A DNA stretch of 64,000 nt from a virus (lineage: Duplodnaviria; Heunggongvirae; Uroviricota; Caudoviricetes): positions 1-64,000 of IMG/VR virus record IMGVR_UViG_3300045996_002451. The stretch is one strand, 5' to 3'. Below, piece after piece: positions 1 to 64,000 of this stretch (positions are counted from its first letter, which is position 1; the number at the start of each line of letters is the position of its first letter). The position numbers and the translations under genes were made by a program. Below the pieces are notes generated by a model. It made no database searches. It saw only the letters and a list, made by a program, of their open reading frames with translations, and was not told the DNA's origin.

Positions 1-9
1 CTGGCAACT

Positions 10-384
10 TTACCCGTTATCGTAAGGGTCGTACGCGTCGCCCACCACGGTCGGTTTTTTGTCAGCGTAGACGAGCTGGTTGAAGTCATGGAGACTGACC
101 CAGAGACGTTTGTTCTTCAGCCAGGAAAGGTCTGACTGCTGAATCAATATTCCTACTAAACGGAGCGAACCCAAGTACTGATACGAGGTGACGCCGAAAC
201 GCGTCCCAGCAGGTACGACCAGGGGAAACTCTTTCCCCCGAGGTATCCGGGAGTCATTGCCACCTGGAACAGGGAGGTGCTTCCGCACTGGTTTGACCTG
301 ATTACCGTAAACCAGGATAAACGTATACGGCTCTGACAGGCTGTACTCCTCTAAAGGAGCAGGCACGTTGAACTGAGGCATCAC
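10..384 (-). CDS. hypothetical protein, PAGT/YDP-tail paralog family
   Basis: VVPAGTRFGV core shared with neighbours; C-terminus AYDPYDNG. Confidence 0.75.
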   Translation of the reverse strand: MMPQFNVPAPLEEYSLSEPYTFILVYGNQVKPVRKHLPVPGGNDSRIPRGKEFPLVVPAGTRFGVTSYQYLGSLRLVGILIQQSDLSWLKNKRLWVSLHDFNQLVYADKKPTVVGDAYDPYDNG

Positions 385-797
385 TCCTCCTCGTTGGGAT
401 CGTAGCCCATCTCCTGAGGAGGCGGGGCGGCTGGAGAATGGGTGGGCAGCGGTTCATGCGGACCCACATATTCTACACCATTCAAGGCTTCCTTGCTAGT
501 GATAACTGCTAGCTTATTCAGGGATGTGTTGGGGCACTCGCTGATCTGGATCCGAAAGCAGCGGGCATCCTTGTCCGCGCTGTTCAGGATGCGTTCCAGC
601 TCCAGTACCGTGCCTGCTGGAATGAGGACTTCGAACTCCCGGTGCCAACCTTTGACCAACGCGCGTTCCGTAGCCTTGGCCTTGCGGGCAAAGGAGACGT
701 TTCCGTCGTTCATGAGAAAAAAGCACTTCCAGTCCTGCACCAGGCGCAGAGACATCCCTGCCCGCACAAAGTGTACGATCGGCATCTTAGTCCTCAC
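381..797 (-). CDS. hypothetical protein, PAGT/YDPNE-tail family
   Basis: LVQDWKCF...LIPAGTVLEL; ends GYDPNEEE; overlaps next start. Confidence 0.8.
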   Translation of the reverse strand: MRTKMPIVHFVRAGMSLRLVQDWKCFFLMNDGNVSFARKAKATERALVKGWHREFEVLIPAGTVLELERILNSADKDARCFRIQISECPNTSLNKLAVITSKEALNGVEYVGPHEPLPTHSPAAPPPQEMGYDPNEEE

Positions 798-1212
798 CTT
801 CGTTCGGGTCGTAGCCCAAAGAGGCTGCTGTCTTAGCCGGAGGTGGCGCGTCTGGATCTACCAGCTCCATCTGTTCCAGATCGTCGGCATAAACGTAGAA
901 CAGCTTCCGGCCAATCTTCGGCAAGGGGCACGACAGGACCTTGAGCCGGGCGGTCCGGTGGCTTCGATTTTCGTAAACCGTGTCCAGCTTTTGCACCTCG
1001 AAGACCGTTCCGGCAGGGAAGGTAATGGGACTGGTAGTTCCAGGACGATAATTCGAAGTCTGGTTGACCGAGTCCCACACGGTGTGCGGTTTTAAGTAAG
1101 GAACCCCGAACGCCTTAGCCAGGTGATCACTGTACGTACGATAAGGAAGCGTAAACGTCCAGTCCTTTTCCAAGGTGATGCGGTCTTTGTAGCCGAGGAT
1201 GCGTACCTTCAT
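787..1212 (-). CDS. hypothetical protein, PAGT/YDPNE-tail family
   Basis: start moved to MKVRIL (ATGA overlap); LEKDWTF...FPAGTVFEV; ends GYDPNEGED. Confidence 0.8.
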   Translation of the reverse strand: MKVRILGYKDRITLEKDWTFTLPYRTYSDHLAKAFGVPYLKPHTVWDSVNQTSNYRPGTTSPITFPAGTVFEVQKLDTVYENRSHRTARLKVLSCPLPKIGRKLFYVYADDLEQMELVDPDAPPPAKTAASLGYDPNEGED

Positions 1213-1601
1213 GCGTCTTCCTCCGTGGGGTCGTAGTCCAGGGCCGCGGGCGCAGACGATGCCACGGGCGCGGTCAGATCCACCCATTCTGCCTCAGCCA
1301 GATTAGCGAAGCGACAGTAGAACAACTTGTTGATTACCCGCGGCGTGGGTCCCGGTACCAAGGGATACGTAATGGCACTTAAGCGCACCCAACGCAGGTT
1401 GGAGGGGATGTTTGCCTCAAACCGGTCTACCGAGAACCGAGTGCCTTTGGGAAAAACGACTTCAGCAACGCTGCGCTTAAACGGGACCCCGAAGGCTTTG
1501 GCAAGTCGCTCGGAGTAGGTGAGGTGAGACTCCAGACGAACCGTCCAGTCCTCGGCCAACTGCAATAGGTCTCCGCGACCTAAAGTACGATACTGCATCA
1601 T
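1209..1601 (-). CDS. hypothetical protein, PAGT/YDPNE-tail family
   Basis: LAEDWTV...TYSERLAKAFGVPF...FPKGTRFSV; ends DYDPTEEDA. Confidence 0.8.
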   Translation of the reverse strand: MMQYRTLGRGDLLQLAEDWTVRLESHLTYSERLAKAFGVPFKRSVAEVVFPKGTRFSVDRFEANIPSNLRWVRLSAITYPLVPGPTPRVINKLFYCRFANLAEAEWVDLTAPVASSAPAALDYDPTEEDA

Positions 1602-1945
1602 TCCTCCTCGTTCGGGTCTGCGGCCATGGCTTCTGCCGACGGTTGCTCCAGGTGGAGCGCGCGCAGAACCTCTTGCTGTTTGGCACGACAGGCTTCGTCA
1701 ACCTGGTGAGGTTCCAGCACGATGAAGTTCTCGGGGTCGTTTACCCGCGTGGTACCAAAAGGTTGGTGCGTCGCCCACTTGCGGTAGTACCAGCCAGTCA
1801 CGTAGGGATGGCCGACGTACCTTCCAGTTTTCCAGTACTTGATCTTCTCAACGATGATCACGAGAACCGAGTTCTGACCACCCGTGACCAAAAAACAGCC
1901 GGGCGTAATCGCCCGGCCAAACAAGTCCTCACACGGTCTCATCAT
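1598..1945 (-). CDS. hypothetical protein with DPNEEE tail
   Basis: coupled ORF; different core but ends ADPNEEE. Confidence 0.7.
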   Translation of the reverse strand: MMRPCEDLFGRAITPGCFLVTGGQNSVLVIIVEKIKYWKTGRYVGHPYVTGWYYRKWATHQPFGTTRVNDPENFIVLEPHQVDEACRAKQQEVLRALHLEQPSAEAMAADPNEEE

Positions 1946-2406
1946 TCGTCCTCGTTCGGATCGTAGTCGTTGCTGAAGGCCGACTGCGTCGGTAAAGGCA
2001 CCCTTGGATCGACGGCATGGAGACCCTCAAACTCATCCACAGTTGCCTGAAAACGCTTCTTCAGCATCGGCTTACACAGTGGATCCGGATGACTGCGTAT
2101 GGTGAGGGTGACGTAGCAGCCACCCTTTTCGGTCAGCAGCAGTCGTTCGACGCGTAATACACAACCCGGAGGGAACGTCAGCACTGGGTTGATCTGCGGG
2201 TCGATGACCTCTTGCATGTAAGGAATCGCGGCCAAGCCGGTAGCCGGATCTTTTTTCCAACACCACCGCAGTTCCTGGTAGCTGGAAGCGGGGAGGTTGC
2301 AGCCGATTCTAGCGAAGCGGTGGTTTTTTGACCGGGCTTCGAGGGTGAAGCTCCAGGGTTGGGCGAGGGTAACTAGCTCGCCCAACCGGGGAAGTCGGTA
2401 CGTCAT
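1942..2406 (-). CDS. hypothetical protein, PAGT/YDPNE-tail family
   Basis: LAQPWSFTL...FPPGCVLRV; ends DYDPNEDE. Confidence 0.8.
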   Translation of the reverse strand: MTYRLPRLGELVTLAQPWSFTLEARSKNHRFARIGCNLPASSYQELRWCWKKDPATGLAAIPYMQEVIDPQINPVLTFPPGCVLRVERLLLTEKGGCYVTLTIRSHPDPLCKPMLKKRFQATVDEFEGLHAVDPRVPLPTQSAFSNDYDPNEDE

Positions 2407-2415
2407 CGCGCACCT

Positions 2416-3438
2416 CTAAAGATCGTCCTCCAGGGTGCTCGCCTGGGCATATTCGGTAACCTGTGTTTCAAAGAAGTTCTCCTTCTTCTTCATATCGATC
2501 TGCTCGGACATCCACGGGAAGGGGTTCTTCGTACCGTAGATCTTGTTCAGGCCGATACGCTCGAGCCTGCGGTCCGCAATGTAGCCGACGTAGTCCTCGA
2601 ACATTCCGGCGTTCAGTCCCAGGATGCCGCGCGGCAGGCACTCCTTAGCGTAGGCGATCTCCAATTGCACGCCTTGCTGGATGTCTCCGTAGATCTGCTG
2701 CTTGAACTCATAGGTCCAGACGTCCGGGTTCTCGGCCTTGATCCCATTGATCAGGTCCACCCCGAAGTTCATGTGGATGCTCTCGTCCCGCATGATGTAG
2801 CGGAACTGCTGGCGGATCCCGGGGAAGTAGTTCCGCTGTCCGAAGTTCAGGATCATCACAAACCCGGAGTAGAACATGATCCCTTCCAGGATCACGTAGA
2901 ACCCGATCAGGTTACGGAGGAAGCGCTGGATGTCCTGGGGTTGCGAGAGATCCAGATTGCCTTCGAGGATGTCCCGGGTCAACGGTACCTCGAACTCCTT
3001 CTTGGCGGCGACCGAGGGGATCTCATTGTACATGTTGAAGATCTCACCTTGATCCAGGCCAAGGGACTCACAGCAGTACATGAATGTGTGCGTGTGAATC
3101 GCCTCTTCTACGGCCTGACGCAGAATGTACTGGCGGCACTCCGGCGCCGAGACCATCTTGTAGATGGCCAGACACAGGTTGTTGGCCACCAAGCTCTCCG
3201 CGGTAGCGAAGAACCCCAGGTTACGCATCAGGACCAGGCGCTCATCTTCACTGAGCTGACTACTCTTCCAGAGCTTGACATCGTCTCCCATGGAGATCTC
3301 TTCCGGGTTCCAGTGATTACGGTTCCCGTTCAGGTAGTGCTCCCATGCCCACTCGTAGCGAAGTGGCATGATCTGATTGACGTCTACGGGGCTGTTGATC
3401 AGCCGCTTCTGCTCTGCGTTGAATCTTCCGTTACTCAT
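2416..3438 (-). CDS. nrdB: ribonucleotide reductase small subunit (class Ic-like R2)
   Basis: [43 protein letters not shown] ferritin-fold metal ligand motifs. Confidence 0.95.
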
Positions 3439-3496
3439 AGTGCTCTACTGGTTCAGCTCGTTGGTAATAGGTCTACTTGATTAACGCTAGCCCGGA

Positions 3497-3973
3497 CTAC
3501 ACGCCCTGGGCTAGGTCTTCGGGTCGACGGGGTCGGATGTCTTCCCCGGTTGCACGGAGGGCTTTGGCCTCCTTCAGGTTGAGGGTACGCTCGCCTTTAC
3601 GCGCGAAGTACACTTCGTACCCGTACGTTTCCGCGGAGAGGATCAAGGCATCGATGTCGTCCCAATCGTACAGGGTGCCTTGGCCGCGTTCCAGATAAAA
3701 CTTCATCCGCTCGGCACTCTGCACGAGGTCGGGTCGGGGCGTCAATTGGATGCGCACCTGCTTTTGTTCGGTCGCTTCCCATACCCGGCGCTCTCCGTTG
3801 ACGTTGGCGGTGCCCATCCCTGCATCTTCCCGCCAGACGTGGAAGTAGCCTTTCCTGGGGCCCTTACTCGAAAGGCGGTAGTATTGGTTAGTGTCACGGC
3901 TGTAGACGCGGAAACCACGGATGTCGTTCTCCCGTCCAGCCGCTTTTAGCAGTTCCGGAATCGTACTCTTCAT
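3497..3973 (-). CDS. hypothetical protein
   Basis: ORF in co-oriented array; start moved to MKSTIP. Confidence 0.65.
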   Translation of the reverse strand: MKSTIPELLKAAGRENDIRGFRVYSRDTNQYYRLSSKGPRKGYFHVWREDAGMGTANVNGERRVWEATEQKQVRIQLTPRPDLVQSAERMKFYLERGQGTLYDWDDIDALILSAETYGYEVYFARKGERTLNLKEAKALRATGEDIRPRRPEDLAQGV

Positions 3974-3974
3974 T

Positions 3975-4511
3975 TCAGCACTCTCGATCTCCTTGGAAAA
4001 ACTCTCGCCAGGGGGTAAACACCGCGCCCTTCCAAAAGCCCCAGGACTTTTTCTTTCCCGAGACAAAGCAAAGGCTCCAGGTCTTCTTCCCTTCGTCCAT
4101 GAGGACCCGGTGGGTATGCGCCGCGTCCATGTAACGGAAGCTACCCGGACCGTACCACATCTTCATGCGGGTCAGGTAGACGGAGTTGGGATGCGTCGCC
4201 TTGGCCCGGTCCTTCGCATCAAACACGAACGTCTCTTCCCAGTAACCCCCTGCCAAGATGAGGCTGGTGAAGTTCCAGGGATGGTCGTGCAGACAGCGGT
4301 CGTTGTCGGGTCGCACAATCTCGTGGATGTAAAGACCGCCCAACGGGGTACGGCAAAGCATGAAGCGGCGCAGGTACAGCTCACCTGGATGATCGAAGTC
4401 CATGATGTCTTGCCGCTTGAAGGCAAGCCACTTTAGATGCGGCTGACCCGGAGCTGGATCAGGAAGGAGGGGAAACACTCTCAGGGCCAGGCGATATAGC
4501 CAGTCTTTCAT
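3975..4511 (-). CDS. cupin-like phage protein
   Basis: LHDHPWNFTSLILAGGYWEE...HTHRV cupin signature. Confidence 0.75.
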   Translation of the reverse strand: MKDWLYRLALRVFPLLPDPAPGQPHLKWLAFKRQDIMDFDHPGELYLRRFMLCRTPLGGLYIHEIVRPDNDRCLHDHPWNFTSLILAGGYWEETFVFDAKDRAKATHPNSVYLTRMKMWYGPGSFRYMDAAHTHRVLMDEGKKTWSLCFVSGKKKSWGFWKGAVFTPWREFFQGDREC

Positions 4512-4522
4512 CTAACGCACCT

Positions 4523-4729
4523 CTAAATAATCTTGGCCGTGCTGACCTTCTGGCACGACGGACAGTGTAAGTACGCGGAGAGCTGGCGATCGGTGCGATC
4601 ACAACCTGCCCACTCGTAACTTTCGATATCGAACTCCCAGTCCAACTCTCGCAGCGGTCTTTCGACTTCTAGTTGACAGTGCGGACAAGTCCAACACACG
4701 CTCACTACGAGCGCACACGTTTCTCCCAC
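4523..4729 (-). CDS. small zinc-ribbon protein
   Basis: CPHC...CPSC; GAGG RBS before GTG. Confidence 0.6.
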   Translation of the reverse strand: MGETCALVVSVCWTCPHCQLEVERPLRELDWEFDIESYEWAGCDRTDRQLSAYLHCPSCQKVSTAKII

Positions 4730-4753
4730 ACGGCACCTCTTGTTACACGGGTA

Positions 4754-5062
4754 TCAACGCCAGAACATCCACCAAGGCTTCTGCTTAGCGCGCAGTCTTC
4801 GGACCTCGAAGTACCAGTCGTTCGGCACCGCGTAGCGATCTCGATCCTGGTGTAGCGTTGCACGCCAGCCATGTTCGGCCAACAGTGCGTTAAGCTCCTG
4901 CATGTTCGCGTTCTTCTCGGTAAGCCGCGTAGAAACAATCAGCGGTTTATCGTTGTAATGATGGTACAGTTGGTTGTTGACTAAGCTCAAGGCTTCTGCC
5001 AACCAGATCTTGCGGCGTCTTTCCAACTGTTCCATGATCACCTCAAAGGAATGAAACTCCAT
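4754..5062 (-). CDS. hypothetical protein
   Basis: ORF with AGGAG RBS. Confidence 0.65.
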   Translation of the reverse strand: MEFHSFEVIMEQLERRRKIWLAEALSLVNNQLYHHYNDKPLIVSTRLTEKNANMQELNALLAEHGWRATLHQDRDRYAVPNDWYFEVRRLRAKQKPWWMFWR

Positions 5063-5083
5063 TGCTGTAAGTACTCCTAACGA

Positions 5084-5111
5084 AAGCAGGGGCTCCTAGG
5101 AGCCCCTGCTT
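5084..5111. terminator. perfect 28-bp palindrome, probable terminator
   Basis: AAGCAGGGGCTCCTAGGAGCCCCTGCTT between genes. Confidence 0.55.
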
Positions 5112-5117
5112 GCTTTG

Positions 5118-5363
5118 CTAGATGTCTGGTCGCTTGACTCCGTGTTCGGCTTGCCAAGCTTCAGCCCGAGCTATCTGTTCGTCTATCGCCGTCAAGATTT
5201 TCCAGTCTACAACGACCGGATCTGCCATGACGATCTGTCGGTAGTACTGGAGCATATAGACGAAGTTCTGATCCTGGGCCCGCAAAAGAAAGACCGGTTC
5301 GTCTGCACCAATCTTTCCTTCGGGGTCCTGGATCCGGTTGTAGTCTGCTCGCGCGTGGATCAT
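5118..5363 (-). CDS. hypothetical phage protein (DEPVFLLRAQD)
   Basis: start MIHARAD after GAGG RBS. Confidence 0.65.
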   Translation of the reverse strand: MIHARADYNRIQDPEGKIGADEPVFLLRAQDQNFVYMLQYYRQIVMADPVVVDWKILTAIDEQIARAEAWQAEHGVKRPDI

Positions 5364-5370
5364 AGCTACC

Positions 5371-8211
5371 TCACTGGCAACTTTCGCAGTCAGGGTTATC
5401 CAGGCGGCATGCCTGCATCCCCGGCTGCTCGACGTCACGGGCGATCGCCACGTCGGAGGAAGCACTCTTGCTCTTCATCCAGCTAGGTTGTACCCCGTAC
5501 TTGTTCACGTCCACGGTGCTCTTCTCGATGTCCGTGGCGCTTTTGGTACGCAGGTAGTAGGTGGTCTTGAGCCCTTCTTCCCAGGCCGCGACATAAATGT
5601 CACGGAGCGCCTTCATCGAGGTACCGGAGTACCAGATGTTGGTGCTTTGTGCCTGGTCGATCCACTTCTGCCGGACGGCTGCCGCGCGAATGACCCAGAT
5701 CGGATCGATCTCGTAGCAGGTCTTGTACTTGCGCTTCAAGTGCTCCGGCACGCGTTCCAACTGCTGCACGCTGCCGTTGTAGTACTTCAGGTCGGAGACC
5801 AGGTCCTCGTCCCACAGTCCCAGTGCCTTCAGATCACGTACCAGGAACTCATTGACCTGGGTGAAGTCACCGGACATGGTCGACTCCGAGTAGAGATTAT
5901 ACTGCGGAGGTTCGGTTACCGGGTAGGTCCCGATGATGTTGCCGATGGTGGCCGTCGGTGCCAGGGCCATGTGGTTGGACTGGCGCAGCCCGTGCCGCAT
6001 GACATCCGCCTTCAGCTCATCCCAGTTCAGCGTGCTGCTGCGGTTGACCTTGCTGACTTCACCCCGCTCCTGGTCCATCAGTGCCAGCGTGTCGAGTGGG
6101 AAGATCCCGCGGCTCCACTTGCTGCCTGGGAAGCTGGAGTAGGCACCCTTCTCCTGGGCCAGCTCGCAACTTGCCGAAAGGTGCGCGTGGCTAATGATCT
6201 CCATCAGGCGATCACTGAACTCCACCGCTTCCCAGCTCTCGAATGGGATGTCCATCATGAAGAGCGCGTCCTGCAGGCCCATCATTCCCAGACCTACCGG
6301 TCGGTGGCGCTTGTTGGAGCGTTCCGCTTCCGGGATCGGGTAAAGGTTCTGGTCGATCACGTCGTCCAGGGCCCGCGCTGCGATGCGTACCGACTTACAC
6401 AGTTTCGGTACGTCCAGTACCCAGTCGCCATTAGGCATCTGCATCAGGTGATTGGAGATCACGAGGGAGCCGAGGTTGCAGACTGCCACCTCTTCATCAC
6501 CGTCATCAGCAGGTCGGTAACCATTCGGGATCACCACCCGATCAAAGTCGGTCTTGATGAAGTCCGGAATCTGTTTCGGGGTCCCGGTGTTCAGGGTGAT
6601 CTCGGTGCAGAGATTGCTGGAATGGATGACGCCCATGTGGTCTTGTGGCGAGCGCACGTTACACGGGTCTTTGTAGACCAGCCACGGGCGTCCCGTTTCG
6701 AACACCATCTGGATCATCTTGCGCATCAGGTCTTTAGCCGGGATGAACCGAGCGCTTTTCAGCTTCCCGGCCCGAGCCAAAGCCTCATACTCTTCGTAGC
6801 GCCGTTTGAACGCAGCCCCGTACAGTTCCGGTAGGTCCGGAGCCTCGTCCGGGCTGATCAGCATCCATTCTTCTTCGGCGATCAGGCGCTGCATGAACAG
6901 GTCGTTCACCCAGACTGCGAGGTTCAGGTTCTTGACGCGGCGACGCTCGTCTCCGGTGTTGCGGCGAGCTTCGATGAAGTCTTCGATGTCCCGGTGCCAG
7001 GTCTCGGCGTAGACAACCCAGGCGCCTTTGCGCTTACCGCCCTGGTCCACCGCGCCGCACGTAGCGTCCCAGATCTTCAGCCATGGCAGCAGTCCGGAGG
7101 ACGTGCCGTTGGTGCCTTTGATCAAGGCGTTCATGCCGCGGATCTTGCTGCCGTTGACACCCAGACCGCCGCTCCACTTGGAAAGCATCCCAGTCTTGTA
7201 GGGCACCATCAGGATGTCCTTCAAGCTGTCTTCGCAGTCCAGAATGAAACAGGAAGAGAGCTGGGGAGAAAGCGTTCCGGCGTTGAACAGGGTCGGCGTG
7301 CTCGGACAGTAGAGCTGTTGGCTGAGGATGGCGTAGAACTGCGCGGCCCACTCGGTCCGGACCTCGGGGTGCTCGTTTAACGCCAGACCCATGGCGACGC
7401 GCATCCAGAACCACTGTGGCAGCTCGAAGCGGCGCCCGTCTTCATGGAGGAGGTAGCGATCGTAAATGGTGTGGGTGCCGAAGTACTTGAACCGGAAGTC
7501 TTCTTTGGCGTCGAAGGTTAAAGCCAGCCGGTCCAGGTCAAAGTCCAGCAGCCGGGGGTCCAGACGCTTGGCCGCAACACCGGTCTCCAGGTAGCGACGG
7601 AACTCGCGTCCGTACAACACCTGCATGTCTTCGTTGGTAGCCGGAGCGCCGAGGGCCTCTTCGTACAAGAACTCCAGTTGGATCCGAGAGGCCATGTAGC
7701 TGTAGTCGGGATCCTGCTCGATGCGCGCTCTCGCTGCCTGTACGAGGGCCTGCTGTACTTCTTTGACGGGGGCACCCTGATACAAGGCACGCTGGGCGTC
7801 GGCAAGGACCTCGGCCACAGAGACGCCGTCCAGGTTGCGGGCAGCACGGTGGACGGTAGCGACAAAGCGCTCTGGGATGGGGCCTTTAGCGGCTCGCTCG
7901 CGTTCGCGCTCGGAGCGGTAACGAATGTAAGCTCGGGCGGCTTCGTACTGCCCGGACTCCATCAGGGCGGTCTCGACCATGTCTTGGATGGCTTCGATGT
8001 AGACCGGCCAGCTATTGGCCTTTTCCAGTTGGGTCTCGACCAGCTCGGCTACTTCGACGGCGATGGTGCCCGAAGTGATGCCGGTATGTTCCAGTCCTTC
8101 ATGGAGGCACTTGTAGACGGCGTGTTGGATCTTGCTGCGATCGTAAGGCTGGCGCCGTCCGTCGCGCTTTACGATCTCGCGAACGGAGACCGCGTAGGAC
8201 TGACTACTCAT
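5371..8211 (-). CDS. nrdA: ribonucleotide reductase class I large subunit with N-terminal ATP-cone(s)
   Basis: IVKRDG cone, TPTLFNAG, SSCF, SNLCTEI, VCNLGS, APTATI, KTTYYLR, C-terminal CxxC. Confidence 0.97.
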   Translation of the reverse strand: MSSQSYAVSVREIVKRDGRRQPYDRSKIQHAVYKCLHEGLEHTGITSGTIAVEVAELVETQLEKANSWPVYIEAIQDMVETALMESGQYEAARAYIRYRSERERERAAKGPIPERFVATVHRAARNLDGVSVAEVLADAQRALYQGAPVKEVQQALVQAARARIEQDPDYSYMASRIQLEFLYEEALGAPATNEDMQVLYGREFRRYLETGVAAKRLDPRLLDFDLDRLALTFDAKEDFRFKYFGTHTIYDRYLLHEDGRRFELPQWFWMRVAMGLALNEHPEVRTEWAAQFYAILSQQLYCPSTPTLFNAGTLSPQLSSCFILDCEDSLKDILMVPYKTGMLSKWSGGLGVNGSKIRGMNALIKGTNGTSSGLLPWLKIWDATCGAVDQGGKRKGAWVVYAETWHRDIEDFIEARRNTGDERRRVKNLNLAVWVNDLFMQRLIAEEEWMLISPDEAPDLPELYGAAFKRRYEEYEALARAGKLKSARFIPAKDLMRKMIQMVFETGRPWLVYKDPCNVRSPQDHMGVIHSSNLCTEITLNTGTPKQIPDFIKTDFDRVVIPNGYRPADDGDEEVAVCNLGSLVISNHLMQMPNGDWVLDVPKLCKSVRIAARALDDVIDQNLYPIPEAERSNKRHRPVGLGMMGLQDALFMMDIPFESWEAVEFSDRLMEIISHAHLSASCELAQEKGAYSSFPGSKWSRGIFPLDTLALMDQERGEVSKVNRSSTLNWDELKADVMRHGLRQSNHMALAPTATIGNIIGTYPVTEPPQYNLYSESTMSGDFTQVNEFLVRDLKALGLWDEDLVSDLKYYNGSVQQLERVPEHLKRKYKTCYEIDPIWVIRAAAVRQKWIDQAQSTNIWYSGTSMKALRDIYVAAWEEGLKTTYYLRTKSATDIEKSTVDVNKYGVQPSWMKSKSASSDVAIARDVEQPGMQACRLDNPDCESCQ

Positions 8212-8316
8212 TACAGGTCCTTCGGTGGTAAGTAGGGGGATCCCCAGGTGTCACTGCTAAAGGTCACGAACCTTTATTTCCGCAGGGCACCCTGGGAATG
8301 AGGAGCAGGAAACAGA

Positions 8317-8604
8317 CTACTTGGGGTATTGCGCACCGTATTTGGTGTAATGCTGCTTGGCCAGCGGAATCTGGTTGCTGTCGTCGAAGGTACCGGGACG
8401 CTCAGCGTTCTCCAGGTAGACGCCGACGCAGTCTTCAAACTTGATCTCGGTACCATCTCGACCGAGGGCACCACTCTGCTTACGGCCCAAGACGAAGAGG
8501 CGCTCGTTGGGAATGTCCCAGCGGCTGATGTTTCCGATGATGTCGGCGGCGTTGTTATAGCGAGACCGTGCCGCGGGCTTGAGACGAACTTTGCAAAGTT
8601 TCAT
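8317..8604 (-). CDS. hypothetical protein
   Basis: ORF MKLCKV... Confidence 0.5.
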   Translation of the reverse strand: MKLCKVRLKPAARSRYNNAADIIGNISRWDIPNERLFVLGRKQSGALGRDGTEIKFEDCVGVYLENAERPGTFDDSNQIPLAKQHYTKYGAQYPK

Positions 8605-8745
8605 AGTGTTTAGAGACGACAAGGGCGCTGCAACCAGCGAGTGCGGATGCAGCGCCAAAACTGAGAACGGACGGTTCGATGTCCCCTTCAGTTTACCCTG
8701 CGGAGTCGGGAGCAGCAGTCCGCTTCCCGGCTGAGGTATGACGCG

Positions 8746-9144
8746 TCATACAGACTCGCAGATCCCAGGCGGGTTGTCAAGAGAGTTTAGCAAGTCAGCC
8801 CTCGGTAAGGTAGCTAGAGCGTCAGGGAACGTTTCCCGGACCAGAAACAGGTTCCAGACGCGGGTGATCTCCAAGACCCGACGAACGCGCACTTCCGTGA
8901 TGACCAGGCGTAGCTGAAGGTAGCGATCGGTCAGTCGTTTGAGCAGGCTGATGAGCACACCCACTCCGACCGAGTCGATCTGGTCGACGGCGCTGAGGTC
9001 CAACACGACATTTCCGGAACGCTGTTCCAGGCAGCCCATCACCTCCTGACGGAGGTGGGGCGCTTCAAACACCGTCAACTGTCCTGAGAGACGCAGCACC
9101 CACGTACCGCTTTCCAGATACTGCGTCTCTACTTGCAACATCAT
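8746..9144 (-). CDS. STAS-domain anti-anti-sigma factor (SpoIIAA/RsbV-like)
   Basis: VVLDLSAVDQIDSVGVGVL with phosphorylatable Ser; VRRVLEIT. Confidence 0.9.
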   Translation of the reverse strand: MMLQVETQYLESGTWVLRLSGQLTVFEAPHLRQEVMGCLEQRSGNVVLDLSAVDQIDSVGVGVLISLLKRLTDRYLQLRLVITEVRVRRVLEITRVWNLFLVRETFPDALATLPRADLLNSLDNPPGICESV

Positions 9145-9153
9145 CCCAGACTC

Positions 9154-9678
9154 CTATCTCTGTGCCGGTTCCAGGTAGTACTTCTTCAGCTCGGTCGAAG
9201 CCGTCTTCTCGAGTTTTCGAAGCTCCGCCAGCGCAGGGATCGCCCAGGTATCAAGCTGCCCCGCCTTTTCCAGCTCCGCCAGCTCGCCCATGTTTACCCA
9301 GCGCTGTTCGGTACACTTCGTGGGTTCTACAATACGCAGCGTACCGATATTCCCAAAGAGCGGCAAGCAGAAGAAGACGTGGTTGTGCCAGTGGTGCCCT
9401 GTGTCCGGGTAGATGATCTCGATCATCGGTAGCCGGAGTAGGGGGTACACGACAAGGTTGGTTTCTTCAAACACTTCCCGGCTTACAGCAGTCTCAATCG
9501 GCTCACCGAGGTCTTGCTTGCCCCCGGGAAACTCCCAGAGACCTACGTCGTACGGACAGGCGGGACCCCGCCGCTGAATCAAGAGAGTACCGTCCAGCGG
9601 ATGCTGGATGAGGGCGCCTACACCGATGCCGATAAAGTCTCGGCCATGCTTGAGCTGCGCCACGTTTTGTGTTTCCAT
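9154..9678 (-). CDS. NUDIX hydrolase
   Basis: Nudix box GGKQDLGEPIETAVSREVFEETNL. Confidence 0.92.
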   Translation of the reverse strand: METQNVAQLKHGRDFIGIGVGALIQHPLDGTLLIQRRGPACPYDVGLWEFPGGKQDLGEPIETAVSREVFEETNLVVYPLLRLPMIEIIYPDTGHHWHNHVFFCLPLFGNIGTLRIVEPTKCTEQRWVNMGELAELEKAGQLDTWAIPALAELRKLEKTASTELKKYYLEPAQR

Positions 9679-10982
9679 TCCGGGCCTCGACTTTCTAGAA
9701 GTACTGGAAGTTGGAGGTGGTTTTCCAGGTTAGGGATCAACCGCTCACTGCCGAGCGTGCCGTAACGAGGCAGGGCCTCTTTCAACTTTTCGGTTTTCTT
9801 TTCCCGGCCCGCAAAGTCATCCGGACGGGTGCTGGGGATGTAGTGGATCGGGAACCCGTTGAAGTAACGGATGCATCCCTTGCGCTGTTCCAGCGCTTCC
9901 CACCGGTCCAGGTGGGTCAAGGCGAGACCGTCCAGCGGTCCGCCTACCTGCTGCTGCACGCGCACCGCGTACTCCCACGCCACAAAGTCCGGCCAGCCTA
10001 CCCGAAAGACTCCTTGAGTACTATCGTCGGCACTGAACGTCTCGGGCAACAGCTTTTTTAGTTCCGCGTCTTCGGTCACTAAAGGACCTGCGCCGTGCCG
10101 GGTCATGTACGCCCGCATGACTCCCAGGCGGTGCACGTTACCCGTGTAACTCCGAAGGAGTGTCTCGGCGTTCTTGGAAGTGGTGTGGGACCAGGTGGTG
10201 TGGGGATGGAAACCCCAGTCCTCGTCAAGCAGGACACCCTGCGCGCCCTCGAACACCACGTTGGTTTGTTCCAGGCGTTCCTGGAGCCAGAGATCGCTGA
10301 CGACTTGCTTGTACAGCACGTCTTTGAACAGGCTGCACCGACTCGTGGCTTTACGCAACCAGTCCGTATCCTTCAGGATGTTCCAGTAGGGACCGGCTTC
10401 AGGTAGGTGCGCGATCTGGTCGAAGGTGCCGTCCTCCAGCAACTCTTCGTACTTGTAAAGTTGCATCAACCAGAGTCGATCGGAAAGGTCTGAGTAAGAA
10501 AACTTAACCGCCTCTCCCACCGTCAAGGTGCATCCTGGTTTGTCTTTCAGGAGATCCTGCTGGGCTTCGCCAACGCCCATGCCGCAGGTACCGTGGGCTG
10601 CTGCGCCCCGGGCCAGCTCACGCAACATGTTGGCGGCTTGATGAAACGGGGTAATGACCGAACACTGGTGATCAATGTAAAGTCGGTCAATGGCATCCGC
10701 ATAGCCGATCTTTGTCAGATGGTTGTACTCGTTGTATAAGTTATAGGGGTTGACCAGCATGTGCCGGGAAAGGTAGGTCTCTACTCCCGGCACAAACGTC
10801 CCCGAACCAAACTGGGAGAAGACATGGTCGCGGTCTCCCTCGACTACTGCGTGGCCTGCTTGCGGTCCTCCGTTATAACGCACGACCAGTCCGGCTTTTT
10901 TGTCGCGGACCAGGAAGTCGGTAACGGTACCTTTGCCGCTATCCCCATAACCCAAGTCGACCACGATCCATGCTTCTCTCAT
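9618..10982 (-). CDS. adenylosuccinate synthetase-like protein (divergent PurA family)
   Basis: GYGDSGKG, RYNGGPQAGH, HGTCGMGVG, FEGAQGVLLD, YMTRHGAGP, LTHLD. Confidence 0.9.
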   Translation of the reverse strand: MREAWIVVDLGYGDSGKGTVTDFLVRDKKAGLVVRYNGGPQAGHAVVEGDRDHVFSQFGSGTFVPGVETYLSRHMLVNPYNLYNEYNHLTKIGYADAIDRLYIDHQCSVITPFHQAANMLRELARGAAAHGTCGMGVGEAQQDLLKDKPGCTLTVGEAVKFSYSDLSDRLWLMQLYKYEELLEDGTFDQIAHLPEAGPYWNILKDTDWLRKATSRCSLFKDVLYKQVVSDLWLQERLEQTNVVFEGAQGVLLDEDWGFHPHTTWSHTTSKNAETLLRSYTGNVHRLGVMRAYMTRHGAGPLVTEDAELKKLLPETFSADDSTQGVFRVGWPDFVAWEYAVRVQQQVGGPLDGLALTHLDRWEALEQRKGCIRYFNGFPIHYIPSTRPDDFAGREKKTEKLKEALPRYGTLGSERLIPNLENHLQLPVLLESRGPEWKHKTWRSSSMAETLSASV

Positions 10983-10994
10983 TGGTTGGTTCCT

Positions 10995-11948
10995 CTAGGC
11001 ACGCCCTCCCACCAGTTCGGTGTCGGGTTCGCTGAAGTCGTAGATGCGTACCGGTTGTACGCTGGACACGGTGTTGGCCAGACTGGCGGCTGCCGGACCG
11101 AGGTCCGCTTTTACCTCTTCCCAAGGCACACCCTCACACATCGAAATGGTGCTGGCGATCAACTCGCAGACCAAGTCCGCGTCATCCAGCAGCAAGAGCC
11201 GCTGGCCAAGCGCTTCCCGCCACGGATCCAGGATGTCCGGTCGGTTGCGGTAAGAGCCCTGCTGCACGTGAATGTGGTAGTACTCGAAGTTCTGCAAGGT
11301 GGCTTGCAGCAACTCGTCGAACGACAGGTCTGCCTGCGGGCTTTCCCCGAAGACCGCGTAGATCTTGCTGCGGGGAAGTTTGTCGTAGAAGCGCTCATCC
11401 CCCATCGTGAAGAGGTAGCCTTTCTTCTTGCGCTTCTCGACCGAGTCGAGCGCGACTTTGTAGCCGCCGAAGTAGAGCGCCAGCTCGTAGCTCTCGGTGC
11501 CTCCACCTCCGCCGCCGCCTTCCAAGATCGCGTTGCGGAGCTGTTCATCGCACCGGTTATCGGCTTCGAACTGTCCGACCTGGAATGGGAACCGGTCCGC
11601 GTAGGCATCGCCGACGGCACCGAAGAGGACGTGGGGGTCCTTGATGTTGCCGCGCCGGGTGAGTAGGCTCATCAGGTTGGGCAGCTTCTGCTGGAACGTC
11701 CGGGGCAACGTCCGCATCGAACCCGTCACGTCGAAGAAGACCGCGACCGGCAAGCTTTCCGGATGGTCCGAGGAGTCACGCGACTCTCGTACGCCCTTGA
11801 TCTTCTTTGGATCGAGCGTCTCATGAATGATTGCTGCGGTTTGTCCGCTCTGTACGGACTTGGAGTAGGCAAAGTCGTCTACTCCCTTAGCCACGCGCTC
11901 GGAGCGTGCCGAGCGATAGGTCGCTTCGTTCCATCTACCGTCACCCAT
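10995..11948 (-). CDS. vWA (MIDAS)-domain protein
   Basis: FDVTGSM MIDAS, QVGQFE, EGGGGGGGTESY, FTMGDE. Confidence 0.85.
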   Translation of the reverse strand: MGDGRWNEATYRSARSERVAKGVDDFAYSKSVQSGQTAAIIHETLDPKKIKGVRESRDSSDHPESLPVAVFFDVTGSMRTLPRTFQQKLPNLMSLLTRRGNIKDPHVLFGAVGDAYADRFPFQVGQFEADNRCDEQLRNAILEGGGGGGGTESYELALYFGGYKVALDSVEKRKKKGYLFTMGDERFYDKLPRSKIYAVFGESPQADLSFDELLQATLQNFEYYHIHVQQGSYRNRPDILDPWREALGQRLLLLDDADLVCELIASTISMCEGVPWEEVKADLGPAAASLANTVSSVQPVRIYDFSEPDTELVGGRA

Positions 11949-11980
11949 CGGAGTTGGTCCTTTCTGGCTGCCAAGCAGCC

Positions 11981-12385
11981 CTAACAGGGGTCGTGCGGAA
12001 TCGGAAGTCCCTCATTCTGTGGGGTCTTCTCCCGCTTAATTGTAAGCTTACCACGCAGGCTCTGCACACCTTTTTCCAGATCCCCTTGTAAACTGGTGGG
12101 ATGGTTCCTTGCTTGAATGATGTCCTTGCGCAGTTTCTCGTCGTGAAGCTCCAGCCGTTGAAAAACTTTTTTCAACAGCGTGTAGACCACGGAGAGTAGT
12201 AGTAAGGTCAGATGTCCTGGAAGTGTGATTGGCCAGAAAACCAACACCACGGATGTGTTGTTTATAAAATGGTTGTCTGCTTGATAGCAACCCCACCGGA
12301 CCATGCCACACCGCAACTGGTGCGTCAGGCGTATACCGATGGGGTAGAGCAGCGCGATCAGTAGGGCTATTAACCAGAAGTTCAT
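11981..12385 (-). CDS. membrane protein, paralog family M
   Basis: two TM segments; GIRLTHQLR...FWPITLP; ends PIPH. Confidence 0.7.
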   Translation of the reverse strand: MNFWLIALLIALLYPIGIRLTHQLRCGMVRWGCYQADNHFINNTSVVLVFWPITLPGHLTLLLLSVVYTLLKKVFQRLELHDEKLRKDIIQARNHPTSLQGDLEKGVQSLRGKLTIKREKTPQNEGLPIPHDPC

Positions 12386-12744
12386 GGCACCTCCTTTGTG
12401 TGGGGGATCGGACGTCCTTCTTTACGTATCGGCTTGAGCTTCTCGCGAATCTGGGGCAAGGCTACATGCAGAGGCACAGAGCGCTGACTGGCCTGCTCAA
12501 ACGCTTGGTGTGCGTCTTTGCCATTGCTGCGCTGCTTTAAGACAGCGTAAATGAAGATACCAAGGTCTACGGGAAGCGTGAACATCCAGAAGAACTGGCA
12601 GATCCAGTTGGTCTCTTTCATCGACCAATTGTACTCATAGACGGAGCACCAGACCAGGAACAAGCGTAGCTTGTAGCTCAACCACATACCGAATAGCTGA
12701 AGTAAGCAGATCCCCAGCGCGATCCATAACCAGGTTAAGTCCAT
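12382..12744 (-). CDS. membrane protein, paralog family M
   Basis: GMWLSYKLRLFLVW...FWMFTLP; PIPH. Confidence 0.7.
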   Translation of the reverse strand: MDLTWLWIALGICLLQLFGMWLSYKLRLFLVWCSVYEYNWSMKETNWICQFFWMFTLPVDLGIFIYAVLKQRSNGKDAHQAFEQASQRSVPLHVALPQIREKLKPIRKEGRPIPHTKEVP

Positions 12745-13205
12745 GGGATCTCAATCTCCTCGATGTGTTCCAGCACGGCCTCGATGTACGTGCCGCCTTT
12801 TGCCCGCTTTGAGCTGCGCCACCACTCTCGGCAGGCGGACAGGGTACCCGAGTAACACCCTCGGTGTGACCCGTCTGGATCGTGATACCAGGGCAACTTT
12901 TTCGGGAGCCGCTTAGGGACGTACTTGTACCGGATCTGGTACTTACCTGTAGGCAACCCCTTCCCGACGTAACGATCGCCGTCCGTAAGGGTTGCCAGGA
13001 GCGTGACCCGGAAGAGTCGAGGCGAAAAACTAGACAGCGTTTCATCCGCCGACAAGCGCGCGTAGTGGTCTCGACAGCCTTGAAGCGTGCTGCTCAAATA
13101 TATGGATCCCAGTTCACCACACCCACGCCATTTTTTGTTGACCGGGCTGTAGTGAAACTCGTAATGGTCACCCACCACCGGCAGCGGATGCTTGATGTGT
13201 TCCAT
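12735..13205 (-). CDS. hypothetical protein with internal repeat
   Basis: SSTLQGCRDHY / SGTLSACREWW repeat. Confidence 0.65.
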   Translation of the reverse strand: MEHIKHPLPVVGDHYEFHYSPVNKKWRGCGELGSIYLSSTLQGCRDHYARLSADETLSSFSPRLFRVTLLATLTDGDRYVGKGLPTGKYQIRYKYVPKRLPKKLPWYHDPDGSHRGCYSGTLSACREWWRSSKRAKGGTYIEAVLEHIEEIEIPWT

Positions 13206-13622
13206 CTACTCTTTCTCTTTTGGTTGGTGAACGACCGGGTAACCGACCTTCTTCGCGGCCTTTTCCTGGGCGTTCCGCACCAGGGTAGGAAAGACTTCTT
13301 TGAGCTTTACCTGCTGGAAGTGAGCACGTTCATACTGCGCAGCCATCTCTTTTTCAGTAGACAGCATGGTTGGTAGCTTGAACTTTTTGAGTGCGCAGTA
13401 CATCCCTACGCAGAGGGCTTCGCAGAAGAAATAGATCGGAGCGAGTAGATAGCCCAACCAGGTAATCGGCCAAAACCAGATGGACAGTACGTGGCTTTCT
13501 TGAAAGTAGCGGTCGTATTTGAAGAAGCCGATCCAGACCAGGAAGAGGCGCAGCCAGTGGGTAAGCTGCGCCCCGGCAACATAAAGGGTTATCACAAGCA
13601 GTATCCATAACCACCAAGTCAT
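13206..13622 (-). CDS. membrane protein, paralog family M
   Basis: start MTWWLW; GAQLTHWLRLFLVW...FWPITW. Confidence 0.7.
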   Translation of the reverse strand: MTWWLWILLVITLYVAGAQLTHWLRLFLVWIGFFKYDRYFQESHVLSIWFWPITWLGYLLAPIYFFCEALCVGMYCALKKFKLPTMLSTEKEMAAQYERAHFQQVKLKEVFPTLVRNAQEKAAKKVGYPVVHQPKEKE

Positions 13623-13990
13623 ACGGTTAGTACCTCCGCTACGACCTCTGAAAGCACGATCCGGTGCACCAAGACCAGATTGGACTGTTTGGCCAGGTAG
13701 TGCTGGAACCGATCGTACCAACGGTACTCCTCGGCCTGGTACTCGTGGATGTACCAGCCCAGTTCCTGGAGCTTCCGGATGTCGTCCTGGGTAAACCACT
13801 GAAACAGTTGGTCCAATGTCTCCACCACAGAGACGTAGCCCGAAACCTCTGGGTCGAAGTCCATCTCCAGCTTGGTGTTCGCGCAGAACGAGAACTCGTC
13901 GTGGATCAGGCCGGTGAAGTTACCCGTGTAATCATACCAGAGGCCCTGCAACGTCTCAATGTGGTTGACGCGATAAAATGTCTTGGTCAT
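13619..13990 (-). CDS. hypothetical phage protein
   Basis: AGGAG RBS; FYRV...QGLWYD. Confidence 0.7.
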   Translation of the reverse strand: MTKTFYRVNHIETLQGLWYDYTGNFTGLIHDEFSFCANTKLEMDFDPEVSGYVSVVETLDQLFQWFTQDDIRKLQELGWYIHEYQAEEYRWYDRFQHYLAKQSNLVLVHRIVLSEVVAEVLTV

Positions 13991-14005
13991 CGTGATTCTC
14001 CTTGA

Positions 14006-14080
14006 GGGCTCCTACGGGAATCGAACCCGTATCTTCCGCTTGATTAGGGCTGGATGTACTGGCCGTTGTACTAAAGAGCC
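14006..14080 (-). tRNA. tRNA-like gene with non-canonical anticodon arm (undetermined)
   Basis: GGCTCTT/AGGAGCC acceptor, GTAC D-stem, ACGGG-TTCGATT-CCCGT T-arm; anticodon arm TCC(A)GC-CCTAATCAA-GCGGA (bulge plus 9-nt loop). Confidence 0.75.
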
Positions 14081-14093
14081 GGGCAGCGGGTTT

Positions 14094-14612
14094 TTACCTG
14101 CCCCACCGTTTCCAAAAAGATATACCTTCTCGTTTTTGCTTCAGCTCTTCCTGCAGTTCGTTCTCAGCCTCAGCTTTCAAACGCGCCTCGTGTTGCTCCT
14201 GGAGTTGCGAAGTTCTTTGTGCACGACGTTCGTTACACAGCGCGGCTGCTTGTTCGTAGGTGCGCTCGTACCATTCGCTTCCCCAGGTTTCCGAGACGCT
14301 CATGATGTCGTGCCGCTGCTCCAAGGGCTTGAAGATACAGGCGCTGTAGGGACCAATACGGTACTCGATCCCGTCTAGGGTGGCTTTCGCGTACCACCGG
14401 TTCAACCGAAAGAGTCCGGTGGACGGAGACCATTCTACCCCTGTGAACGGAACGTAGATCTGCCGGTGGTCAAGATCAAAAAGCAGTCCGGTAGCCTGGG
14501 GGGTCACCGATTCGTACGGAACCAGGAAGTCTTGCTGTTCCGCCACGGTATAGCGAGACGGTGTGCTTCTGCGTTGAGGGTTGAGCACGCGCTCAGCTCG
14601 TAATCGGCTCAT
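14094..14612 (-). CDS. hypothetical protein
   Basis: 172-aa ORF with GAGG RBS. Confidence 0.65.
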   Translation of the reverse strand: MSRLRAERVLNPQRRSTPSRYTVAEQQDFLVPYESVTPQATGLLFDLDHRQIYVPFTGVEWSPSTGLFRLNRWYAKATLDGIEYRIGPYSACIFKPLEQRHDIMSVSETWGSEWYERTYEQAAALCNERRAQRTSQLQEQHEARLKAEAENELQEELKQKREGISFWKRWGR

Positions 14613-14671
14613 AGTGTACCTCGTGAAAGTAGGGCCCGAGATGCATCCCCGGGCCCCACTAACATGCAGCG

Positions 14672-14941
14672 CTAGCAGCGCATGATCCCTATTTCGTTGT
14701 CCCGATTATCGGGCGAGAGCCTGTGCGGCTTGGGAGGAGTAGGATGCTGGACCGCTGCGACGCCGTCGTGTACCTCCTGAAGCTTCTGTGGATCTCCAGG
14801 AATGGACGGGTCGATGTCGTGGACAAAGACCAGGTTCAGGTGGTTCTGCACGACCTTTACCTGCTCCGGACTGAGGCCGTTCGTAGCGGCACCCAACTCC
14901 AAGGCTCCTTGGAGCCAGTAACAAAAGTCTCTGCTCAGCAT
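14672..14941 (-). CDS. hypothetical phage protein
   Basis: MLSRDFCYWLQGALEL; AGGAG RBS. Confidence 0.7.
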   Translation of the reverse strand: MLSRDFCYWLQGALELGAATNGLSPEQVKVVQNHLNLVFVHDIDPSIPGDPQKLQEVHDGVAAVQHPTPPKPHRLSPDNRDNEIGIMRC

Positions 14942-14983
14942 AACGCTCCTAAAGAGTGCCCCAGTCTCCCGGGGCACCGTTGC

Positions 14984-15277
14984 TTATGATTCGATCCAGA
15001 CCTCTTGCAGATAACGCCATTTGGGATCCAGCATCAGCTCTGCGGCCTCTTGGAAGAGGGTCACCCGCAGGATGCTGTGGTTCTTACTGGACATCAGTGC
15101 ATAGAGACCGCTGCGACTCACTTCTCCCGGTTGAAGCCGTTTGCCTAGCCGCAGTTTTAAGCGCTGGATCTCGAAGGGCTCAGCCGCTTTCTCACAGATG
15201 TACTCGGCGAGTGATCGGCTGAAAGTAAGGCGATGGAGGCGCTCGTTCTGGACAACTGCCCAGACTTTGTTAGGCGC
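14984..15277 (-). CDS. 97-codon ORF lacking a canonical start (not in ORF track)
   Basis: GGAGG-7nt-GCG CCT AAC AAA open to TAA; internal repeat VWAVVQNERLHRLTF / LYALMSSKNHSILRVTL. Confidence 0.5.
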   Translation of the reverse strand, partial: APNKVWAVVQNERLHRLTFSRSLAEYICEKAAEPFEIQRLKLRLGKRLQPGEVSRSGLYALMSSKNHSILRVTLFQEAAELMLDPKWRYLQEVWIES

Positions 15278-15532
15278 TCACGTCCCTCCAGGAAGGAGGG
15301 AGCAGGTGTTAATCCTTCAAAATGATCTCCTTGGGCCTGACTACCCTACACCCGATTGCGTAGGACTTCCACGGTTGTCCTAGCTAGGACAACATCTCGG
15401 AGAGGAAGAGGGTGAGAATCGTAAAAAGGGCCGCGCTGGAAACGTTCCTGCCTTGGTTGCTCACCATATCCACCATCATGGCCAGTGCACCCAGAGCAAT
15501 GATGCTTACGCGGCGGTTGTTGTCGTTCATCC

Positions 15533-15760
15533 TTACTTCTCCAGGAGTGCGCAGAGGTAGACGTACTCATACCCAGTATTTTGACTGGGGCGTAGTTGCA
15601 GCGTCTCCGGGAGCACCCGCCAGCCCTCAGCAAGGAGTACCGCGATCTCTTTTTCTGCCTTCTGGTAGATATCGACCACCAGTTTCTGCTTCTTGTGTAC
15701 GATGGGGTAGGAGCTGATTTCGCCTCCCACGTAAGGAAGCTGGGAACTCTCAGCACTCAT
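15533..15760 (-). CDS. hypothetical protein
   Basis: GGAG RBS, 75 aa. Confidence 0.55.
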   Translation of the reverse strand: MSAESSQLPYVGGEISSYPIVHKKQKLVVDIYQKAEKEIAVLLAEGWRVLPETLQLRPSQNTGYEYVYLCALLEK

Positions 15761-15807
15761 GGTCGGTTCTCCGGAGATGGGAGGGGATCTTCCCCTCCCA
15801 TCAGTTA

Positions 15808-17232
15808 CTACGCTGCCGTGATGCGTTGGCGAACGGTATCCAGGTCCTCATCTACCAGGAGTTTTCCGTTTTCGAACACCGTGCGCATGACGTCTACTCC
15901 TGCTTGGTGTTCCTGGACGGTCATGAGACGCTCTCCGGAACCGTCTAGGCGGAGCTGCTTGGTCAGTTTCAGGCGCCCGCGCTTGCTGCGCTTACCTGCC
16001 GCGTCGACCGGACTCTTGAAGACGTCGTACCAGCCGTCTTGCTCGGTGCAGGCAGCACTGTTCTTGATCGCCATCTGCAGGTCGTCGCGGTTCAGTTTTT
16101 GCAGGAGTCCGCCACCAGAGCCGAAGGCCAGGTTGTCCGCGCTGTAGCCTTCTTCCTTCTGCACGCGCAGGATCGGTTCCAGGGTGTCGTGATCGATGCC
16201 GTCGCCTTGGATGACCTGGACGCTGGGATGGAGGACCTTGTAGCCCTTCTTGTTCAAGCTGCTGCCGAACTTCAGGTCCAGGATCTGCACCACCTTGCGG
16301 ACCATTTCATGGGGCACCCCGCTGTCCGGTCGGACCACCAGTACGCCGTCTCGCTCGGTGACCAGGCTCTTCAGCTCACCGCCCCACATCTCTCGACAGG
16401 CGTTGTAGATGTTGTAGCTGTCCGAGACGCAGGCAATGGTACCGGTCGGGAACTGCGTGAGGAGGTTGCGGTAGGCTTCGACTTCCCGGCTCTGGCCCCA
16501 GCTTGTGATGGTGCTGTGCTCGGTGGCGGGAATCGAGTAACCGGCCATCTCACAGCCATAGTACTTGCGGGCGTACATGATCGCTTCCATGGTATCCGTG
16601 CCCTGGAAGTTGACCAGGTGGGCCATCCCTCCGATGCCTGCGGTTTCGACGGAGCTAACGCCGCGGAAACCGAAGTCATGCAGCTTGAACGGGATCAGGG
16701 AGGGATCGCCGGTCTCCTCCAGGTAGCGCAGGATGATGCCGCGCATCCTGTTGCTCTGGGTGGCGACTGTGATCGGATACCAAAGCTGGCAGAGGAGTGT
16801 CTCGCAGAAGTTCGTGAGCCAGGGGACCGCGGGGTCCGTGTTCACGATCGTCATGAGCGCGTTGCCGGTCGGTACATCGGTACCTTCTGGAACGGCCCGG
16901 ATCTGGAGCGGGAGATAGCCGCCGTGCACGTTCAGGATGTGCTCCCAACCCGCACGATTGAAGTTGCCGGGTCCCAGGTGAGCTTCGATTACCTCCTGGG
17001 CCTGGTCGATGTACCGGGTGTGCTCGACCGCACAGTCCCAGTTTTTCCCGGACACGACCGGTCCGGTGAAGTACCGTTTCAACAGGTACTGGAGTCCGAA
17101 GAAGATCGAGCTGTCCCACTTTCCGCCGCGGCTCTCCAGGTAGCTGTAGATGTACCGGGTGTTGGGCGGGTACTGCTTGTGGTGCGTGTACTTGTAGCTG
17201 TCAGACCTCAAGATGAAGTTGTTGTCGATCAT
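15808..17232 (-). CDS. nadV: nicotinamide phosphoribosyltransferase (NAMPT)
   Basis: SDSYKYTH, LHDFGFRG, NFQGTDT, IPATEHS, VSDSY, VRPDSG, IQGDG, FGSGGGLLQ. Confidence 0.96.
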   Translation of the reverse strand: MIDNNFILRSDSYKYTHHKQYPPNTRYIYSYLESRGGKWDSSIFFGLQYLLKRYFTGPVVSGKNWDCAVEHTRYIDQAQEVIEAHLGPGNFNRAGWEHILNVHGGYLPLQIRAVPEGTDVPTGNALMTIVNTDPAVPWLTNFCETLLCQLWYPITVATQSNRMRGIILRYLEETGDPSLIPFKLHDFGFRGVSSVETAGIGGMAHLVNFQGTDTMEAIMYARKYYGCEMAGYSIPATEHSTITSWGQSREVEAYRNLLTQFPTGTIACVSDSYNIYNACREMWGGELKSLVTERDGVLVVRPDSGVPHEMVRKVVQILDLKFGSSLNKKGYKVLHPSVQVIQGDGIDHDTLEPILRVQKEEGYSADNLAFGSGGGLLQKLNRDDLQMAIKNSAACTEQDGWYDVFKSPVDAAGKRSKRGRLKLTKQLRLDGSGERLMTVQEHQAGVDVMRTVFENGKLLVDEDLDTVRQRITAA

Positions 17233-17701
17233 AGTTTGTGTGAACCTGGGCGCAACTCATGCATGATCTGCATGAGTGTGCTGAAGAGATAGAAAAACAG
17301 CATCAAGTGAGAGGCCAGCTCCCAATTGAGAAGCAGCAGTCTCCTGGTGAAGACGTAAAGAATGCCTAGTGCCAGGAGATGGAACAGCGCGTTGGTGAAC
17401 GCGATATAGAGCGCATGCAAGCCGGACATAGGTAGGGCCTCGCTAGTTTTCGTCGGGCAGAAGCTGCACCTGGACCAGCCGTAAGGCACGTAGCTTGCCG
17501 ATCGACTCAGAAGAGTTGCCAAGCTTGTCCTGCATCGCGCGGGTGCTGATACCGAGGACCTCGGGATGATCCTTGCGCGCTATACGCAGTCGCAGTAGCT
17601 CGATCTCGCCGATCAGTTCAGTCAAAGACCGCAGCAGCGTAGCTTCGGTATTGGCGTACTCAGTATCAATTACTTCCAACGCAGTGTCGATAGTCATGGG
17701 G

Positions 17702-18352
17702 TTACTCCGCACCGCAGGTGTGCCAGGCAAAACAACCGCACGGCTCTTTAGGTAAGCTCTCCCGGATCTGGGTCGAGGAGAGGTTTTCCAGCTCAGGCGA
17801 TAGGCGCTTGCCGGGTTTGAAGTTACTCGGCAAGTCCGAAAAGTCCGCCAGACTTTGCCCGTTACGCGTGTACACGTAGAAGGTAGCCCGGATCCCCTGC
17901 ACCCCCAGTTTGGTCTCTGCCGCCCACAACCGCCGCGCGGTGTCGTAGCCGATGTGGAAGTAGAGGTTGTTGCAGGTGCTGAAGAGTCCGGCTTTCTGCG
18001 CCATCCGCGGGGACAAGGTGACCAGTACCGGGACGTAGTTCCAGAACTGTTGCACGCGACCTGCAAGATCCGGCAGGGTCAGGTCCGGCTTGTTCCAGTT
18101 GCGAACCGAGATCTCGAACGTGGTTTGCTTGAACCGGACGGACTGGTTGAATGGAGAAGTGGGCACGGCTTCGTACAGCTCGCGGTGCCGAGCGTGCAGC
18201 GGGTTGAAGCTGCCGGGAATCAGGTGCAGCTCGTTGAGCATGAGCGGCATCCAGGGCAGGGTAACTGTCCCGTCCGGCCAACACCAAAACATTTCCAACT
18301 TTCCGGAGACTAGTTGGTGGTAATACTCCGTCAGCTTTTCTGAGATGGCCAT
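17702..18352 (-). CDS. cytidylyltransferase-superfamily (NMNAT-like) protein
   Basis: PGSFNPLHARH (HxGH-like), IGYDTARRL, LSSTQIR. Confidence 0.8.
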   Translation of the reverse strand: MAISEKLTEYYHQLVSGKLEMFWCWPDGTVTLPWMPLMLNELHLIPGSFNPLHARHRELYEAVPTSPFNQSVRFKQTTFEISVRNWNKPDLTLPDLAGRVQQFWNYVPVLVTLSPRMAQKAGLFSTCNNLYFHIGYDTARRLWAAETKLGVQGIRATFYVYTRNGQSLADFSDLPSNFKPGKRLSPELENLSSTQIRESLPKEPCGCFAWHTCGAE

Positions 18353-18912
18353 AGCGTCATTTCTCCTTCCGGGTTAAAGGCCTCAAGCGTTCCCTCGTTT
18401 ACGACGTGCTCGATCAGGCATAGTACCTTGTCGGTCAGTTCCCAATCTTCGAGAAGACGACGCTCTGTCTTTTCGCTTTCGGTCAGCGCAGCATGTTCTT
18501 CTTCGGAGAACTTACTGAACCGGATGTGAAAGTTTCTCCGGGCCTGACCGTCGACCGAGAGTACCACGTACGCGTGGTTCTCACCGCGACGATAGCGCTG
18601 CGCGGTTAAGGCCGCGCTGACTACCACGCGTACCAGCGGTTCCGAACGGGCGAGTGTCTGTTGCTCTAACCCAGACAACATTTCCGACACTTTTTCCGGA
18701 GACACCGCACCTAGAGAGGCGACTGGGAAAAGGCAGCACGCATCCGAGGCCTCAGTGGCATACGGAACATGGATGCTATCCAGGATCCGGCTGACTCCGG
18801 GCACTGTCGCCAGCATGCTCAGGGTGGCTGCACCCCCGGTGGCTAGGATCGCCAACTTCGGTCCCTGGTATCTGCGAACAAACACGCGCAAGCGTTCTTG
18901 ATAAGGTTCCAT
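18331..18912 (-). CDS. CinA/PncC-like protein
   Basis: ATGG...VPGVSRIL...PYA...AVSPE...RRGENHAYV pattern of CinA C-terminal-like fold. Confidence 0.65.
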   Translation of the reverse strand: MEPYQERLRVFVRRYQGPKLAILATGGAATLSMLATVPGVSRILDSIHVPYATEASDACCLFPVASLGAVSPEKVSEMLSGLEQQTLARSEPLVRVVVSAALTAQRYRRGENHAYVVLSVDGQARRNFHIRFSKFSEEEHAALTESEKTERRLLEDWELTDKVLCLIEHVVNEGTLEAFNPEGEMTLWPSQKS

Positions 18913-19049
18913 GAGCCCTCGTTTTCCAGAGCCGCTTTGGGCTCAATGTGATGCGAAGCTGGGCAAAGAGGGCGGACCAGTACCCGGAGGTGCTGGCCTG
19001 TCCCAGTGCCGTCAGCCCCGCTTGTTGACAATGGGGACAGGTCAGGATC

Positions 19050-19307
19050 TCAAGCATCGCCGTTTTTCTCCGCAATTGCTGCTTCAGTGGACTTCACGGC
19101 CCGCGTAAAAGCGCGCTGGATGACGTCCGGAATGATACTGCTTGCGAGCGACCACGTCCCGCCACACTCAGAGCACCGGACGTTGATCGACGAGCTGTCT
19201 CGGTTCGAAGTGACGCATGCTTCCGGCTCAGGCTCAGAATAAACAACGGTCTCGTAGACGGTGGTGGCAGTAGCGGTTACCACTACCTTGGTATGGTTAC
19301 AGTCCAT
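19050..19307 (-). CDS. small Cys-rich protein (MxCNH paralog)
   Basis: MDCNH...CSECGGTWS. Confidence 0.65.
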   Translation of the reverse strand: MDCNHTKVVVTATATTVYETVVYSEPEPEACVTSNRDSSSINVRCSECGGTWSLASSIIPDVIQRAFTRAVKSTEAAIAEKNGDA

Positions 19308-19310
19308 GGA

Positions 19311-19556
19311 TCACTCCTCTTTCGGCAACAAGGCTTCCACCGCATCAGAGGCTTCTTGCATGATGCGCTCGATGCGTTTAGGCATCTCGCTGCCATAGGA
19401 CCACTCGTCCCCACATTCTGTGCAGCTCGCTGATTCGGCAAAGCTCTCGTATGGATCGGACATGTACGGATCAGGTGCACTGTGCGGACGAATCGTCACT
19501 TCGTACCTCGCCTCCACCTTGATAGCTACGGTGAACTCAGGATGGTTACAGGCCAT
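19311..19556 (-). CDS. small Cys-rich protein (MxCNH paralog)
   Basis: MACNH...CTECGDEWS. Confidence 0.65.
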   Translation of the reverse strand: MACNHPEFTVAIKVEARYEVTIRPHSAPDPYMSDPYESFAESASCTECGDEWSYGSEMPKRIERIMQEASDAVEALLPKEE

Positions 19557-19559
19557 GGG

Positions 19560-19952
19560 TTATTCCTCGTCTTCAAAGCTGTAGACCCGCTTGCCGGAAC
19601 CGATCTCCGCTGAGGCGGGTTGGGCAAAGACTGGGGCAGGTGCCTTGTTAAGCCGCAGCGCGGCAAACGCCTTAGGCGCGGCGCCATAGGTGCATGCAAT
19701 GTCACTTGCGGATACTTCTTTGTAACCTTGCGCGAGTTGCTCCCGCACTTTAGCGGCATGGGCTTGTCGGGCTTGTTCCCGGGTCGGGTAGTCCTTGACC
19801 TGCTCGGTCTTGGTACCGTAACGCTTTCCGTAAGCGTAGAAATGGAAGAAGGTACCGTTGGCTTCAATCAGCTTGGAAAGGTAGCCCTTATCCGAGGTTC
19901 CCTTCTCGTAGTGCAGAAAGACCTCGTCATGAATCGTCACACCGTCGCTCAT
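19560..19952 (-). CDS. WGR-domain protein
   Basis: GTSDKGY...YGKRYG...KVREQLAQGY. Confidence 0.75.
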   Translation of the reverse strand: MSDGVTIHDEVFLHYEKGTSDKGYLSKLIEANGTFFHFYAYGKRYGTKTEQVKDYPTREQARQAHAAKVREQLAQGYKEVSASDIACTYGAAPKAFAALRLNKAPAPVFAQPASAEIGSGKRVYSFEDEE

Positions 19953-19975
19953 GGCGACCTCCTGTTACACGGGTA

Positions 19976-20350
19976 TCAAGTGTTGTACTCAGATCCTGCG
20001 ACCGGTTGAAACGTCGCACAAATGCTTACGACTACTCCGCCCGCATCAAGATTAGGTAGATCGGTATATTCCAACCGCGTAAACTGGGTAGGCGGTTCAA
20101 GCAGTAGGGTGCGCACGCGGTTGATTAGGCGCTCTACCGGCGAGGTAGCCTCGCGGTTTACCGCAGCCAGGGTGCTGCGCAGCGCTTCACCCCAGTCTGC
20201 GGTAGCAGTGATCTCGTAACAACCTTCACCCAGCGCACTGAGTTGAAAGAGCATGCCCTGGTCCTCGTACGGACGCAGGGCACGCAGAAACAGGTCTAAG
20301 CACTCGGCTCCGTAGAAACGGACCGCGGACCGTTCATCAGCGGGGTACAT
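19976..20350 (-). CDS. hypothetical protein
   Basis: AGGAG RBS. Confidence 0.6.
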   Translation of the reverse strand: MYPADERSAVRFYGAECLDLFLRALRPYEDQGMLFQLSALGEGCYEITATADWGEALRSTLAAVNREATSPVERLINRVRTLLLEPPTQFTRLEYTDLPNLDAGGVVVSICATFQPVAGSEYNT

Positions 20351-20447
20351 TGCAGTTCTACTCCTAGAGTTTCCGGGTGGGCGTACACGAGTTCCCCCAG
20401 GGCCTGGGACACGGTTTTCCCGTAGCCCCAGGCACCGGGCTTCTCTT

Positions 20448-21377
20448 TTACGTAGCTTCGGTAGTTGCCGTCCCCGAAGGGTTCGATGCAGATAATTGTG
20501 CGATCAGCTCTTTGATCGCCTGGCCCGCTAGTTGGTCGCATCGTTCGTTCTCCACATGACCGCGGTGTCCCCGCACGTGCTGGAAACGGAGGAGTCCGCA
20601 GCTCCTGACCAGGTCGACGACTGGTTGTAGGCGCTTCATACTTTCCGCTTGGAAGTTCTTGTAGGGAGCCTTGCCTTCGAGCGGAGGCCGTCCTAGTAAA
20701 GCATGCAGCGACATAATCGTCCACTCACTATCCGTAATGAGGTCCACAAAGAGCCGGGCGCGTAGCTCGGGGGCAAAGAACTGCAAGGCACGCGAGACGC
20801 ACTCCAACTCGGCCCGGGGCGAGCCGACCTGTTCCAGCCACTCGGCAAAGCTGTACTCGTGGGTTTTACCGGCTGACCGGATCATGTACCCGTAGCCCTG
20901 CACCGAGTGCTTGAGAGAGACTCCGGCGTCCGTCCAGACCTGTACGTACTTCAGCAGCTTGCGCTCTGTTTCCGGCAGGTAAAACTTGTGCTCGTCTTTG
21001 GGGCAGTAGACCACCGTGATCGGCTGCTGTCCGTGTCCGCGCTCCCGAAGTAGCTTGAGCGTCGAAACGCTGAGGCCATCCCAGAACACCAGGAGCGCAT
21101 GTGCCGAGGCGCTGATCTTCTGGATGCTCTCCTCTCGCGCCCGACTGCGGTTTTCGGGATGCTTTTCGTAGTCGGGGTAGTGTTCCCGGGCAGGTTTACC
21201 CAGGACACGTTCACTGTACCAGGACGCGAACGTGCTGATGCCATGCGCGTCGGGCTGCTTACCCGCGGTGACCAGGGTCACATCCGGACCCAATTGCATC
21301 TGATCCAGGACCCGCTTGACGTACTCGTAGTCCTTGAAGTCGCGGGCGCCCCAAACAGCTAACAAACGTTCAGACAT
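20448..21377 (-). CDS. SLOG (DUF2493-like) + RNase HI fusion
   Basis: N-term AVWGARDFKDYE...LVFWDG; C-term WTDAG, RAELE, TDSEW, HVRGHRGHVENERCDQLA. Confidence 0.85.
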   Translation of the reverse strand: MSERLLAVWGARDFKDYEYVKRVLDQMQLGPDVTLVTAGKQPDAHGISTFASWYSERVLGKPAREHYPDYEKHPENRSRAREESIQKISASAHALLVFWDGLSVSTLKLLRERGHGQQPITVVYCPKDEHKFYLPETERKLLKYVQVWTDAGVSLKHSVQGYGYMIRSAGKTHEYSFAEWLEQVGSPRAELECVSRALQFFAPELRARLFVDLITDSEWTIMSLHALLGRPPLEGKAPYKNFQAESMKRLQPVVDLVRSCGLLRFQHVRGHRGHVENERCDQLAGQAIKELIAQLSASNPSGTATTEAT

Positions 21378-21594
21378 TACGCCTCCTTGCGAAAGATGAT
21401 CTCCTCGTTGCGCCGGATCTGGGCCAAATTACCTTTGACCAGGATGGCGTAGTACCAGGGAGAATGTTCGTCCGCAGCAGCGCGAACATCCACCACTGCT
21501 ACCTCGTGGTCTTGCGAGTAGACCTGCAATACCAGGATGCAGGTCCCGTCCAAAAGCGTTACAAAGTCGCCGATTTTGATGTGCATGACTATTC

Positions 21595-21643
21595 AAAAAA
21601 GAAGACCGCCCTGCTGCCGAATGGGGCGAGCAAAGGCGGTCTT
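21595..21643 (-). terminator. intrinsic terminator
   Basis: AAGACCGCC...GGCGGTCTT stem plus T-run on minus strand. Confidence 0.65.
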
Positions 21644-21663
21644 TAACTATTCAGTATGACGCG

Positions 21664-22083
21664 TTATACCAACGCGGGTTCCCGTACGTCGACGGGCTGC
21701 GTGAGGCACAGATCGCGATTGACGCGTTGCAGCAGTTCCAGGTTGCGCACGATCTGGATGTTGCGCGTATCGTGCTCGGAAGCGGGTAAGGTACGCAGTT
21801 CTTCACACAAGGTGTACTGCATCGTGGCGAGGAGCCCTTGCAGCAACTGGTACGGATGCAGCTCGGACGCGATGAAGGGAAGTTCCCCGACCTGGCGGAT
21901 CGCCTCGTTCCGGATCTGATTCTCGGAAGAGACCTGGTCCAGGAAGGAAACGTCGGGCATCTGGACGGAAAGTACGGCGCGCAACTCTTGACGCACGGAG
22001 ATGAACAGGACAGAGATGGCACTCGGACCCGTCAACCCTACCTCGGCCAGTAGTTTGCGGACTTGTTCGGCTACATCAGTCAA
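21664..22083 (-). CDS. hypothetical protein
   Basis: 139-aa ORF, GAGG RBS. Confidence 0.6.
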   Translation of the reverse strand: MTDVAEQVRKLLAEVGLTGPSAISVLFISVRQELRAVLSVQMPDVSFLDQVSSENQIRNEAIRQVGELPFIASELHPYQLLQGLLATMQYTLCEELRTLPASEHDTRNIQIVRNLELLQRVNRDLCLTQPVDVREPALV

Positions 22084-22173
22084 AATCGCGCCTCAGTTCT
22101 AAAGATTAACAAAGGGAGGGACAAGCAGGGTTAGTGTATCAGAAGTGCGCCTGCTTGTCCACCACGAAAGCGC

Positions 22174-22437
22174 TTAATCGTTGACCCGATCGATCGCATC
22201 CTGTACCGCACTTCGCATACGGTTTATTGTCGGTGTCACCGCTTCTTTGAGCGGTTCCGACTGCTCTTTTGTTGCGCTTGTAAACCCGTCTACCAGACCT
22301 CCCACCGCGCCGAACGCACCGCTGACCAGTGCGCAGACGCCTTTTACTGTACCGCGAGAAAGGGTGCGTGCCAGATGGTGGGTTGTCTGGTAAGCAGAGG
22401 CACTGACAGGTTTCTTGTTATCAGTTTCGGTAGACAT
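22174..22437 (-). CDS. hypothetical protein
   Basis: MSTETD..., glycine-rich hydrophobic segment. Confidence 0.55.
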   Translation of the reverse strand: MSTETDNKKPVSASAYQTTHHLARTLSRGTVKGVCALVSGAFGAVGGLVDGFTSATKEQSEPLKEAVTPTINRMRSAVQDAIDRVND

Positions 22438-22510
22438 CTTCAGTTTTCCTTTCGGTAACTTACTGCTTAAAGGCACCCGAGAGGGAGTGGGGCTAGCCCC
22501 ACTCCCAGGG

Positions 22511-24451
22511 TTACTCGTCGTTGGCCACGCCGACGTAATCGTAGTAGAACGTGCTGATACTACGCACGGCCTCCCGATCTTCCGGCGATTCTGGAAACTG
22601 GAGCTGGATCATGTTGCGCCCGTGCTGATCCACGGCAACCCCGCGCGCAGCTTTGCTTTGGCGGCTTTCCGTTTCCACGGCCCGCATCACCCCAATGACG
22701 CCGGTAATACAGGAACCGATCTGTACCGGCAGCGTCCCCTTTTCCAACTCAAACCCCATGTCCAGGAGTTCCTGGGAGATCTGCGGAGGAAGGGCTTTGC
22801 CGGTGGCGTCGGTGTACGTCAACGCGTTGCAGAAGAGCGGCAGTTTACCGGTCTCCGGATCTTCGATTTGCCAATGTTCGAAGCCGCGCTTGCGCAAACC
22901 ACAGGAGATGATGTGCACGAGCGTTGCCATGTCCCACTTGGGGTGGATCTTCTTCAGGCCCGCCGCCCATGCCAGCGCGGAAAGGTACGCATCGCGTGCG
23001 CCCTTACCCAACCCGGTCTTTTCCGAGACGACCAGGTCCACTTCGACGCGTTCTCCGTTCGGAAGATAGGTCCACAACTGACGCACGGGCCGGGTCACGG
23101 CTTTGATGCCGCCTGCGGCCAGTTTGATTTTGTCGTAGCCCATCTTTACCGGTACATCGTACCAGTAGCGGTACCGGATGCGGTAGATCGGCGTGGTGTC
23201 ATCCAGCATCTCCGTCAACTCATAAATGGGTTGATGCTTGAAGCCGGGTAACAGCGCCAGTTCTTCGCGCCGTTCGTCCCATTCCTCCTGGGTAAGCTGC
23301 TCGCTCTTGGTGTGGTAGGCCACGAGCTTACGGCGTCCGGAAGGGGTGACTAGGAGGGCGTCTCCCGAAACGATCTCGCCGTCAGCCAGATCTTCTGCAG
23401 CTACGCCCATACTTTCCAGCTCGGCGCGTTCAGTCGGGTCCGGCTCGAAGACGTTTTGTCCCTGGATGTTGATGAACGCAACTACCAGGCCTTTCAGGCG
23501 ACTACTCAAGATCGGCGGACGCGGATGTCCGATACTCTGGAGCAGGGGATGTCCGTCCTCTTGGGTGACGTACGGAAAGCACGTCGGCCAGGCTCGCCCT
23601 TCACGGTGATCGCGCAGGGGGTTGGCATGACACCCAAACGGGTTGCGCGCCAGGACCTCATCCGGAACCGGCTGTTGGGTGACGAAGCTGAGCGGGTTAC
23701 CGGGACGTACCCGCATGACATGCCGTCCCACGTCACTCTTACCGGTGTGCAGGACACACACGAACGGGTCCAGGTACTCGATGAACTTCAGCTTGATCGT
23801 CTCTGCCAGCAAGGTGTCTCCGGGTACCGCAGGGTACCCGAGTTCCACTTCGTGCATCTGGAAACAGAGGAGCGCGTCGTCGGTCAAAGGCATGCCGGAA
23901 AGATCGGGTCCGCCGTTGACTAGCTGGGAGATGGCCCGCTGCAGGTAGGAACGGCACAGCTTGGTGTCCGGTCTCCGAGTGCTGGAGACCAGTCCTTTCG
24001 CTTTGCCTTCCTGACGATCCTTCGGAGAACCGAAGAACGCCTCTACCAGGGCATCGAACAGCCGTCCGTAGAAGTTGTCCCACCGCCAGCCCCATTGTGC
24101 CAGCGGCGTCTGCCCAACTCGACTGCGCGTTGTGGGCAGGGCTTCGAGCGCCAACTGATCGGCTAACGTGGACCGGAGCCGCGGATGGCAGAAGCGGAGG
24201 GCGCCTTTGGGCTGCTCCTGTTGCGGCCCCACAAACTGGATCAGGTGACCGTGGATCCCCGCGTCCCAGGCGTAGGGGATCGCTTTGACGGTAGGCAGAT
24301 GCAGCGTCACATCCACGTAGTCCACAAAGCTGGACCAGAAGGTGTGCACCCGTACCAAGGCACGCTCCGTGTCGGTCCAGGAGAGCAGTTCCAGAATGGG
24401 AGCGCCGTCCGAGCCGCGCATGTTCAACGCTTCTTGGTAAGAACTGATCAC
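22511..24451 (-). CDS. diverged RNA polymerase beta-like subunit
   Basis: GYDKIKLAAGGIKAVTRPVRQLWTYLPNGERVEVDLVVS aligns with beta GDKMAGRHGNKGVIS...MPYxxxGTPVDIVLN; next to beta'-like gene. Confidence 0.7.
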   Translation of the reverse strand: MISSYQEALNMRGSDGAPILELLSWTDTERALVRVHTFWSSFVDYVDVTLHLPTVKAIPYAWDAGIHGHLIQFVGPQQEQPKGALRFCHPRLRSTLADQLALEALPTTRSRVGQTPLAQWGWRWDNFYGRLFDALVEAFFGSPKDRQEGKAKGLVSSTRRPDTKLCRSYLQRAISQLVNGGPDLSGMPLTDDALLCFQMHEVELGYPAVPGDTLLAETIKLKFIEYLDPFVCVLHTGKSDVGRHVMRVRPGNPLSFVTQQPVPDEVLARNPFGCHANPLRDHREGRAWPTCFPYVTQEDGHPLLQSIGHPRPPILSSRLKGLVVAFINIQGQNVFEPDPTERAELESMGVAAEDLADGEIVSGDALLVTPSGRRKLVAYHTKSEQLTQEEWDERREELALLPGFKHQPIYELTEMLDDTTPIYRIRYRYWYDVPVKMGYDKIKLAAGGIKAVTRPVRQLWTYLPNGERVEVDLVVSEKTGLGKGARDAYLSALAWAAGLKKIHPKWDMATLVHIISCGLRKRGFEHWQIEDPETGKLPLFCNALTYTDATGKALPPQISQELLDMGFELEKGTLPVQIGSCITGVIGVMRAVETESRQSKAARGVAVDQHGRNMIQLQFPESPEDREAVRSISTFYYDYVGVANDE

Positions 24452-24705
24452 AGGAAAACTCCTACTTTGGTCAGGTCCGCCACGCCGCGGATCTTCCGAA
24501 ACTGCGAAAGCAGTTGCTCGCAGATGGTGTGCGCGCGGGGAGGCACATCGCCGATCGAGAACTCGCGCGTCCCCCAGACGTAGCTGTAGCTGGACTCGTC
24601 GGTGGGATCTTCCGCCTGAAGCATCAGCGGTAGTCCCGCTAACCCGCCAGGATACTGAAGGTACCAGATGCCGTACTGATCACGGGTTAACAGAAGCTTT
24701 TTCAT
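24448..24705 (-). CDS. hypothetical protein
   Basis: coupled ORF within RNAP cluster. Confidence 0.6.
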   Translation of the reverse strand: MKKLLLTRDQYGIWYLQYPGGLAGLPLMLQAEDPTDESSYSYVWGTREFSIGDVPPRAHTICEQLLSQFRKIRGVADLTKVGVFL

Positions 24706-24708
24706 GGC

Positions 24709-24966
24709 TTACTCCGGAAGAATGTCGAGGCGCGACCAGGTAATGAACTTGCCGCCGTGCTCAGATCTATGTGGTTCGAACTTCTTGTATCCTCCTCCAG
24801 GGAGGACTTCATACCACAGACTATCAATCAGCTCGGCCACGCGCGTCTCGCCGATAAAGATGACGTCTAACTGGATGGAGATCGGTCCGTCGAGACCAGG
24901 CGTGTACGCATGGGGACGACTCCAGTCATGTGTGTCTTGTTGGGGGTTAGAAAAACGAATCTTCAT
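24709..24966 (-). CDS. hypothetical protein
   Basis: MKIRFSN... Confidence 0.55.
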   Translation of the reverse strand: MKIRFSNPQQDTHDWSRPHAYTPGLDGPISIQLDVIFIGETRVAELIDSLWYEVLPGGGYKKFEPHRSEHGGKFITWSRLDILPE

Positions 24967-24967
24967 G

Positions 24968-25324
24968 CTAGCTTTTCCCCCGCGCCGTACTAGACGGCTT
25001 GTTGTAGGCCAGCACTTCCTCGTCAAATTGGCGTGGTGTCAGTTGCAAGGTATGCAGCACGTCGCGAATGGCTTGCCCAATCTCGGAAAGATGTTGCGCC
25101 TCTCGGGCAAAAGCCACCTGCAGCATCGGACACGCCTTTTTGCGCAGTTCGGGAGAGTTCGCGCAGCGCTGCAACGCCTCAGTAAGGCTGGACACAGTTT
25201 CGTTTTTAGGCAACTCCAGCCACGAGATACCGCCGCGCCAGTGCGCCATCGCGCGTACGAGGACGGTGTTTTCAGCAGGGGTAAGTTGCGTACCGACTGG
25301 GACTGTGTGAGGATCAAGAGACAT
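24968..25324 (-). CDS. hypothetical protein
   Basis: MSLDPH..., GGAG RBS. Confidence 0.6.
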   Translation of the reverse strand: MSLDPHTVPVGTQLTPAENTVLVRAMAHWRGGISWLELPKNETVSSLTEALQRCANSPELRKKACPMLQVAFAREAQHLSEIGQAIRDVLHTLQLTPRQFDEEVLAYNKPSSTARGKS

Positions 25325-25380
25325 GTTCGTTCTCCGGTACACGGGTAACGGTGGGGTAGCTCTTACCCCACCGTTAACAC

Positions 25381-27042
25381 CTAGTATTGATACAGCTCGC
25401 TGAAGTCCGCGATATCCGCCAGGTCGTCCGACTGAGAGACGGGCCACTGGGTAACCGCGGCGCCGGTGAGGTCGGCGAGCATGGCGTCATAGACCCGTTC
25501 GGGTGGGATCTCTAACTGCATCATGGCGTCGAGCATCGCCAGGACACTCTTCTCCATGCTCTTGCGCTTCAGCACGAGAGCCCAATAGACCGGACTCTTG
25601 GCACAGAAGCTGCGGAGATTGCCTTCCGCGAGCCGCCAGGCAGTTTTCAGCACTTCCAGACTGTCCGGAGGGATCCCGATCTGTTCTAACCCTTCCCAGT
25701 CCAATTCACCGCCCTGGAGCAGGGTTTCCATGTGCGCGTACGGATCCCAGGTATGGTTGCTGGCAAACTGGGAGTTGCCTGCCCCTTTGCGCGCATCCAT
25801 GCAGTTCTCCATGTACCACTCCAGCAGTCCGTACGAGAGTTCGTAGGCCCGCTTCATGGGTAGCCCGCCTTCCAGGCCCAGTACGCGACTGCACCACCAG
25901 CCAATGGCCATGGTGTAGACTGCGACGTGCTGCCGCGTGTCGGCGTTGTGGATCGCCTCTTTGCGCAGGTGGGTGGAGGAAAGGGCCGGAGGCATGAACT
26001 TATCCTGAACGGTCTTCTCTTTGACTCCGGCAGCAATGAGCTTTTCCGGATGGAGGAGACTGCCGAGGGACATCACGCTGTGGGTCTCGGTCCAGGTGTC
26101 GTACTCTTGGAGTGGCTCGAGCTTCAGCACTTCCAGCTCGCCGCTGAGGACTTCCTTGACGCGGAGGAACGCGAACGCACAATCGCCGTCCTCATCGCCT
26201 AGCCACAGCTTTTCCAGGTTCCAGGGGTTGGCCCAGATGACCTTGCCGTTACCGGGAACTATCCGTAGTGTCATAGCCTGGATACCGGAGGCGTTGGCCA
26301 AAGGAAAGCGGATGCACCAGCACGGCATCCCGTCGAGCAGTTCCCAGACTAGCTGGAGGTAGCGGTGTTTTTCAGTTTCACTGAGGGCACCCAGGCCCTG
26401 AGCAAATAACTGCGCCGCATCCGGGTAGGCTGCAAACAGCTCCGGATGTTCTTTGTAGACCCCTTTCAGGATCTGCTTGGCAAACCCTTCCGTCACAGCG
26501 ATCTGCCGCGGAGGAAGATTTTTGCGCGTCTGCACGTGCGCCATGAAACCGGGACGCTCCCGGACCTTGATCATCCCACCCTTGAGCACGGACGCCAGTA
26601 ACCGCCCCGAAGCCTCGACCATTTTGGCGATCTCGTAGCGGTAGTTGTAGTCCTCGTTCTGGGTGAGGTAATTGGACAGGAGGTTGTTGGCCCGGACAAA
26701 GAGGTCCGGTACCCGAATCTGGATACCGAGGGGACGACCCTTCTCATCCCAGACCCGTTCTTCCATCAGTTCACTGCGACGCAGGGGCGGCAACTTTACC
26801 AGGTGATACGGCTCCGGTAAGAGCGTGGGTATCTGTACTTCCGTTTCAAAGTACGCCCCGGCAAGCACCGTGCGGTGCAGGTCCGTGAGTTGGAGCACGC
26901 GCCGATCCGAGGTGGAGCGGACGCTTTTTGGGTCACGTACGATGCACAGATGCTGCGACCCGCCGACCCATGGGTAAGGTACGGAGGCCGTGATTAAGGA
27001 CGTAGCGGAAGACGAAACAGGAGACGTATCTACGGTAGACAT
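25381..27042 (-). CDS. diverged RNA polymerase beta'-like catalytic subunit
   Basis: IRFPLANASGIQAMTLRIVPGNGKVIWANPWNLEKLWLGDEDGD matches beta' NRAPTLHRLGIQAF...IEGKAIQLHP...NADFDGD. Confidence 0.82.
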   Translation of the reverse strand: MSTVDTSPVSSSATSLITASVPYPWVGGSQHLCIVRDPKSVRSTSDRRVLQLTDLHRTVLAGAYFETEVQIPTLLPEPYHLVKLPPLRRSELMEERVWDEKGRPLGIQIRVPDLFVRANNLLSNYLTQNEDYNYRYEIAKMVEASGRLLASVLKGGMIKVRERPGFMAHVQTRKNLPPRQIAVTEGFAKQILKGVYKEHPELFAAYPDAAQLFAQGLGALSETEKHRYLQLVWELLDGMPCWCIRFPLANASGIQAMTLRIVPGNGKVIWANPWNLEKLWLGDEDGDCAFAFLRVKEVLSGELEVLKLEPLQEYDTWTETHSVMSLGSLLHPEKLIAAGVKEKTVQDKFMPPALSSTHLRKEAIHNADTRQHVAVYTMAIGWWCSRVLGLEGGLPMKRAYELSYGLLEWYMENCMDARKGAGNSQFASNHTWDPYAHMETLLQGGELDWEGLEQIGIPPDSLEVLKTAWRLAEGNLRSFCAKSPVYWALVLKRKSMEKSVLAMLDAMMQLEIPPERVYDAMLADLTGAAVTQWPVSQSDDLADIADFSELYQY

Positions 27043-27149
27043 AGGCCCTCCGGGACCGGGTCAAAGAGGCGTCTATATAAACCACCGTGAGGTGGGAAAC
27101 CGGGTAGCCAGACGGTTAAGCCTGGCTACCCACGTACTACGGGCCTCTC

Positions 27150-27947
27150 TTAGGAGAGGTTGTCTTGCCACGGGTTGTACGGTTCATCGGAACCGGCACC
27201 TGCGGGGGCCAGCTCACGCGGAGGCGGCGCATCCTGGTAGCTGCTGCTGGTCGGAGCGGAGACGCCCGGCTGCACGTTGCGGAAACGCTCACGTCGCTCT
27301 TCCGGAGTCTCGCGGTTCTTGCGGGCCGACTCGTACGGGAACTTTTCGGCGACCATGACCGCCGTCATCACGCCTTCCATGTTCTGGAGGTTCTCCAGAG
27401 TGGCCAACCGATTCTTACGGGTAGCCGGACCGTTGGCCGTGGTGCGCACGAACGAGGTGTACAAGCGGCTGGCGAACTCCAGCTTGTACGTCTTGCCGTC
27501 GAAACCGAGGTCCACGGCCAGCACGAGCGCCTGGGAGTTCTCGCCGACCGTCTGCGGGATCACGAGCGCGTAGCTCCAGAACGTGCTGGAGCCGCTTTCC
27601 GTCGCGGTACCGAAGCGCTCGACGGCCACGAGGTACGCGGTCTGATCGGCGTTTTCGTCCAGCTCGATCTTGTACGCTTCGCGGTTCTGCGGCTTGACTT
27701 CCAGGTAGCCCTTGATGGAATCGACCAGGGCGCCCAGCTTCTCGAACGCGACCGCGGTCAGGTTGGCGATGTGGATGCGCGGAAAGCGGATGACCATCGG
27801 CGCGTTGTTGCCTTCGAACACGGCGCGCAGCTTGTTGGCGGAGATCGGATCCACGTTGTCGATCTCAACCGCCGCGGTGATGACCTGATCCAGGATGTCG
27901 GTGCGAGCGTCGCGCGGAGCCACACCATCTCGAGTAACGATATACAT
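27150..27947 (-). CDS. hypothetical protein, probably highly expressed
   Basis: 265 aa, strongly C/G-ending codons, preceded by both recurrent motifs. Confidence 0.75.
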   Translation of the reverse strand: MYIVTRDGVAPRDARTDILDQVITAAVEIDNVDPISANKLRAVFEGNNAPMVIRFPRIHIANLTAVAFEKLGALVDSIKGYLEVKPQNREAYKIELDENADQTAYLVAVERFGTATESGSSTFWSYALVIPQTVGENSQALVLAVDLGFDGKTYKLEFASRLYTSFVRTTANGPATRKNRLATLENLQNMEGVMTAVMVAEKFPYESARKNRETPEERRERFRNVQPGVSAPTSSSYQDAPPPRELAPAGAGSDEPYNPWQDNLS

Positions 27948-28051
27948 TGGAAGCTCTCTTTCTGAACAGTGACGAGGCTCTCTAGGAGCCGGGTTGTTAC
28001 ACGGGTATCAACAGTGGAAGGAGGGAACCCGTAACCCCAAACCTTCCCCAA

Positions 28052-28066
28052 CCCTACACGCAATCT
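28052..28066 (-). promoter_or_regulatory. candidate phage promoter AGATTGCGTGTAGGG (representative copy)
   Basis: exact copies also at 28682, 42985, 58058; variants at 48959, 56046, 59295, 59965; always upstream of minus-strand genes. Confidence 0.7.
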
Positions 28067-28224
28067 AGCGGTCCGCACCCTCTGAAAAGAGAACGGACCG
28101 CTTAACTTTCCTACCTGCACCTACTGTTCCAGCGAGGCTGTACGCGAACGCGCCTGCTTGTGCGGCCCACTTACCGCGGCCTTCTGGAAAAGGGATAGCC
28201 AGTATGAAGTTGTGAATGGCTTGG

Positions 28225-28594
28225 TTAAGCCGGAGAAAGCTTACGGTGATCCATTTCCGCTTCCATGGCTGCTCGGAGCAGCGCGTCCCCTGCGGCGTCT
28301 AGGTCGAGGGGCGTGGTGAACTGAAGGGACTTGCCGAGCAGGGACAGCATGCCGTGCTCCTTCAGGAGCGTGGTGACCGCATCTGCCGTCTCTTGGCAGG
28401 TCAGTCCGGTGCTGTCTATCTCCCAGCACTCTGCACCCACAGGCCGGGCGATATACCCGATGGGAGCTTCGACTTCCTGAAGCTGACCGCTCTTCAGGTT
28501 GACTTCTGAGACGGTGCGGGTCACGAGGAACATCTCGCGGGTGCTGTTGTGCAGCGGTTTCAACTCAATTTGAGACATGGACGTAGCTCCTGAC
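28225..28594 (-). CDS. hypothetical protein
   Basis: ORF downstream of promoter motif; start uncertain (28594 or 28579). Confidence 0.6.
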
Positions 28595-28756
28595 ATAGTG
28601 AGTGTGATGGCAACGCTTCGGGTGTCATGTGGACACCCGTAATCTGGGAGAGGGCGAGCCTTAAACTCCACCCAACCTCACCCCTACACGCAATCTCCTA
28701 AGCTGGCAGAATCTCCCAAAAGAGAGAACCTTCCCTCACTTTCCAGCCCTGACCAT

Positions 28757-28787
28757 AAAAATACCCCTGCCTGTAAGGCAGGGGTAT
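28757..28787 (-). terminator. intrinsic terminator
   Basis: ATACCCCTGCC/GGCAGGGGTAT stem plus T-run after helicase. Confidence 0.7.
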
Positions 28788-28812
28788 CTCTACGTAGGAG
28801 ATCAGCTAGTAC

Positions 28813-30486
28813 TCAGCGGTTAGCGAGGACCGCACTGATCATACTGGAGGCTTCTCCCTTGGTCAACTTGGAGACCGCATCCGGGTTGAAGCCCGAACGC
28901 ACCAGCATCTTGATCTGCCCCTCGGTAGGCGGATCTTTGCGCCAGCGCGCACCACTGTCCGCGATGTAGCCCACGCTGGGCCAGTAAGCGCGTACTTCCC
29001 GGTCCGCTATGCGGAGTACCGGTCCGATCTCCTGGTCGTAAGGACCGCGCCCGTCCACGACCACGCCGCCTACCAGGAACTGCAGCACCCATTGACCCAT
29101 CAGGTCCTGGCGCAGGTGCGCTTCCTGCTGGGGTCCGCGCACGGCGGGATCATCGGTACGCACGCTGCCGCAAGACAGCAAGTAGTGCTCCGCGTTGATC
29201 TTCACCCAGGTCATGGTGCTGTTCTCCTTCACCTCGGCAGCAGGTTCTACCGCGGCGAAGAGATCCACCTTTTCCAGCACGGTTTGCAGCTCGCTGAAGG
29301 TGCTTGGCATCTCTTCCTTCAGTAAGGAGAGCTTGGACTCCACCTGATCCATGTACTTCGCTGCTTGGGAAAGACTCTTGCCTTGCAGGTCGAGCCCCGG
29401 GGGCAGGTCGAGGATCGCCGGAACGCCCGCGAGGGAGTGTTTCCGGCAGTTATCGACCACATCGATCACGATCAGGTCTTCTTTACCGTCACAGATGCGC
29501 GTACCGCGACCCGTCATCTGCATGTACAGCGACCAGCTTTTGGTGGGACGCATCATCAAGACGCAGGAGAGCGGAGGGTGGTCAAAGCCTTCCGTCAGGA
29601 CCTCTACGTTGGTGAGGATCTGCGTCTCACCCTGCTTGAACCGCTCCAGGATGGCGCGGCGTTCCTCTTTCCCCAGGTTGCCGTGGATGCACTCGGCTTT
29701 GAAGTTTTTGGAGCGGAACGTTTCGGCTACCATCTCCGCATGTTCGACACTGGCGCAGAAGACCACCGTCTGCCGGTTACGCGCCACGCTCCACCAGTGG
29801 GAGAGCGCTTTACGCGTGCGGTTCTGGTCCATGACCGCGGCAGCCAGCTCGCCCTGGTTGAAGTCTCCGCCGAGCGTCTTGACCTTATCCAGGTTGACGT
29901 CGGAGCGGACCCGGTAACCGCGGATGTCGCAGAGGTAGCCCTCTTCGATGGCCTGGCGGATCGGGTAGTTGTACACCTGACGCTGGAAAACGGAGGCCAG
30001 GTTCAGTTTATCGAGACGCTTCGGCGTCGCCGTGCAGCCCACCAGTTTGACCTCACCTGGCTGCATGGCACCATAGCGCTTGAAGATCTTCACGTAGCTT
30101 TCCGCCACCGCGTGATGGGCTTCATCCGTGATGATCAGGTTCGGACTGAACCAACCCAGTCGCTTACCGCGGGAAAGGGTCTGTACGGAGGCGATCACCA
30201 CCGAGCAGTCTTTCTCGGCATACCGATCGCCTTGTTCGATCCCGACTACGGTGCCGGGAGCCGACCGTTCGAACATCCCAGCAGCTTGATCGAGCAGCTC
30301 TTCCCGGTGCGCCAGGACCAAGGTTTTGCCTGGTCGCTCTGCCTGGAGCGCGTTGTGGATCGCTCCGAACGTGACGGTCTTGCCGGTCCCAGTAGGTAGC
30401 GCGTAGAGCACGCTGTGGAGGTCGTCGGCGGTGAACGCTTTGACGACCTCGTCACGCGCTGCTAGTTGATAAGGTCTCAGTTCCAT
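28813..30486 (-). CDS. SF2 DEAD/DEAH helicase (ResIII/Irc3-like)
   Basis: LRPYQ, PTGTGKT, DEAHH, TATP, LTEGFD, QMTGRGTR. Confidence 0.95.
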   Translation of the reverse strand: MELRPYQLAARDEVVKAFTADDLHSVLYALPTGTGKTVTFGAIHNALQAERPGKTLVLAHREELLDQAAGMFERSAPGTVVGIEQGDRYAEKDCSVVIASVQTLSRGKRLGWFSPNLIITDEAHHAVAESYVKIFKRYGAMQPGEVKLVGCTATPKRLDKLNLASVFQRQVYNYPIRQAIEEGYLCDIRGYRVRSDVNLDKVKTLGGDFNQGELAAAVMDQNRTRKALSHWWSVARNRQTVVFCASVEHAEMVAETFRSKNFKAECIHGNLGKEERRAILERFKQGETQILTNVEVLTEGFDHPPLSCVLMMRPTKSWSLYMQMTGRGTRICDGKEDLIVIDVVDNCRKHSLAGVPAILDLPPGLDLQGKSLSQAAKYMDQVESKLSLLKEEMPSTFSELQTVLEKVDLFAAVEPAAEVKENSTMTWVKINAEHYLLSCGSVRTDDPAVRGPQQEAHLRQDLMGQWVLQFLVGGVVVDGRGPYDQEIGPVLRIADREVRAYWPSVGYIADSGARWRKDPPTEGQIKMLVRSGFNPDAVSKLTKGEASSMISAVLANR

Positions 30487-30928
30487 TAGCGTCTTTCTCG
30501 TCTACGTAACTCCAGGTAGGCACCTGGTCATCTGGCAGTTGTAGCGCCGCCAACATCTCAGGAAGTAACCGAACCGGGATATATTGCGTGACCGTAAACG
30601 AGCACGCGTAGTCCGGGTTATACCAATTGACGACCCAGACTTCCGCGGTAACGCGCGTGTCACCCAGTAGAAAACGCCCCACGGCGGAGCTGGGTGCACA
30701 GCGCCGGAACAACTGCATGAAGAACTGCTGGTAGTCCGCGAACGTAGTGAAGATCAGGTAAGCGTTTCCCGTCTCTTTTCTGCCGGATCCGTTGAGGCAG
30801 TTCTGACAGGAATGGTTCGTCTGGATGCCAAGACGCCACAACTCAGCTAAGAGGGGAGCCATCCCCACATCAACGTGGACGTCACCCAACCAAGGGTTTA
30901 AGAGTTTGATCTGGGGATGGTGGGACAT
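30452..30928 (-). CDS. hypothetical protein
   Basis: VDVGMAPLLAELWRLGIQTNHSCQ (short Tyw3-N-like pattern). Confidence 0.65.
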   Translation of the reverse strand: MSHHPQIKLLNPWLGDVHVDVGMAPLLAELWRLGIQTNHSCQNCLNGSGRKETGNAYLIFTTFADYQQFFMQLFRRCAPSSAVGRFLLGDTRVTAEVWVVNWYNPDYACSFTVTQYIPVRLLPEMLAALQLPDDQVPTWSYVDEKDANGTETLSTSSA

Positions 30929-30929
30929 G

Positions 30930-31241
30930 CTACTTCCTCTTGGGGGTGAACACGAAAAACGCTTCGTAAGTTTCGCAGTAACCGGGCTTGTCGTATGTGA
31001 CTTTCCAGCCTGCCTCGCGGTAGATCGCTTCGATCTCCAGCCAACCTTGCTTGAAGACGTGCTGACGTGTACAGTCCATCTTACTACACAGCGCGGCCAC
31101 TACTTCGTTCTGCAATACGGTGCTGCTTCCATCACTCATATTCCGGGCGATGGCTTCGTTCCAGACCTCGAGGATCGGGTCCGGCAGCAACCGAACTTTT
31201 GCAGCTACAACTTCGTCGGGACGCAATGGTTGTACGGGCAT
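30930..31241 (-). CDS. hypothetical phage protein
   Basis: WLEIEAIYREAGWKVTYDKPGY. Confidence 0.7.
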   Translation of the reverse strand: MPVQPLRPDEVVAAKVRLLPDPILEVWNEAIARNMSDGSSTVLQNEVVAALCSKMDCTRQHVFKQGWLEIEAIYREAGWKVTYDKPGYCETYEAFFVFTPKRK

Positions 31242-31289
31242 GGATCACCTCTTGAAGAGTGGGGACTCAGGTCCCCACTCGAGTTTGGC

Positions 31290-32048
31290 TCAGGATGTTT
31301 GGACGACTGTCTCCAAGGCGTTGTGAACTTCTTCCCAAACACGGCCCTCGGTATCATTCCAGCCGATGGTGAAGCCCGCTGCCTCCAACGCGTCTGACAG
31401 TCTGGTGCCCCAGTCCGGTCCGGCAATGTAGCGCGCTGCACCGTGCAGGCACACCTTGCACTGTCCGTTCCAAGCACCTTTCGGAGTTTCGATCCAGCCT
31501 CCGGCGAGCCACCGCTCGGGAGTTAGCCAGTCGCGCACCGCGATGGCAGCTTCCTTTAAGCTAGTAGGTTCTCGGATCCCTGGAAAGACCGGCATGATCA
31601 CTGCCAGCAGGTTAGCTCCGGTAAAGCGAGTTTCCGTCAGATCAGCCCCCGAGAAGAGCGCATACACCAGATCAGCACCCTGCAGATCCGTGCGCTGAAG
31701 ATTTGCGCCTTGAAACGACGCGTGCTCACATCTAGTGTACACGAGCTTAGCACCACTGAGATTGGCGCCGTCTAACCGAGCGTAATCCAGATCCGCGTAG
31801 CTCAAGTCTGCGCCGCTCAAGTCAGCGCGCTGCAAGGAGGCGTGAGAAAGATTCGCCTCTCTTATCTGGGCACCGGTCAGGTCGGCATCGTCCAGGTTAG
31901 CCCGCATCAGATCGATAGCGGAAAGATTCAGTCCTCGTAGATCAGCGCCTTGCAGCTGTTTATCAGCAAGATCAAACCTACCTGATCTATCGCACGGAAT
32001 GGTGTAAAGCAGCTCACCGGTGATTTTGTGTTTGATTTCGTATTTCAT
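31290..32048 (-). CDS. pentapeptide-repeat protein with C-terminal Cys domain
   Basis: A(D/N)LxG repeats; C-term CKVCLHGAA. Confidence 0.88.
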   Translation of the reverse strand: MKYEIKHKITGELLYTIPCDRSGRFDLADKQLQGADLRGLNLSAIDLMRANLDDADLTGAQIREANLSHASLQRADLSGADLSYADLDYARLDGANLSGAKLVYTRCEHASFQGANLQRTDLQGADLVYALFSGADLTETRFTGANLLAVIMPVFPGIREPTSLKEAAIAVRDWLTPERWLAGGWIETPKGAWNGQCKVCLHGAARYIAGPDWGTRLSDALEAAGFTIGWNDTEGRVWEEVHNALETVVQTS

Positions 32049-32091
32049 GACAACTCCTGGAAGGGAGGTGGTACTCTTACCGCCTCCCTTA

Positions 32092-33675
32092 TTAGGCAAC
32101 GGGCAGTTCTTCGAGGCGATGACCATACTGCGCGTGTAGCCAGCGAAGTCCCGTCTCAGTATCACTGAAGTCACCGTTGAGCTGCGCTTCGTAGGCTGCC
32201 GCCACCGCTTCTCCGATGTGGGGACCGCCCTTGTACTCGAAGTAAGGCATCACGTGCCGTCCGAGTACCAGTTTGGCGGGCGGCTCGTAGTAGACGTTCA
32301 GCTTTTCGGCTAGCTCCAGCATGAAGAACGCGGCTACCGGCATCCCGGTTGGCAGCGGCGGTCGACCGCTGGCGTCTGCTTCCATCAGCCACGCAAGCAT
32401 CTGGATGTTGGCCGGAGCCAGGCGCTTGGCCAGACGACGCACCACTGTCTCTGGTCGATCGCTGTTCAGGATGTCCCGGTGGGCCAGGTGATCCTCAACC
32501 AATGGTACTACCTGCGCGGTGATCTGCGGATGCATCTTGGTGATCCCGATCCGGTCCAGGAACCGCTGGGCGATGGGACCGCCTGCGCGTTCATGCCCGT
32601 GACTGGTCCAGCGCAGCTTGCCCTTTTTCTCCAGTTGCGCGGTGACTACCGGCTTGGCGAAGTCGTGACAGAGGGCGGAAAACACGAGTACCGCCCTGGC
32701 TTCGGGTTCCAACTTTTCGCGGATAGCGATGTTGTTGGCCGCATCCACGACGTACCGGGTGTGCCGGTAGACATCCCCTTCGGGATGCCACTCCGGGTCT
32801 TGTGGGCACCCATACATCCGGCGCAGTTCTGGGTAGAAAACGTCCCAGAGCGTGCTGGACAAGAACTCCAGTCCGAGGGAAGGACGGGTGCTCTTGGTGG
32901 CCCACTTCAGCCATTCTTCCGCTACTCGTTCCCGAGAGACACAGCGCCCTTTGTCGGTGAGTCGACTGAGGGCGAGGTAGTCGCCGGTGGCACGGTAGAA
33001 GTTGCGCCCGTGCCAGGTCTTTAACTCCGGGTATGCTCCCAGTTCCGGATCCGGCGCATCCTCGCGATACCGCTGGCGGATCTGGATGCCCAGGTTGTTG
33101 AGCAGATCCTCGGTCTGCACCTCGACGTCCCAACCAAAGCGGGAAACGAACTGCATCCCGCGTAGGGCCCGTAGTGGATCGTCCGCGAAGAGGTTCATGT
33201 CTACTGCACGCAGCAGGCCTTGCTGGATGTCTTCGACCCCGTCAAAGAAGTCGAGTAGCTCTCCGGTGAGAGGATCAAACAGGAGCGCGTTACACGTGTA
33301 ATCGCGCCGCCGACAGGCTTCGCTAGGAAGCATCTGAGGATCGTACTCGACTACATAGTCGTGGCGGGTCGGATCGTTGCCCTGCCTGCTGTCTTTACGC
33401 GGTAGGCTGACGTCGTAGGTGGCGCCGTCCACGCGCCACTTGAGGACACCAAAGCTGGAACCTTCCAGTTGGACGGAGCCGGGCTGCTGTTCCAGAAGGT
33501 CCTGAAGAGCTGGAAAAGGGAGGCCGTAGACCTCGACGTCGATGTCCTTGGGTTCGAGTCCTAGGAGGGCGTCGCGGACACAGCCTCCGACCAGGTAGCC
33601 CTGAAGGCCTCTAGCCTTCAGGTCCAGTAGGAACTTCCGGAGTTGGGACGTCACCGGGATCTTTAGGGTCTGCAT
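32092..33675 (-). CDS. cca: tRNA nucleotidyltransferase (CCA-adding/poly(A) polymerase family) with HD domain
   Basis: LVGGCVRD, DIDVE, RRDYTCNAL, DDPLRALR, HPEGDVYRHT, CHDFAK. Confidence 0.9.
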   Translation of the reverse strand: MQTLKIPVTSQLRKFLLDLKARGLQGYLVGGCVRDALLGLEPKDIDVEVYGLPFPALQDLLEQQPGSVQLEGSSFGVLKWRVDGATYDVSLPRKDSRQGNDPTRHDYVVEYDPQMLPSEACRRRDYTCNALLFDPLTGELLDFFDGVEDIQQGLLRAVDMNLFADDPLRALRGMQFVSRFGWDVEVQTEDLLNNLGIQIRQRYREDAPDPELGAYPELKTWHGRNFYRATGDYLALSRLTDKGRCVSRERVAEEWLKWATKSTRPSLGLEFLSSTLWDVFYPELRRMYGCPQDPEWHPEGDVYRHTRYVVDAANNIAIREKLEPEARAVLVFSALCHDFAKPVVTAQLEKKGKLRWTSHGHERAGGPIAQRFLDRIGITKMHPQITAQVVPLVEDHLAHRDILNSDRPETVVRRLAKRLAPANIQMLAWLMEADASGRPPLPTGMPVAAFFMLELAEKLNVYYEPPAKLVLGRHVMPYFEYKGGPHIGEAVAAAYEAQLNGDFSDTETGLRWLHAQYGHRLEELPVA

Positions 33676-33898
33676 GTTTGTTTCTCCGGGAGTGCAGGGC
33701 TGCGCGGATGCGTTCCGTGGCCAGTTCGCAAGTCAGGGTGCTGACCACCACGGTTTCAGCCAGGTGGCGATCGATCGGGTCCAACTCCGCGTCCTCAAAG
33801 ACTTGCAGCAGTTCTTTGACAAATTGCCGCGTCTTTCTTTCCAGGATCTTAGCGGTGAGTGAGTCCGCGGCCCCGTACTGGTTGAAGATCTTGCTCAT
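33611..33898 (-). CDS. hypothetical protein
   Basis: coupled ORF. Confidence 0.55.
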   Translation of the reverse strand: MSKIFNQYGAADSLTAKILERKTRQFVKELLQVFEDAELDPIDRHLAETVVVSTLTCELATERIRAALHSRRNKHADPKDPGDVPTPEVPTGPEG

Positions 33899-34539
33899 CG
33901 CCGTGCTTCTCGTAGGAGCTGGTCTGCTTCTTCCGGCGTCAGGCGCTCCAAAGGCATCGTTGGTGCCTGGTTACTGGCCTTGGTCGCAACGGTTGCCGGA
34001 TCGGGAGGGGTCAGGAGTTCGAGATCTTTACCAGTCAGTTTTTTGGCGAACTCGATGTTGAAACGTGTCCAGAAGAGTTGGGTAATGCACATCCCCACGT
34101 GCGTGGACGCGTAGAAAAACGCCATGAACACGTGCCCGTGTTGGGTCAGGGTTAAGGTTAACCCAAGTATCGACAGGTAGCTCACGCAGCTCAGTACTTG
34201 CGTTAACGCGTTGCTGCGGAGCTGCATCTCCAGCCAGCTTTGCAAGCCTTTGCCTCTTGTGGAACGGTCTTCGAGCTGTTTGGAGAGCCCGATGGCTGCC
34301 ATGATGAGGATCGCGGGGAAGATCAGCCCGAGCAGTGCCGTCGTGGTCAGGAGCATGTACGAGAGCAGCATCCCGTAGTTCTGGTAAGCCGGGAGGGTAA
34401 GTAGCCCTGCGGTTAACAGGTGGAGCAGGATACTGAACGTGGATGTCAAGTAGCGATTTGTTTTGATAGGCGGTCCCGCGGCATCCAGGTAAGCGCGGGT
34501 AAGTACGGGGACATCCTTGCTGGTATAAACGTTGGCCAT
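33895..34539 (-). CDS. multi-pass membrane protein
   Basis: about four hydrophobic segments. Confidence 0.7.
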   Translation of the reverse strand: MANVYTSKDVPVLTRAYLDAAGPPIKTNRYLTSTFSILLHLLTAGLLTLPAYQNYGMLLSYMLLTTTALLGLIFPAILIMAAIGLSKQLEDRSTRGKGLQSWLEMQLRSNALTQVLSCVSYLSILGLTLTLTQHGHVFMAFFYASTHVGMCITQLFWTRFNIEFAKKLTGKDLELLTPPDPATVATKASNQAPTMPLERLTPEEADQLLREARR

Positions 34540-34567
34540 GAGAAAGCACCTCTGGGAACGGGGAGGC

Positions 34568-34963
34568 TTAAGCCTCCGGAGAGTCTAACGTGCGCTGCGC
34601 CAGAAGGGTGCGCGCGTGTTCTTGTACTGCAGCTACGACGGTGTTTAGGTCCAGCGTACGGCACAGGTGATCGAACGCGTTGTGAACAAAGAGCGTGTCG
34701 TCCAGGGTTACGGTGTGCACGCTTTTGACTGTACGCCGCTTTTGCTTTACGCGCGCTCTGCTTTGGTGATCGGACGTAGCGTAGTAAACACCGTCAGCGT
34801 GCCCGGTCAGACAGCACGCGCCTTCTTGGTTAATCGGTACGTACGCGGTCCACTTTTCGGCCTGGGCCACGTCCTGCAGGGCTTCAAGAGGCAACCCTTC
34901 CAGGTAGGTAAATACGGTTTCCCAGGCGGCTTGTGGCACGAGGTGTTCATCGATACTAAGCAT
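34568..34963 (-). CDS. CLxGH paralog family A protein
   Basis: EALQDVAQAEKW...CCLTGHADG. Confidence 0.65.
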   Translation of the reverse strand: MLSIDEHLVPQAAWETVFTYLEGLPLEALQDVAQAEKWTAYVPINQEGACCLTGHADGVYYATSDHQSRARVKQKRRTVKSVHTVTLDDTLFVHNAFDHLCRTLDLNTVVAAVQEHARTLLAQRTLDSPEA

Positions 34964-35011
34964 CAGCGGAACTCCTTTCAATTGAGGGCACCCAGGCACA
35001 GCGCAACAATT

Positions 35012-35059
35012 AAAAAGGCGACCCTGAAGAAGACCGGAGTCTCCCTCAAGGTCGCCCTT
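35012..35059 (-). terminator. intrinsic terminator after Ro60 gene
   Basis: AAGGCGACC...GGTCGCCTT plus T-run. Confidence 0.65.
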
Positions 35060-35077
35060 ATCTAGGTCGGTAGGAAC

Positions 35078-36802
35078 CTAGATATTGCCCAGCGCAAATT
35101 GCCCCATGATGTTCGGTGTGGAGGCATCAAAACCCACACAATCGATCATTCCCCGATCTTTGGGATCGGCGATGGTGAACCCGTTCGAGACCATACCGCA
35201 CACGATCAGCTTGGCGTCGATGCCCATCTTCTCCCGGTACGCGCGCAGGGCCTGGACGGGCTGTACCGGTCCAGCGTACGTCTCGGAGTCCGTGTAGACC
35301 ACGAAGACATCGAACGGGATCTTCTTTGCCAGCGCGTAACGCATCGGCAAGGAGCAGTCGGTGGAGCCGAAGGCAAGGTTGTTGACTTCGTTGCATGCAT
35401 CGGTCAGCCGCTGGCGCGGACTGACTTTCAGCTCACTGATCCCATCGATCTCGTCCGCTGTTGCGCGGTTACGCGCGTAGTAACCCCGGCTGCCTGCGGT
35501 GAAGCCCGTGATCATGTACTGGTCTTCGACGTTTGCCGTGACCAAGGCCATCGCCACGGAGCCCACGCGCGGGGAGAGCCCCTGCACGCCGCCGCACATT
35601 CCACCCGTCATCGAGCCCGAGACGTCCAGGGCCAGCATCCACCGCTTGCCGGTCGGCTCCACGTTCTTGAACGCCAGGTAGAACGCCTTGTCCAGTCCGT
35701 CCACGATCTGACGCACAGGAGACCAGACGTTGTCCCCTTTCAGGGATCTGCCGGACTCGTACGTCTTCATCGCAGTGAGCACGGCGATCGGATGGATCCG
35801 CGAAGCCGCCAGTCCTGCCGGATCGGTCAGCTTGTTCACCACGAACTTGGTGGCGTCGGACATCGGTCCCAGGACTCCGTAGCGGGTCATGTTCGCCAGG
35901 TTGCGCAGCATCGCCGTAAGACCCATCTCCGGCAGCAAGGCCTCCCAGACAGCCGGGCTGGTCTTGTACTGCGTCGGGATGCACTCGTGCGGCAGCCGGA
36001 ACTCCTTGAGGACCGTGATCACGTCCTTTTCGGTCGGTACCCGCTTGATCAGCTCGAAGCCCCGGATCATATCCGGCAGGTGCTGCGAAAGATCTTCGTA
36101 CATCACCGCACCGGTGGACAGCTCGCTGCCGCACTTGACGCCCTTCTTGCGCGAGACCGTACGCGTACCGAGATCGCCGCCCACGGACCAACGCATCGCC
36201 GCGTCCTTGCTCTTGCTCTCCGTGATCGGATGCGCGAGGCGCAAGACGTCGCGATGGCTCCAGCCGTCCCGCTGCTGATACTTGATCAACTGCAGGGCGA
36301 GGGAGTTGTCCGAGCGCTCCGTGTACCAGTTGGCCACGGCACGTCGCAGTCCTCGACCCCAGCCGCGCATGCCATCGACGTGCTCGCAGAACTGGAACAG
36401 GTGGGTGCCGATGCGACATACCTTGGGTAGTGCCGAGAGGGCAGCCGCCCGGGTCGGGTCGTCGCCATAGCTGGCCGCGATCGCCAGGACGAAGATCGCC
36501 TGGTCGTTCTTGGGTGCTCGCGCCTGATCCGAGACTTCCGTCACGATCTGTACGGTCCGGAGACCATCCGCCTTGACGCACTCCTGTGCCGCCTTCGCGT
36601 TCTCCAGGGTCAGCTTCTGCTGCGTGGCGTAGTAGGAACCGCCTTCACTTCCCAGGATGAGGAAGCGCTGGAGGCGGGTCCAGCAATCCACGCCAAAGAC
36701 GACGCCTCCGGCACTGTTGGGGACCATGTCGGCTTCTCGGCCCGGGATCGCCCGCGTCTGCGGCGTCTTCTTGCTGCTCAATGTACCCTTCAGATAACTC
36801 AT
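35078..36802 (-). CDS. rsr: Ro60 / Rsr TROVE-domain RNA-binding protein
   Basis: NSAGGVVF, RLQRFLILGSEGGSYY, GWGRGLRRAV, KYQQRDGWSHRDVLRLAHP, TAMLRNL, vWA LDVSGSM, VYTDSET. Confidence 0.97.
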   Translation of the reverse strand: MSYLKGTLSSKKTPQTRAIPGREADMVPNSAGGVVFGVDCWTRLQRFLILGSEGGSYYATQQKLTLENAKAAQECVKADGLRTVQIVTEVSDQARAPKNDQAIFVLAIAASYGDDPTRAAALSALPKVCRIGTHLFQFCEHVDGMRGWGRGLRRAVANWYTERSDNSLALQLIKYQQRDGWSHRDVLRLAHPITESKSKDAAMRWSVGGDLGTRTVSRKKGVKCGSELSTGAVMYEDLSQHLPDMIRGFELIKRVPTEKDVITVLKEFRLPHECIPTQYKTSPAVWEALLPEMGLTAMLRNLANMTRYGVLGPMSDATKFVVNKLTDPAGLAASRIHPIAVLTAMKTYESGRSLKGDNVWSPVRQIVDGLDKAFYLAFKNVEPTGKRWMLALDVSGSMTGGMCGGVQGLSPRVGSVAMALVTANVEDQYMITGFTAGSRGYYARNRATADEIDGISELKVSPRQRLTDACNEVNNLAFGSTDCSLPMRYALAKKIPFDVFVVYTDSETYAGPVQPVQALRAYREKMGIDAKLIVCGMVSNGFTIADPKDRGMIDCVGFDASTPNIMGQFALGNI

Positions 36803-36864
36803 TGCACACTCTCTTTCGGCCCGTTTACGGGCGTTACACGTGTATCACACGTCATACAACACTA

Positions 36865-37019
36865 CAGGGGAGGTAGGAGTCGAACCTACACGACACACTG
36901 CCAAGTCGTTATCTCAACAGTAGCAGACGGGAAAGCTAACGACACTCGACCGTACTGCTTATTACCGTGTCTGACCCAGGGTTGGTCCACTGGCGCTCTG
37001 ACCATTAAGCTACTCCCCT
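36865..37019 (-). ncRNA. tRNA-like RNA with ~80-nt insert in variable-arm position (possible Y module)
   Basis: AGGGGAG/CTCCCCT acceptor, canonical D and T arms; insert GACAC...GGTCGAGTGTCGTTA...TAACGACTTGGC...GTGTC. Confidence 0.7.
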
Positions 37020-37143
37020 AAGAAACCATGTCCGGGGTAGGACTCTCACCTATTTGATTTCAAGCAAGAACGGGTGGCCACCCGTCTTCCTGCCCTCTCC
37101 GACTATACGGTCCCGAACTCTACCGAGCTGTTTCCAGCTCAAC

Positions 37144-37221
37144 TCAACGTAGGGGGAGTTGAACACCCCGACCTCAATCACGGTTTCCGTGACTGCGCTC
37201 TTACCCCTGAGCTATACGCCG
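37144..37221 (-). ncRNA. tRNA mimic, anticodon loop replaced by long hairpin
   Basis: CGGCGTA/TACGTTG, GCTC D-stem, CAGTCACGG-AAA-CCGTGATTG, TTCAACT T-loop. Confidence 0.75.
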
Positions 37222-37258
37222 TGCTTAACTTAGTGGTCTCCACTGAGTTAAGGGGGGC

Positions 37259-37331
37259 CGATCGTGGTAGGAGTTGAACCTACGACCTCCAGGTGTACAT
37301 CCTGGCGCTCTACCAACTGAGCTACACGATC
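37259..37331 (-). tRNA. atypical tRNA, GTA anticodon (Tyr-like; short variable loop, A32, C37)
   Basis: full cloverleaf GATCGTG/CACGATC, CCAGG-ATGTACA-CCTGG; no encoded CCA. Confidence 0.7.
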
Positions 37332-37335
37332 GACA

Positions 37336-37404
37336 TTAGGACAGGCAAGTTGATTGAAGTGGGGAGTTCATGCGAGATAACCCACCTCATTCGGCCCGTC
37401 TTAA
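37336..37404 (-). ncRNA. short Y RNA-like (Ro60-binding helix)
   Basis: GACGGGCCGAATG...GGGTTATC...ACTTGCCTGTC, bulged C. Confidence 0.75.
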
Positions 37405-37408
37405 AAGT

Positions 37409-37786
37409 TTACTGGGTTGTGAAGCGGCAGTTGCTTTTACGCGTATGCTCCTTCAAGTTGACCTTGATCGGGCAGCGCTTGGAGTTCAAGCGTGCCAGGA
37501 TGTGTCCCTCGTGCGGGTTGTAGTAGTGCAGCGGTGGATAGTCCCAGATCGCAACCTCAGTCTTGCTCCAGTCCATCACGAAGCTGCGCTCGGCAAAGCC
37601 CCAGATGACGCCATGGTTGTCCCGTTTGAGCAGCACGTAGCGGCGCCAGCGGGGGATCGGGATCTTTTCTGAAGACAGGGCACGTTGGACGCCCCGCTTA
37701 TTGAACGGACTACCCCCGGTGACATCAGTGCCTGTGTTCCACATGGCGCGTTGGATGCGCGCGCGTTTGGTGGTCAGTTTAGGCAT
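37409..37786 (-). CDS. basic hypothetical protein inside RNA cluster
   Basis: AAGGAGG RBS, 125 aa, K/R-rich. Confidence 0.7.
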   Translation of the reverse strand: MPKLTTKRARIQRAMWNTGTDVTGGSPFNKRGVQRALSSEKIPIPRWRRYVLLKRDNHGVIWGFAERSFVMDWSKTEVAIWDYPPLHYYNPHEGHILARLNSKRCPIKVNLKEHTRKSNCRFTTQ

Positions 37787-37810
37787 GACAGCCTCCTTGG
37801 GGTAAATGTT

Positions 37811-37941
37811 GCGGCCTGCGGGAATCTAACCCACACTCGTTAGGTGTACTGCGCTTACTCGCTTGCTTGAACATCCCGTCTGGAATGGCGTGAAGGAAGA
37901 CGGGCCTACCAGGTCTGCACTGAAGCGCACATAGAGGCCGC
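37811..37941 (-). ncRNA. tRNA-like-domain RNA (acceptor + T-arm, ~105-nt body)
   Basis: GCGGCCT/AGGCCGC and GTGGG-TTAGATT-CCCGC; no canonical D arm. Confidence 0.5.
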
Positions 37942-38092
37942 TTAGTCCGCACGAATGAGTCCCCGTGCCATACGGCAACTCAGTCATTGTACCAAGCGGT
38001 GATCTCTAGACAGGGACCTCGGACGATTTGCAGTCGCCCTCTTAGCCTGTGCTACCAACTCTGCTCTCGGGCCGCACGAAATTGTTTGACTA

Positions 38093-38236
38093 CGCCAGGG
38101 GATGGACTCGAACCACCGACCCGTAGTGTATGGTAACCTTCAAACGCCGACCCCGACCAGGGTAGTTAGCCCTCGCTGAGATAAGTGTGTAAGAAGACAT
38201 GTTGGACTGCTGCTCTACCAACTGAGCTACCCTGGC
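38093..38236 (-). ncRNA. tRNA with circularly permuted Y module in anticodon arm
   Basis: GCCAGGG/CCCTGGC, canonical D and T arms; insert TCTTC..ACTTATCTC-hairpin-GGGGTCGG..GAAGGTTACC. Confidence 0.7.
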
Positions 38237-38242
38237 AAGGGA

Positions 38243-38309
38243 GTCCGGGCAAGTGGTTGCGGCGAGGGGTGTTACTTGAAAGGGTAACCCTCATTGCTCC
38301 GGCCCGAAC
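38243..38309 (-). ncRNA. short Y RNA-like
   Basis: GTTCGGGCCGGAG...GGGTTACC...ACTTGCCCGGAC. Confidence 0.75.
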
Positions 38310-38315
38310 AAAAAC

Positions 38316-38434
38316 TTTGAAGAGGACAAGGGAGTTAACCTCGACTGAAACGGCCACCAAGGCAGCGCCCGACTCGAACGGGCTTCGTCTTGTTTTGTAA
38401 GCAAGATAACCGAAGTCATCCGGCCCTCTTCAAA
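38316..38434 (-). ncRNA. YrlA-like Y RNA (T-arm plus acceptor-like hairpin)
   Basis: TTTGAAGAGGGCCGGATG..GGTTATC..GCCCG-TTCGAGT-CGGGC..GCTGCC-TT-GGTGGC..CTTGTCCTCTTCAAA. Confidence 0.75.
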
Positions 38435-38516
38435 TGAAGGTGGTTGCTGCGACCTGCCTAGCGGTATCCCCACCGGTATGGAGATATGGTTCCGCGGTCT
38501 GCGCTCTCACCACCAG

Positions 38517-38615
38517 GATACACCGTGGGACTCGAACCCACCCGTATGACACTTTTCAGGTCATCGCCGTCCCTGGTTCTTCACCAGGCGCTCTGCCAAC
38601 TGAGCTACGTGCATC
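38517..38615 (-). ncRNA. atypical tRNA-like RNA (loop TGAAGAA, G33; long variable region)
   Basis: D arm GCTCAGTTGGCAGAGC, CCTGG/CCAGG stem, GTGGG-TTCGAGT-CCCAC. Confidence 0.7.
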
Positions 38616-38734
38616 ACACCAACTATTTAGTTGTAAGGGAGGCAGGGAACATCAGCTAGTCGCGCTTTGCTGACTCTTCTAGGGGCTTTGTATCTGTACG
38701 TCTACTCGGGTAACCATCCCCTTACACCTGCCAA

Positions 38735-38806
38735 GCTGCAACGTGGGACTCGGACCCACACAAACCAAGCGTACTTAGTTGCTCTACCAGTTAAGCTAGT
38801 TGCAGC
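38735..38806 (-). ncRNA. tRNA mimic with UACG tetraloop instead of anticodon loop
   Basis: GCTGCAAC/GTTGCAGC, ACTAAG-TACG-CTTGGT, T-loop TCCGAGT. Confidence 0.75.
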
Positions 38807-38851
38807 TCTCTGAAAACTGAAAGGACTCTCACCCACTCAGTTGCCAGAAAA

Positions 38852-39163
38852 TCAGTCGGACCAGGTAATCTGGGCGTCATCCCAGCGCACGTTGTACTCG
38901 ACCGGGGAGACGGTGGGCCACTCGCCGACCCAGAGGATCTGAGTCTGCTCTTCGGAAGGCCCGTCGGAGTAAGCCGAGAACTCCTGTCCAGTCTGGGGAC
39001 CCGTCAGGTTCTGCGCCGTGGTGAACCCGGTCCACGGATCGTAGGACCGCACCGCGCACGTTTCTACTGTGGTCGCAGTGGGTTCCGCGCGGCTCTGGGT
39101 GCCTGGAAAAAGAAGACTGGCTGCGAGGGCCAGGATCAGGGCGAACAGTACTGGGAACTTCAT
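38852..39163 (-). CDS. putative secreted protein
   Basis: signal peptide MKFPVLFALILALAASLL...SRA; GGAGG RBS. Confidence 0.7.
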   Translation of the reverse strand: MKFPVLFALILALAASLLFPGTQSRAEPTATTVETCAVRSYDPWTGFTTAQNLTGPQTGQEFSAYSDGPSEEQTQILWVGEWPTVSPVEYNVRWDDAQITWSD

Positions 39164-39221
39164 GGAAACCTCCGTTCAGGTAAAAGATTACGAACTGCTC
39201 AGGTTACCCGAGCGTGGTTAG

Positions 39222-39341
39222 GTGGGGAAGCAGGAATCGAACCTGCGTCTCGATCTCCTCAAGATAAACCTTCAACACCGGCCCATTGCTGGACAAAAAA
39301 GAAGAAGGGTTTACGCGCCTTGCCACTAGGCCATTCCCCAC
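39222..39341 (-). ncRNA. tRNA with circularly permuted Y module in anticodon arm
   Basis: GTGGGGAA/TTCCCCAC, D and T arms; TAAACCCTTC..TTGTCCA-GCAA-TGGGCCGG..GAAGGTTTA. Confidence 0.8.
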
Positions 39342-39414
39342 ATGTGATCCGCTATGAAATTGAAACAGTCTGGGTAGGGACGGAGGTGCTGACGCCCCCA
39401 CCCCGACTGCGCTA

Positions 39415-39548
39415 GGACCAACTACCTCGATTACGCCAGGCAGCCCACGAGAAGGCACTTCCGGTCTAGGGAGCACAGCGATCCCTCGCTGTTCCGGTCA
39501 CCCGTTCTGGGTGGAGACAGTAACTCCCACCTGTTTACCTGCTAGTCC
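39415..39548 (-). ncRNA. unknown structured RNA, copy A
   Basis: paralog of 39688..39827 with compensatory stem changes. Confidence 0.7.
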
Positions 39549-39552
39549 AATA

Positions 39553-39625
39553 GAGCGGGAGAGGGACTTGAACCCTCAGTCTTTGGGTTATGAGCCCAAC
39601 GTTTTACCAATTACACTATCCCGCA
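39553..39625 (-). tRNA. tRNA-Met(CAT), initiator-like
   Basis: unpaired 1:72, TTGGG-CTCATAA-CCCAA with three consecutive G-C pairs; no encoded CCA. Confidence 0.88.
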
Positions 39626-39687
39626 ACAAATGAGGGTTAGGTAGGGGACGACCACCCGTTGTCTTGATCTGTCCCCTACCGTTCTCC

Positions 39688-39827
39688 AGAGTTAGACATC
39701 CCCGATTACAGCAGGCACCACACGGGAAGGCGCGTCCGGTCAGAGTGCAAAGGCATCCCTGCCCTTTCCGACCTCTGTTCTAGAGGTTAGATACGTTAAC
39801 ACTCACCTGTTTGCCTTGTCTAACTCT
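39688..39827 (-). ncRNA. unknown structured RNA, copy B
   Basis: 11-bp terminal stem AGAGTTAGACA/TGTCTAACTCT; conserved loops AGAAC, GGGA, TTCYCGTG. Confidence 0.7.
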
Positions 39828-40248
39828 TCCGTAGCTACTTCCTGACGGCTATCGCTTTTCGAACCTCACGGGAAGTGATCCCTTCGTCAACATTCAACCT
39901 ACCCCGTATTAAACGGATCGATCTAGTTAACCACGCAGTAAACTGCGCCGGAGGAACGTGTCCGGTCTTGCGCTGGACGAACCTAGCTCAGACTACCCCA
40001 CAAGGGTGGTTATCAGGTGGCCCGACTGCGTCTTGCGACGTCACCACGGTTGGGCCTTCTTCAGGTGTTACCCCGAAGCCGTTATTTAGTTGTGATTGCG
40101 TCAACCTACACATTCAGGGACCACGGGACTAGCCCCCTGAACCCTTCCTGCGCCCCAGTTCCCGATTCCGGGCGCAGCTCTCCACGGTACCTCGCTGTTT
40201 GCACGTTCAAGAAAGTTCGTGCTCCAGCTTCCCTCGGTTGACACAGCT

Positions 40249-40384
40249 TAGATGGACAAGGAGTTTTTGTTTGGGGGTTAGGTGGGACTCGAACCCACAA
40301 CCTCCGGGCTATGCACCCGGCGCTCTACCGATTGAGCTACTCGTGCAGTGTGAGCGCGATAACCCAAACAACACGGCCCATCTA
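40249..40384 (-). ncRNA. Y RNA whose effector domain is a D-anticodon-T tRNA body attached at the acceptor end
   Basis: TAGATGGGCCG..TTGTTTGGGTTATC..D arm..CCGGG-TGCATAG-CCCGG..T arm..CCCAAACAA..CTTGTCCATCTA. Confidence 0.8.
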
Positions 40385-40391
40385 GAAAATG

Positions 40392-40568
40392 AAGTCGAGC
40401 AAGTTAGCGCAGTCGGAGGTTTATGGCCGTGCGTACAGGGTCCCGAAGGCTGACCTGCCGTTTACACGAGTACCTTCACCCAAAGGGCACCAGTACCCTC
40501 GCTGTGCCAGTTGCCTGGCCTGAGCTACCTTAGGACCATTAGATTACCGAAATGCTTCGGCTCGACTT
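40392..40568 (-). ncRNA. long Y RNA-like with multi-hairpin effector domain
   Basis: AAGTCGAGCCGAAG..GGTAATC...ACTTGCTCGACTT. Confidence 0.72.
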
Positions 40569-40918
40569 AAAACTACCAGAGCGGTCCGTATACCGCTCTG
40601 GTCGCGGTAGTGCTTTAGTGCCTACCTCACTTCTCCCAGTCTCGTTGGGAGTTCCCGCCGACCTTATCTTTTAGCAGGTCAGTCGCTGCAGATTATGACG
40701 CTATCTGCGATCGTTGCGCAAGAGTCGTTATACGGCGTCTCTCCTGCCCTAAAGCTGGGCAGTTGCGCTCCAGGAAGCAACACGCTGCAACTGTTGTAAC
40801 TAACGGTCTGTAAACGGTTTCGGAGTAAGCCCTTCCGCAGCCTAGGTACCCTCTGCGGTGCTTGTTTACAAACGGTTGTCCCGTCACAGCGGACGGTGTG
40901 TCGCTTACCTGGCTTCCG

Positions 40919-41365
40919 TTAGGAAGTCGGTTCGGAAAGGTTGGTGCGCAGCAAATGAAGCATCCGCTTTGCTGGCAAGGACAAGGCGCCGAGATCGGTC
41001 AAGGCGCAGCGCAGCCGGATCTTCTGGTAGTTTTCCAGCAAGGCGCGCATGTAAGACTGACCTTCCGGGAGTTTCCCGTAGATACGCTTGATGACCAGAA
41101 ACTTGTTCAAGGCCACGGCGGTACCCAGTTCGAAGTGGCAACCTCGAGAGGTCTCATCCCAGAAGACGTGCACCACGTCCGCGTCCACCATGGCTCCCAG
41201 GTGACCGAACAGGATCTCTGCTCCTGTCGGGCAGGCTTCCATGGGAGTGTCCCAATAGGAGAAGACCGTGTGACCCTCGTCGCGAAGACCCGCTATGTGG
41301 GCCTTGATCAGCAACGTACGACCGGGTTCAGCAGCACGTACCGGACAGATCACAACGATCTTCAT
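40919..41365 (-). CDS. nucleoside 2-deoxyribosyltransferase-like protein
   Basis: AMVDADVVHVFWDETSRGCHFELGTAVALNK. Confidence 0.75.
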   Translation of the reverse strand: MKIVVICPVRAAEPGRTLLIKAHIAGLRDEGHTVFSYWDTPMEACPTGAEILFGHLGAMVDADVVHVFWDETSRGCHFELGTAVALNKFLVIKRIYGKLPEGQSYMRALLENYQKIRLRCALTDLGALSLPAKRMLHLLRTNLSEPTS

Positions 41366-41394
41366 GCTTTACCTCACGATGAAGTTGTCAAAGA

Positions 41395-41467
41395 TTGAGC
41401 AGGCAAGTTAAGCGGGGCTGGGGGTGATCGTTAACAGTGATAACCCAATCCCATTCGGCCCGATCAA
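41395..41467 (-). ncRNA. short Y RNA-like
   Basis: TTGATCGGGCCGAATG..GGGTTATC..ACTTGCCTGCTCAA. Confidence 0.75.
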
Positions 41468-41502
41468 AAAACTGGAGAAAGCGCGCTGGCGATCTTTGCT
41501 AT

Positions 41503-41531
41503 AGCTTAAGCTACAAACAAACGCCTGTCAA
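41503..41531 (-). promoter_or_regulatory. sigma70-type promoter heading the RNA cluster
   Basis: TTGACA-17 nt-TAAGCT on minus strand about 35 nt before first Y RNA. Confidence 0.75.
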
Positions 41532-41705
41532 GGTCTTTCTTCCCAAAAGGCACCCTAAGCTAACAGGACGTGGCGATAGCTACAGGTAGGTTCGTCCAAC
41601 AGCGCGTTAGGGCACGTAAGCGTCAAGAGATAACCGCGCGGCGTCACGTACTGGAGCACCGAGACTAGCTCGGCCTCACAGTACGGACACCGTCCCAGGG
41701 GCGCC

Positions 41706-42077
41706 TCAGGCCGAGGCTGGGTTTCCATCTGAAACCTCTGCTGCTTGGCGTAGTACGCGCGCCACGTTTTCTGCCGTCTGGTCCTGGCGGTCATTGAACA
41801 TGGACAACGAGAAACCAGGCAGCAACGGACGTACGGTTTCCATGGCATCAGACACCAGGTTTGCCTGAGCGAACCCGTTCTGCTCATTGCACAGTTCATA
41901 AGCAGCCCGGGTCATTGCCCCGAGCATGCAGAATCTACACGCCTGGGGGTTAACCGCAAAGACCGGCTTGCCCGTGGCGTCAACCGCCATCGAGCCTTGA
42001 TGCCACCCGGTTTCGATCAGGTCCGCAGCCTGGAGCAGTACCTGGCGCACACTTACGTTGTTCTCGAGACTCATCAT
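41706..42077 (-). CDS. DUF6197-like phage protein
   Basis: VLLQAADLIETGWHQG...CRFCMLGAM...FND...TAENV. Confidence 0.7.
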   Translation of the reverse strand: MMSLENNVSVRQVLLQAADLIETGWHQGSMAVDATGKPVFAVNPQACRFCMLGAMTRAAYELCNEQNGFAQANLVSDAMETVRPLLPGFSLSMFNDRQDQTAENVARVLRQAAEVSDGNPASA

Positions 42078-42085
42078 GACTCCTG

Positions 42086-42931
42086 TTACACGGGTACTCG
42101 GCGCGTGAGTTCCTGCCGGATCTCTTCCAGCATGGCGCCCATATGATTCTGGCCCTGTTCATCCGGCCCATCGCCCCAGTACGCATCCCACGGTGCCGCA
42201 TGAATGAGCGTTCTGCCCCCCGTAGCGAGGAGACGTTCTGCCAGCAGTGGGTGCTGATCGAACTTGGCCCATAAGAGCTGAGCCATCACGTGTCCGCGTA
42301 AGGTGTCCCAGTCCGGGATCGCTTCGACCTTACCACCCAGCTTCTTCGCCGCTTCCGGGGTCGGAGCTAGCTCTACTTTGGTCCGCTCCTTCGGGTCTGC
42401 GCACTTGGCACCCTGATAGGCGTGCTCCGCAGTCAGCCAGAGCGTTCCCTCGAAGATCACGGGGTGTGAGCTGAAATTACTCAGCCAACTCCACTCCGGC
42501 GTCTTGCTGTTGAACCGAATGGCGTCATCCGGCTGAAACCGGTGGGGCCAGCGCTGCGCGGCTTCCTGGATCAAGAGATGCGTGTGACAGAACTGATTGT
42601 CGGCACAATAGCAACAGAGCACCGCGCGGCCCTTCTTTTCCAGACCAAAGAGATAGAGCTGTCGCCAGGAGGCTCCGGCAGACCGCATGATCGCCTGGTA
42701 CTGCTCAGTATACTCGGCGTCGCTCAGCGGTGGGTAGCCTGGGTACGGCATCGGGAGACCGCGCTGGAGCGCCGTGTGATTCTTGTGTCCCAGGACCATC
42801 GGCCAGTTAGGCGCGAAGCCGCGGGCCCAGTCTTTACCGCTCTTGACCGTCACGTCCACGTAGTGGTCTAGCAGTGGGGTGGAGCCGCGTAGTTGGGCCC
42901 GGCGTAATTGGACTACCTGGATCTCACTCAT
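42086..42931 (-). CDS. NADAR (YbiA-like) domain protein with N-terminal Cys/His domain
   Basis: WLSNF, TAEHAYQGAK, AKFDQH, LLATG, DAYWG, GQNHMG; N-term LCCYC...CHTH. Confidence 0.9.
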   Translation of the reverse strand: MSEIQVVQLRRAQLRGSTPLLDHYVDVTVKSGKDWARGFAPNWPMVLGHKNHTALQRGLPMPYPGYPPLSDAEYTEQYQAIMRSAGASWRQLYLFGLEKKGRAVLCCYCADNQFCHTHLLIQEAAQRWPHRFQPDDAIRFNSKTPEWSWLSNFSSHPVIFEGTLWLTAEHAYQGAKCADPKERTKVELAPTPEAAKKLGGKVEAIPDWDTLRGHVMAQLLWAKFDQHPLLAERLLATGGRTLIHAAPWDAYWGDGPDEQGQNHMGAMLEEIRQELTRRVPV

Positions 42932-43041
42932 CAGCGCGTCTCCTTCTTAGTAGAGGTGGGAGCCTGGACTTAACCCTCTCCCACCCCTACACGCAATCTT
43001 CCCTAAAGGCACCCCTTACCAAAAGAGGGTCACTGCGCCTT

Positions 43042-43488
43042 CTACGTTCGGGGAAGCTTGAGATTCTTTCGTAAGGCAAACCCCCGAAGACGATGTTCCA
43101 CCTGGACGTGATAGGTCTCGAGATTGCTAGACATAGCGGCGTCATCGTGTAACTTTTGCAACTCTTCTAGGAAGGCGAGCCGGTTCTTCTCCGCGGTTAA
43201 ACCGAAGCATGCGTTCAACTGCGGAAAGCTGCGACAAAGAAGGTCAAGCGAACTGGCTTTCTCCATCTCGGGAACATAGAGTTCGTCCGGGATCAAGGCG
43301 CCGACAAAGCAGCGAACCGGATCCGCTGCTTTTAACGAAGCCCGGAAGGTACAGACTCCGGTTTCACCAGAGGGGTCTTGAGATAGGCTGGGCGGGGTGC
43401 GCTTGACTACTGCCAGGTCCCAGACCTTGTCGAAGATCTCTTGCTGGGTCAGCGGCGTTTCAGGCAGCTTGTAGTTGTTCTGGCTCAT
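43042..43488 (-). CDS. paralog family B protein
   Basis: QEIFDKVW...CTFR...RCFVGALIPDELYVPEME...LQKLHD. Confidence 0.75.
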   Translation of the reverse strand: MSQNNYKLPETPLTQQEIFDKVWDLAVVKRTPPSLSQDPSGETGVCTFRASLKAADPVRCFVGALIPDELYVPEMEKASSLDLLCRSFPQLNACFGLTAEKNRLAFLEELQKLHDDAAMSSNLETYHVQVEHRLRGFALRKNLKLPRT

Positions 43489-43831
43489 CGCTAAGTCCTT
43501 CGACGGGGTTGGTCAGTGCGTCCATACGCTGGCGATCATGCTGGGTAGCATACTCGCCAAGAAAGTACGAGTTGGAAAAGGTGACGTTCCAGTCGCTGAA
43601 GAAGATGAACAACAAGCTGCCGTTCTGCTGACGCAGTACGTAGCCTTCGTGGTTGTCGGGTCGACTATTCGCACGCTTGGCCAACGTCTGGTGCAGCTTC
43701 TGAAAGTCGCTCTGTCCATTATACTTGATGCGCAGGAACGCATCCTGGGGCCAGGCGTGGCGGTAGGTGAAGTGGTGGCCGATCTCGGCATCGTACAGCT
43801 CTACGTCAAACTCGGGCATGCTACCCTCCAA
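43460..43831 (-). CDS. hypothetical protein
   Basis: coupled ORF. Confidence 0.6.
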   Translation of the reverse strand: MEGSMPEFDVELYDAEIGHHFTYRHAWPQDAFLRIKYNGQSDFQKLHQTLAKRANSRPDNHEGYVLRQQNGSLLFIFFSDWNVTFSNSYFLGEYATQHDRQRMDALTNPVEGLSDEPEQLQAA

Positions 43832-43849
43832 AAACAGGTAATTAGCAGT

Positions 43850-44434
43850 CTAGGACCTGCTTTGATGAATGATTTCCGCAAACAACTGGCGCAGCCGCTC
43901 GGGATCCAACGGTTGGTGGTACTCCGCTTCCGCCACCTCTAGCAGGGCACGATCCGTATGGTAGAGCTGGTGCAGGCCCTGCTCCGTGATGATGACCGGA
44001 GGCTGCGCTGCTCCCTTTAACCGTGCCGCATCTTCCTGGTTAACACGCACCATCTGCTCACCGAGATGTCGCCACAGAATGTTTAACCCGTGCAAGGCTT
44101 CGGCGGGCGTTTCGCCGGTGCTATTGAGCGCGTTGATACCTAGTTGGGGGATCGTGGCCGTGTAGCCGCCGCCTTCTTCCGGGGTCAACCGACGCACCGC
44201 GACCAGGTAGGGATGTTCAAACGGTGAACACGCCAGCTTTTCCAGCTCCGCAATGTAGTCGCCTTGCTTAACGTTCTGGATCCGAAGATTTTCCAGCGTC
44301 TTGGCGATCGAGAACAGGCGATCCAGCAGTTGCTCCTGCTTGGCGCCTGCCTTGCTTTGCTGCTGTTGGATGAGGTACGCCAGGAGCAGTAGCAAGGCGG
44401 CACAGAAAAGCTCCACGACTAAGGTCACACTCAT
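43850..44434 (-). CDS. membrane-anchored protein with HicB-like domain
   Basis: N-term TM plus coiled coil; YLVAVRRLTPEEGGGYTATIPQL...STGETPAEAL. Confidence 0.7.
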   Translation of the reverse strand: MSVTLVVELFCAALLLLLAYLIQQQQSKAGAKQEQLLDRLFSIAKTLENLRIQNVKQGDYIAELEKLACSPFEHPYLVAVRRLTPEEGGGYTATIPQLGINALNSTGETPAEALHGLNILWRHLGEQMVRVNQEDAARLKGAAQPPVIITEQGLHQLYHTDRALLEVAEAEYHQPLDPERLRQLFAEIIHQSRS

Positions 44435-44799
44435 GGTGAGGCTCGCAGTTCTTGTAAGAGGCTGCGAACTTGCAGCGCGGTGAGTTGATTGTCGTGGTCC
44501 TGGCTGCGTTTGTCCAGGAGCTGGATGAACGACTGGAACTGGGGGTCCAGTCGGTAGTGCTGACCGTCGGCGCAGAACTTGTCGTAACCGACTTCTGCAC
44601 GGGGGAAACCGTGTTGCCGCAGGAACGTTGCGACCACGCACCGATGCGGTGCTTGCGGATGGGTCCAGCGTATCGGCAAGTAGAGCAGCGCTTCTTCCGG
44701 CTGGGTGTACACCCATTGCTCCAAGGCCGCAAAAGAAACCGTAGCCGGAGCAGGCACGACGCGTGCCCGACCGGTTAGCGAGTGAGTTTGTTCAGGCAT
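44431..44799 (-). CDS. hypothetical protein
   Basis: GGAG RBS, coupled. Confidence 0.6.
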   Translation of the reverse strand: MPEQTHSLTGRARVVPAPATVSFAALEQWVYTQPEEALLYLPIRWTHPQAPHRCVVATFLRQHGFPRAEVGYDKFCADGQHYRLDPQFQSFIQLLDKRSQDHDNQLTALQVRSLLQELRASP

Positions 44800-44874
44800 C
44801 CACGTACTCCAGGTAGTCCCTAGCGTAGTACCCGACCCATCTTGCAGGTCGCCGGGTACTACGCTAGGAAAGGG

Positions 44875-45258
44875 TCAGGCCGCGTCTTTTCGTTGGTCCA
44901 GAACGGCTTGAGCGTAGCTTTGCAAGTAGGGGACCAGTACTTCCAGTCCTACCAGCGCACCTAAGAGGTCAAATGAGAGCGCGATGAACACCTGATCCTC
45001 CGGATCAGGGCGTGCGCAAAAGTCATTGCAGATGGTGTAGTCGCCATTTGCCATGTACTTGTAGTCACCGACGTGTCCAAGCAAGCAGCGCCGTTGAAGC
45101 GCGTCACAACGGCTCTCACGACGCCAGCTTGGTAAGGGCGCATCGATCACACGCTGTAAGGCTGCAGGGCTGGTCTTATCGAGCAGCCTCTCCAGCCGGA
45201 GTAAACGCGTTTGGTTGGTTGCTGATAGTTCCCCGATTGCGGTCGGTTTAGTTACCAT
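44875..45258 (-). CDS. CLxGH paralog family A protein
   Basis: ALQRVIDAPLPSW...RCLLGHVGDY. Confidence 0.75.
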   Translation of the reverse strand: MVTKPTAIGELSATNQTRLLRLERLLDKTSPAALQRVIDAPLPSWRRESRCDALQRRCLLGHVGDYKYMANGDYTICNDFCARPDPEDQVFIALSFDLLGALVGLEVLVPYLQSYAQAVLDQRKDAA

Positions 45259-45632
45259 CCAAGAAAACTCCTTAACGCGGCATCCGAGACGCAGCCATCT
45301 AAGATGTCGTCCAGTAGGTGCACGATGCGCAGGTGACTCAAGCGTACCTTGTCGTGGGTTTGCTTGGCTTGCTCGGCGTGGTGCGTGCGTTCTCGCACCA
45401 GGTTTTTCCGCGGTTCGGACCACGTCTTTTCCGGATCAAGCGGTTGAACGTAGCTGCTCTTGCCCGCATCATCCAGAAACGGGCAGTGGACTGTGCCGTC
45501 AGGACGGATCCGACTGGCATGCACGCGATGCGGCGCGGCACCATCCAGTTGGAGCGTGAACGCATGGACGCGCGTGCCGCGGAGGATGTAACCGGGATGG
45601 TTCCCGTCTTCGAAAATGATCTGCTCCAACAT
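45252..45632 (-). CDS. hypothetical protein
   Basis: AGGAG RBS. Confidence 0.6.
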   Translation of the reverse strand: MLEQIIFEDGNHPGYILRGTRVHAFTLQLDGAAPHRVHASRIRPDGTVHCPFLDDAGKSSYVQPLDPEKTWSEPRKNLVRERTHHAEQAKQTHDKVRLSHLRIVHLLDDILDGCVSDAALRSFLGW

Positions 45633-45668
45633 GGTAGCAACTCCTGTATGACGTGTGTTACACGGGTA

Positions 45669-46058
45669 TCAACGCGAGCCCCGTCGCTTGGCCTCAAACC
45701 ACTCCAACTCCAGCTCTTGTAGGCTGACCGGACGGAGTTCTGGAAAGAACAGCGTCGGATCCCAAGGCTCTTCGTAGCGGAGCAGTTCCTCGGCGCGCTG
45801 CTTCAGCTCCCAGTTACCGCTGTAACCATTACACACGTAGGCCAGTTCACAGCCGGTGGTGTGAGGGTTGACGAACAGGTGAATGTCCGTCTCGATGCGG
45901 GTAGCGAGGAGACGTAGGGAACAACGCAGGTACGTCATCATCTCGGCGTCGGCATCCGCCAACTCGATCGCCAGGTCTAACGCGCGCGCCTGGAGAGGGT
46001 CGTTGTTCCAGGATCCCAGCACGTACAGCGTGTTGAGGCGTAGTTTAATGTTCTTCAT
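45669..46058 (-). CDS. hypothetical protein
   Basis: GAGG RBS. Confidence 0.6.
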   Translation of the reverse strand: MKNIKLRLNTLYVLGSWNNDPLQARALDLAIELADADAEMMTYLRCSLRLLATRIETDIHLFVNPHTTGCELAYVCNGYSGNWELKQRAEELLRYEEPWDPTLFFPELRPVSLQELELEWFEAKRRGSR

Positions 46059-46067
46059 TCGGCACCT

Positions 46068-46460
46068 CTATGGAGCAGGGATCGACAACTGCTGTTTTGC
46101 GGCGAGCGTCTCAAGTCTACGCTGCAAGGTCTCTCTGAACGCTTTGTGAGAAGCAGCAGTATGACTATCATCCTCGTTAAAAGCAGCTTGATCGTGCTGA
46201 ACCTGAAGCTCCGACAGCAGCTCCTTCAGCGGCAGCAGATCCGCCAGGACTTCCGGATAGTGCTCGAAGAGATCAAAGGCGACGTAGCCTTCCATCTCAG
46301 GATCGTACTGCTCATCGGGAATAAACAGTCCCAAGGCACAGCGCCGACCATCAGACATTCGGTACCGGCAGACACCCAGCTCGTGGATGCTGGGTGGGTG
46401 GTTTTCGTGGATGAAGTGCCGGTAGACACGGTTAAAGGCTTCTTGTGCAGTGATAACCAT
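46068..46460 (-). CDS. paralog family B protein
   Basis: CRYR...RCALGLFIPDEQYDPEME...LQVQHD. Confidence 0.78.
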   Translation of the reverse strand: MVITAQEAFNRVYRHFIHENHPPSIHELGVCRYRMSDGRRCALGLFIPDEQYDPEMEGYVAFDLFEHYPEVLADLLPLKELLSELQVQHDQAAFNEDDSHTAASHKAFRETLQRRLETLAAKQQLSIPAP

Positions 46461-46463
46461 CGC

Positions 46464-46907
46464 TTAGCCCTCCGGGTGGGGTGGTAACGTAAAGCCAAAG
46501 AGCTTGGCAAGGCTGTTAAGCCTACAGGCTACCCGATCGGTGAAATCGTTCTCTGCGTAGCGTGCGCCTAGGTAATGCGAACTCTCGACAGCCGAGGTGT
46601 CGTGCACACACTGCAGTTCTCGTAAAAGCTGCTTGTACGGCTTTAAGAACGCCAGCTCCGAAAAGGACTCAAGCAAGCTATTGGAGTCGTTACACTCCAT
46701 CTCAGGTTTGTACAACACGTCAGGGATGTGTAGCCCCAAAGCACACCGGCTGCCGTTCGGGCCACGATAAAGACAAGCAGACAATACTCCCGAAGGTGTA
46801 TAGAGTGCGGCAGGTGCGCTGCGCTCGTAAACAAACGCGGTGTATGTGCGATCGAACAGGAGCTGCGCGTAAGCCCGCTCCTCGGAAGTCTCAAACGAGG
46901 TGCTCAT
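46464..46907 (-). CDS. paralog family B protein
   Basis: CLYRG...RCALGLHIPDVLYKPEME...LQCVHD. Confidence 0.78.
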   Translation of the reverse strand: MSTSFETSEERAYAQLLFDRTYTAFVYERSAPAALYTPSGVLSACLYRGPNGSRCALGLHIPDVLYKPEMECNDSNSLLESFSELAFLKPYKQLLRELQCVHDTSAVESSHYLGARYAENDFTDRVACRLNSLAKLFGFTLPPHPEG

Positions 46908-46910
46908 GGG

Positions 46911-47354
46911 TTATCCCTCCAAACATGGCGGCAGCGTGAGTTTGAACTGCATCGCCACCACGCGGAACTCGGTTTCAATCGCCTGGGTGAAATCTACCTG
47001 TCCCTCAGCAACAACTTCGGGACAGTACTTGTAATGTGCCGCGCGGTCGTGTGCTGATTGCAAGCTTTGCATGAGTAGGATGACAGGTTGCAGGAACGCC
47101 AGGCCTGCATACTTATGGATCACAGCGTCGGCGTTAACGCTTTCCATCCGACTGTCATAAACCGCATCGGGGATGTGCAGCCCCAGCGCGCAACGTTCCC
47201 CCTTATGGCCCCGGTAGAGACAGACGACTTCTCCAAGGTCGACGTTGCCATCAAACGAAGGCGGATACCGATCATACACGAAAGCGATGTACGTGCGGTC
47301 AAAGAAGAGCTGATCAAGCTCCTGCTGCGTCAGTTGGGAGAGCTGGTTCATCAC
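46911..47354 (-). CDS. paralog family B protein
   Basis: CLYRG...RCALGLHIPDAVYDSRME...LQSAHD. Confidence 0.78.
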   Translation of the reverse strand: MMNQLSQLTQQELDQLFFDRTYIAFVYDRYPPSFDGNVDLGEVVCLYRGHKGERCALGLHIPDAVYDSRMESVNADAVIHKYAGLAFLQPVILLMQSLQSAHDRAAHYKYCPEVVAEGQVDFTQAIETEFRVVAMQFKLTLPPCLEG

Positions 47355-47363
47355 ACACTCCAG

Positions 47364-47708
47364 TTATACCGGCAAGGTATCAGGCAAGACGTACGGATCA
47401 TGTTGATCGAGCTGGAAAAGGTGGTCGAACTCATCCTGCTCGGAGACGCCTGCGTCCGGATCGGTCTCGACCATGTCTACGACCTGATTGATCTGCTCTG
47501 GCAGCCGGACGGCGATGTAGTACTCGCCGGTCGAGAGGTCCTCGACCATGATGCGCAGGCACGGCTCTACTTCGCTGTCCGCGAAGTCGCGAGAGGTTGA
47601 CTGGAACACCGGCATGGGCGTGTCCTGAAACATGATGCATGCTTCGCCATTGACCGTGACCCAGTTGCCGTCGCTATCGCCGCGGGTTGATGCGTTGAAG
47701 AAGTTCAT
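47364..47708 (-). CDS. acidic hypothetical protein
   Basis: MNFFNAS..., D/E-rich. Confidence 0.6.
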   Translation of the reverse strand: MNFFNASTRGDSDGNWVTVNGEACIMFQDTPMPVFQSTSRDFADSEVEPCLRIMVEDLSTGEYYIAVRLPEQINQVVDMVETDPDAGVSEQDEFDHLFQLDQHDPYVLPDTLPV

Positions 47709-47722
47709 AGTTTTCTCAAAGG

Positions 47723-48400
47723 CTAGCAAGTAGGCGCTAGCAACCATTTAGCACGCGCCAAGGGGTCACCCCAGTACGCTAAAGGGATCTCTGTCTTGGA
47801 GCTAAGCTCAGCTTGCCAACAACCTAACCAGTCCAACCATTCCAGCTCTGCCGTGCGCTGAGCATAGACTTCTTCACGAAGCAGGTGCTTTAACTCAGCC
47901 CAGCTTTGGTTGGACCAATAGTTTTCTTGAAAGGCGAAACGTTCTTCGTATTGCTCCCGCAAGTTGTTGCTGTAGCCTGCGTAGGCCAACCGCTGCTCTT
48001 CGAGCTTCTGCTCGTAGGCTGCGTACAGCTCGATGTGAGCGTCTTGTTGACCTTCCTGATAAGCTAGCTTTCGCTCTCTTTCTAACTGTGTCTCAAGGTG
48101 CTTAGGTGTTGCTGTCCGTTCGATGACACCTTCTTCGAAGTTCCACGTCAAGCGTCGCGTTAACTCGAGCAAGTCTGCTTCGGGGAGTTCGAACCACTCA
48201 CCTTGCTTGCGGTACTCTGCGTACTTGAAATGTAGGTAGCGCTCCAAGGCAGACATCGCATCCGTGCGAATGGTGTGGATGATCTCTGCGTAAAACGGCG
48301 CGCGCTCAAAAGACTTGACCCGCTCTCGTGGAGTGCGGCTCTTACCGATTTTAGTTAAGCCGAGTCGAGAACTGAACAAATAGATATAGCCCGCGTCCAT
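47723..48400 (-). CDS. GIY-YIG superfamily (T5orf172/MUG113-like) protein
   Basis: GYIYLF...TKIGKS...RVKSF...LERYLH...GEWFEL. Confidence 0.85.
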   Translation of the reverse strand: MDAGYIYLFSSRLGLTKIGKSRTPRERVKSFERAPFYAEIIHTIRTDAMSALERYLHFKYAEYRKQGEWFELPEADLLELTRRLTWNFEEGVIERTATPKHLETQLERERKLAYQEGQQDAHIELYAAYEQKLEEQRLAYAGYSNNLREQYEERFAFQENYWSNQSWAELKHLLREEVYAQRTAELEWLDWLGCWQAELSSKTEIPLAYWGDPLARAKWLLAPTC

Positions 48401-48410
48401 GCTTGCTCCC

Positions 48411-48914
48411 TTACTTGAAACCAGGTGGTAAAACCACCGCGTGTCGATCGCTAGGCAGGTGCTTGACCATTAAAGGTTCGATCTCGAGCGTCCAGTCCCG
48501 TCCGCCATGTCCGCAACCCAAGGGTGGCCAGGCCACGTACGGCCCTTCATTGACACACCGGTTGAAGCGGTCATCGACAAACTCTCGCCAGAGATCGCGA
48601 AAGATGAGCAGGTTGCCCCGGATCAGGTCGAGTGGAGACGGAGCGCGCCAATCGCGCTTGGTGGGAAAAAGAATGAGCCGGTGGTCTTCTACCAGGTAAG
48701 GATGTTCCGGGTGGCCTTCGTTGTTCGGATCCTGCTCTTGCAGATAGAGACCATAACGGGCAGGCAAGTCCGGGAAACGTAGTGCGGCTTGCTGGGCGAG
48801 GCCCGCACCCATGATCGCGGTGCCGTCCTTGCGGGTCTGGGTATTCGTGGTAACCACTACCCACGCCCCGCGCTCGTAGTACTTCCAGATGTCGGAGTTT
48901 GGTAATAGCTGCAT
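48411..48914 (-). CDS. macrodomain (ADP-ribose-binding/hydrolase, DarG-like)
   Basis: VVTTN...MGAGLA...FPTKRDWR...PPLGCGHGGRDW. Confidence 0.88.
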   Translation of the reverse strand: MQLLPNSDIWKYYERGAWVVVTTNTQTRKDGTAIMGAGLAQQAALRFPDLPARYGLYLQEQDPNNEGHPEHPYLVEDHRLILFPTKRDWRAPSPLDLIRGNLLIFRDLWREFVDDRFNRCVNEGPYVAWPPLGCGHGGRDWTLEIEPLMVKHLPSDRHAVVLPPGFK

Positions 48915-48996
48915 GTCAGTCTCCTAAGAGGGGTGGGGCTTAACAAGACTCCCTACACCCTTACACGCAACCCTACGTGAAAAGACCCAGGGCGCG

Positions 48997-49200
48997 TTAA
49001 CGCGCCCTGGGTCTGAACCATTGCGAGGACTGCTCGGGAGTCCGATGCTTTTCTAAGTACTCTTCCCGGTACCGGTAAGCGCACTTTTCCGAGCAAAAGG
49101 GCCCCACGTCGGATAAGAGGAGCTTGAACGCTTGCTCAGGACGTTCAATGTACTTACTGCAAGCAGGCAGGCTGCACACAAGGCGTTGTGATTCAGGCAT
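48997..49200 (-). CDS. small zinc-finger protein
   Basis: CSLPAC...FCSEKC. Confidence 0.55.
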   Translation of the reverse strand: MPESQRLVCSLPACSKYIERPEQAFKLLLSDVGPFCSEKCAYRYREEYLEKHRTPEQSSQWFRPRAR

Positions 49201-49737
49201 CTACTTACCTCGGTCGAAGACCGCGTTGTGGATGTTCCGATCCCAGCAGGCTTGTTGTGACAACCAGCGCAACTGGGCCAGGTACTCACTGCCACAGTAT
49301 ACGCGCCCGGACGGCTCGTCGACATAGATCTGCTCAGCCGGAAAGTACCGGTGGTAGTGCGTCTCGGCCAGATGCATGGTCGTCTCAACGTCCAACGGAC
49401 CGTAGGTCTTGCGCGGATGCCGGATCCCCAGACGTTCGGCAAGGAGGGTTGCGTCTCGCAGGCTGACCTCCAGGTGATGCTGAGCTGCTACGCTGCGGAC
49501 GTGCTTGATGGCTTCAATGATGTGGACGCCCTTTTCGATCTGCTGCGTCAGGAGCAGGCCTACATCTTCGAGGGTCATCGTGACTGCGTTGATGCAGCCC
49601 AGGGTTATTACCTGCTGGACTTCGTCCACATCGATTAGCTCGATGTGGTACAGCTTGCCTTCAAGCTGTACCTGTACGGTCATTGCGGAGTTAGCTGGTT
49701 TCGTCCAGATCTGCTCTTGGAGTTGTTCGAGATTCAT
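49201..49737 (-). CDS. hypothetical protein with L7/L12-CTD-like segment
   Basis: IIEAIKHVRS...VSLRDATLLAE. Confidence 0.6.
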   Translation of the reverse strand: MNLEQLQEQIWTKPANSAMTVQVQLEGKLYHIELIDVDEVQQVITLGCINAVTMTLEDVGLLLTQQIEKGVHIIEAIKHVRSVAAQHHLEVSLRDATLLAERLGIRHPRKTYGPLDVETTMHLAETHYHRYFPAEQIYVDEPSGRVYCGSEYLAQLRWLSQQACWDRNIHNAVFDRGK

Positions 49738-50095
49738 CAGGGTTCTCCCGGCGAGCTTTCGCCGCCCGTGCGCGAACACGCACCGCTTCGATGCGCGCGT
49801 GGTATTTGCCGTGCGCGTACGCGCTGTCGTAGCTGACCGGTAGCTCCGGGTCGCTGTACACAAAGTCATCGATGTTCAGGCAGTAGATATCTACCTTGGG
49901 CTGACCTGCGCAGAAGCGCCCACCCACGATGCGTTCCGGGTCGTTTGGATCCCGTTCCAGGATCTGGAGGCACCCATCCCAGTAGCCCACGTTAATCACG
50001 TTGATCTCTACGATATCCATGTTGGCTACGCATGCCTGCATCTCGCCGCTGGGATCGGCCTCTTGTAACAGGCGAATCACGTCTTTAGTCTTCAT
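49691..50095 (-). CDS. hypothetical phage protein
   Basis: MKTKDVIRLLQEADPSGE...GYWDG. Confidence 0.7.
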   Translation of the reverse strand: MKTKDVIRLLQEADPSGEMQACVANMDIVEINVINVGYWDGCLQILERDPNDPERIVGGRFCAGQPKVDIYCLNIDDFVYSDPELPVSYDSAYAHGKYHARIEAVRVRARAAKARRENPDESRTTPRADLDETS

Positions 50096-50100
50096 CGGTG

Positions 50101-50646
50101 CTAGCCTTCAAGTCGCTTGGGCCGTTCCATCCGAGGTATCCGGTCCAGGGAGACCAGGAGCAGGTAGACTACCGTCCAGAGCTGGCAGTTGTTCTGGATC
50201 TCCGCCGACCACTCCCGAATGTTCTCCGTGTAGTAGCTACGGATGAGTTCTTTTGGGAAGCCTTCGAAGTAGCAGTCCGCCAGCTCGTTACCCGTGTACT
50301 CCGGATCGAGGGGCGGGGTGACAAAGCACAACCGACTGAGGTCCGCGACGATGGGCTGCTCGGAGAGCACCGTCAACTTCCAGTTGTAGAAGTTATTGCG
50401 CAGGATCAGTCGGAGTCCCCAGTCCGGACGGTACAGCTCAAAGACCGGCAGCACGATGCTGCACGACCGGTGTTCGCCCACGATGTGGATCAACTGATCC
50501 CGGCGCAGTTGGTAGTCCATGCCGATACCCATCAGGGCGGCAATGTCCGACCGGATGAACGCGACTTGTTGAGTAGCGCCGTCTTGATGGTCAGCCGGTT
50601 TACTCAACCAACGTGCGGCCCACCATTCAGTCAGAGGTATTCTCAT
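50101..50646 (-). CDS. hypothetical phage protein
   Basis: VGEHRSCSIVLPV...LRNNFYNWKL...CYFEGFP. Confidence 0.7.
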   Translation of the reverse strand: MRIPLTEWWAARWLSKPADHQDGATQQVAFIRSDIAALMGIGMDYQLRRDQLIHIVGEHRSCSIVLPVFELYRPDWGLRLILRNNFYNWKLTVLSEQPIVADLSRLCFVTPPLDPEYTGNELADCYFEGFPKELIRSYYTENIREWSAEIQNNCQLWTVVYLLLVSLDRIPRMERPKRLEG

Positions 50647-50897
50647 TAGCTAGGTCCTCTTTCTCAGTATCAGAAAAGCCGAGGCTTTCCAGCCTCAAAT
50701 GGAGCCGGACGTTGGGGAGCCGCTGGGGCAGGTGGCTTAGGTCCACGATCTTACCGCGTTCCAGTCCGGGTCCCAGGTGAACTTGGTCAAGTGCGACATC
50801 CAGTCGCGTCAGGAAGTCCTGGGCCTCGGCTTTGGCCAGCGGGGTAGCAGGGGTCTGCAGCACTTCGTCGTCATCCAAGGGAAAGGACACAGCGCAC

Positions 50898-51263
50898 CTA
50901 CGCTTTCTGGTTCAAGAGTTCCCGAGCGTATTCACGTACGGCCTGGATGGCCGCTTTCTGACCGCAGTGCAGGGTGAGGGAGACAAAGTAGCTGGAGATC
51001 TCCATCATTGCTCCATCCCGGAAATAGAAGCCAGGCAGGTACTGGTATCCTTCTTTGAAATCACCTTTCGGCTGCACGTGCTGGTACTTACCAAGATGAC
51101 CCACCAGACAACGTTGCGTGTTGTCTGGTGTGACGTACTGCAGAGCACACCAAGCAGACTCCGGCGCATCGACGACGCGTTGTAGCGCGGCGCGTGGCTG
51201 CTCGGCGAGTAGCGCTTTCAAGAGCTGGAAAGTGAGGACCTGAGCGGGTTGACAAAAGGCCAT
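50898..51263 (-). CDS. CLxGH paralog family A protein
   Basis: ALQRVVDAPESAW...RCLVGHLGKY. Confidence 0.75.
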   Translation of the reverse strand: MAFCQPAQVLTFQLLKALLAEQPRAALQRVVDAPESAWCALQYVTPDNTQRCLVGHLGKYQHVQPKGDFKEGYQYLPGFYFRDGAMMEISSYFVSLTLHCGQKAAIQAVREYARELLNQKA

Positions 51264-51264
51264 C

Positions 51265-51648
51265 TTAGTCCGCTTTCTGTAAGAGCTTCCGGGCGTCATC
51301 CTGGATCGCCACGATCAAGTCGTGAGTGTCGTAGCGTTGTCCAAGATGGATCGCCAGGCTGGAAAAACGCATCATCGCGGGTTCATAGGTCTCGAACCCG
51401 GGCAGTTGGATGGTCCGCCTGCCATCAGGATGCTCTTGATAATCGCCGAGATGCCCTACCAGGCAGCGGGTACCAGTGTCGCTACTGAGGTAAAACGACA
51501 GGTTCCAACTCTCTAAGGGCGCCGAGACCACCCGCTGCAAGGCGTCTGCGGGTTGTAGGCGGAGCAAGGACAGCAGTTCCTGATACTGCTCGGTTAAACG
51601 GAACGGAGGCTGTTGTGTTTCAGCATGGATGCGCTTAAGCTTGAACAT
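51265..51648 (-). CDS. CLxGH paralog family A protein
   Basis: ALQRVVSAPLESW...RCLVGHLGDY. Confidence 0.78.
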   Translation of the reverse strand: MFKLKRIHAETQQPPFRLTEQYQELLSLLRLQPADALQRVVSAPLESWNLSFYLSSDTGTRCLVGHLGDYQEHPDGRRTIQLPGFETYEPAMMRFSSLAIHLGQRYDTHDLIVAIQDDARKLLQKAD

Positions 51649-52355
51649 CAGAATACCTCAGTGGTAGGAACGCAGGAGTCGACCATCGGGTTGTAGACTG
51701 TCGGGATGTCAACTGCCGAAGTGCGCCCTGCTAAAAGACAGCGGGCAGTGTGTTGAACCGCCCTCACCACATTCGGCGTGGTGTGGGTCGTGGTGTTCAG
51801 GATGAAGTTGAACGAGAGGTTGTGCGTATGGTAGTTAGCCGGGCTGAAAGGGCTGTAGCCCGGCTCAAAATCATAAACAACGTCGGCGTTCGAGGGCGCA
51901 TATCGGTAGTTGCCCAGGTGTCCGACCAGGCAGCGATGGCCCAAGCGATCGCAGTAGGCCATCGGGTTCCACTTGTTCAAGGGTGCATCCAGGACGCGTT
52001 GTAGCGCCTCGTTGGACTGCTGGGACAAGCCGTTTGCCAGGGGCACATAAATCGGGTCGTCCAATACCTTTAGCACCGAAGGGTTCAGGAGCGGACGAGC
52101 CAGCTCCTCATAACCCTGCTGGGGATCCGGGCCATAGACGGCGTCATTGCCGGGGTAAGAGACGCGGACGGACAGCCCGTTGATCAGGTGCGTCTCGGTG
52201 GCATCGCCCCGATCGACATTGCGGACGATGTGCCATTCTTCCAGCTCGCCGTAGGTGCGGCCACACAGGCTGGCGAGCACCTGATCCAGGTAGACGTGGT
52301 CCGGATCGTTCAGCGTGCAATCATCCTCTATCCAGTACGGAATCAAAGTGTGCAT
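51648..52355 (-). CDS. family A protein with extra N-terminal domain
   Basis: ALQRVLDAPLNKW...RCLVGHLGNY. Confidence 0.78.
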   Translation of the reverse strand: MHTLIPYWIEDDCTLNDPDHVYLDQVLASLCGRTYGELEEWHIVRNVDRGDATETHLINGLSVRVSYPGNDAVYGPDPQQGYEELARPLLNPSVLKVLDDPIYVPLANGLSQQSNEALQRVLDAPLNKWNPMAYCDRLGHRCLVGHLGNYRYAPSNADVVYDFEPGYSPFSPANYHTHNLSFNFILNTTTHTTPNVVRAVQHTARCLLAGRTSAVDIPTVYNPMVDSCVPTTEVF

Positions 52356-52366
52356 CGAGTTACCTC

Positions 52367-52708
52367 TTACGTGTTGGCGACGCCGATTCCGGCGATCAGG
52401 AAGTCGGCGTAGCTAAGGACGCGCATGAACGCTACGTCCCACGTTACGTTTTTTCCCGGGTCAGGCGGGTTGGTGAGTACCGAGATCTTGTACAGCAACT
52501 GCCAGTTACCGTCCGTGGACAGGCGTTGCAGCACCACGGTGTGCTTGGTGTCGCCGCGTAACACCTGGGTAGGCATGACGCGCCAGACAATGTTGCGCTC
52601 CCGATCGAAGCGGTGTAGCGCTGACAGCTCGCTGTTAAACACCTTCCAATTTCCATTGGCAAAGTGCAGCATGCTTTGGATCCCTTCATCTAGCGTAGTC
52701 AATGGCAT
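52367..52708 (-). CDS. hypothetical protein
   Basis: AGGAG RBS. Confidence 0.6.
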   Translation of the reverse strand: MPLTTLDEGIQSMLHFANGNWKVFNSELSALHRFDRERNIVWRVMPTQVLRGDTKHTVVLQRLSTDGNWQLLYKISVLTNPPDPGKNVTWDVAFMRVLSYADFLIAGIGVANT

Positions 52709-52719
52709 CGAACTGCTCC

Positions 52720-52977
52720 TTATTCGAAATGGATCATGCGCTGAGGACGTCCCAGGTTGTCGCGCTCTTCACCATCGTAGCTGATTTTGGGTCCGGAGAG
52801 AGCGGTCAACGCGAAGTAAGGCGGGGAGATCTCAGCCTTCAGCTCACCTGATTGGATGCGGGCCAGGACCTCTTCCGGCGTCAGGCCTGCGTACTGTTCG
52901 CGCACCTGGGTGGCTTGTGCATCGTCCGGGACCTCAATGGTCACACACTGTCGAATCTGCGTATACAGCTTGCCCAT
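52720..52977 (-). CDS. hypothetical protein
   Basis: MGKLYTQ..., AGGAG RBS. Confidence 0.55.
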   Translation of the reverse strand: MGKLYTQIRQCVTIEVPDDAQATQVREQYAGLTPEEVLARIQSGELKAEISPPYFALTALSGPKISYDGEERDNLGRPQRMIHFE

Positions 52978-53266
52978 AGGTTGGCTCCTGCTTAAAAAGG
53001 ATGCGGGGCTTGAGCCACCCCGCCGAGAGTTGTTCGTCTTACGCACCGTCTCAGGCAGTCGTTCACACCGACTGGTAAGTTCGTCCACAACTCAGGCGCC
53101 ACTGGTTTCTTTCCCGTGGCCGGAAACGCTATGCCCTGTCTTTCCTGGAGAGGTGGTAGCCGTGGCTACGCTCCAGTGTCTCGAGGCCCGTGGTAGCGCT
53201 GCCCGCGCCTGCCCGTTCACGTCGCAGGTGTATGTAGTTGTAGCTTGGCCCGCCACAGCCAAGGGG

Positions 53267-53662
53267 TTAGGACGCGGACTTAACCCGCGCCTTCAAGATC
53301 TGCTGCGCGGCTGTCTGTAGCGCAGCGACAATCACCGGCGTAACGTACCGGTCTTCCAGTTCGAGCGCCCAGTCCGAGTAGTCGTACATCCGGGGAAGGT
53401 GGCTTTCATAGCCAGGTTCGATGAGACGACCCCACCTGCCTTCAATGAGCGCGTACCGGTAATCACCCAGGTGTCCTACCAGACAGCGGCGCGTGTCTAC
53501 CGTGTTGAGGTAGTGACCGAAGTCCCACATCCCCACGGGGTTGTCTACGACGCGCTGGAGGGCGGCATCCGGCTCTTCCTGGAGGTAAGTCACGATCTTC
53601 TGGAAGGTTGGATCTTGCTCGATCGGTGGCGTCTCTGGGGTTGCACTTAGGGTCTCAGCCAT
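53267..53662 (-). CDS. CLxGH paralog family A protein
   Basis: ALQRVVDNPVGMW...RCLVGHLGDY. Confidence 0.78.
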   Translation of the reverse strand: MAETLSATPETPPIEQDPTFQKIVTYLQEEPDAALQRVVDNPVGMWDFGHYLNTVDTRRCLVGHLGDYRYALIEGRWGRLIEPGYESHLPRMYDYSDWALELEDRYVTPVIVAALQTAAQQILKARVKSAS

Positions 53663-54104
53663 CGTTCGGTTCCTTTCGTAGATCGAGCAGCGTTTGCGCC
53701 GCCTGGCGTAGCGCAGCGATCACTAACTGTTCGTCGTGTCCCTCGATTAGCCTAAAGCACAGGCTGGAGAGTTTGCCTGGAATCTGCTGGAACGGTTCGT
53801 AAAGCGGCAGCCCGCTGAGGAGCCACTGGTCGTCTACACGCTTAAGCGTAAGGTCGCCCAGGTGTCCGACCAGACAACGTGGACCAGCAGCGTTGAGGCT
53901 GCGGTACTGATCGAAGTTCCATTTGCCGGGTTCAGCCTGAACAACCCGCTCCAGCGCCTCGGCAGGCGCCGTGGAGATCAGTTCGAGCACTTCCTGGAAC
54001 ACGGGGTCCAGATAGAGCGGGTGCAGAAAGTATTCGGAGCTGTCCAGTAGTGGACGTAGGGCCTGTTCTGCGGTTTCGGTTAGGGGGAAAGACGTTTGTT
54101 TCAT
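53655..54104 (-). CDS. CLxGH paralog family A protein
   Basis: ALERVVQAEPGKW...RCLVGHLGDL. Confidence 0.78.
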   Translation of the reverse strand: MKQTSFPLTETAEQALRPLLDSSEYFLHPLYLDPVFQEVLELISTAPAEALERVVQAEPGKWNFDQYRSLNAAGPRCLVGHLGDLTLKRVDDQWLLSGLPLYEPFQQIPGKLSSLCFRLIEGHDEQLVIAALRQAAQTLLDLRKEPNDG

Positions 54105-54134
54105 GGCAGCACACCTCTTAAAAGAAAACGAGGG

Positions 54135-54497
54135 TTAACGGTAGAGACGCTCCCCGCAATGACTACAAAAGTGGTCCGTACAGAGTGTGCTCTGTTTACA
54201 GACCGGACACGTAGAGTCTGTGCGTGCGCCACACTCCGGGCAATAGGATGTCAACCCACCGGAATGGAAACGGTTGATCTGATGTTGATTCAAACACTGG
54301 ACAGGAGTTTGAACCAACGCGTTGAGTTGGGACAACAGTTCGGAAGCCACTTGGGGTTGGAGTGCGTCGTTTTCTAGCTTATTCAGCAAGCTGGCGCTTT
54401 TACCGATCAGGGAAGCTAGATCTTTCTGGGTAAGTCGCATGCGTGTCCTAAAACGCACCACTGCTTCACTGTTGTCCAGCTCGAAGTTAGTGTTCAT
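54135..54497 (-). CDS. XRE-family HTH protein with double zinc ribbon
   Basis: RTRMRLTQKDLASLIGKSASLLNKLEN; CPECG..CPVC..CSHCG. Confidence 0.85.
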   Translation of the reverse strand: MNTNFELDNSEAVVRFRTRMRLTQKDLASLIGKSASLLNKLENDALQPQVASELLSQLNALVQTPVQCLNQHQINRFHSGGLTSYCPECGARTDSTCPVCKQSTLCTDHFCSHCGERLYR

Positions 54498-54529
54498 GGC
54501 AGCACACCTGTTACACGGGTAACTCCTGG

Positions 54530-55027
54530 CTAGAGCGCCAGGAGCACGTTCGGGTCAAAGTACAGGGGATACTCGAAGTACCCTAGATAGTCCAAGCGGC
54601 CAAAGCCGTAGGTCATGCTGCCGCAGATGCCGGTGGAGCAGCTCCAACGCTCGCCCGCGTAAAGACGGCGCAACGCTTCTTGTTCGTCATCTACGGGGGT
54701 AGCGCACAGGCGGCAGCAGCCATCCGAGCAACAGATCGGCGCGTCTGCATCCAGTATGGCTCCGTTCCGCACCTGAAAGAGGAAGTACTGCATCAACCAG
54801 CGACCATTGCATCCGGAGTAGACATTGAAGCCGTACCCGCTGGTGTGCATCAAGAAATCGACCGGATCCCGGTAGTAGTCATCGGTGGCCTGGTCTTTGG
54901 CGTCCTGGAGCACCTGCTCTTTGGACTCGCCGTAGATGGCACCGAGTACATCCAAGTACTTATCCTCGTCGGCGGGCACCGCAACCCACTGAACCACGGG
55001 CGTGACTGTTTGAGACTCGTTGGGCAT
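54530..55027 (-). CDS. Cys-rich hypothetical protein
   Basis: MPNESQ...; CSTGICGSMTYGFGRLD..GYFEYP. Confidence 0.6.
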   Translation of the reverse strand: MPNESQTVTPVVQWVAVPADEDKYLDVLGAIYGESKEQVLQDAKDQATDDYYRDPVDFLMHTSGYGFNVYSGCNGRWLMQYFLFQVRNGAILDADAPICCSDGCCRLCATPVDDEQEALRRLYAGERWSCSTGICGSMTYGFGRLDYLGYFEYPLYFDPNVLLAL

Positions 55028-55084
55028 CGAAGTAGCTCCTGGAAAAGAGGAGGCAGGCACCCCGCAGGGCACCTGCTGCGTAGC

Positions 55085-55672
55085 TTAGATAACGGAGACG
55101 CGGTGCGTGAGAGGGTCCAGATTGTACAGGGTCCGCTCCAGCTTGCGCGCGACCGCGACACAGTTTCCGGTGCCGCCACGTGTACCATCCCAACAAGATA
55201 GGACGCGCTTACTCCGCTCGACCATCCAGGTGTTGCGCGCGTTCAGCAAGGCCGGTGCGTTCGGCTCTTTCTGCTCCTGCGCCGCGGCCTCATTGAGCCG
55301 CACCATCAATTCGGAGAAGGTGATCTGCTCATCCCGATCGGTCAGCCAGATCTCGTCCGCCTGCTGCACGATGTTGCGCCAGCGGATCTGCGACTCCAGC
55401 GGCCAGATCAAGGGCTGGGTCAGGAACGGCACCGCGGCGATGAGGCGCACGTCCGGGTGAATCGACTTGAGCTGCAAGACTGCCTCGGCAGCCCACGTGT
55501 CCCAACCCAGCGCCATCCCCGACACACAGGTCCGCATCGACACGTTGTAGAAGCGCTCCAGGGTCTGGTAGAGGACCGGGTAGAGCACGGAATGGAAATT
55601 GGTCTGGTCGTTATACCCGCCGAGTTTGACTGGGCGGTGGCCTGTAAAGCACAGATGGTACCGAGGAGTCAT
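55085..55672 (-). CDS. YspA-like SLOG (DUF1273) protein
   Basis: CFTGHRP, SGMALGWDTWAAE, AAVPF, RNTWMV, WDGTRGGTGNCV. Confidence 0.9.
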   Translation of the reverse strand: MTPRYHLCFTGHRPVKLGGYNDQTNFHSVLYPVLYQTLERFYNVSMRTCVSGMALGWDTWAAEAVLQLKSIHPDVRLIAAVPFLTQPLIWPLESQIRWRNIVQQADEIWLTDRDEQITFSELMVRLNEAAAQEQKEPNAPALLNARNTWMVERSKRVLSCWDGTRGGTGNCVAVARKLERTLYNLDPLTHRVSVI

Positions 55673-56290
55673 TGCACCGTCTCCAGGAGAGAGCACCCAC
55701 CCCGCCTTGCTCCAGTGTAAGGACTACCAAGTAGAGTAAAACTTAGTAGTAGGAACAGGAGTAGTAGCAGCGGTACGTAGGTCCGTATGGAAGTGAGGGT
55801 AGAGGAAGAGGTAGTAGATCTCTTCCCAGAGGGAGAGCTGCACCCCTTTAGCGCACCGCATGCGTAGGATCCGAAAGTCCTCGGAATGAGCAGCAGTAAG
55901 GGTATCAGTAGGCTTCAGAGCCATGAATCGTTCTCGCACGGTGGACACTCCAGTCGTAGTGAAGGGAAGTTATTCAGTTGTAGGGACCTAAACGTTACAT
56001 AGTAGCCTCCTAGGTGAGTGGTAACTCAAGAACCTTTACCCACACCCCTACCCGAAATCTTCCGGGTTTTATCAACAATGTATAAGAAGATCACACTTCG
56101 TGCCTAAAACAGGCCCATACACCCTCAGATACACCCCTAAAAGAGGGATCTATACGCTTTCTGAACCTACTATATCGCCTTTACACTAGGTACTTTTACG
56201 TCCAAGGGACGAGGGAAACGGCGAGCGTTTCTTAAGTTAAATGTAAGGGGAATGACTCCGTACACTCCCCCTACGACCCCTACGTGGTTA

Positions 56291-56620
56291 CTTCCCTACT
56301 ACTCCCGCTACATCCGAGTTGTTCTCTCTACTACTACGGGAAACGATAACTCCTGGAGCATAGTGGGGCGGGCGCAGCCTACTACGAGGCGGGCCACGCC
56401 CTTGTGATCCAGGAGATCCTTTACTCTTCCTAGTAGTAGAGAGTACTGGAGGTAGAGAGACCGGTGGGTACACGGGTAACGGAGTACCTCGGGTACTCCT
56501 GGGAGGAGACCGGAGAGCCTTACTCTGCAGCGTTCCAGAACGATCCATCAGCGGAGCATGATGCAGGGTAAGGGTAAGGAGAGTCCAGTAGTAGGAGAGT
56601 GCGCTCGCTTCGCTCGCGCC
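56291..56620. other. long imperfect inverted-repeat region (possible origin or structured element)
   Basis: CTCTCTACTACTA/TAGTAGTAGAGAG and CTCCTGGA/TCCAGGAG nested stems; outer CCTACTACT/AGTAGTAGG. Confidence 0.55.
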
Positions 56621-56627
56621 TTCGGCG

Positions 56628-56825
56628 CTACCGGATGCCGTGCTTCTCCAGCATCTGGGCGTAGTCCAGGATGCCGCGGAGGTCGATGGTGGTCGCCTCC
56701 TTGATGTGTATCGAGCCGGAGAGGTTCCAGCGCTCCAGGGCAATCTGGGCGGCAGCCTGCTCATTCGGCGCTACTACCAGGTGGTGTCGCTCTTGCTCGT
56801 CGGTGAGCACATAGATATAAAGCAT
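56628..56825 (-). CDS. small hypothetical protein
   Basis: AAGGA RBS. Confidence 0.55.
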   Translation of the reverse strand: MLYIYVLTDEQERHHLVVAPNEQAAAQIALERWNLSGSIHIKEATTIDLRGILDYAQMLEKHGIR

Positions 56826-56887
56826 GCCGTTCCTTTCTAGTGAGGGAGCTTTCGCTCTACTACTACGGGAAAGAAGAGATGCGCTCG

Positions 56888-57106
56888 CTACGCTCGCGCC
56901 AGCGCGACGAGCTGGGTGACCTTGTCCAGCTCCTTAGTAGTAAGCTGAAAGTCTTGCAGGGTTTCGCCGTCCTTCATCAGGGACAACTCACACAGCTCGG
57001 GATGGTCGGTGTCGATCACCAGGTTGAGGTGACCATACTCCCGGTTGCCGCCATACGGACAGGGCAGGACGGCAGGCAGTGAGAACTTGATTTCCATAGA
57101 GGGCAC
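56888..57106 (-). CDS. small hypothetical protein
   Basis: 72 aa ORF. Confidence 0.5.
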   Translation of the reverse strand: MPSMEIKFSLPAVLPCPYGGNREYGHLNLVIDTDHPELCELSLMKDGETLQDFQLTTKELDKVTQLVALARA

Positions 57107-57571
57107 CTATCTATGCGCAGGAAAAGGTGGGCCCCGGGAAGGGGCCGGTTAAAACAGGGAGAGTTGGGAAAGGGACGCGCTCGCTGACGCTCGCGCTGCG
57201 CGCGCCTCCCGGCTACGCCGGGCTAGCTCTTGCGCTAGCTCTTTCCGCGGCAGGGCCTCTTCGCGGGCCAGGTGCGTCAGCACCCGTCCGGCATCGAAGC
57301 CAAGCCGAATACGCCGGGCAGCTTCCGTCGCGACGCGCTGAAGGCGCAGTTGGTACGGAGACGGTCCGGACTCGCTCATTTGCGGTTCCCCGCGGCCAGG
57401 CCCTTCAGGGCCACGACGCAGAGGACGATGACTGCCACGAAGGCGAAGCCGAGCAGATATAAGATGCCGCCGATCAAGGCTGCCATGTCTTCTTACTCCA
57501 GACGAAAAAACACCCCGCCCTCTACTACTAGGTAGAGAGCAGGGTGTCTGGTTGGTCCTACGCGTTACCGA

Positions 57572-57991
57572 CTACTCGTTGAAGTCGTTGTCCAGGCCGC
57601 CGTCATCGTAGTTGGCGCTGGTCTGGGCTTCCGGTCGTGCAGTTGCCGCCGCACGGTTGTCGCCCTGGCCGTCTTTCGGCTTGTCGATCAGCTTGATGTT
57701 GTCGGCCACGAACTCGACGGCACGGCGCTTGTTGCCTGCCTGGTCCTTGTACTCGCGGACCTGGACCTTGGACTCGACCGAGACCATCCGGCCCTTGGAG
57801 CCGTAGTTCGCGATGTACTCGGCGGACGTGCGCCAGATCACGAAGTCCAGGAAGTCGGCCTCGTAGACCCCTTCCTTGTTCTTGTAATCGCGCGTGAAGG
57901 CGATCCGCACGTTCACGTAAGCGACCCCGCCCGACGTGTACTTCAGTTCCGGATCGTTCGCCAGTCGGCCTACGCCACAATGCTTGTTCAT
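57572..57991 (-). CDS. ssb: single-stranded DNA-binding protein
   Basis: GRLANDPELKYT...ADFLDFVIWR..AE..ANYGSKGRMVSVE...REY; acidic tail. Confidence 0.95.
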   Translation of the reverse strand: MNKHCGVGRLANDPELKYTSGGVAYVNVRIAFTRDYKNKEGVYEADFLDFVIWRTSAEYIANYGSKGRMVSVESKVQVREYKDQAGNKRRAVEFVADNIKLIDKPKDGQGDNRAAATARPEAQTSANYDDGGLDNDFNE

Positions 57992-58144
57992 GTCTCTATT
58001 CTCCGTCGTTAAAAAGAGCCGAAGCTCCCCGGTGTTTTGGGAATCTCTCCCCCACACCCCTACACGCAATCTTTCGGATCAGGTCAGCCTTACGCTTTCC
58101 AGCCCCTCAAGGCACCACGTGTAGGGGAAATCTTACGCCTAATG

Positions 58145-58768
58145 TTACCCTTTTTCAGCGTCGAAGTGACCTACCGACAGCAGCGTAGCCCCCTTCATAT
58201 CGGTGTCCTGCGTCTGGGACTCCGGCGCGGTGACCCGCTTCAGGGACGCCCCGCGGAAGTGCATGCTGTAGCACTGGGAGAAGTAGAAGCAGACGTCCGC
58301 CAAGTTAGCGGCGTTGAACTTCGCGTAGCTGAGGTCGCAGCGGCGGAAGTGGCACTTGATCCAGAGGCTGACCTCGCACCGGGTCCCGGTCAGGTCGCAG
58401 CCTTCGAACTCGCACTGCTCCCACTGGGTGCTGGACAGGTCGGTGGTGTAGAACTTGCACCCGAAGAAGATGCACCGTTCGAACTTCACGCCCCGAAGAT
58501 CCTGGTTGCTGAAGACCAGGCCGTAGAAGCTTTCGCCCCGCACGGTGCCTTGCTTGCGGAGGCGCGCCGCCAGGCGGTCCATCTTGCGGGCCGCAGCCCA
58601 CTGGCGGTTCCACTCGCGGCGGCTCTGCCGCTCTTGCGGGGTGCCGCAGCAGAGCGTGTACAGCTGGCTGGGATGCAGCGCGTAGAACACGATCAGGCAC
58701 AGCCAGTGCCAGGCGCCTTCCCAGAGGCTCGTCTCGTTGTGGTTGGTATTCAAAATAATAGCGCTCAT
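58145..58768 (-). CDS. pentapeptide-repeat protein
   Basis: DLRGVKFERC, CDLTG, CDLSYAKF, ANLAD repeats. Confidence 0.85.
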   Translation of the reverse strand: MSAIILNTNHNETSLWEGAWHWLCLIVFYALHPSQLYTLCCGTPQERQSRREWNRQWAAARKMDRLAARLRKQGTVRGESFYGLVFSNQDLRGVKFERCIFFGCKFYTTDLSSTQWEQCEFEGCDLTGTRCEVSLWIKCHFRRCDLSYAKFNAANLADVCFYFSQCYSMHFRGASLKRVTAPESQTQDTDMKGATLLSVGHFDAEKG

Positions 58769-58861
58769 GGAGATACTCCTGGAAAGGGAAAGAGAGAACC
58801 GAGGATGATGAGGCAAGCGGGCCCGACCGGGGCCAGACCCGCTTGCGTAGAGAGACACGGA

Positions 58862-59212
58862 CTAGCCGGGGAGCTGCGGGTTCGGGACGTGCACCACAGT
58901 GGCTTGCGGAGCCTGCTGCGGTTTGGCCTGAGCCTGACCGGCAAGTCCCTGGAAGAGGCCACCCACAAACGCGGTAGCGCCCGAGATCACCGAGTTGCCT
59001 ACGGTACCGACCACTTTGCCTGCGGAGTCCAGGAACTCCCGACTCTGGGCCGGATCGAACCAGTTGATGCCTGGCTTGTTCTGGAGCGCCGCCATGAGCT
59101 GAGCGTTCTGCTGCGCGAGCATCTGCTGCTGGGCCAGGAGCTGCTGGATCTGCTCGTTGGTGAGCGCGGGAGCGGAAGCCTGGGCTACGGGAACCTGATT
59201 CGCGTCTTGCAT
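58862..59212 (-). CDS. Q/A-rich hypothetical protein
   Basis: low-complexity ORF with promoter motif upstream. Confidence 0.65.
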   Translation of the reverse strand: MQDANQVPVAQASAPALTNEQIQQLLAQQQMLAQQNAQLMAALQNKPGINWFDPAQSREFLDSAGKVVGTVGNSVISGATAFVGGLFQGLAGQAQAKPQQAPQATVVHVPNPQLPG

Positions 59213-59224
59213 GGAACACCTTTC

Positions 59225-59238
59225 GTTACACGTGTAAC
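59225..59238. promoter_or_regulatory. perfect palindrome GTTACACGTGTAAC (representative of dispersed site)
   Basis: near-identical copies at 4742, 19964, 25336, 27996, 36833, 42085, 45657, 54510, 56467 and within CDSs. Confidence 0.7.
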
Positions 59239-59306
59239 CGTTTTACGCTAGAGACAGGGTTGCTGGGTAGAGGGCTAGCGCACCCCCTACCCAACCCTAC
59301 ACGCAG

Positions 59307-59915
59307 CTACTTGACTTTGATGCCGAGATTGCTCAGCACGCGCTCCTTCGGCACGTGGCACGCAATCATCTTCGAGGCCTTGAACGCCACCGGGCAGAGG
59401 TGCTCGGCGTTGCCATACTGACCGTGCTGGTTGCACTTCTCGCCCGCGGCCAGCGGGGTGCCACACGAGCAGCGCTCGAACGTCGGCAGCGCGCGGACTT
59501 GCGCCCACACATCGTTGCTCTCGATCTTCCGCTCGAACTGGCTGCGGGCGCTCTTCTTGGCCACGTGGCCATCCGCCAGCACCTGGAGCACGTCCAGGAT
59601 GAACATCGGTCCCGTCAGCTCATCGATCGAGGCGTCTTCCGGCAAGGTCATCCCGAGCGTGTGGGCCAGCTTGGTGACGCGGGCTAGCGCAATGATCCGC
59701 ACCTGGTCGGATGCACTGCTGACCGGCACCTGCTCTACCGGAGCCGAAGGCTCCACGGTGGTGCTCACCGACTCCAGGACCGCACCCGCGGCCTCGGCTG
59801 TCGCCACCGCTGCTTCATCCAGCTCATCGACAAACGGGTTCTCCAACTCCACGGGCGGCGGAACCATCTCGTCCGTCACGGCAACCTGCGGGTCGTTCTT
59901 CGTCTTCGTCTTCAT
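59307..59915 (-). CDS. hypothetical protein with C-terminal Cys/His cluster
   Basis: CSCG...CNQH...HLC...CH. Confidence 0.7.
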   Translation of the reverse strand: MKTKTKNDPQVAVTDEMVPPPVELENPFVDELDEAAVATAEAAGAVLESVSTTVEPSAPVEQVPVSSASDQVRIIALARVTKLAHTLGMTLPEDASIDELTGPMFILDVLQVLADGHVAKKSARSQFERKIESNDVWAQVRALPTFERCSCGTPLAAGEKCNQHGQYGNAEHLCPVAFKASKMIACHVPKERVLSNLGIKVK

Positions 59916-60328
59916 GTCAAGCTCCTCTTAGTACGCAAGTCAACTGGGACCCATGTCCCCACACCCCTGCACGCAATCTCTCGAGCCGGTACCCGTAGAC
60001 GTGGAGCGGACCAGGCTGAACGGGATGAACGCTCAGCCGGGCACACTCCACGCCCCAGGTCGGGTGGGGTGCCGAAGGCACCTAGCTCTTCAAGGTCCAG
60101 GTTTTGGGATCACGAGGCACAATGAGCCCCTCTTGCTTGAGACGCTGCACAATCTCGTTAGCAGGCCGACCTAGCCGGTTAGTGCCACTTTGGGTGTACA
60201 GCTCCCAACTCTCGAGGTAAGGCCCTTCCGGGGCATCGTAGCGCAGTACAGCGCCACCCTTGAGAAGGCGCACGACCGCGTCGTACGGGATGTTGCTCTT
60301 GCTAGCTCTCTTAGTCATCTGTATCTCC

Positions 60329-60820
60329 TTAGCGTGCGTACAGTTCGTCGTACGCAATGTTGCGGTTGTCGTCGCGCTGGGTCTGCTCACCCTTACCATC
60401 ACAGCGGAAACACTTGTCGGTGCGGCCATCCCGGAACTTGAACAGTCCGGTGCCTGCACACTTCCAGCAGACAACCCGGGCATCTTTGTCCAGCTTGGAC
60501 CATTCGATCGGTTCCGGATCAGCAGGCTTCCAGTCATCGGCGGGGCGATGGTCAAACTCAATCTCCAGCGTCCAACCGGTGTCTGGCGGCAGCGTGCTCG
60601 CCGGATCTTTCTTGATATGCAAGGAGATCAGGTGTGCGTAGTACGTGGCCTTTCCACCCCGAGCGTTAATCGCGGCCTCTTTCTTCTGCAGCCACGCACT
60701 GGCCGCTTCAGCACTCTCGAACGTGCGTGTGTACATGGGCTTGTAATCCTGCAACCAGCACGGGTAGCCCATCCCGTGATCCTTGTAGGTCGTACGGAAG
60801 CACTCAACAATGACACTCAT
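60329..60820 (-). CDS. protein with DnaJ-type CxxCxGxG zinc finger
   Basis: CWKCAGTG...CFRCDGKG. Confidence 0.7.
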   Translation of the reverse strand: MSVIVECFRTTYKDHGMGYPCWLQDYKPMYTRTFESAEAASAWLQKKEAAINARGGKATYYAHLISLHIKKDPASTLPPDTGWTLEIEFDHRPADDWKPADPEPIEWSKLDKDARVVCWKCAGTGLFKFRDGRTDKCFRCDGKGEQTQRDDNRNIAYDELYAR

Positions 60821-60840
60821 CTCTAGTTCCTCCTGTCTTC

Positions 60841-62664
60841 TTAGCGCATCGCGTAGGCCGACCACCGCGCACGGTGAGCCTGGCGTCGTTCTTTCCAACC
60901 ACTCTTGCTGCTCTCGAACACCTCAGGCACCGCGACCGGCTCACCGGCCACGACCGGAACCTCAAGCTTCACTACTTGCGTCCGGCAGCAGTCACACACT
61001 CCACAACCCAGGATGGAGCGATCGAACAGCAACTGACCGTTCGTGCTGTCCTGGATCTCGAAGTAATCAGAGATCACCTGCTGTCGGCATCCCTGAGCCT
61101 GCACGTAGGTACGCAGACCCTGGATGCGACGGCGCTCAGCCAGCGAGAGCTGGAGCGTGAGGGTCTTGACTACCTGCTTCACCTCCACCACTTCCGTGAG
61201 CTTGATGTGCAGACCGATCGGACCCGGCACCGCCTTGAGCGCGCCTTTGTTCTGCGCGATCTCCATCGCCCGCTGCAGTTGCACAGTGGGCTTCTTGAGC
61301 TGGCTGCAGAGCATCATCGTCGAGAGGTGATACTCCTTACCCACCACCAACGTGTTGAGGGAGGCCACCGGTCGTTGCAGCGTCAGGCTGTAACCGATCG
61401 GCAGGTCATAACCGCGGGTGATTGCTCCCACCTTTTCCAGGTGAGACAGCATCACGCGCACCTGAGTCTCATCACCCCCGGTCTGGGCAATCAGCTCGGC
61501 CATGGAGAGCACCCCCTCACGGCGCTTACCCAGCTTGACCACCAGCGTTTCGTACAGCTTGGCAATCTGCGCGGACGACACCTTACCGTGATCTGCCCGT
61601 AGCTCCATCGAGAGCAGGTCAGACTGGGAAAGGAGAAGGACACACTTGCTCGGTAAGCCATCCCGTCCAGCACGGCCTGCTTCCTGGGTGTACGCTTCCA
61701 GGCTGCGGCTCGGGGACCAATGGGCGACCAGACGTACGTTCGGCTTATCCACACCCATCCCAAACGCGATGGTGGCGATGATGACCTTCAGCTCATCCTT
61801 GATGAACGCATCCTGGGTAGCCGCACGCTCTTCCTTACCCATACCGGCGTGGTAATGGGCCGCGTTGACTCCCAGCTCCTGGAGCCGTGTGGCCAGCGTC
61901 TCACATGCCTGGCGCGTATCGGCGTAGATGATCGAGGCACCACCCTTGGCTTCTTCGAGCAGTTCCAGGATGCGCACCATCTTCAGCTCATCGTGATTCA
62001 CCACCTCGACGCTGTAGCGCAGATTACCGCGGCGTACCCCGTGGTTGATGGTGTGCCACTCTCCACCAAAGCAGGAGGTGATGGCTTCCTGCGTACCCGG
62101 CGTAGCGGTAGCCGTCAGGGCGAGTACACGGGTAACACCCAGCTCGCGGGCCACCTCACCCAGGAACAGGTAATCCGGACGGAACTCGCTACCCCACAGG
62201 GAGAGGCAGTGTGCTTCATCCACAACCAGGAAGTCCACCTTAGCCTGCTTGAGGGTGTTGATGAACTTGGCCTGGCGCAACCGCTCCGGCGCCACGTACA
62301 GCACGTCGACCTGCTTCAGGTCATCGAAGCCTTCTTCGCCGTCCTGCATGTTGAAGCGGGAGATCACCTCCTTGATCTCCTCCGCGCTCATCTGCGAGTT
62401 GACGCACGCTACCCGGTCACGCAGGGTGGTCGGGATGCCTTCGACCTGATCCTTCTGCAAGGCGATCAGGGGCGAGATCACGATGGTCTTCCAACCCTGA
62501 GCCAGGGCAGGCACCTGATAGATGCGGCTCTTACCACCACCCGTGGCAAGCAGTACGAGCGTGCGGCTGTTCTCTTCCAGCACCTTACCAATGGCTTCAG
62601 CCTGAGCCGGGCGGAAACTGTCTGCGCCCCAATGGGCCTTGTGAAACGCGTTAACGGTATTCAT
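60841..62664 (-). CDS. recQ: RecQ-family helicase
   Basis: FRPAQ, TGGGKS, SPLIAL, YVAPERL, VDEAHCLSLWGSEFRP, ATIAFGMGVDKPNVR, QEAGRAGRDG, CGVCDCC. Confidence 0.95.
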   Translation of the reverse strand: MNTVNAFHKAHWGADSFRPAQAEAIGKVLEENSRTLVLLATGGGKSRIYQVPALAQGWKTIVISPLIALQKDQVEGIPTTLRDRVACVNSQMSAEEIKEVISRFNMQDGEEGFDDLKQVDVLYVAPERLRQAKFINTLKQAKVDFLVVDEAHCLSLWGSEFRPDYLFLGEVARELGVTRVLALTATATPGTQEAITSCFGGEWHTINHGVRRGNLRYSVEVVNHDELKMVRILELLEEAKGGASIIYADTRQACETLATRLQELGVNAAHYHAGMGKEERAATQDAFIKDELKVIIATIAFGMGVDKPNVRLVAHWSPSRSLEAYTQEAGRAGRDGLPSKCVLLLSQSDLLSMELRADHGKVSSAQIAKLYETLVVKLGKRREGVLSMAELIAQTGGDETQVRVMLSHLEKVGAITRGYDLPIGYSLTLQRPVASLNTLVVGKEYHLSTMMLCSQLKKPTVQLQRAMEIAQNKGALKAVPGPIGLHIKLTEVVEVKQVVKTLTLQLSLAERRRIQGLRTYVQAQGCRQQVISDYFEIQDSTNGQLLFDRSILGCGVCDCCRTQVVKLEVPVVAGEPVAVPEVFESSKSGWKERRQAHRARWSAYAMR

Positions 62665-62800
62665 TACAGGACTCCCTTCACGAGGTTGATCAGGAACAGC
62701 GCAGTGTTCCAAAGCTGTTGCACCAACATCACCACCAACACGTAGCCGATACACCGGCCCACGATCTGTGCCCACTGGGGCAGCTCCTCTTCGGTCTTCT

Positions 62801-63037
62801 TCATTGCGCCTCGTTCATTACGTCGTAATGGAGCGTGTGTTCGACGCCCGTGCTAGTGATGGCGGTAACCCCCTGGCGATGCAGGAGTACGCCGCCCCCA
62901 TTGCGGAGGATACGGGTTACGATGTTCACGATGTACTGACGCACTTCAGTCTCATCTCCGAACCAGTCTGCGTCATTCAGCTCAGGCAGTTCACCTGCAG
63001 CCTGAACGTGCCATTGATAGCCGTAAAGAGTTTGCAC
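62801..63037 (-). CDS. small hypothetical protein
   Basis: AGGAG RBS before GTG. Confidence 0.55.
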   Translation of the reverse strand: MQTLYGYQWHVQAAGELPELNDADWFGDETEVRQYIVNIVTRILRNGGGVLLHRQGVTAITSTGVEHTLHYDVMNEAQ

Positions 63038-63113
63038 TTCTGTCTCCTAAACAAGCGTGAGGGCCAGGGTGTTACCCCTGACCCCCAGCACACGTGGTGT
63101 CTAAGCCTCGTGT

Positions 63114-63998
63114 TTAGTCCAGCGCTTTGAGCTGCGTCATCACCGCTGCGAGTCCCATTCCGATCTCTTCCAGTTCGGCAGAGACCTCGGAGAACTCACG
63201 GCTGCTGACGTCCGGCCAGATCCCTGCGAACAGGGCTGCGTGCAGCTCTACCTTGACCTGAGCGTCGACGTTGCTCGTGATCTCCACCGTCTGGCTCGGA
63301 CGGTAGCACGGCATCGGAACCACCACTGCTCGTCCCAGTTCGTGGCGATCCACGTCCGGGTTGAGGCAGCGTCCGATGTTGCGCGTATCGCCCGGGGTGT
63401 AGATCCCCTCTTCGTAGAGGTTGGCCCAGGTTACGTCGCGTACGCAGTCCTGATCCAAGCCCTTGGCGACGAGCTTGGCGCGGATGTGCGTGACGTACTG
63501 TTCAGCGGTAGCCGTGGTGTCCTTGATGGACTTGATGCCCGCTTCAGCAGCCATCCCACTACCTACCGCACCCAGGGCTTCCTTTCCAGCCTTGACCGCC
63601 GTATCCTTAGGGAACACGACGTCGACCGGTTGCTGGTTGCCCTTCTCATCCGTGTACCAGAACTGGATCGGGATGATGTTCAGCGTCCCTTTGAAGGGGC
63701 TGAGGAACTTCACCTTACCAGCGTCCAGTCGCGGCCAGGTGACCGTGACTCGGTACTTGGGCACCATCAGACCCGGATGCTTCTCGATTGGGCGCTCTTC
63801 GATGACGAACACCCCCGGGAAGTCCACCGGTACTCCGTGGTGGATCAAGGTCTCGCGGTAGCTTTCCACACGCTCCATCGTGGCCAGGTCCTCATGGGTT
63901 TGGATGAGGGCTAGCTTCAGCAGCGCGCTCGGGCAAGCCGCGATCGTATCCAGACACGCGCCATTGTAGATGGTCACGTTCTCGATGTTGGCCACCAT
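63114..63998 (-). CDS. second RNA polymerase beta-like protein (likely 5'-truncated by window edge)
   Basis: PKYRVTVTW..GKVKFLSPFKGTLNIIPIQFWYTDEKGNQQPVDVVFP aligns with the 22511 ORF and beta GDK...KG...PVDIV. Confidence 0.6.
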   Translation of the reverse strand: MVANIENVTIYNGACLDTIAACPSALLKLALIQTHEDLATMERVESYRETLIHHGVPVDFPGVFVIEERPIEKHPGLMVPKYRVTVTWPRLDAGKVKFLSPFKGTLNIIPIQFWYTDEKGNQQPVDVVFPKDTAVKAGKEALGAVGSGMAAEAGIKSIKDTTATAEQYVTHIRAKLVAKGLDQDCVRDVTWANLYEEGIYTPGDTRNIGRCLNPDVDRHELGRAVVVPMPCYRPSQTVEITSNVDAQVKVELHAALFAGIWPDVSSREFSEVSAELEEIGMGLAAVMTQLKALD

Positions 63999-64000
63999 GG

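Follow-up and report, generated by a model that had tools for sequence, protein, structure and literature searches.

Two RNA copies on the minus strand of a large phage genome, here called A and B, are almost certainly paralogues within an undescribed family of structured phage RNAs of about 135–190 nt; the existence of the family and its fold are both almost certain. The window, meaning the whole stretch of DNA analysed, covers the opening 64 kb of a viral record of 211,171 bp, which is estimated to be 98% complete. The family has 11 members on 10 records, and the A/B phage is the only carrier with two copies; the other records have one each. Whole collections were searched by exact patterns alone, so this count refers to members known so far. 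The element occurs in unrelated kinds of phage, among them the jumbo-type phage of 211 kb, PAJU2-like siphophages, and phages whose genomes of ~72 kb have terminal repeats.

The two RNA copies and their surroundings

A first-pass annotation of the window proposed two structured RNA copies on either side of an initiator tRNA gene. Both are confirmed at the positions that it gave, on the minus strand (Table 1), as is the start of copy A 4 nt past the 3′ end of the tRNA, which lies at 39553. The copies are ~80% identical in alignment, with long identical blocks that alternate with differing segments; the shared blocks and the differing yet paired stems that had been described are all seen. A covariance model made from copy A alone, with its minimum-free-energy structure, detects copy B with 84 bits (E 3e-16). 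The same model finds no third copy in the 211-kb genome, and nhmmer agrees. Copy A scores 148 bits against model R2, a covariance model built solely from copies A and B.

The RNA is read from the minus strand on two grounds. Minus-strand folding is better (−52 and −51.6 kcal/mol for A and B) compared to the plus strand (−40.7 and −44.9 kcal/mol), and two U-G pairs that are constant across the family would be A-C mismatches if the opposite strand were read. The whole cluster around A and B is likewise on the minus strand. The tRNA-Met(CAU) between the copies is initiator-like, with three G-C pairs at the base of the anticodon stem, position 1:72 unpaired, and CCA not encoded. Each copy is followed directly by a stable hairpin. 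The two hairpins align with each other and are thus related, which implies that duplication took in the RNA together with its hairpin. The hairpin behind copy A could be a 3′ stabilizer or a weak terminator.

Table 1. Positions in the window of the two RNA copies, their parts and the adjoining features
Feature	Position	Strand	Remarks
Copy A	39415..39548	−	134 nt; P1, P2, A-rich junction, P3, distal three-way junction with hairpins P4/P5, then P6
P6 of copy A	39425..39452	−	5-bp stem, nearly invariant 18-nt loop ending GUAAU
Pseudoknot 5′ strand (CAGGU), copy A	39529..39533	−	Just past AAA-rich junction; candidate
Pseudoknot 3′ strand (GCCUG), copy A	39437..39441	−	P6 loop; candidate
Hairpin directly after copy A	39365..39410	−	−30.3 kcal/mol, z −3.8; U-rich stretch next
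tRNA-Met(CAU)	39553..39625	−	Between A and B; ARAGORN; Rfam tRNA model 62 bits
Hairpin directly after copy B	39640..39680	−	Upstream of tRNA; −25.6 kcal/mol, z −2.3
Copy B	39688..39827	−	140 nt with own 10-bp P1; model match 39690–39825
Pseudoknot 5′ strand, copy B	39805..39809	−	Candidate
Pseudoknot 3′ strand, copy B	39712..39716	−	P6 loop; candidate

A further element of 145 nt occurs nearby at 40099–40243 (−). It has a closing stem of 7–10 bp and folds at −60.7 kcal/mol (z −2.6). Its outer helices and a UAG bulge weakly resemble the A/B family, and it may be a very divergent relative or may be unrelated. It was rejected as a divergent third copy, with a score of just 11.5 bits and E 0.13 with filters off.

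Fold and covariation

The claim that A and B are structured RNAs with real covariation is supported by alignments of the two copies and of the family. In the A/B structural alignment, 98.8% of cells are paired and 14 of 42 pairs have compensatory changes, that is, changes on both sides. None of 500 shuffles reaches the observed result, and sliding the partners by 1–3 columns gives at most one compensatory pair. A plain MAFFT alignment of the two copies still yields 10 compensatory pairs. The family alignment has 10 members and dates from a stage before all 11 were known; in it, 95.9% of cells are paired and 28 pairs have both-side changes, in 80 cells. Again, no shuffle out of 500 matches this, and slid controls pair 36–46% of cells.

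The closing stem P1 differs entirely in sequence between A and B; across the 10-member alignment it is 100% paired and compensatory in seven of its eight pairs. It extends outward to roughly 15–22 bp in four members (L067, L068, L069, and L071). P2 is a short conserved stem, followed by an A-rich junction and then by P3, which leads to a three-way junction with P4 and P5. P6 is a separate, bulged hairpin that comes directly after the 3′ strand of P2, and its loop is nearly invariant across the family. The middle pair of its stem is AU, CG, GC, or UA in different members, and its basal U-G pair is constant in 10/10. The variable middle (P3b, P4, and P5) differs in length and is wholly replaced in L065. 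Because this domain is variable and replaceable, the core of the RNA is considered to consist of P1, P2, the junction, and P6. Approximately 40 near-invariant unpaired or junction nucleotides are kept across phages of 48–69% G+C.

This fold changes the reading of several motifs. The sequence TTCYCGTG, which had been taken for a loop, spans two helices: it makes up the 3′ strand of P2 and then continues as the 5′ strand of P6, where its Y covaries with an R on the opposite strand. The loops AGAAC and GGGA, reported as conserved, are so between A and B and not in the wider family. Kissing loops, in which GGGA or GAA would pair with TTCYC, had also been suggested. They are not supported, given the position of UUCYC inside the covarying helices P2 and P6, and that of the GGGA and AGAAC loops on the variable domain, where they are swapped for unrelated hairpins in other members.

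Within the core, the CAGGU strand may form a pseudoknot with GCCUG in the P6 loop. All 45 of 45 family cells are paired in this candidate helix. Variation is confined to one pair, C-G in L068, U-A in L076, and U-G in the other seven members, all of which keep the pairing. P3a, a local helix that would compete with it, is broken in two of nine members, and a 3-bp helix inside the P6 loop shows one compensatory change. The changes in CAGGU-GCCUG are one-sided, and the evidence is suggestive of a pseudoknot, not conclusive.

Relatives in other phages

Model R2 scores nine further loci, on nine other viral contigs, at 25–74 bits. These loci were reached by two routes. A pattern limited to the P6 loop returned seven viral contigs, and R2 scores all seven at 25–73 bits, with full-length matches wherever the contig permits. 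These seven members are 155–192 nt long and keep the 5′ block (P2, AAA-rich junction, and CAGG), which is absent from the search pattern. Three of the seven loci adjoin hallmark genes of a PAJU2-like siphophage lineage. By the second route, contigs that encode close relatives of the PAJU2-like terminase were fetched independently of any sequence pattern, and terminase gene order led to L076 (74 bits) and L080 (70 bits). The P6 loop is exact in L080 and has one change in L076. Invariance of this loop rests mainly on A, B, L076, and L080, because seven of the nine new members were found by a pattern that fixes much of it.

Other searches mark out where the element was not encountered. A blastn search of the region against 50,697 phage records had the tRNA as its sole match, and querying phages, Escherichia coli genomes, and plasmids with two of the homologues turned up no real match. 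Five A/B-derived patterns (three on viral contigs, one on metagenome contigs, and one on genome contigs) returned nothing, or chance matches that the models rejected; they relied on GACCGGA, which is specific to A and B. A sixth pattern, for the 5′ block, returned nothing in viral contigs. In other phages, no element is present around Ro60, the CCA-adding enzyme, or the small cluster ORF. It was not found in samples from one bacterial phylum, comprising 151 genomes searched with the model and 401 searched with a pattern. The terminase of the A/B phage has no close relative in IMG/VR, and its nearest cultured relatives are ~30% identical.

Genomic contexts, gain, and loss

The contexts of the element are varied. 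Single-copy carriers include two complete genomes of about 72–74 kb with terminal repeats. In four members (L068, L069, L076, and L080), the element lies 11 nt past the stop codon of the terminase large-subunit gene, TerL. In L070, an array of six tRNAs begins 26 nt downstream, and in L067 tRNAs lie 1.7 kb away. The L066 member has a canonical intrinsic terminator 28 nt downstream, and in L071 the genes on both sides occupy the opposite strand to the element. A special tie to tRNA-fMet is not supported: other members occur after a terminase gene, by other tRNAs, or alone. Across the family, what lies downstream is an unrelated ORF, a gene for endonuclease VII, or, in three cases, tRNAs. Neither a constant position upstream of functionally related genes nor a conserved neighbouring protein common to the members was seen across the family loci.

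Close relatives differ in whether they have the element. The cultured relatives PAJU2, KPP5665-2, and 16-3 have no element after TerL, and L081 is without it although its TerL is 85% identical to that of L068. In L077 and L078, an HNH endonuclease gene (HNH_3) occupies the same post-TerL spot. Presence and absence among relatives, together with the HNH gene, indicate that the post-TerL site is an insertion hot spot and that the RNA is accessory. L077 (377–595) and L078 (182–400) also encode a small protein with an Acb2/Tad1-hairpin domain just upstream of the terminase genes; this domain belongs to a family of cyclic-nucleotide sponges.

Comparison with known RNAs

The first-pass annotation did not recognize the RNA family, and this was borne out by Rfam 15. 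A scan at gathering score returns tRNAs alone and leaves A and B unmatched. For A and B, relaxing the threshold to E ≤ 10 adds just noise of 9–14 bits, whether the 5-kb cluster or each copy by itself is scanned. On the seven carrier loci, tRNAs alone exceed gathering score.

Two phage RNAs invite comparison. The small stable T4 RNAs rnaC and rnaD (species 1 and 2 RNAs; NC_000866 annotation) are, like A and B, two related RNAs of ~120–140 nt directly 3′ of a tRNA; they are part of a phage tRNA cluster, have no known function, and are released by tRNA-type processing. Model R1, with filters off, gives at most 6.5 bits on the T4 locus, the folds differ from the A/B family, and rnaC ends in a tRNA-like T arm, whereas the A/B family has none. 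Like the A/B family, the phi29 pRNA is phage-encoded, similar in size, and contains a three-way junction, and the four members directly after a terminase gene recall it; other members are far from packaging genes. The terminases of the carriers are HK97-type or large myovirus-type, not phi29-type motors, and the pRNA model is unmatched on A, B, and the 5-kb cluster at E ≤ 10 and does not reach gathering score on seven carrier loci.

Further candidates were tried and rejected. Mimicry of rRNA is not indicated, as 10–11-mers in common with E. coli 16S and 23S rRNA occur at chance level. A short ORF from the conserved GUG (8–10 codons) or a 5-codon P6 ORF would be too short and start inside a helix, and the substitutions are RNA-like. 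Likenesses to kink-turns, loop E, group II domain 5, and SRP Alu were also considered, and none fits.

Proposed role and alternatives

Tentatively, and at a little short of an even chance, we favour a reading in which the family is an autonomous, processed, and stable non-coding RNA that binds a partner; we infer its transcription, ends, and stability. The RNA would be a gene product in its own right and not a leader. It would be cut from longer transcripts by the enzymes that trim adjacent tRNAs or by double-strand-specific cleavage of the long P1, and once excised would accumulate as a stable species. Pairing of CAGGU with GCCUG would give a compact pseudoknotted core in which the A-rich strand runs along a helix, and this invariant core would be presented in trans to a conserved partner, either protein or RNA, that belongs to the host or the phage. 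As an accessory, moron-like element, it would be gained and lost by phages, and in the 211-kb phage it would have been duplicated with its 3′ hairpin and placed in a cluster of non-coding RNAs. Points in favour of autonomy are the opposite-strand position in L071, the terminator in L066, the tRNA array in L070, the tRNA adjacency and hairpins of A and B, the long P1, and the prevalence of single copies. An accessory nature is suggested by presence and absence after TerL in relatives, the HNH gene at the same spot, and the lack of a conserved neighbour protein.

A catalytic or ligand-binding class, either a self-cleaving ribozyme or an aptamer, is possible, if on balance unlikely. In such a class, a pseudoknotted core of ~60 nt would be the active site, the variable domain would be a scaffold, and the whole would be a mobile accessory module.

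It is unlikely that the element is a new catalytic RNA, self-cleaving or of another kind, whose role is to cut polycistronic phage transcripts and release tRNA ends, for instance, or split message segments. A small, strongly conserved pseudoknotted core with variable peripheral stems would suit such an activity, as would an intergenic position that is co-oriented with its neighbours in most loci. Adjacency to tRNAs in three contexts recalls the HDV-like theta ribozymes of gut phages, which adjoin phage tRNAs and are also small pseudoknotted RNAs (PMC10879173), the pseudoknot of the A/B family being a candidate. Theta ribozymes, however, adopt the HDV fold, a nested double pseudoknot in which P1 begins at the cleavage site and the 3′ end pairs in P2, and the site that they cut is their own 5′ end, whereas the 5′ and 3′ ends of the A/B family pair together in the covarying P1. 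The topology differs from that of HDV ribozymes, and HDV models, like known ribozyme models in general, are unmatched on A and B even at E ≤ 10. A long stable closing stem and the dedicated terminator of L066 would, moreover, be superfluous for a processing ribozyme.

A role in cis, as a riboswitch-like or protein-binding sensor or leader that governs whatever lies downstream via termination or translation, is decidedly unlikely. Terminator-like hairpins come directly after A, B, and the L066 member, and the compact core is aptamer-like. Same-strand ORFs that start 27–53 nt downstream in at least L066, L068, and L069, and possibly at 0–7 nt in L065 and L067, fit a leader as well as an autonomous RNA. 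Against a leader, the downstream genes are mutually unrelated and are tRNAs in three cases, the L071 element is on the opposite strand to its neighbours, and P1 reaches ~20 bp and does not visibly compete with the downstream hairpins, no convincing alternative pairing having been found.

We consider it very unlikely that the element is a passive processing or insulating module, i.e., a long hairpin for RNase III-type cleavage or transcript stabilization with no specific partner. Its extended closing stems and its location between late-operon genes, directly after TerL, are what such a module would have, but a cleavage hairpin does not need the near-invariant unpaired and junction nucleotides that are kept across phages of such different G+C content.

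The Ro60 and Y-RNA cluster of the A/B phage

Copies A and B lie in a cluster with other RNA-related genes. The ORF at 35078–36802 (−) is a Ro60 orthologue with TROVE and vWA_Ro60 domains, and that at 32092–33675 (−) is a CCA-adding-type nucleotidyltransferase with an HD domain. Near the RNA cluster, the ORF at 42086–42931 (−) encodes a NADAR/DUF488 protein. Together, these three proteins look like an RNA repair or quality-control module. Between Ro60 and a putative promoter near 41531, tRNAs, tRNA-like RNAs, and Y-RNA-type helices are found on the minus strand. Short hairpins with a bulged helix, GGGCCGRA / CUUGYC, occur at 37338–37403, 38242–38311, and 41390–41463 (all −); the first of these matches the Rfam nematode stem-bulge (Y-like) RNA with 41.6 bits (gathering 38) and Y_RNA with 26 bits. 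Matches to the tRNA model at 38093–38236 and 36865–37019 (−) have anticodon-loop inserts, of 77 nt in the former and of similar size, judged from match length, in the latter. In the tRNA frame at 39215–39345 (−), a Y-type hairpin stands in place of the anticodon region. None of these last three ranges has an evident group I intron core. A 103-aa ORF at 38852–39163 (−), inside the non-coding cluster, has a signal-peptide-like N terminus and no Pfam match.

Bacterial Y RNAs have a GNCGAA-type Ro60-binding motif in the 5′ strand of a bulged terminal helix, and YrlA and YrlB combine a long terminal stem with modular distal domains, as the A/B family does (PMC4201824). Y RNAs also share the cluster of A and B upstream of Ro60, and GACCGGA of A and B is one base from GGCCGGA, a variant of the 5′ strand of the Y helix in the cluster. 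The A/B family, in contrast to Y RNAs, has no Ro60-binding motif, no bulged helix, and no tRNA-like D or T arms. Where GNCGAA might be sought, A and B have CCGGAA, in another context and in a segment that varies across the family. A Y-type helix formed via GACCGGA was rejected, with a possible partner in copy A only and none in copy B. No TROVE gene is found in five carrier records, which include the two complete genomes.

That the element is an unusual Y RNA or a Ro60 substrate mimic, as its place among Y-like helices and tRNA-like RNAs upstream of Ro60 and the one-base difference in GACCGGA might suggest, is most improbable given that this segment is not conserved in the family and lacks a matching 3′ strand in copy B, that the fit to GNCGAA is poor (PMC4201824), that two complete carrier genomes have no TROVE gene, and that the closest Ro60-encoding phages are without the element. 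The Ro60/Y-RNA setting of A and B is probably incidental, because the two complete carriers do without Ro60.

Two other observations concern such phages. A 214-kb T4-like Logan contig (L021), similar in gene order to Sinorhizobium phage Phosso, has 1.5 kb without a gene call just upstream of Ro60 (8491–10001). This stretch may be another Y-RNA cluster; neither Rfam nor the covariance model matches within it. In the window, a 454-aa protein at 9618–10982 (−) matches PHROG 1211 (E 9e-72), named as adenylosuccinate-synthetase-like and for modified-adenine synthesis, and genes for ribonucleotide reductase and nicotinamide phosphoribosyltransferase are nearby. The PHROG 1211 match hints that the phage DNA may have a modified base.

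Significance

RNA classes that pair strong covariation with a long invariant core are, to our knowledge, rare. Earlier classes of this kind often proved to act as ribozymes or riboswitches, or as components of ribonucleoprotein machines. Bench work on the A/B family can begin directly from a defined fold, with a candidate pseudoknot that lends itself to testing and several natural variants. For the 211-kb phage, the results portray its Ro60/Y-RNA cluster as a general store of non-coding RNA genes that extends beyond partners of Ro60. For the family, whose members we tentatively regard as stable trans-acting RNAs, the element occurs at gene-insertion hot spots in unrelated phages and is gained and lost between close relatives, a pattern characteristic of accessory roles, for example in host takeover or counter-defence.

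What the first reader, a model, noticed from the sequence alone, without database searches (positions are those of the whole stretch)
40249..40384. Y helix continuous with the acceptor end of a tRNA body that keeps an anticodon loop (CAT)
TAGATGGGCCG/CTTGTCCATCTA and TTGTTTGGG/CCCAAACAA enclose a canonical D arm, a 5-bp stem with loop TGCATAG, AGGTT and a canonical T arm. It cannot be charged as drawn, but it displays an anticodon loop. Inference: a Ro60-tethered decoy for anticodon-directed toxins (e.g. VapC-type tRNA-fMet nucleases). A real fMet-like tRNA lies 0.6 kb downstream.
Basis: partly seen in the sequence, partly recalled or inferred. Interest (0 to 1): 0.82.

Follow-up and report, generated by a model that had tools for sequence, protein, structure and literature searches.

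The report
Phage Y RNA carrying tRNA mimic
This 136-base stretch of a giant phage encodes a small RNA that joins the stem recognised by the RNA-quality-control protein Ro60 to a nearly complete tRNA look-alike in normal tRNA strand order. That is a little-described variant of a known RNA class; a role as a decoy for tRNA-cutting toxins is not shown.

Summary
On the minus strand, 40384-40249 has two flanking helices around a tRNA-like D arm, a 5-bp stem with a 7-nt loop, a 5-nt variable loop and a T arm. It lies 3.4 kb upstream of, and on the same strand as, a Ro60/Rsr gene (35078-36802). It is one of six copies of the same Y-helix 5' motif in that gap.

It belongs to a conserved family: at least 15 members aligned (about 24 distinct counting a metagenome clade), in phages including mycobacteriophages Myrna and Phabba and beside rsr in Myxococcota and Chloroflexota. 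All helices covary. The tertiary 15:48 pair covaries in 15 of 15.

Rfam's YrlA model does not match. YrlA is circularly permuted; this RNA keeps native tRNA order, as modelled for Deinococcus Yrn1.

The "anticodon" loop is the least conserved part: 3-9 nt, some GNRA-type. CAU recurs in only 4 members of one subgroup, and this copy has G33 instead of U33. The decoy idea is therefore not supported, though not excluded.

Best reading: a Ro60-partner Y RNA with a tRNA-mimic effector module. Earlier scan notes describe native-order Y RNAs on other DNA.

The parts
40249..40384 (-). Whole predicted Y RNA (136 nt) with a native-order tRNA-like module
   Evidence: Model R1 scores it 124.3 bits over all 136 positions. 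Homologs are aligned in A4 and A5.
40374..40384 (-). Lower Y helix, 5' strand, carrying the conserved GGGCCG motif; C40375 is bulged
   Evidence: This motif occurs 6 times in the window, all on the minus strand between 37376 and 41461, against 0.25 expected. Covariation is shown.
40249..40259 (-). Lower Y helix, 3' strand
   Evidence: It pairs with 40374-40384. The helix is 90% paired over 15 members, and 4 of its pairs change on both sides.
40363..40371 (-). Upper Y helix, 5' strand, running into the conserved GGUUAUC motif (40358-40365)
   Evidence: Every member has a 9-11 bp duplex of different sequence. 6 of its 8 pairs change on both sides.
40267..40275 (-). Upper Y helix, 3' strand
40341..40359 (-). 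P3 hairpin: 5 pairs plus one C.A mismatch, with a 7-nt loop. It is the closed acceptor-stem equivalent and ends one base before U8.
   Evidence: RNAalifold predicted it independently. All 6 pairs change on both sides, and about 89-90% of cells are paired.
40280..40281 (-). 3' side of a 2-bp acceptor stub (pairs with G40340 and A40341). It overlaps P3, so the two are alternatives.
   Evidence: The pair next to the T stem is G-C in 10 of 10. The next pair covaries (GC 6, AU 3, UA 1). Further out there is no pairing.
40322..40337 (-). D arm, with A14, A15, G18 G19 and A21
   Evidence: tRNA model alignment. The stem is invariant in 15 members.
40304..40320 (-). Anticodon-like arm: 5-bp stem and 7-nt loop (40309-40315), with CAU at 40311-40313, G at position 33 and A at position 37
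   Evidence: The stem covaries. Loop length and sequence are not conserved.
40299..40303 (-). Variable loop; its last base, U48, forms the Levitt pair with A15
   Evidence: The 15:48 pair is A:U in 5 and G:C in 10 of 15 members, with no exceptions.
40282..40298 (-). T arm with a canonical UUCGA loop
35078..36802 (-). Ro60/Rsr gene, the presumed protein partner
   Evidence: Pfam TROVE 2.1e-45 and vWA_Ro60 1.7e-56.

Best explanation
The element is a phage-encoded Y RNA, that is, a small non-coding partner RNA of the phage's Ro60/Rsr protein.

Its 5' and 3' ends pair into the bulged helix that Ro60 recognises. Its distal effector module is a nearly complete tRNA mimic in native tRNA strand order:
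- a closed acceptor-like hairpin (P3);
- a D arm;
- a 5-bp anticodon-like arm;
- a variable loop;
- a T arm.

The Y stem emerges between the T arm and the acceptor-like hairpin.

Inferred mechanism, by analogy with Yrn1, YrlA and phage phiLo Yrl RNAs: Ro60 binds the stem, and the L-shaped tRNA-like head docks or tethers a tRNA-recognising or RNA-degrading factor. Candidates are host PNPase, RNase P, tRNA-modifying enzymes or the CCA-adding enzyme. The head may also gate access of misfolded RNAs to Ro60.

Shown here: the anatomy, its conservation and covariation, and its linkage to Ro60. Inferred: Ro60 binding, the effector, and the biological role.
For: - Context. A Ro60 gene lies 3.4 kb downstream on the same strand. 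The same 5'-strand motif occurs 6 times, only in the gap upstream of rsr and only on that strand, against 0.25 expected.
- Homologs. The same topology is found in 9-10 phage contigs and beside rsr in Myxococcota and Chloroflexota MAGs. Every record checked encodes Ro60.
- Covariation. In A4, 87.9% of cells are paired against 71.6% in shuffles. 21 pairs change on both sides. 0 of 500 shuffles reach the observed values. Slid controls give 34-50%. The result is the same for 15 members, including ones my pattern did not select.
- tRNA fold. The tRNA model scores 45.3 bits. The tertiary Levitt pair 15:48 covaries in 15 of 15.
- Literature. Bacterial and phage Y RNAs have tRNA-like effector modules (PMC4201824; 10.1101/312249). 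A phage Ro60 binds phage Yrl RNAs and host PNPase (PMC12135203).
Against:
- No promoter or terminator consensus brackets the element.
- The 5' motif reads GCCGUG rather than the published GNCGAA(N)G.
- The nearest-neighbour MFE (-55.4 kcal/mol) prefers an alternative pairing of the D-stem region over the cloverleaf model (-46.1).
- Most family members were first ascertained with a pattern that fixes three motifs. Conservation of those motifs is therefore partly by construction.
- Alignments A4 and A5 are fitted to the model.
Confidence: 0.8

Rival explanations
1. One reading: Ro60 displays the anticodon-like arm (CAU, with an initiator-like GGG/CCC stem). The arm acts as a decoy or sink for anticodon-directed nucleases such as VapC-type tRNA-fMet cutters.
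For: - This copy has a 7-nt loop with CAU and A37, and three G-C pairs at the loop end of the stem.
- CAU also sits at the centre of the loop in three Myxococcota members of the same A15:U48 subgroup, although their stems and loop flanks have diverged.
- Near-identical Myrna and Phabba copies differ mainly in this loop. That could reflect fast evolution.
Against: - Loop length ranges from 3 to 9 nt. Sequence is unconserved across about 24 members, and some loops are GNRA-type tetraloops.
- CAU is present in only 4 members. Three of them are related bacteria, so they are not independent.
- This copy has G33, U32 and G38, where initiator tRNA has U33, C32 and A38.
- No nuclease, toxin or repair gene points to this role. 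RtcB is absent from the phage.
Confidence: 0.08
2. It is a decayed or unusual tRNA gene or precursor. A tRNA-sized RNA is cut out, and the Y-like flanks are leader and trailer. Database annotators treated the homologs this way.
For: - The Myrna homolog is annotated 'tRNA-OTHER, Sup TTA' and the Phabba homolog 'tRNA-Ser'. Both lie inside tRNA arrays.
- The tRNA model gives 45.3 bits.
- M. smegmatis YrlA is cut by RNase P (PMC4201824).
Against: - Only 3 of 7 acceptor positions can pair. There is no free end or CCA, and ARAGORN finds no tRNA.
- The flanking helices and P3 are conserved with compensatory changes across phages and bacteria. That is not expected of leaders and trailers.
- The flanks carry the Ro60-helix motif and are linked to rsr.
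Confidence: 0.07
3. Two-piece tRNA. RNase P cuts in the P3 loop and leaves a nicked, Ro60-bound molecule with a free acceptor end. That end could take CCA or be charged.
For: - In four lineages (L016, Myrna/Phabba, L303 and perhaps L018) the 5' strand of P3 is followed directly by NCCA. In Myrna P3 is 7 bp.
- The phage encodes a CCA-adding-type enzyme at 32092-33675.
Against: - The window copy has no CCA after P3. Its P3 has only 5 pairs plus a mismatch.
- S. Typhimurium YrlA, with a 6-bp stem, is not cleaved (PMC4201824).
Confidence: 0.03

Closest known systems
Deinococcus radiodurans Yrn1 (Y RNA 1), as modelled by Chen et al. 2014 (PMC4201824)
   Same: - It is a partner of Ro60/Rsr and is encoded upstream of rsr on the same strand.
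- The Ro-binding stem is formed by the RNA's two ends.
- The effector module is read in native order: D-like, then an anticodon-like 5-bp stem-loop, then the T arm.
   Different: - Yrn1 has no clear D arm and no variable loop, and its tRNA likeness is described as weak.
- This family has a canonical D arm, a 5-nt variable loop, a covarying Levitt pair and an extra closed acceptor-like hairpin.
- Sequence homology to Yrn1 was not tested.
YrlA (Rfam RF02553; structure PDB 6CU1, 10.1101/312249)
   Same: - It is a Ro60-linked Y RNA.
- It has a tRNA-like elbow with D and T arms.
- Its acceptor-like stem is closed by a loop.
- It uses the same 15:48 covariation logic.
- It occurs in phages as well as bacteria.
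   Different: - YrlA is circularly permuted: T arm, then acceptor hairpin, then D arm.
- Its Y stem continues the anticodon stem, and it has no anticodon loop.
- Here the order is native, the Y stem leaves between the T arm and the acceptor-like hairpin, and an anticodon-like stem-loop is kept.
- The Rfam model gives only 10.9- and 9.9-bit fragments, against a cut-off of 69.
Canonical tRNA (RF00005), including the phage's own initiator-like tRNA-Met at 39553-39625
   Same: - It shares the D arm, a 17-nt anticodon arm, a 5-nt variable loop, the T arm and the tertiary-pair nucleotides.
- The local match is 45.3 bits.
   Different: - There is no 7-bp acceptor stem, no free ends and no CCA.
- It has G33.
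- It is embedded in a 136-nt RNA closed by Y helices.
Minimal Y RNAs, nematode sbRNAs and phage phiLo Yrl1/Yrl2 (PMC12135203)
   Same: - They share the bulged Ro-binding helix followed by a UUAUC-type motif.
- A mini-Y in this same locus (37338-37403) passes the Rfam sbRNA cut-off.
   Different: They have no tRNA-like module.

Membership tests
Y RNA (Ro60-partner ncRNA class) | The 5' and 3' ends pair into a long stem that contains the conserved bulged Ro60-binding helix | tested here: met
   The lower helix has a bulged C and the GGGCCG motif, and there is an upper helix. Both covary in 10-15 homologs. The motif is enriched only upstream of rsr. The 5' motif deviates from the published GNCGAA(N)G; it reads GCCGUG.
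Y RNA (Ro60-partner ncRNA class) | Encoded near a Ro60 ortholog, usually upstream on the same strand | tested here: met
   rsr lies at 35078-36802 on the minus strand. Homologs are next to, or in the same genome as, Ro60.
Y RNA (Ro60-partner ncRNA class) | Physically bound and stabilised by Ro60 | not testable with these tools
   This needs RIP, EMSA or a similar binding assay.
YrlA (Rfam RF02553) | Matches the family covariance model at or above the gathering score of 69 bits | tested here: not met
   Only fragments match: 10.9 bits on the T arm and 9.9 bits on the D arm. There was no hit at E<=10 in the regional scan.
YrlA (Rfam RF02553) | Permuted order (T arm, closed acceptor stem, D arm) with the Y stem continuing the anticodon stem and no anticodon loop | tested here: not met
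   The order here is P3, D, anticodon-like arm, variable loop, T arm.
YrlA (Rfam RF02553) | tRNA-like elbow with conserved tertiary-interaction nucleotides, including a covarying 15:48 pair | tested here: met
   15:48 is A:U or G:C in 15 of 15 members. G18 G19 and the UUCGA T loop are present.
Yrn1-type arrangement (D. radiodurans) | Native order of D-like, anticodon-like and T stem-loops between the two Y-stem strands | tested here: met
Yrn1-type arrangement (D. radiodurans) | Sequence homology to Yrn1, and tethering of PNPase | not tested
   No Yrn1 sequence was compared. PNPase binding needs experiments.
tRNA (RF00005) | 7-bp acceptor stem with free 5' and 3' ends and a discriminator/CCA | tested here: not met
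   3 of 7 positions can pair. The model match is local, covering positions 6-65. ARAGORN is negative.
tRNA (RF00005) | 7-nt anticodon loop with U33 and a purine at position 37 | tested here: inconclusive
   The loop is 7 nt with A37, but has G at position 33. Homolog loops are 3-9 nt.

The most novel reading that the evidence does not exclude
In the A15:U48 subgroup (this phage plus Myxococcota rsr loci) the CAU-centred anticodon-like arm is under selection and is the working end of the RNA. Ro60 would then present a Met/fMet-like anticodon stem-loop to an anticodon-reading factor, which could be a nuclease, a CAU-modifying enzyme or the ribosome, acting as a tethered decoy or sensor. In relatives that carry NCCA after P3, the RNA could become a nicked, CCA-ended tRNA bound to Ro60.
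Probability: 0.1. Interest if true: 0.8.

Novelty: new variant of a known kind. Interest (0 to 1): 0.45.

Why it matters
- Y RNAs with tRNA-like heads are known, but the curated model (YrlA) covers only the circularly permuted form.
- This family keeps native tRNA order and an anticodon-like arm, and it is missed by Rfam. In well-studied phages (Myrna, Phabba) it is annotated as a suppressor or Ser tRNA.
- Recognising it corrects those annotations.
- It shows that Ro60 partners attach the same handle to a tRNA fold at different points.
- It offers a tractable system, Myrna in M. smegmatis, for asking what the tRNA-like head recruits.

Tried and rejected
- Rfam YrlA model on the element: only fragments matched.
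- Megablast of the 4-kb RNA cluster against isolate phages: no match.
- Distant blastn of the element: only ordinary tRNA bodies matched.
- Single-protein Ro60 locus search: one locus, which holds a canonical YrlA and no native-order element.
- Loose pattern scan without the GGGCCG motif: 79 loci and no convincing new member.
- Whole-genome R1 search of 151 genomes of one bacterial class: hits of 58-66 bits that are probably plain tRNAs with flanks. I did not use these.
- Metagenome pattern scan: mostly ordinary tRNAs with a chance upstream match, plus one real clade with a short spacer and GNRA-capped arm.
- Promoter and terminator scan: nothing brackets the element.
- RtcB search in the phage: none found.
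- The R1 hit at 37239-37402 (63.6 bits) is a composite of a self-contained mini-Y and the neighbouring tRNA-Tyr. It is not a second member.
- Supplementary tables of Chen et al. 2014 are not held, and two reviews were not available. I therefore cannot rule out that native-order phage elements are listed there.

Full report
**Observation.**
- The feature is on the minus strand. Reading 5' to 3' from 40384 to 40249, the parts are:
  - a lower helix (40384-40374 with 40259-40249, C40375 bulged);
  - an upper helix (40371-40363 with 40275-40267);
  - U8-A9;
  - a canonical D arm (40337-40322);
  - a 5-bp stem with a 7-nt loop (40320-40304, CAU at 40313-40311);
  - a 5-nt variable loop;
  - a canonical T arm (40298-40282).
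- The Rfam tRNA model matches 40341-40280 at 45.3 bits, but only positions 6-65. ARAGORN calls nothing there.
- Flank complementarity beats 1995 of 2000 shuffles. The fold z-score is -3.0.

**Context.**
- The window is the first 64 kb of a 211-kb, about 98% complete IMG/VR phage record.
- A Ro60/Rsr gene lies at 35078-36802 on the same strand (TROVE 2e-45, Ro60 vWA 2e-56). A CCA-adding-type enzyme lies at 32092-33675.
- The 4 kb between rsr and the next gene upstream are essentially ORF-free and packed with tRNAs and tRNA-like RNAs.
- The 5'-strand motif of the Y helix (GGGCCG, spacer, GGUUAUC-like) occurs six times in the window. All six are on the minus strand between 37376 and 41461, against 0.25 expected.
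- One neighbour, a minimal stem at 37338-37403, passes the Rfam cut-off of the nematode sbRNA family (41.6 bits against a cut-off of 38), a family of Y RNA relatives. It also scores 26.4 bits on the Y_RNA model.

**Family.**
- A pattern scan of viral contigs found the same arrangement in eight further sequences. Most are beside a Ro60 gene.
- I built a covariance model (R1) and searched 80 viral and 80 bacterial Ro60 loci.
  - In viral loci it recovered a member my pattern could not have selected: L111, 78.7 bits, directly upstream of Ro60.
  - In bacterial loci it recovered members beside rsr in Polyangiaceae, Kofleriaceae, Haliangiales, Aggregatilineales, Ardenticatenaceae and Anaerolineae MAGs.
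- Two members are mycobacteriophages Myrna and Phabba. There the element sits in the tRNA array and is annotated 'tRNA-OTHER, Sup TTA' and 'tRNA-Ser'.
- Every record checked encodes Ro60. In Myrna the gene is 37 kb away.
- A crude regex count over 181 Ro60 loci gave 23 native-order and 71 YrlA-order loci. The native order is therefore the minority form.

**Structure.**
- On the 10-sequence alignment A4, 87.9% of cells pair against 71.6% in shuffles. 21 pairs show compensatory change. No shuffle reaches the observed values, and slid controls fall to 34-50%.
- The 15 true members of A5 give 81-100% pairing per helix.
- The undrawn stretch forms hairpin P3. In the window this is 40359-40341, with five pairs and one C.A mismatch.
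  - RNAalifold found it unprompted.
  - All six of its pairs change on both sides.
  - It ends one base before U8, where the 5' strand of a tRNA acceptor stem would end.
  - In four lineages its other strand is followed by NCCA.
  - I therefore read P3 as a closed acceptor-stem equivalent, like the 'AS' hairpin of YrlA.
One of those pairs covaries. These pairs overlap P3, so the junction remains open.
- The tertiary Levitt pair covaries without exception: A15:U48 in 5 members and G15:C48 in 10. This argues that the L-shaped tRNA fold is maintained.
- The nearest-neighbour MFE prefers another pairing of the D-stem region (-55.4 against -46.1 kcal/mol). This is common for tRNAs and is specific to this copy.

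**The 'anticodon' loop.**
- The stem covaries, but the loop does not behave like an anticodon loop.
- Loop lengths are 3, 4, 5, 6, 7, 8 and 9 nt. A metagenome clade caps the arm with GNRA-type tetraloops or A-rich hexaloops.
- Myrna and Phabba are otherwise almost identical but differ in this loop.
- CAU is found in four members: the window, L303, L266 and L250. All four belong to the A15:U48 subgroup, and two other subgroup members have GAU or CAA at that place.
- CAU therefore looks like a subgroup inheritance, perhaps from a tRNA-Met-like ancestor, and not a family requirement. The window copy also lacks U33.
- This weakens the decoy reading but does not exclude it for the subgroup.

**Comparison with what is known.**
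- Chen et al. 2014 (PMC4201824) and Wang et al. 2018 (10.1101/312249) describe YrlA as T arm, closed acceptor stem and D arm, with the Ro-binding stem on the anticodon stem and no anticodon loop. The Rfam model order confirms this. It gives only 10-bit fragments here.
- The same papers model D. radiodurans Yrn1 in the opposite, native orientation with a 5-bp 'anticodon arm'. They note that its tRNA likeness is weak.
- The present family has that orientation with a full tRNA elbow and an extra acceptor-like hairpin. I file it as a new variant of the Y RNA kind, not as YrlA and not as a tRNA.
- Phage Ro60 with phage-encoded Y-like RNAs is established (PMC12135203; PMC7824862).
- Earlier notes of this scan report native-order Y RNAs beside rsr in Bacteroidota and two strand orders in a huge phage. 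I did not test those notes.

**Mechanism.**
- Shown: the anatomy, its conservation and its linkage to Ro60.
- Inferred: Ro60 binds the bulged helix, and the tRNA-like head tethers or occupies a tRNA-recognising or RNA-degrading factor, or gates Ro60.
- The head's partner is unknown. The phage has no RtcB, but it does encode a CCA-adding-type enzyme and a very large tRNA set.

**Limits.**
- There is no RNA or binding data.
- Three motifs were fixed by the ascertainment pattern.
- Alignments A4 and A5 are fitted to the model.
- The supplements of Chen et al. 2014 are not held. Prior listing of such phage elements cannot be excluded.

Noticed in passing
window 37338-37403 (-): A minimal Y-type stem just upstream of tRNA-Tyr passes the Rfam gathering score of the nematode sbRNA family RF01656 (41.6 bits against 38). 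It also scores 26.4 bits on Y_RNA RF00019. A second copy at 38242-38311 scores 21.8 bits.
   Followed up: partly
window 39220-39341 (-): A tRNA-like RNA has paired acceptor ends, D and T arms. The anticodon region is replaced by the two Y-helix strands in reversed order, closed by a loop (read). The T arm alone scores with R1.
   Followed up: no
window 38093-38236 (-) and 36865-37019 (-): Two full-length tRNA model matches (42.1 and 41.1 bits) carry inserts of 77 and 79 nt in the anticodon region. These are too short for a group I intron.
   Followed up: no
window 36803-36847 (-): The GGGCCGAA-type Y 5' strand recurs immediately upstream of, and overlapping, the rsr start codon. This could be a Ro60 autoregulatory site.
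   Followed up: no
L016:715-760, L025:815-845 (Myrna), L034, L303:2930-2960: In four lineages the 5' strand of the P3 hairpin is followed directly by NCCA, as if an encoded tRNA 3' end had been captured in the loop. In Myrna P3 is 7 bp.
   Followed up: partly
L123:4077-4148 (Myrna NC_011273.1 94710-94781): GenBank annotates the tRNA-like core of the Myrna homolog as 'tRNA-OTHER, Sup TTA' and the Phabba homolog as 'tRNA-Ser'. Both are flanked by the Y helices and lack a normal acceptor stem.
   Followed up: yes
G000 contig 73.5-80.7 kb (+), outside the window: A second large cluster of tRNAs and tRNA-like elements gives weak full-length YrlA-model matches, up to 27.8 bits.
   Followed up: no
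L289, L247, L272, L317, L254 (bacterial rsr loci): Chloroflexota and Gaiellaceae MAG loci carry 4-7 tRNA-like model hits each, all on the rsr strand within 3 kb of the gene. This suggests arrays of tRNA mimics beside rsr.
   Followed up: no
L439, L449, L455, L476, L387, L418, L474, L364: A metagenome clade of native-order elements has a very short spacer (no P3) and an anticodon-like arm capped by GNRA-type tetraloops or A-rich hexaloops. Ro60 is on the same strand where the contig is long enough.
   Followed up: partly
window 40352-40357 with 40320-40325 (-): A perfect 6-bp alternative pairing competes with both P3 and the D stem, and it drives the MFE fold. It is not seen in homologs.
   Followed up: partly
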